Assembly: GCA_040235515.1 (NCBI GenBank)
Contig: JBECKX010000047.1
Span: forward strand, 1 to 14,058
Source of the DNA: Candidatus Zixiibacteriota bacterium
GTDB taxonomy: Bacteria; Zixibacteria; MSB-5A5; CAIYYT01
Reading direction: 5' to 3'
DNA length: 14,058 bases
A model generated the notes under the pieces. That model saw only the letters and a program-made list of their open reading frames with translations, had not been told where the DNA came from and did not search any database. Every line of letters starts with the position of its first letter. The first letter of the stretch is position 1. Position numbers and translations under genes: made by a program. Of the stretch, positions 1-14,058 are shown one piece after another.

Positions 1-1512
1 CTCCTGTTGCTGGGAGTGCCGGGCGGCAACAAGCAGGCAATCAAGATGCTCACCCTGGTGACGTCGCTGGTCACGTTCCTTTTCTCCCTTTATCTCTGGA
101 TCAACTTCGTGCCCGGCACACCGAACATGCAGTTCGAGTTCAAACAGAACTGGATTAGCGCACTCGGGGTAAGCTACCACGTCGGCATCGACGGTATCAG
201 CCTCCTGCTGATTCTGCTCACGACGCTCCTGACCGCCATCGCAGTACTCGGAGCCTGGAACTCCGTCGAGGATCGCCTCAAAGGCTTCATGGTCTCGATC
301 CTGATCCTCGAAACAGGTATGCTCGGCGTCTTCGTTTCGCTCGATCTCTTCCTCTTCTATATCTTCTGGGAAGTCATGCTGGTTCCGATGTACTTCCTGA
401 TCGGCATCTGGGGTGGAGTCAGGCGCATCTACGCCGCAATCAAGTTCGTGCTCTTCACCATGTTCGGCTCGCTGCTGATGCTGGTCGCGATCGTCGCGCT
501 CGTTATCCTGAACTACAAAGCTACCGGAGCTTACAGCTTCGATCTGAATTCTTACTACGACCTCGCCCTCGCACCCGGTGTGCAGATGTGGCTCTTCGCG
601 GCCTTTGCGCTGGCATTCCTGATTAAGGTGCCGGTCTTCCCATTCCATACCTGGCTGCCCGATGCCCACGTGCAGGCGCCCACCGCCGGCTCGGTTATCC
701 TTGCTGGTGTGTTGCTCAAGATGGGTACCTATGGTTTCCTGCGCTACTGCATCCCGATGTTCCCGAACGCCTATGAAAGCTTTATTCCCCTGATTGCGGT
801 GCTGGCGCTGATCGGCATCATCTACGGGGCTCTGGTGGCGATGGTGCAGAAGGACGTCAAATCACTCGTCGCCTTCTCGTCGGTGGCGCACATGGGTTTC
901 GTGATGATCGGCATGGTCGCAATGAACCAGCAGGGCCTGGAGGGAAGTATCCTCCAGATGCTCAATCACGGTATCTCCACCGGCGCGTTGTTCCTGATCG
1001 TCGGAATGATCTATGAACGCCGGCACACCCGCATGATCTCTGATTTCGGCGGCATCTTCAAAGTAATGCCCGCCTACGCGACGATCTTCATGATCGTGAC
1101 CCTTTCCTCGATCGGCCTGCCCGGCACCAACGGCTTCGTAGGGGAGTTCCTGATTCTGCTCGGTACTTTCAAGATGAACATCACCTACGCCGTGATCGCT
1201 ACCTTCGGAATTGTCCTGGCAGCAGCCTATATGCTCTGGATGTTCCAGCGTGTCGTGTGGGGCAAAGTCGAGAATCCCGAGAACCAGAACCTCAAAGATA
1301 TGTCTGCGCGGGAGTGGGTGGTCGTCATGCCCTTAGTGCTCCTGATCTTCTGGCTGGGCGTCTACCCCAAGCCCTTCTTCAAAGCTATGGAACCCTCCGT
1401 CCTGAATCTGATGCAGGAGGTTGAAGCTAAGAAGATCAGAATCTCGCAGGAATTCGAACTGACCGACAGCCCGGCCTGGGTTATGACTCAAACGAGGGAA
1501 GGGGCTAGATAA
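1..1512 (+). CDS. nuoM: NADH-quinone oxidoreductase subunit M (5'-truncated by the window edge)
   Basis: The frame is open from base 1 (CTC CTG TTG CTG) to TAA at 1510-1512. Highly hydrophobic, with antiporter-like subunit motifs [39 protein letters not shown] and [15 protein letters not shown]. Lies upstream of nuoN. Confidence 0.96.
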
Positions 1513-1514
1513 CG

Positions 1515-1739
1515 ATGGCAAAAATCACGATCTACACGAAAGTTGGCTGTCCCTACTGCGCTGCAGCGAAGAACTACTACGAGCAGGAGGGCATAGAATA
1601 CGATGAAATCGATGTCAAACAGGATGCCGCCGCCGCCAAACGCGCAGAGCAACTCGCCAACGGAGCGCGCCGCGTACCGGTAATCGTCGAAGGCGACAAA
1701 GTCACTATCGGCTTCAGAGGAGGCTCGTGAGGATTCTAA
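1515..1739 (+). CDS. Glutaredoxin-like probable selenoprotein (UXX-star type), 74 aa, C-terminus GFRGGS-U-GF. The ORF track stops it at TGA 1728-1730.
   Basis: CPYC active site plus RVPVI and GF motifs of the glutaredoxin fold. The in-frame sequence is TCG TGA GGA TTC TAA (TAA 1737-1739), followed by a SECIS-like hairpin. The glutaredoxin call is firm; Sec readthrough is inferred. Confidence 0.85.
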
Positions 1740-1766
1740 CGCAGACGGCAGGTGGTCGTCACGATT
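1740..1766 (+). promoter_or_regulatory. Putative bacterial SECIS element
   Basis: Stem GACGGC (1744-1749) pairs with GTCGTC (1755-1760), with one G-U pair, closing loop AGGTG (1750-1754). The loop starts after a 19-nt spacer from the UGA. CAGGU resembles the apical region of the E. coli fdhF SECIS. The stem can be extended imperfectly via CG 1740-1741 / CG 1762-1763. Confidence 0.72.
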
Positions 1767-1813
1767 TTGAAACAGCTTCAAGAATCCGATAGAGCATAGA
1801 TTTGAGATAGAAG

Positions 1814-3268
1814 ATGATAGAAATTCCATCAGTTGACCTTGGTTTGTTGGCACCCAGCCTTACCGTTTGTATTACCGGGCTGATTGCAATGCTGCTCGTG
1901 CCGTTCCTCAAGAACGAGATGCAGGACTTTGTCGCGCACATCAGCTGGCTCGGTCTGATCATCGCGCTCTGGTTCGCCTCCAATCAAATCGGAATCAACG
2001 AAACTACCTTCGCTGGTCAGTTCCTCGCGGATGACTTCAGCCAGTTCTTCAGCCTGATCTTCCTGCTCGGTTCGATCCTGACTGTCTTTATGTCGATGGA
2101 TTACCTCAAGCGCAAGAAGAACAACCATGGCGAATTCTATCCGCTCATCCTCTTTGCGACTTACGGCATGATGGTGATGGCTTCGAGTGCCAATCTGCTC
2201 GTTATCTTCCTCGGCCTGGAGATCATGTCGATCTCCCTCTACGTGCTCGCCGGCTTTGCCCGTGAATCGCTCAGGTCAACCGAGGCTTCCGTCAAGTATT
2301 TCCTGCTTGGCGCCTTTGCCACCGGCTTTACGGTCTTCGGCATCGCCTTCCTCTACGGCGTGACCGGAACCTTTGAGATCTCAGATGCCGTTCGCTATCT
2401 CCAGCAGACGGAATCTATCGATACATTGTTTTTGATCGGCGCCGGCCTCCTCATCATCGGCTTCGGTTTTAAGGTAGCCGCGGTGCCGTTCCACATGTGG
2501 GCCGCAGACGCCTACGAAGGCGCACCCTCACCGGTGACCGGATTTATGTCAGCCGGTCCCAAAGCGGCCGCTTTCGCTGCGCTGCTGAGAATGTTCGCCT
2601 TTGGACAGGTCGAGACGCTGCCCAATATTGAAACCCTCTTCTGGATCCTCGCCGTCGCGACGATGACCGTCGGCAACATTATGGCGCTCCGCCAGGATAA
2701 CATCAAACGAATGCTGGCATTCTCCTCGATCGCCCACGCAGGCTACATCCTGATCGCACTCGTGGTGGGGAATGCTGAATCCGCATCCGCAGCAGCGCTC
2801 TATCTCCTCTGCTATGCCATGACCAATCTTGGTGCCTTCATGATCATCACGCTTGTCGACTCAAGCAGCGAGAAGGAAGTCGCCAACGTCGAAGACTATA
2901 CCGGCCTCGGCCGCTCGCGGCCATTGCTGGGCATCCTCCTCACGATCTTCATGATCTCACTGGCTGGATTCCCGCCGACCGCCGGCTTCATCGGCAAGTT
3001 CATCCTCTTCAAAGCGGCAGTCTCGCAGGGCTTCTATACGATTGTCGTCATCGCGGTGATCAACAGCCTGATTTCAGTCTTCTACTATCTGCGCGTCGTC
3101 GTGCGCATGTTCATGGCCGAAGCCGATACCGAGCCTGTGAAGGTACCAAAGGTACCAGCCTTCATGACCGTAGCGCTCATCTTCGCCATCGCCGCAGTCT
3201 TCCTGCTCGGTGTCTACCCGCAGGGCTGGTTCCCGTTTGATGGCCTCGCAACGATCTTGATGCCTTAA
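1814..3268 (+). CDS. nuoN: NADH-quinone oxidoreductase subunit N
   Basis: 484-aa hydrophobic protein with motifs GLEIMS, EASVKYFLLGA, GFKVAAVPFHMW, KRMLAFSSIAHAGY, SLAGFPPTAGFIGKF and YYLRVV. Last nuo gene before the convergent purF. Confidence 0.96.
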   Translation: MIEIPSVDLGLLAPSLTVCITGLIAMLLVPFLKNEMQDFVAHISWLGLIIALWFASNQIGINETTFAGQFLADDFSQFFSLIFLLGSILTVFMSMDYLKRKKNNHGEFYPLILFATYGMMVMASSANLLVIFLGLEIMSISLYVLAGFARESLRSTEASVKYFLLGAFATGFTVFGIAFLYGVTGTFEISDAVRYLQQTESIDTLFLIGAGLLIIGFGFKVAAVPFHMWAADAYEGAPSPVTGFMSAGPKAAAFAALLRMFAFGQVETLPNIETLFWILAVATMTVGNIMALRQDNIKRMLAFSSIAHAGYILIALVVGNAESASAAALYLLCYAMTNLGAFMIITLVDSSSEKEVANVEDYTGLGRSRPLLGILLTIFMISLAGFPPTAGFIGKFILFKAAVSQGFYTIVVIAVINSLISVFYYLRVVVRMFMAEADTEPVKVPKVPAFMTVALIFAIAAVFLLGVYPQGWFPFDGLATILMP

Positions 3269-3273
3269 CCGAA

Positions 3274-3305
3274 CGCAACCGGCACCAGGTTGTTGCGCCG
3301 TTGCG
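3274..3305 (+). terminator. GC-rich hairpin after nuoN, possible terminator between convergent genes
   Basis: CGCAACCGGC (3274-3283) pairs with GCCGTTGCG (3297-3305) with one bulge. There is no U-tract, so function is uncertain. Confidence 0.3.
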
Positions 3306-3402
3306 GTGGAACACCTGCTGCCACGACCACAGCACACTCCCCTTGACTCTAAATCTCAGTCTGAATGATTACAGGTTTCCCGGCGGGAAATGAATCGGCC
3401 CT

Positions 3403-4866
3403 CTATGCCTTGACTTTGCTGGGCTTGCGCTGTTTCTCGCTCGCCTGGACTTTTCTCTGTTTGACCGCGCTCTTCGATTCATTGCTCAGCTTGCCGTTAC
3501 AGTTCTCGATCTTGGTAGGGTACTCCCCGGAGAAACACGCCACGCAGAAATCCTCCTTCGGGAGTGAATGCATCGAGAGCATCGCGTCGAGACTCAGGTA
3601 ACCGATCGAGTCAACGCCAAACTCCTTGCCGATATCTGCAATCGAAAGGTTGGAGGCGATCAACTCCTCCTTGGTTGGCATGTCGATTCCGTAAAAGCAG
3701 GGGGAGACGATAGGGGGGGAGGATATCCGCAAATGGATCTCTTTCGCTCCGGCATCCCTGATCATCTTTACCAGCTTCTTCATCGTCGTTCCCCGCACGA
3801 TCGAATCGTCAACCACCACGACACGCTTATCCTTCAACACACCCTTGACCGTGTTGAACTTCACCTTCACATCGAGATCACGAATCGTCTGCTGCGGGTC
3901 GATGAATGTACGGCCGACGTAATGATTCCGAATCAGCCCGAGTTCGAACTTGATCTGCGACTGCTCCGAGAAACCGAGCGTCGCGGTGTTAGAGGAGTCC
4001 GGCACCGAGATCACGATATCGGCCTCCACCGGATGTTGCAGGGCAAGGTAGCGCCCCAGCCGCCTGCGAATCTTGTCCACGTTCTCGCCGAAAATCTTGG
4101 AGTCGGGACGCGCAAAGTAGATGAACTCGAATATGCAGAACGCATGCTTCGCCTTCTTGAACGGCATGAACGACTTGATCCCCGCAGTGGTGATCTCTAC
4201 AATCTCACCCGGCTCAACATCCCGAATATACTCGGCGCCAATGATGTCGAAGGAGCATGTCTCCGATGCCACCACCCACTTGTCATCCAGCTTGCCCAGC
4301 GCCAGTGGGCGGAATCCATGCGGGTCGCGAGCTGCGATAATCGAGTTCTCGGTGAGAAACAGCATGCAATACGCCCCCTGCACCTTCTTCAGCGCATCGG
4401 CGATAGCTTCCGGGATCGTCTCCTTCTTGCTCTTCGCGACTAAGTGAAGCACAACTTCCGTATCCGAGGTCGTCTGGAAAATCGATCCCGCTTCCTCAAG
4501 CTTCTGGCGCAGCCCCTGGTCATTCGTGAGGTTGCCATTGTGACCCACCGCCAGGCGGGATCCTTTATAGTTGATGACCAGCGGTTGAACATTCCTCAGT
4601 GTGGAAGCGCCCGCCGTCGAATATCGATTATGGCCGATTGCAATATGCCCCTTAAGGTGGGAGAGCGTCTCAGGTGATCCGAACACGTCGTTCACTTCAC
4701 CCTGACCGCGACGCTCGTGGAAGCGCTCGCCGTCTGATGTCACGATACCGGCCGCTTCCTGGCCTCGGTGCTGCAAGGCATAGAGCCCGAAATAGGTCAG
4801 TTCAGCAGCCGATTCAGTACCGACAATCCCGAATAAACCACATTCACACCTGATATCTTCCGACAT
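3403..4866 (-). CDS. purF: Amidophosphoribosyltransferase, Bacillus-type (propeptide and 4Fe-4S ligands)
   Basis: MSEDIRCE|CGLFG Ntn cysteine after a short propeptide; LQHRGQ, GHNRYST, HNGN, SDTEV, PRPP-binding VVVDDSIVRGTT. Four candidate Fe-S cysteines in FCIFEFIY, PCFYGID and FCVACF. RBS GGAGG at 4871-4875 on the minus strand. Confidence 0.97.
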   Translation of the reverse strand: MSEDIRCECGLFGIVGTESAAELTYFGLYALQHRGQEAAGIVTSDGERFHERRGQGEVNDVFGSPETLSHLKGHIAIGHNRYSTAGASTLRNVQPLVINYKGSRLAVGHNGNLTNDQGLRQKLEEAGSIFQTTSDTEVVLHLVAKSKKETIPEAIADALKKVQGAYCMLFLTENSIIAARDPHGFRPLALGKLDDKWVVASETCSFDIIGAEYIRDVEPGEIVEITTAGIKSFMPFKKAKHAFCIFEFIYFARPDSKIFGENVDKIRRRLGRYLALQHPVEADIVISVPDSSNTATLGFSEQSQIKFELGLIRNHYVGRTFIDPQQTIRDLDVKVKFNTVKGVLKDKRVVVVDDSIVRGTTMKKLVKMIRDAGAKEIHLRISSPPIVSPCFYGIDMPTKEELIASNLSIADIGKEFGVDSIGYLSLDAMLSMHSLPKEDFCVACFSGEYPTKIENCNGKLSNESKSAVKQRKVQASEKQRKPSKVKA

Positions 4867-4888
4867 TCCGCCTCCGAGAAAAACCCGT

Positions 4889-4916
4889 AAATTAGTGCCA
4901 CAGCGGCATTTGTCAA
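4889..4916 (-). promoter_or_regulatory. Putative sigma-70 promoter of purF
   Basis: Minus strand reads TTGACA-N16-TAATTT, just upstream of the RBS. Confidence 0.5.
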
Positions 4917-4980
4917 CAAAAAGTATACGTCAAGTCCCTCTGCGCAGTTGCTCGGCGTAGCGGCACCGCCGACGCCACCC

Positions 4981-5048
4981 TCGCAATTTCCATTGCTGCT
5001 ACTGCAAAATCTATGAATGTCACTGCATAGCAAGTTGTGGCAGTTGCC
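4981..5048 (+). promoter_or_regulatory. Candidate upstream activator (bEBP) binding array
   Basis: TCGCAATTTCCAT (4981-4993) matches TTGCAATTTGCAA upstream of the pilin at 10/13 positions. YGCA/TGCC cores recur every 21 bp (G at 4983, 5004, 5025, 5046). Confidence 0.35.
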
Positions 5049-5175
5049 TCGATATGCTATATTCCCCTCGTACTGCACTTTACACCTTGCGAGCAAGTCG
5101 CTATGTTACAACATCTTAAAGCGCGCTGCGGGAGTCCTAATTCTGATCGCCCAACTCAACCGCGTCACCCGATTG

Positions 5176-5191
5176 CGGCATGCCATTTGCG
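5176..5191 (+). promoter_or_regulatory. Sigma-54 (-24/-12) promoter
   Basis: CGGCATGCCATTTGCG: GG at 5177-5178, exactly 10 nt, GC at 5189-5190, with TTGC. It lies about 23 nt upstream of the ATG at 5214. Confidence 0.7.
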
Positions 5192-5213
5192 CTAAAGAGG
5201 GCAGAGAATAACT

Positions 5214-5972
5214 ATGAGTACGCCTGAAGACCAGAAATACAACTCTCTGCGGAAGTTTATCACCGCACCGGCAAATCCCGCTGAGGCCGTCGAACAGTTG
5301 CGCGAGGCCCTCGATGCGGCATCGGCCGCTCTCGGTGTCGAAGCAGCCGCGGTGGTATTGCTCGACGCTAAGGGTAAACCTATCCTGGAGATCAGAAGCG
5401 GGGATCAGGATCTCGGTGACCTGCTGCGGAATCTGGAACAACGCATGATCGACTCCCTCCGCAGTAAATTCGGTCTTCACAATCTCTACTCCACCCTCAA
5501 TCACGATGGAGAGAAATCAGTGTTTTCCTACATGATCAAGCAAGGCAACAAGAGTCTGGGTGCTGTCTCCGGTATCTGCAATGGCAATCGCAACATCGCG
5601 CTCGAAGAAGAGTTCATTGAAGTCATCGCTGAAGCGCTTAAGAAAGTCTACGGGCAGGCTACCCAGCTCGGCGCCGCCCGCCTCGAGGCCGTCCGTGAGA
5701 CTACCGCGACGCTTAATCATGAGATCAACAACCCGCTTACCGCTGTGCTGGGGAATGTTCAATTGCTGCTGATGAGGGCGGAAGAACTCCCGGAGGATGT
5801 CATCCGCCGTCTGCAATCGATAGAAGAGGGAAGCCTGCGAATCCGTGATGTCCTCAGCCGGATGCTCAGGCTCGAAGAAGCAAAGTCGACTACCTACGTC
5901 GACGATACCACGATGATCGATCTTCAGGAATCAAGCGACTCCGACGAGAGCGATTCTGAAGAGAGTGACTGA
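5214..5972 (+). CDS. GAF-like + HisKA (DHp) domain protein with no ATPase domain
   Basis: H-box TLNHEINNPLTAVLG (His169), a second DHp helix, then TTYVDDTTMIDL and an acidic tail. No N/G1/F/G2 boxes. The N-terminal ~145 aa have a GAF-like helix/strand pattern (inferred). Confidence 0.8.
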   Translation: MSTPEDQKYNSLRKFITAPANPAEAVEQLREALDAASAALGVEAAAVVLLDAKGKPILEIRSGDQDLGDLLRNLEQRMIDSLRSKFGLHNLYSTLNHDGEKSVFSYMIKQGNKSLGAVSGICNGNRNIALEEEFIEVIAEALKKVYGQATQLGAARLEAVRETTATLNHEINNPLTAVLGNVQLLLMRAEELPEDVIRRLQSIEEGSLRIRDVLSRMLRLEEAKSTTYVDDTTMIDLQESSDSDESDSEESD

Positions 5973-6349
5973 AACATCTCTCCGTTGTAACCCCGCCTCG
6001 CCACGAAATGGAAGACGATCAAGCCGATGCCGACAAAGAGGGGAATCAAGCCAAACATCACTTCAGCTCCCAGGTAACCCCTGTGATATCCCGCCTCAAG
6101 CCAGAACGCCAGTAGCAAACCCAATCCGATGCCTGCGAGGATAATCCCCGCTTTCAAACTGCCATAGCGCTCGTACTCTGCGGGAAGGTCCTTGCCCTGT
6201 TTGATCAGCTCCAGCCGCATCTGGTGCCGCATCTGGATGCGCTTGTAGATAAACAGATAAACCATGAAGGCGACCAGGGCGAAAAAGCCCAAACCGAGGA
6301 TTATGCCGGTCAGCATCCCGAAGACATCGGTCAAATCTAAACGCCACAT
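5924..6349 (-). CDS. Small 3-TM membrane protein, DUF6249-like
   Basis: RBS GAGGTG ahead of the ATG at 6349. One TM segment, a charged linker (RHQMRLELIKQG), then SLKAGIILAGIGLG and GLIPLFVGIGLIV. Divergent from the ECF sigma. The 3' end overlaps the convergent HisKA gene by 49 bp. Confidence 0.75.
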   Translation of the reverse strand: MWRLDLTDVFGMLTGIILGLGFFALVAFMVYLFIYKRIQMRHQMRLELIKQGKDLPAEYERYGSLKAGIILAGIGLGLLLAFWLEAGYHRGYLGAEVMFGLIPLFVGIGLIVFHFVARRGYNGEMFQSLSSESLSSESLDS

Positions 6350-6398
6350 CTTTCACCTCTATATGCCAGGAGTCAAATTTCCGTTTCTCAGTTGATTT

Positions 6399-6425
6399 GA
6401 CAGGCATCCCCGCAGATTTGTTTCA
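6399..6425 (-). promoter_or_regulatory. ECF sigma promoter for the DUF6249-like gene
   Basis: Minus strand reads TGAAAC-N17-TGTC, similar to SigW/SigX-type AAC / (C)GTC promoters. Confidence 0.65.
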
Positions 6426-6430
6426 ATAGA

Positions 6431-6457
6431 TGCAACTTTTTTCCGTCGAATCCAGTC
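6431..6457 (+). promoter_or_regulatory. Autoregulatory ECF sigma promoter
   Basis: TGCAAC-N17-AGTC(TAT), with a T-run after the -35, directly before the sigma gene. Confidence 0.6.
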
Positions 6458-6466
6458 TATATGGTC

Positions 6467-7039
6467 ATGAGCAACGCAATTGTTGACAACGATCGGGAAC
6501 TGACAGAGCGCGCCAGGCTCGGTGAACGCTACGCACTGACCAAACTGACCGATACCTACAAGGATCGCGTCTTCGCTCTGATCTACCGCATAGTGGATGA
6601 TGCCCCGCGCGCGGAGGAGTTGACCTACGAGGCCTTCAACCGCGCCTACCGGAATCTCGGCTCTTTTCGCGGGGATGCCAAATTCTCAAGCTGGCTCTAT
6701 CGCATCGCCGTGAATGTCGCACTGGCGGAACGAGCCAGAAAACGGCTCGACCAGGTTTCCCTGACCGAAGCCGAATACCTTGCCGCCGATCACTCAACGC
6801 GACCCGACGTGGCCTACCAGAGCCTCTTCTGTTCGCAGGTTGTAGATAAAGCCCTCTCGCAGTTGCCCCCTCATTATGAGACCGCGCTCCGCCTCTTCTA
6901 CCTGCGTGGGGTTGGATATGTAGAAATCGCGGAGATGATGAAAATCCCGATGGGTACCGTAAAGACCTACCTGCATCGGGGTAAACGCGCGCTCAAGGAA
7001 GTGCTGTCGGGGAAGTATAAACCGGAGGAATTGCTGTGA
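6467..7039 (+). CDS. ECF RNA polymerase sigma factor (SigW/RpoE-like); start at 6461 or 6467
   Basis: Region 2 motifs AEELTYEAF and FRGDAKFSSWLYRIAVN; region 4 HTH YVEIAEMMKIPMGTVKTYLHRGK. About 190 aa. Start 6467 is preferred because 6461 abuts the predicted -10. Confidence 0.93.
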   Translation: MSNAIVDNDRELTERARLGERYALTKLTDTYKDRVFALIYRIVDDAPRAEELTYEAFNRAYRNLGSFRGDAKFSSWLYRIAVNVALAERARKRLDQVSLTEAEYLAADHSTRPDVAYQSLFCSQVVDKALSQLPPHYETALRLFYLRGVGYVEIAEMMKIPMGTVKTYLHRGKRALKEVLSGKYKPEELL

Positions 7040-7545
7040 GCCGCTGTACCGATATGCGCTGGAAGATTCCGCAGTTCCTGAATGGTGACCTTCCCGGCGA
7101 GATGATGGAAGAAGTGCGCGAGCACCTCGACCGCTGTCCCGATTGCGCGGTCGCTCTGGCACATCCCGCCCGAGTTGAAGCCGCTACCCTGATGGAGACC
7201 TCAGCGCTCCCGCAAGACTTCACCGAGAAGTTGCTCGAGCGACTCCCCGTGTCGTTTACCGGAACCAAACTGGCCTATATGATCGGCCTGGCCCTGATAC
7301 TAAGCGGCGCCTTCGGAGCGATAATCTGGGCCGGTATCAGAAACCTGCTCGGCGGTTCACGCAACCTGGTGGATACCGCTGCTACTTATTCTGTCAACAA
7401 TGGCGGAATGTTCGAGTCCCTTTTCTCCTCGGCAACCCTGCAGTACCTGGGCATCGGACTGGCAGCAACCCTGGTCTGCTTCCTCGTGATACTCATCGTG
7501 GATGGTCCGCGCGGCAATCGGCAATCCGCCCGCAGCAAATCGTAG
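7036..7545 (+). CDS. Zinc-binding (ZAS, zf-HC2) transmembrane anti-sigma factor
   Basis: GTGA start/stop overlap with the sigma gene. N-terminal Cys plus HLDRCPDC (Hx3Cx2C). Two C-terminal hydrophobic segments. Confidence 0.88.
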   Translation: MSRCTDMRWKIPQFLNGDLPGEMMEEVREHLDRCPDCAVALAHPARVEAATLMETSALPQDFTEKLLERLPVSFTGTKLAYMIGLALILSGAFGAIIWAGIRNLLGGSRNLVDTAATYSVNNGGMFESLFSSATLQYLGIGLAATLVCFLVILIVDGPRGNRQSARSKS

Positions 7546-7583
7546 AGCACCCCGTAGCGCTAATTCGTCAACGTTCAGTAAAA

Positions 7584-8417
7584 TCAGTCAAGCAGGGGGA
7601 TATCGGGTCGCAGATGCACGACCAGGTCATGCACGATCCGGCGCAGCAAATCAACATTGGTGTTGAGCAGCCTGTTCCCGTGATGCATTGCCGAGTAGAT
7701 CTCGTAATCGACCTTGTCGGCGAAGAAATCGGTCAGCAGATCAACGCTGGTGTATGAGTAAATATCCTGATCGGCCGTCGCGATAAATATATCGAGGTCA
7801 TCGACCTTCAGCATCGCGGGAGCCAGTTCCAGCCCGCGGTAATCGAGGCCGGGGGAGATCATGGCAAGATACTCTACGCGCGGTTCCTTCAACGCATAGA
7901 GCAACCCGGTATTGGCCCCGATCGATGCGCCAACCACCGCGATCTTTGAAGCGTCAACCCTGTCGCCATACATCGCAACACAGGTGTCGACGAAGAACTT
8001 GACATCATCAGGATATTTGAGGAATTCACCCTCATAGAAAGTATTCGGGGGACGCCGCTGATTGCGCTTCACATCAAAGGTTGAGTTCCCATGCCCGCGC
8101 ATATCCAGCGCCAGTACGGCGATGCCACTCGGATAGACCGCCTCCCACAGCTTCTTCCACGCTTGATGGTCCTCACCGAACTGGTGCAGCATCACCACAA
8201 GTGGCGGCTTGACCTTCGTGTAGAGCTTGGGCGGAAGAACCAGGTAGCCAAACATCCGCAAACTTGAATCAGGCAGGGTGGCGGTTACTTCAATAATTTC
8301 AGGTGGTGGTGAGGAGGCCGCCTCGCCTCTGGCAGGTGTCAGCAGCGCTGCGCCGATTCCAATCGTAAGCAGCAGCGACAATAAAATAGCGCGTCGTGAA
8401 ATCTCTGAGTATCGCAT
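7584..8417 (-). CDS. Exported alpha/beta hydrolase
   Basis: Signal-peptide-like N-terminus. VVMLH and LALDMRGHG motifs, nucleophile elbow GASIG, candidate Asp in ADQD and His in MHHG. Confidence 0.85.
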   Translation of the reverse strand: MRYSEISRRAILLSLLLTIGIGAALLTPARGEAASSPPPEIIEVTATLPDSSLRMFGYLVLPPKLYTKVKPPLVVMLHQFGEDHQAWKKLWEAVYPSGIAVLALDMRGHGNSTFDVKRNQRRPPNTFYEGEFLKYPDDVKFFVDTCVAMYGDRVDASKIAVVGASIGANTGLLYALKEPRVEYLAMISPGLDYRGLELAPAMLKVDDLDIFIATADQDIYSYTSVDLLTDFFADKVDYEIYSAMHHGNRLLNTNVDLLRRIVHDLVVHLRPDIPLLD

Positions 8418-8471
8418 ATCTGTTTTACAATCGTGGTTCCGACTTAGCTGTCTCTCTACTTCGTCGCGCGG

Positions 8472-9635
8472 CTAGATGACCGTGTGCTCGGTCGTCGCCG
8501 GCGCTTCTTTCAGGAAACGTTCGAGTGAAAGTGGCGAGATATCAATCGACGGCGTCTCGCCGGCGATCAATTCGGAGATAACAATTCCCACCGCCGGGGC
8601 ATGCATAAATCCATGCCCGGAAAAACCGTTAGCCTGATAAAACTTCTCATAGCCGTCGGCCGCGCCCAGGATCGCCAGATGATCCGGGGTGGTATCATAC
8701 AGCCCGCCCCACGCCGTCTTCACTTCGGCAGTCTCAAGCTGCGGAATCAAATCGAGCCCCTTCATCAAGATCGCATCGGTGTAGTCCGGGTGCGCCGATT
8801 CATCAAACCCTTCCGCTTGGTCAGGGTCAGCCCAGCCCAGCAGCAGCCCGCCCGACTCCTTGTGTGTGTAAAGCCCCGAGTTGACATCTACAACCATCGG
8901 GAATGACTCGTCGATGAAATCAAGCGGCGCCGTAGTCACGATCTGACGTTTGTATGCCTTGATCGGCAGCTCCACGTCCAGCCACGATGCCACGATAGGG
9001 GAGTGCGGCCCGGCCGCGTTGACCACACACTCGGTGGCGAAATCTCCCTTCGTCGTCTTCACGCCGGTCAGAATATCGCCGGAGTGCGTGATTCCCGTCG
9101 CCTCAGTCTCAAGGATAAACTTTACTCCGAGACTCCGCGCTGCACTGACATAGCCCTGCGTGAATTGATGCGGATCACCGATCCCATCCTTGCGTGAGAA
9201 AGTTCCCGCCACCACATTTGTCGCGTCAACCGCGGGGACCATTTCAGCGATATCCTCTTTGCTCATCCACTCGCACGGATGCCCCAGTCGCTGCCACATC
9301 TCATATTGCTTCTTGAAGCTTGCGACCTGACTCTCGTTCGATAACAGGAACAGATACCCCACCTGCTCGAATTGAACCTCCGCCCCCGTCTCTTCCGTGA
9401 AAATCTCAAACCGCTCCTCCGAGAGCATTGACATCCTCACGTTGATCTCGGAGCTGAACTGCGCTCTGATCCCACCGGCGCATTTGGCGGTCGCGCCGTT
9501 ACCGAGATACTGATCTTTCTCTATGACAGCAATCTTGCCGAATTTCTTCTTGGCCAGATGGTAGGCTATCGAAGCGCCAATAATGCCGCCGCCAATGATG
9601 ACAACATCGTATGTATTGTTGGGTGCACCAGACAT
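8472..9635 (-). CDS. FAD-dependent amine/amino-acid oxidoreductase (DAO family, sarcosine oxidase beta / proline dehydrogenase beta-like)
   Basis: DVVIIGGGIIG Rossmann motif, GATAKCAGGIR, VVNAAG, WGGLYDTTPD, GFSGHGFMHAPAVG. ATG at 9635 follows RBS AGGAG (9646-9650) and is preferred over the TTG at 9644. Confidence 0.9.
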   Translation of the reverse strand: MSGAPNNTYDVVIIGGGIIGASIAYHLAKKKFGKIAVIEKDQYLGNGATAKCAGGIRAQFSSEINVRMSMLSEERFEIFTEETGAEVQFEQVGYLFLLSNESQVASFKKQYEMWQRLGHPCEWMSKEDIAEMVPAVDATNVVAGTFSRKDGIGDPHQFTQGYVSAARSLGVKFILETEATGITHSGDILTGVKTTKGDFATECVVNAAGPHSPIVASWLDVELPIKAYKRQIVTTAPLDFIDESFPMVVDVNSGLYTHKESGGLLLGWADPDQAEGFDESAHPDYTDAILMKGLDLIPQLETAEVKTAWGGLYDTTPDHLAILGAADGYEKFYQANGFSGHGFMHAPAVGIVISELIAGETPSIDISPLSLERFLKEAPATTEHTVI

Positions 9636-9691
9636 GAAAATCAAGCTCCTCTCGCGACAAACGCCCCTGGGTGAGCCCCGACACCCCCGTT

Positions 9692-9719
9692 ATTATACGG
9701 TCGCGTACACGCGAGTCAA
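9692..9719 (-). promoter_or_regulatory. Sigma-70 promoter with a palindrome in the spacer
   Basis: Minus strand reads TTGACT-N16-TATAAT. Perfect inverted repeat TCGCGT-AC-ACGCGA at 9701-9714. Confidence 0.7.
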
Positions 9720-9779
9720 GGGAATTAGCGGGCGTGTAACTCTCGTAATTTTAAAAGGTTAGCGGCGCGGGTTGAAGTC

Positions 9780-10124
9780 TCAGCGGGTGTGGTCAATCGG
9801 CTCGAAGTTCGCGAATGGTTGCTCCGCCTCCGGCAGCTTCCCCAGCGGAATTCCACCCTCAATCCAGAGCTTCTCCATCCGGTCCCAGCGCTTGCGGACC
9901 TCGACATCGTGGTGCGCCCGTTCGATCGCTTCCTCCGAGGCCCACTCGAACACATCAATGATAATCTCAGGATTAACTCGTGAACGCAGCAGTATCGGTT
10001 CGCGATCCGTGCGGTATCTCATCTTATGGAAAAACTCCAGCTTCTCGCGAACAACCTTCATGAACGCAGGCTGATTCTCGATCGCCACTCTGTAAACCGC
10101 GAACACTACTACCGGCGACTTCAT
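9780..10124 (-). CDS. Hypothetical protein, possibly ABM-like dimeric alpha/beta barrel
   Basis: 114 aa, co-oriented with its neighbours. The pattern VFAVYRV...F...IDVFEWASEEAIERAH resembles the ABM/Dabb W-x-S-x-E-A-x4-H motif. Confidence 0.65.
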   Translation of the reverse strand: MKSPVVVFAVYRVAIENQPAFMKVVREKLEFFHKMRYRTDREPILLRSRVNPEIIIDVFEWASEEAIERAHHDVEVRKRWDRMEKLWIEGGIPLGKLPEAEQPFANFEPIDHTR

Positions 10125-10164
10125 CTCATTTTGTCCTCATCAGAACAACGCGACTCTTCAACAC

Positions 10165-10626
10165 TCAATACGATTCCGCCAGGATCTCCGCCACCTGCTC
10201 AAGAAATACGCGATCCTCCTGCTTGAACGCAGCCGGCGTATGCGAATCGATATCGATCTCTCCCACTACCTTGCCATCCTTAAAGATGGGTACCACAATC
10301 TCAGACTTAGTCTCAATCGAACAGGCGAGATAACGCGGATCGGCGTTGACATCATCAACTATCACCGTCTGCTCCTGGCTCACCGCAGCGCCACAGATAC
10401 CCTTGCCGACCGGGATACGGACATGCGGCGACGGCTTGCCAAGGAAAGGCCCCAGCACCAGCTCATTTGGGGTCTCCAGATTGTAGATCCCGACCCAGTC
10501 GAAATAATCGAAGTTCTCCTTCAGCAATTTCACGGCGGTCAACTGCACCCGCTCCCCCGCGGCGTCACCCTCGACTGCTTCCCTTAGCTGCCGCAAAATC
10601 TCTTCATTCGTCAGCCGATTGCTCAC
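10165..10626 (-). CDS. msrC: GAF-domain protein, free methionine-R-sulfoxide reductase (fRMsr)-like
   Basis: Motifs WVGIY, LGPFLG, IPVGKGICG, YLACSIETKSEIVVP and EIDIDS. Start re-called to GTG 10626, which has GGAG 8 nt upstream and overlaps the end of the preceding gene. Confidence 0.75.
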   Translation of the reverse strand: MSNRLTNEEILRQLREAVEGDAAGERVQLTAVKLLKENFDYFDWVGIYNLETPNELVLGPFLGKPSPHVRIPVGKGICGAAVSQEQTVIVDDVNADPRYLACSIETKSEIVVPIFKDGKVVGEIDIDSHTPAAFKQEDRVFLEQVAEILAESY

Positions 10627-11416
10627 GCTCTTCACTCCAATAGTTCTCAAGTTCACGATACTTTTCCGGGAATTCAGCGGTGAAACGCAGGTAGTTGGGA
10701 ATCGGGTAGCGCACGCCACCTTTGAGCGTCCCGTCCAACCCGGCGATCAACTCCTCAGCATGTCCCCATGGGAACGCATAAGCCATCTCATGATCCTGCG
10801 TCTGTGCAAACAGCCTGTCACCGTAGCAGGGGAGGATCAGATTCGGTTTGCCGGTCTGCATCGTCTCGATGCAGATGTCGGCGCAGTCGAGGCGCGGCGA
10901 GAATCGCGACTCGAGATAGCCACCCTCCCTCCACAGCGATCCCGCCAAGAGCCGCATCACCTGTGCGGAGTTGCCATAAAGCAGGATAACATGCGGTTCA
11001 AAAGTGGTTCGGTGCAGCGGCGCGACCAGAAAATAGCGGTACTCCCGAAAACTGAACTTCGGCAGTTCAGCCTCCGTGCGTGCCCCCGCCGCCGCGGTCT
11101 CGGTGTACATCCCTTCACAGCAACAGCCCGAAGTAAAATGCTCCACCAGCGGCTCAAATCCGAACGCCGTCTTCGCCAGGGGACAAGAGATATCCTCCCG
11201 GCCAAGCGCCAACACCCAGCCATACTTGCGCGCCATCGCGATGCCTTGACAGATCGCCGCTTGAAACCCCAAATCCTTCAGCGGTCGCTTGACCCGCTCA
11301 GGCAACTCAGCGTCACTCTTGCACATCCGAATCGCCAACGGGAACGAGTCGGGACGAATCTGCTCGCTGAGAGCGTCGTTCAGTTTCTTCAATATCTCGG
11401 TTCGTGGCTCTTGCAT
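10604..11416 (-). CDS. DUF169-like (COG2043) cysteine-rich protein
   Basis: Motifs PLAI, AICQ, ISCP, APL...FEPHVILLYGNSAQVMRL, DCAD and LPCYGDR. Start re-called to ATG 11416 because the TTG at 11494 is the -35 box of the promoter. Confidence 0.82.
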   Translation of the reverse strand: MQEPRTEILKKLNDALSEQIRPDSFPLAIRMCKSDAELPERVKRPLKDLGFQAAICQGIAMARKYGWVLALGREDISCPLAKTAFGFEPLVEHFTSGCCCEGMYTETAAAGARTEAELPKFSFREYRYFLVAPLHRTTFEPHVILLYGNSAQVMRLLAGSLWREGGYLESRFSPRLDCADICIETMQTGKPNLILPCYGDRLFAQTQDHEMAYAFPWGHAEELIAGLDGTLKGGVRYPIPNYLRFTAEFPEKYRELENYWSEEREQSADE

Positions 11417-11466
11417 AACAACACTACGTCTCAAAATGGAAAGGAGTTGATCATTCTGGCGCTGCA

Positions 11467-11494
11467 AATATAGAACAATGAAGTCCACTGTCAA
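11467..11494 (-). promoter_or_regulatory. Sigma-70 promoter of the DUF169-fRMsr-ABM unit
   Basis: Minus strand reads TTGACA-N16-TATATT. Confidence 0.65.
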
Positions 11495-11562
11495 TCAAGT
11501 CCGCCGCCGCGTAGCCCTATCCGGTCAAGGAACTTACAAAACCTGCCGATTTCAGATATGAA

Positions 11563-12975
11563 ATGGTACTGGAATCACCGAAAGCAGCAGCGAAAGAATC
11601 CGTGAAAACTCCTCGCATACTGGTTGTGGACGACGAAGAGTCGATGTGCAACTTCATGGAAATTATGCTCAAAAAAGAGGGGTACAGCGTCAGCACCGCG
11701 CAGTCCGGGGAGGAGGCATTTGAGCGGATCAACGCTCAGCCACCCGATCTCGTGATCACCGACATCATGATGCCCGAAATGTCAGGCATCGAATTGCTGA
11801 CGGAGTCGAAAAAACAACACCGCGATCTTCACTTCGTGGTGATGACAGCCTTTGCCTCGGTCGATTCCGCCGTCGACGCCCTCAAACGTGGCGCCGATGA
11901 CTACATCACCAAGCCGTTCAAAGTCGACGAGATAAAACATGTCATAAAGAATATCCTGGAAAACGCCGAGATTCGCCGCGAGAATAAGATCCTCAAAGAT
12001 AAACTCTCGGGGCGCTCCAGCCTCGACAACTTCATCGGTGAAACCGAGTGCGTCGTCAAGCTGAAAGAGCTGGTTGCACAGATCGCCGCCAGTGACTCAA
12101 CCGTCCTGATCCTCGGCGAAAGCGGCACCGGCAAGGACCTGATCGCCCGTGCGGTACATACGCATTCCGATAGGGCGGAACAGCCCTTTGTCGCAATCAA
12201 CTGCGGCGCGATACCGGAACTGCTGCTCGAATCGGAGCTGTTCGGCCATAAGAAGGGCTCATTTACCGGAGCGATTAAAGATAAAGAGGGGATGTTCCAG
12301 GTAGCCGATGGCGGCGTGCTTTTCCTCGATGAGATTGGCAACCTTACCCCGGCATTACAGGTGAAGCTGCTGCGTGTTCTCGAGTCGAACGAATTCACTC
12401 CGGTCGGCTCAACCACACCGGTCAAGGTGGACGTGCGCCTGGTCGCCGCGACCAACGCGAACCTCGAAGAGGATGTCCGCGCCAACCGCTTCCGGGCAGA
12501 CCTCTTCTACCGGCTCAATGTGTTGCCGATCAACCTCCCGTCGCTTGCCGAGAGGCGCGAGGATATCCCGTTGCTGGCCGACCATTTCCTGAGCCAGATG
12601 GCGGCGCGACACGACGGCGCCCGCAAACAGCTATCCGATGCCGCGCTCAAACTGATCTGCGAAGCAGAGTGGCCCGGCAACGTCCGCGAACTGGAGAACA
12701 CCCTGACCCGCGCCTATCTGCTCTCGAAAGGCGACACGATCCAGCCGGGCGATTTTCCGGCCAAACTGCAGAAGAGCGCTTCAACTTCTCCTGAGCCTGA
12801 AGTAACGGGTGGAAACCCCACTTTGGAATCTATCGAGAAGGCTTACATCTACTGGATTCTCAACCAGACCAACTGGCAGAAAACCAAGGCCGCGAAGCTG
12901 CTCGGGATCGATGCTTCAACGCTCTATCGTAAAATCGACCGATATGGTTTGAAGAAGGCGGATGGCAACGACTAG
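11563..12975 (+). CDS. NtrC-family sigma-54-dependent response regulator, PilR-like by context
   Basis: Receiver domain (VVDDE, TDIMMP, MTAF, YITKPF); AAA+ domain with GESGTGKD, ESELFGHKKGSFTGA, FLDEIG, FRADLFYRLNV and WPGNVREL; Fis-type HTH AAKLLGIDASTLYRK. Directly upstream of a pilin with a sigma-54 promoter. Confidence 0.95.
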   Translation: MVLESPKAAAKESVKTPRILVVDDEESMCNFMEIMLKKEGYSVSTAQSGEEAFERINAQPPDLVITDIMMPEMSGIELLTESKKQHRDLHFVVMTAFASVDSAVDALKRGADDYITKPFKVDEIKHVIKNILENAEIRRENKILKDKLSGRSSLDNFIGETECVVKLKELVAQIAASDSTVLILGESGTGKDLIARAVHTHSDRAEQPFVAINCGAIPELLLESELFGHKKGSFTGAIKDKEGMFQVADGGVLFLDEIGNLTPALQVKLLRVLESNEFTPVGSTTPVKVDVRLVAATNANLEEDVRANRFRADLFYRLNVLPINLPSLAERREDIPLLADHFLSQMAARHDGARKQLSDAALKLICEAEWPGNVRELENTLTRAYLLSKGDTIQPGDFPAKLQKSASTSPEPEVTGGNPTLESIEKAYIYWILNQTNWQKTKAAKLLGIDASTLYRKIDRYGLKKADGND

Positions 12976-12990
12976 AACCAACCGCCACTA

Positions 12991-13024
12991 TTGCAATTTG
13001 CAAGGCGGCTATCGCAGTTGTCAA
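12991..13024 (+). promoter_or_regulatory. Candidate tandem bEBP binding sites (UAS) for the pilin promoter
   Basis: Dyad TTGCAA-T-TTGCAA (12991-13003) and a 9/13 copy TCGCAGTTGTCAA (13012-13024), 21 bp apart and about 90-120 bp upstream of the -24 box. The first site is also flanked by CCGCC/GGCGG and could instead be an RNA hairpin. Confidence 0.5.
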
Positions 13025-13109
13025 CAAACTCACATGTGCAAAGGTTGAGCATCTCTCGATGCTGACAGCTAACCCGTTACCGCCGCTCCAATTAAACCGC
13101 AGACTGATT

Positions 13110-13126
13110 CTGGCACTCGGCTTGCT
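13110..13126 (+). promoter_or_regulatory. Sigma-54 promoter of the pilin gene
   Basis: CTGGCACTCGGCTTGCT is a near-perfect match to YTGGCAC-N5-TTGCW (GG 13112-13113, GC 13124-13125). Confidence 0.9.
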
Positions 13127-13156
13127 ATTGTTGGGAGAGAGAGACAAGGAGTAACG

Positions 13157-13615
13157 ATGTCAGTAACAACGACAATGAAACTTGAACACAGGCAAAATGA
13201 ACGTGGGTTCACACTCATTGAGTTGATGATTGTGGTCGTGATCATCGGTATCCTTGCCGCTATGGCGATCCCGAAGTTTATCGCGGTAGCCACCAAGAGT
13301 AAGCAGTCTGAAGCCAAGCTGGTTCTGAAGCAGATTCATAACAACGAACAAACCTACTTCCAGCAGAACCAGACCTACTGGATTCCTCCGGGTGGCCAGG
13401 TTGCCTATGCGGGCGATCCGACTGCTTTCGCTGAGATCTGGGTCGATATCCAGCTTCCGGCACGCTATACCTATACGATCACCGGAACCTCGACAACCTT
13501 TCTGGCGACGGCAACCAGTGGTATCCTCGATGACGATCCCACCGAAGATCAGTGGACCATCGATCACCTGGGTGACCTGAAAGTAGTGCCCGGTAAAGAT
13601 GACGCTGCGGATTAG
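13157..13615 (+). CDS. Type IVa pilin (prepilin), PilA-like
   Basis: RBS AAGGAG at 13146-13151. Class III signal peptide ERG|FTLIELMIVVVIIGILAAMAIP with E5 and P22. 135-aa mature chain with no cysteines. Confidence 0.93.
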   Translation: MSVTTTMKLEHRQNERGFTLIELMIVVVIIGILAAMAIPKFIAVATKSKQSEAKLVLKQIHNNEQTYFQQNQTYWIPPGGQVAYAGDPTAFAEIWVDIQLPARYTYTITGTSTTFLATATSGILDDDPTEDQWTIDHLGDLKVVPGKDDAAD

Positions 13616-13850
13616 CCCGCAGGCTTGAATCCATCGGATTCCCGGTAGCCGGTTGCCAATCACAGCCAGCTATGAACCGCAGCCCGTATTATCAAGCCAA
13701 CTCGTTAACTACGTTGCCGAACAGCAACTTAGGGCCGCAATCACGCGCCCACCGGCATGATTCGAGAATCTTGTCAATTCAGAACCTTTCTATGACGACA
13801 TGATGAAAAAGGGATACTTCTCAGTTAATGCATCCTGTCAGGAGGTTAAC

Positions 13851-14058
13851 ATGTTCCGCAATTTCCAGAGAGGCCAGAAGGGCTTCACACTTATCGAGTT
13901 GATGATCGTGGTCGTGATCATCGGCGTACTTGCTGCCTTGGCGATTCCGCGATTCATGCGCGCGACAACCAAGTCAAAGCAGTCTGAAGCAAAGCAGATC
14001 CTGAAGCAGATCTACACGATGCAGCAGACTTACCGTCAGCAGAACGACACTTACTGGG
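13851..14058 (+). CDS. Second type IVa pilin, 3'-truncated by the window (absent from the ORF track)
   Basis: RBS AGGAGG, then ATG 13851: MFRNFQRGQKG|FTLIELMIVVVIIGVLAALAIPRFMRATTKSKQSEAKQILKQIYTMQQTYRQQNDTYW, open to the window end. Confidence 0.93.
   Translation, partial: MFRNFQRGQKGFTLIELMIVVVIIGVLAALAIPRFMRATTKSKQSEAKQILKQIYTMQQTYRQQNDTYW

Follow-up and report, generated by a model that had tools for sequence, protein, structure and literature searches.

A short open reading frame lodged between the complex I genes nuoM and nuoN raises two questions, namely whether the TGA that closes it is a stop or a selenocysteine (Sec) codon, and what a small selenoprotein might do in a respiratory operon. 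The frame lies in a 14,058-nt stretch of contig JBECKX010000047.1 from a Candidatus Zixiibacteriota bacterium (GCA_040235515.1; hereafter the window) and comprises 71 codons, running from an ATG at 1515 to a TGA that ends at 1730, after which GGA, TTC and TAA follow in frame (Table 1). A sequence-only reading of the window had proposed that the TGA is recoded, that the product is a glutaredoxin-like protein of 74 aa belonging to the Uxx-star selenoproteins, and that a SECIS-like hairpin lies beyond the true stop. The layout it relied on, a TGA followed by two codons, a TAA and a hairpin whose loop begins 19 nt downstream, is present just as it described. The placement between nuoM and nuoN was missing from that reading and emerged from the follow-up analysis.

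Table 1. Features of the nuoM–nuoN region, in window coordinates.
Feature	Position	Strand	Evidence
nuoM, complex I membrane subunit M	7..1512	+	TIGR01972, 628 bits (cut-off 263.8)
Predicted selenoprotein gene of the glutaredoxin-like Uxx-star family (74 aa, TGA as Sec)	1515..1739	+	NF041212, 110.2 bits; conservation; Grx/NrdH fold
CPYC active-site motif, C12–C15 (residues 12–15)	1548..1559	+	Conserved among homologues
UGA codon, Sec72 (predicted)	1728..1730	+	TGA in 85/85 loci, next stop variable
Gly-Phe codons GGA TTC, then true stop TAA (1737–1739)	1731..1739	+	Gly codon varies synonymously
SECIS-like hairpin, nuoN-proximal intergenic region	1744..1760	+	Loop AGGUG, 19 nt after UGA
nuoN, complex I membrane subunit N	1814..3268	+	TIGR01770, 452 bits (cut-off 332.6)

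Translated with TGA as Sec, the redoxin is 74 aa long, ends in GGS-U-GF and matches the NCBIfam model Uxx_star (NF041212) over its whole length with 110.2 bits (cut-off 66), as compared to 104.2 bits without read-through, which supports both the product length and the family that had been proposed. It also scores just above the cut-off of UXX-star family 1 (NF041114; 78.1 against 72 bits) and below that of family 2 (NF041211; 84.3 against 100 bits). PMC13188914 (Table 1) gives family 1 an N-terminal UxxT motif and two Sec residues, whereas the redoxin has CPYC and a single Sec. The same source lists the Uxx-star family, names Haft and Tolstoy (2025) as the origin of family 2, calls the role of Uxx-star unresolved and proposes that of a metal ligand (PMC13188914). 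Judged by its sequence, the redoxin, whose gene is present in one copy in the genome, is a real and very probably Sec-recoded member of this known, already catalogued family. As anticipated for standard gene callers, the Sec is overlooked in the databases: all 14 proteins returned stop right before the Sec position, including the window's own, which is deposited with 71 aa, and the four named entries among them are called glutaredoxins.

The codon evidence comes from 85 genomes with distinct, strong matches, the window's included, which form a subset of the carriers; five weak-match loci (L180–L184) had been dropped beforehand and were rejected as Uxx-star loci, four being other redoxins away from nuo and one having no match. 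All 85 carry TGA at the Sec position, while the stop two codons further on varies (TAA 52, TGA 20, TAG 13), the codon after the TGA encodes Gly in 78 of 85 (GGA 46, GGT 13, GGC 10, GGG 9) and the final residue is always F, Y, I or V. With the next stop free to vary and the tail codons changing in the manner of coding sequence, this fixed TGA does not behave as a true stop. An alternation between TGA and Cys codons, which the sequence-only reading had suggested looking for, was not observed: a Cys codon at the Sec site occurs in none of the 85 loci in the phylum, none of 66 homologues outside it and none of the 14 database proteins. The profile aligns the Sec position to GGC of one Grx3-type structure (4tr0), but across a gap.

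RNAfold returns exactly the hairpin that had been described (GACGGC-AGGTG-GTCGTC, loop beginning at 1750), with -8.2 kcal/mol including flanks and -6.7 kcal/mol for the bare stem, and the hairpin lies past the TAA, as had been claimed. The bacterial SECIS (bSECIS) model, as given in a figure legend of PMC13188914 (Fig. 2A), allows a loop of 3–9 nt, a stem of 4–16 bp, a G in the first two loop positions, a distance of 16–37 nt from the UGA and an MFE of at most -7.5; with a 5-nt loop, a 6-bp stem, a G at loop position 2, 19 nt and -8.2 kcal/mol, the hairpin falls within all of these ranges. Compared to shuffled sequences, its fold is not beyond chance for 1728–1766 (z -0.55; 54/200), 1740–1766 (z -1.91; 11/200) or 1728–1790 (z -1.74; 11/200), and the support for it comes from its conservation. 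A hairpin of -5 kcal/mol or lower, with a G at loop position 1 or 2 and a loop 14–24 nt past the TGA, is conserved in 77 of the 85 loci as against 3.9% of 4250 shuffles. Among 33 of the 85 sequences, hand-picked for good alignment, all six pairs are altered on both sides by compensatory changes, and 96% of the cells of the hairpin alignment pair, compared to 75% after shuffling (0 of 500 as high) and 27–50% in slid controls, figures that lean favourable, as the window supplied the structure and the sequences are kin to each other. Two DNA runs of a single study provide contigs (X1, 1643–1891; X2, 1558–1805), possibly derived from the source sample, that cover TGA and hairpin and show no difference there. 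The fold of 1728–1790 also contains a 7-bp lower stem right after the UGA (1731–1737 with 1780–1786), and comparable stems occur in only a few close relatives. Located outside coding sequence, the 85 aligned hairpins offer clean material with which to refine the bacterial SECIS model.

The genome of the window (3.59 Mb, 100% complete) contains selA, selB, selC (tRNA-Sec) and selD, all over their cut-offs, with selA split across two contig ends. In relatives, selA was found in 58 of 60 genomes, and the two misses are genomes of 89% and 52% completeness. SelD (contig C60, L011:1396-3612) is of the Cys form (GCAC) and part of a 738-aa fusion protein, with a NifS/IscS-like cysteine desulfurase domain at the N-terminus. 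Directly upstream of selC-selA lie bshC, bshA and bshB1 (contig C64, L235:1175-5005, minus strand), and selB is located on contig C173, which continues from this bsh-selC-selA contig. A genome-wide hairpin scan yielded 1306 candidates, mostly noise, and one convincing second selenoprotein. This probable selenoprotein (contig C77, L279:220-948) is peroxiredoxin-like, with a W-U-P-Y-C motif and a hydrophobic N-terminus; the UGA of its gene is immediately followed by a strong hairpin (z -2.92), and every NCBIfam match of the protein is below cut-off. Three of the rejected weak-match loci (L180, L182 and L184, in G021, G042 and G053) encode small redoxins with an N-terminal UxxC, away from nuo; two of them belong to genomes whose nuo operon lacks the Uxx-star gene. 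As to the central claim of the sequence-only reading, Sec machinery is present, no locus of the 85 has TAA or TAG at the Sec codon, the next stop is variable and the hairpin is conserved. By this comparative evidence, recoding of the UGA at 1728–1730 is nearly certain.

An AlphaFold2 model built from 81 sequences with Cys in place of Sec (pLDDT 92.4) predicts a Grx/NrdH fold, and the top Foldseek matches are Grx and NrdH structures with TM-scores of approximately 0.74–0.81 (PDB 3zij, 7c10, 1h75, 4tr0). The active-site motif is CPYC in 74 of the 85 loci, CPFC in 6, CPHC in 4 and CPYS in 1, and C12, P13, V54, P55, G70 and U72 are invariant in 81 aligned homologues, while identity among relatives drifts to 40–64%. 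No helix follows residue 47 in the model. The Gly-rich tail had been called flexible, a description that the model speaks against: residues 71–74 are predicted to be ordered (pLDDT 88, with Cys for Sec), and DSSP assigns strand or bridge to 53–54 and 72–73. In thioredoxin-fold enzymes, the backbone of the substrate pairs with the residue that precedes the cis-proline. Combined with the DSSP bridges and the invariant Val54-Pro55, this pairing suggests that the tail lies in the substrate groove and brings Sec72 to Cys12. Regarding the thiol that such a redoxin might encounter, bshA, bshB1, bshC and BrxA/B are over cut-off in the genome and no glutathione synthetase (gshB) is, so that bacillithiol is a more likely small thiol than glutathione. 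A YpdA/Bdr match at a contig end reaches 168 bits (cut-off 339.9).

The placement of the gene is the only part not already catalogued. Among the 85 genomes, which span 11 families and 53 genera, the redoxin gene has nuoM on one side and nuoN on the other in 82, within a complex I operon of 14 genes, and in the remaining three a contig end cuts off one flank; relatives with long contigs have the gene order nuoA-M, redoxin, nuoN. In the genome of the window, nuoA-L are found at the end of contig C90 and nuoM at the start of the window contig. Here the nuoM stop precedes the redoxin ATG by 2 nt, and in 77 of 84 measurable loci the redoxin starts between -14 and +13 nt from that stop. This tight spacing, together with the failure to find a terminator-like site between nuoM and nuoN, points to co-transcription and translational coupling to nuoM. 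A second nuo cluster of the same genome (contig C120, L063) consists of nuoK-L-M-N without redoxin; its NuoM is 49% identical to the window's and its nuoN begins 4 nt past the nuoM stop. Two NuoM are likewise present in most of the relatives searched. The redoxin was matched in 43 of 61 genomes in an initial search of relatives, and 150 of 221 genomes of the phylum Zixibacteria pass the NF041212 cut-off. No description of Uxx-star within nuo was found in the literature searched, the coverage of which is incomplete, and term searches of PMC13326102 and PMC2398784 returned nothing on such a placement; it thus appears to be undescribed.

To judge from the several lineages without the gene, the redoxin is dispensable. 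The match was weak or lacking in 22 genomes; in 18 of them, from eight families, nuoN directly follows nuoM, and in four without a strong match (G001, G010, G027, G036) the site is uninformative because nuoM runs off the contig. The genomes in which nuoM abuts nuoN have selA, and soluble-arm genes are part of the same operon in 11 of 17 fetched non-carriers. Mapped onto a NuoM tree of 61 rows, redoxin presence requires 4 changes as compared to a mean of 18.5 after shuffling; as this is a quick tree with rows chosen by hand and unsettled deep branches, one gain followed by losses and several gains are inseparable on it. Presence is clustered on the tree, and the 85 loci are therefore not independent. 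A column-by-column comparison of NuoA-N between carriers and non-carriers revealed no residue that separates them cleanly and no subunit extension that tracks the redoxin; the distribution of Cys101 of NuoF, present in 21 of 28 carriers and 1 of 10 non-carriers, coincides with one large clade. The operon itself varies in other respects. A methyltransferase-like ORF of approximately 240–250 aa, so labelled by eye from a sequence motif, lies between nuoL and nuoM in L246, L248 and L250 (G044, G051, G058), three genomes in which the redoxin was not found; nuoI is absent from the operon in L242, L243 and L257 (G046, G053, G023), and in family f9 (L251, L252, L254, L255) the stretch fetched holds only nuoJ-N.

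Outside the phylum, neither nuoM nor nuoN was present in the fetched flanks of any of 79 loci. The neighbors there are heterogeneous, several of them of arsenic or metal type: among the 68 of 101 neighboring ORFs that were scanned are PF01758 transporters in five loci, ArsR in two, an ArsP permease and a heavy-metal ATPase. The commonest form among the outside homologues (42 of 66) combines UxxT with the C-terminal U and has no resolving Cys, which fits a tail that acts as partner of the N-terminal residue. In a deltaproteobacterial subgroup, often beside arsenic-resistance-type genes, the tail is approximately 10–14 residues longer (L100, L105, L106, L113, L115, L116, L127, L138, L141, L149, L166, L168).

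What the redoxin might do for complex I can be outlined as follows. The conserved hairpin, 15–23 nt downstream of the UGA, is very probably bound by SelB, with Sec inserted at the UGA, whereas without selenium the ribosome would stop and release a 71-aa protein lacking the tail. By its spacing, the gene would be co-transcribed with nuoM and its translation coupled to it. In the product, the ordered tail may fold back next to Val54-Pro55, into the substrate groove of the same protein, and bring Sec72 near Cys12, as suggested by DSSP for one model, and a Se-S bond between the two residues could relay electrons to or from the CxxC site. Putative clients are oxidised or bacillithiol-modified cysteines on the soluble arm of complex I or on proteins exposed to its reactive oxygen. 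We give about even odds (a probability of roughly 0.5) to this main reading, according to which the redoxin is made with complex I and repairs oxidised thiols on or near it. In a bolder form, which we consider unlikely, the redoxin would be a dedicated fifteenth complex I component of most Zixibacteria, either a bound subunit or a repair enzyme of the soluble arm, and selenium supply would tune respiration via a recoded tail of three residues that docks in its own active site.

A less specific explanation, tentative in our view but to be taken seriously, is that an authentic selenoprotein, whose role would be a general one in redox chemistry or metal/metalloid binding, entered a strongly expressed operon early on and has been inherited there ever since, without any special link to complex I. 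The mixed, partly arsenic- or metal-type neighborhoods outside the phylum fit this explanation, as does the metal-ligand role proposed for the family (PMC13188914), and the presence of other inserts in the nuo operon, the non-independence of the clustered loci and the lack of any co-varying Nuo residue point in the same direction. Against it, no relocated copy was found among the 85 genomes, and the tight spacing has been kept over 53 genera despite the drift of the protein itself. Quite improbable is a third possibility, that the redoxin sits permanently on the soluble arm as a stoichiometric accessory subunit, serving as redox sensor or stabiliser. Operon position and coupling would supply it in subunit-like amounts, and the mitochondrial complex I subunit B8/NDUFA2 has a thioredoxin fold. 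A bacterial precedent is MSMEG_2064, a subunit encoded in the mycobacterial nuo operon (PMC10068793). Yet the redoxin is missing from operons that are otherwise alike, no extension or residue of a Nuo subunit tracks it, and its invariant residues are those of a generic redoxin active site and do not form a distinct surface. Finally, that the TGA is an ordinary stop of a 71-aa NrdH/Grx-like protein and the hairpin incidental can be dismissed almost entirely, since the hairpin's failure against shuffles, the lack of a Cys variant and the 71-aa database entry are outweighed by a TGA that stays fixed while the next in-frame stop varies freely, two tail codons that vary like coding sequence, a covarying hairpin at fixed distance with a G-led loop, the Sec machinery of the genome and the gain in HMM score on read-through.

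Returning to the main reading, its interest lies in the fact that Uxx-star is widespread and of no established function, and that gene callers cut it short in every one of the 14 database entries; the fixed and apparently coupled place in the complex I operon offers a concrete candidate client. If the link holds true, the redoxin would be a selenoprotein in the service of bacterial complex I, and if it is a passenger, an ordinary missed selenoprotein.

Compared to known systems, the redoxin shares with Uxx-star (NF041212) the Grx-like domain and the Sec third from the C-terminus, and at the protein level nothing distinguishes it from this family; only the position between nuoM and nuoN sets it apart. 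With UXX-star family 1 it has the fold and the U-x-x-stop tail in common. Dithiol glutaredoxins and NrdH-redoxins likewise have the CxxC motif and the Val-Pro loop, but differ from the redoxin model in that the latter is free of helices past residue 47 and its chain ends in a Gly-rich Sec tail. MSMEG_2064 of mycobacteria is similar in being encoded by a non-core gene that a single lineage has in its nuo operon (PMC10068793); however, it has a response-regulator fold, is located at the 5' end of the operon and is a subunit by cryo-EM, whereas the redoxin is encoded by an internal gene and is a candidate subunit.
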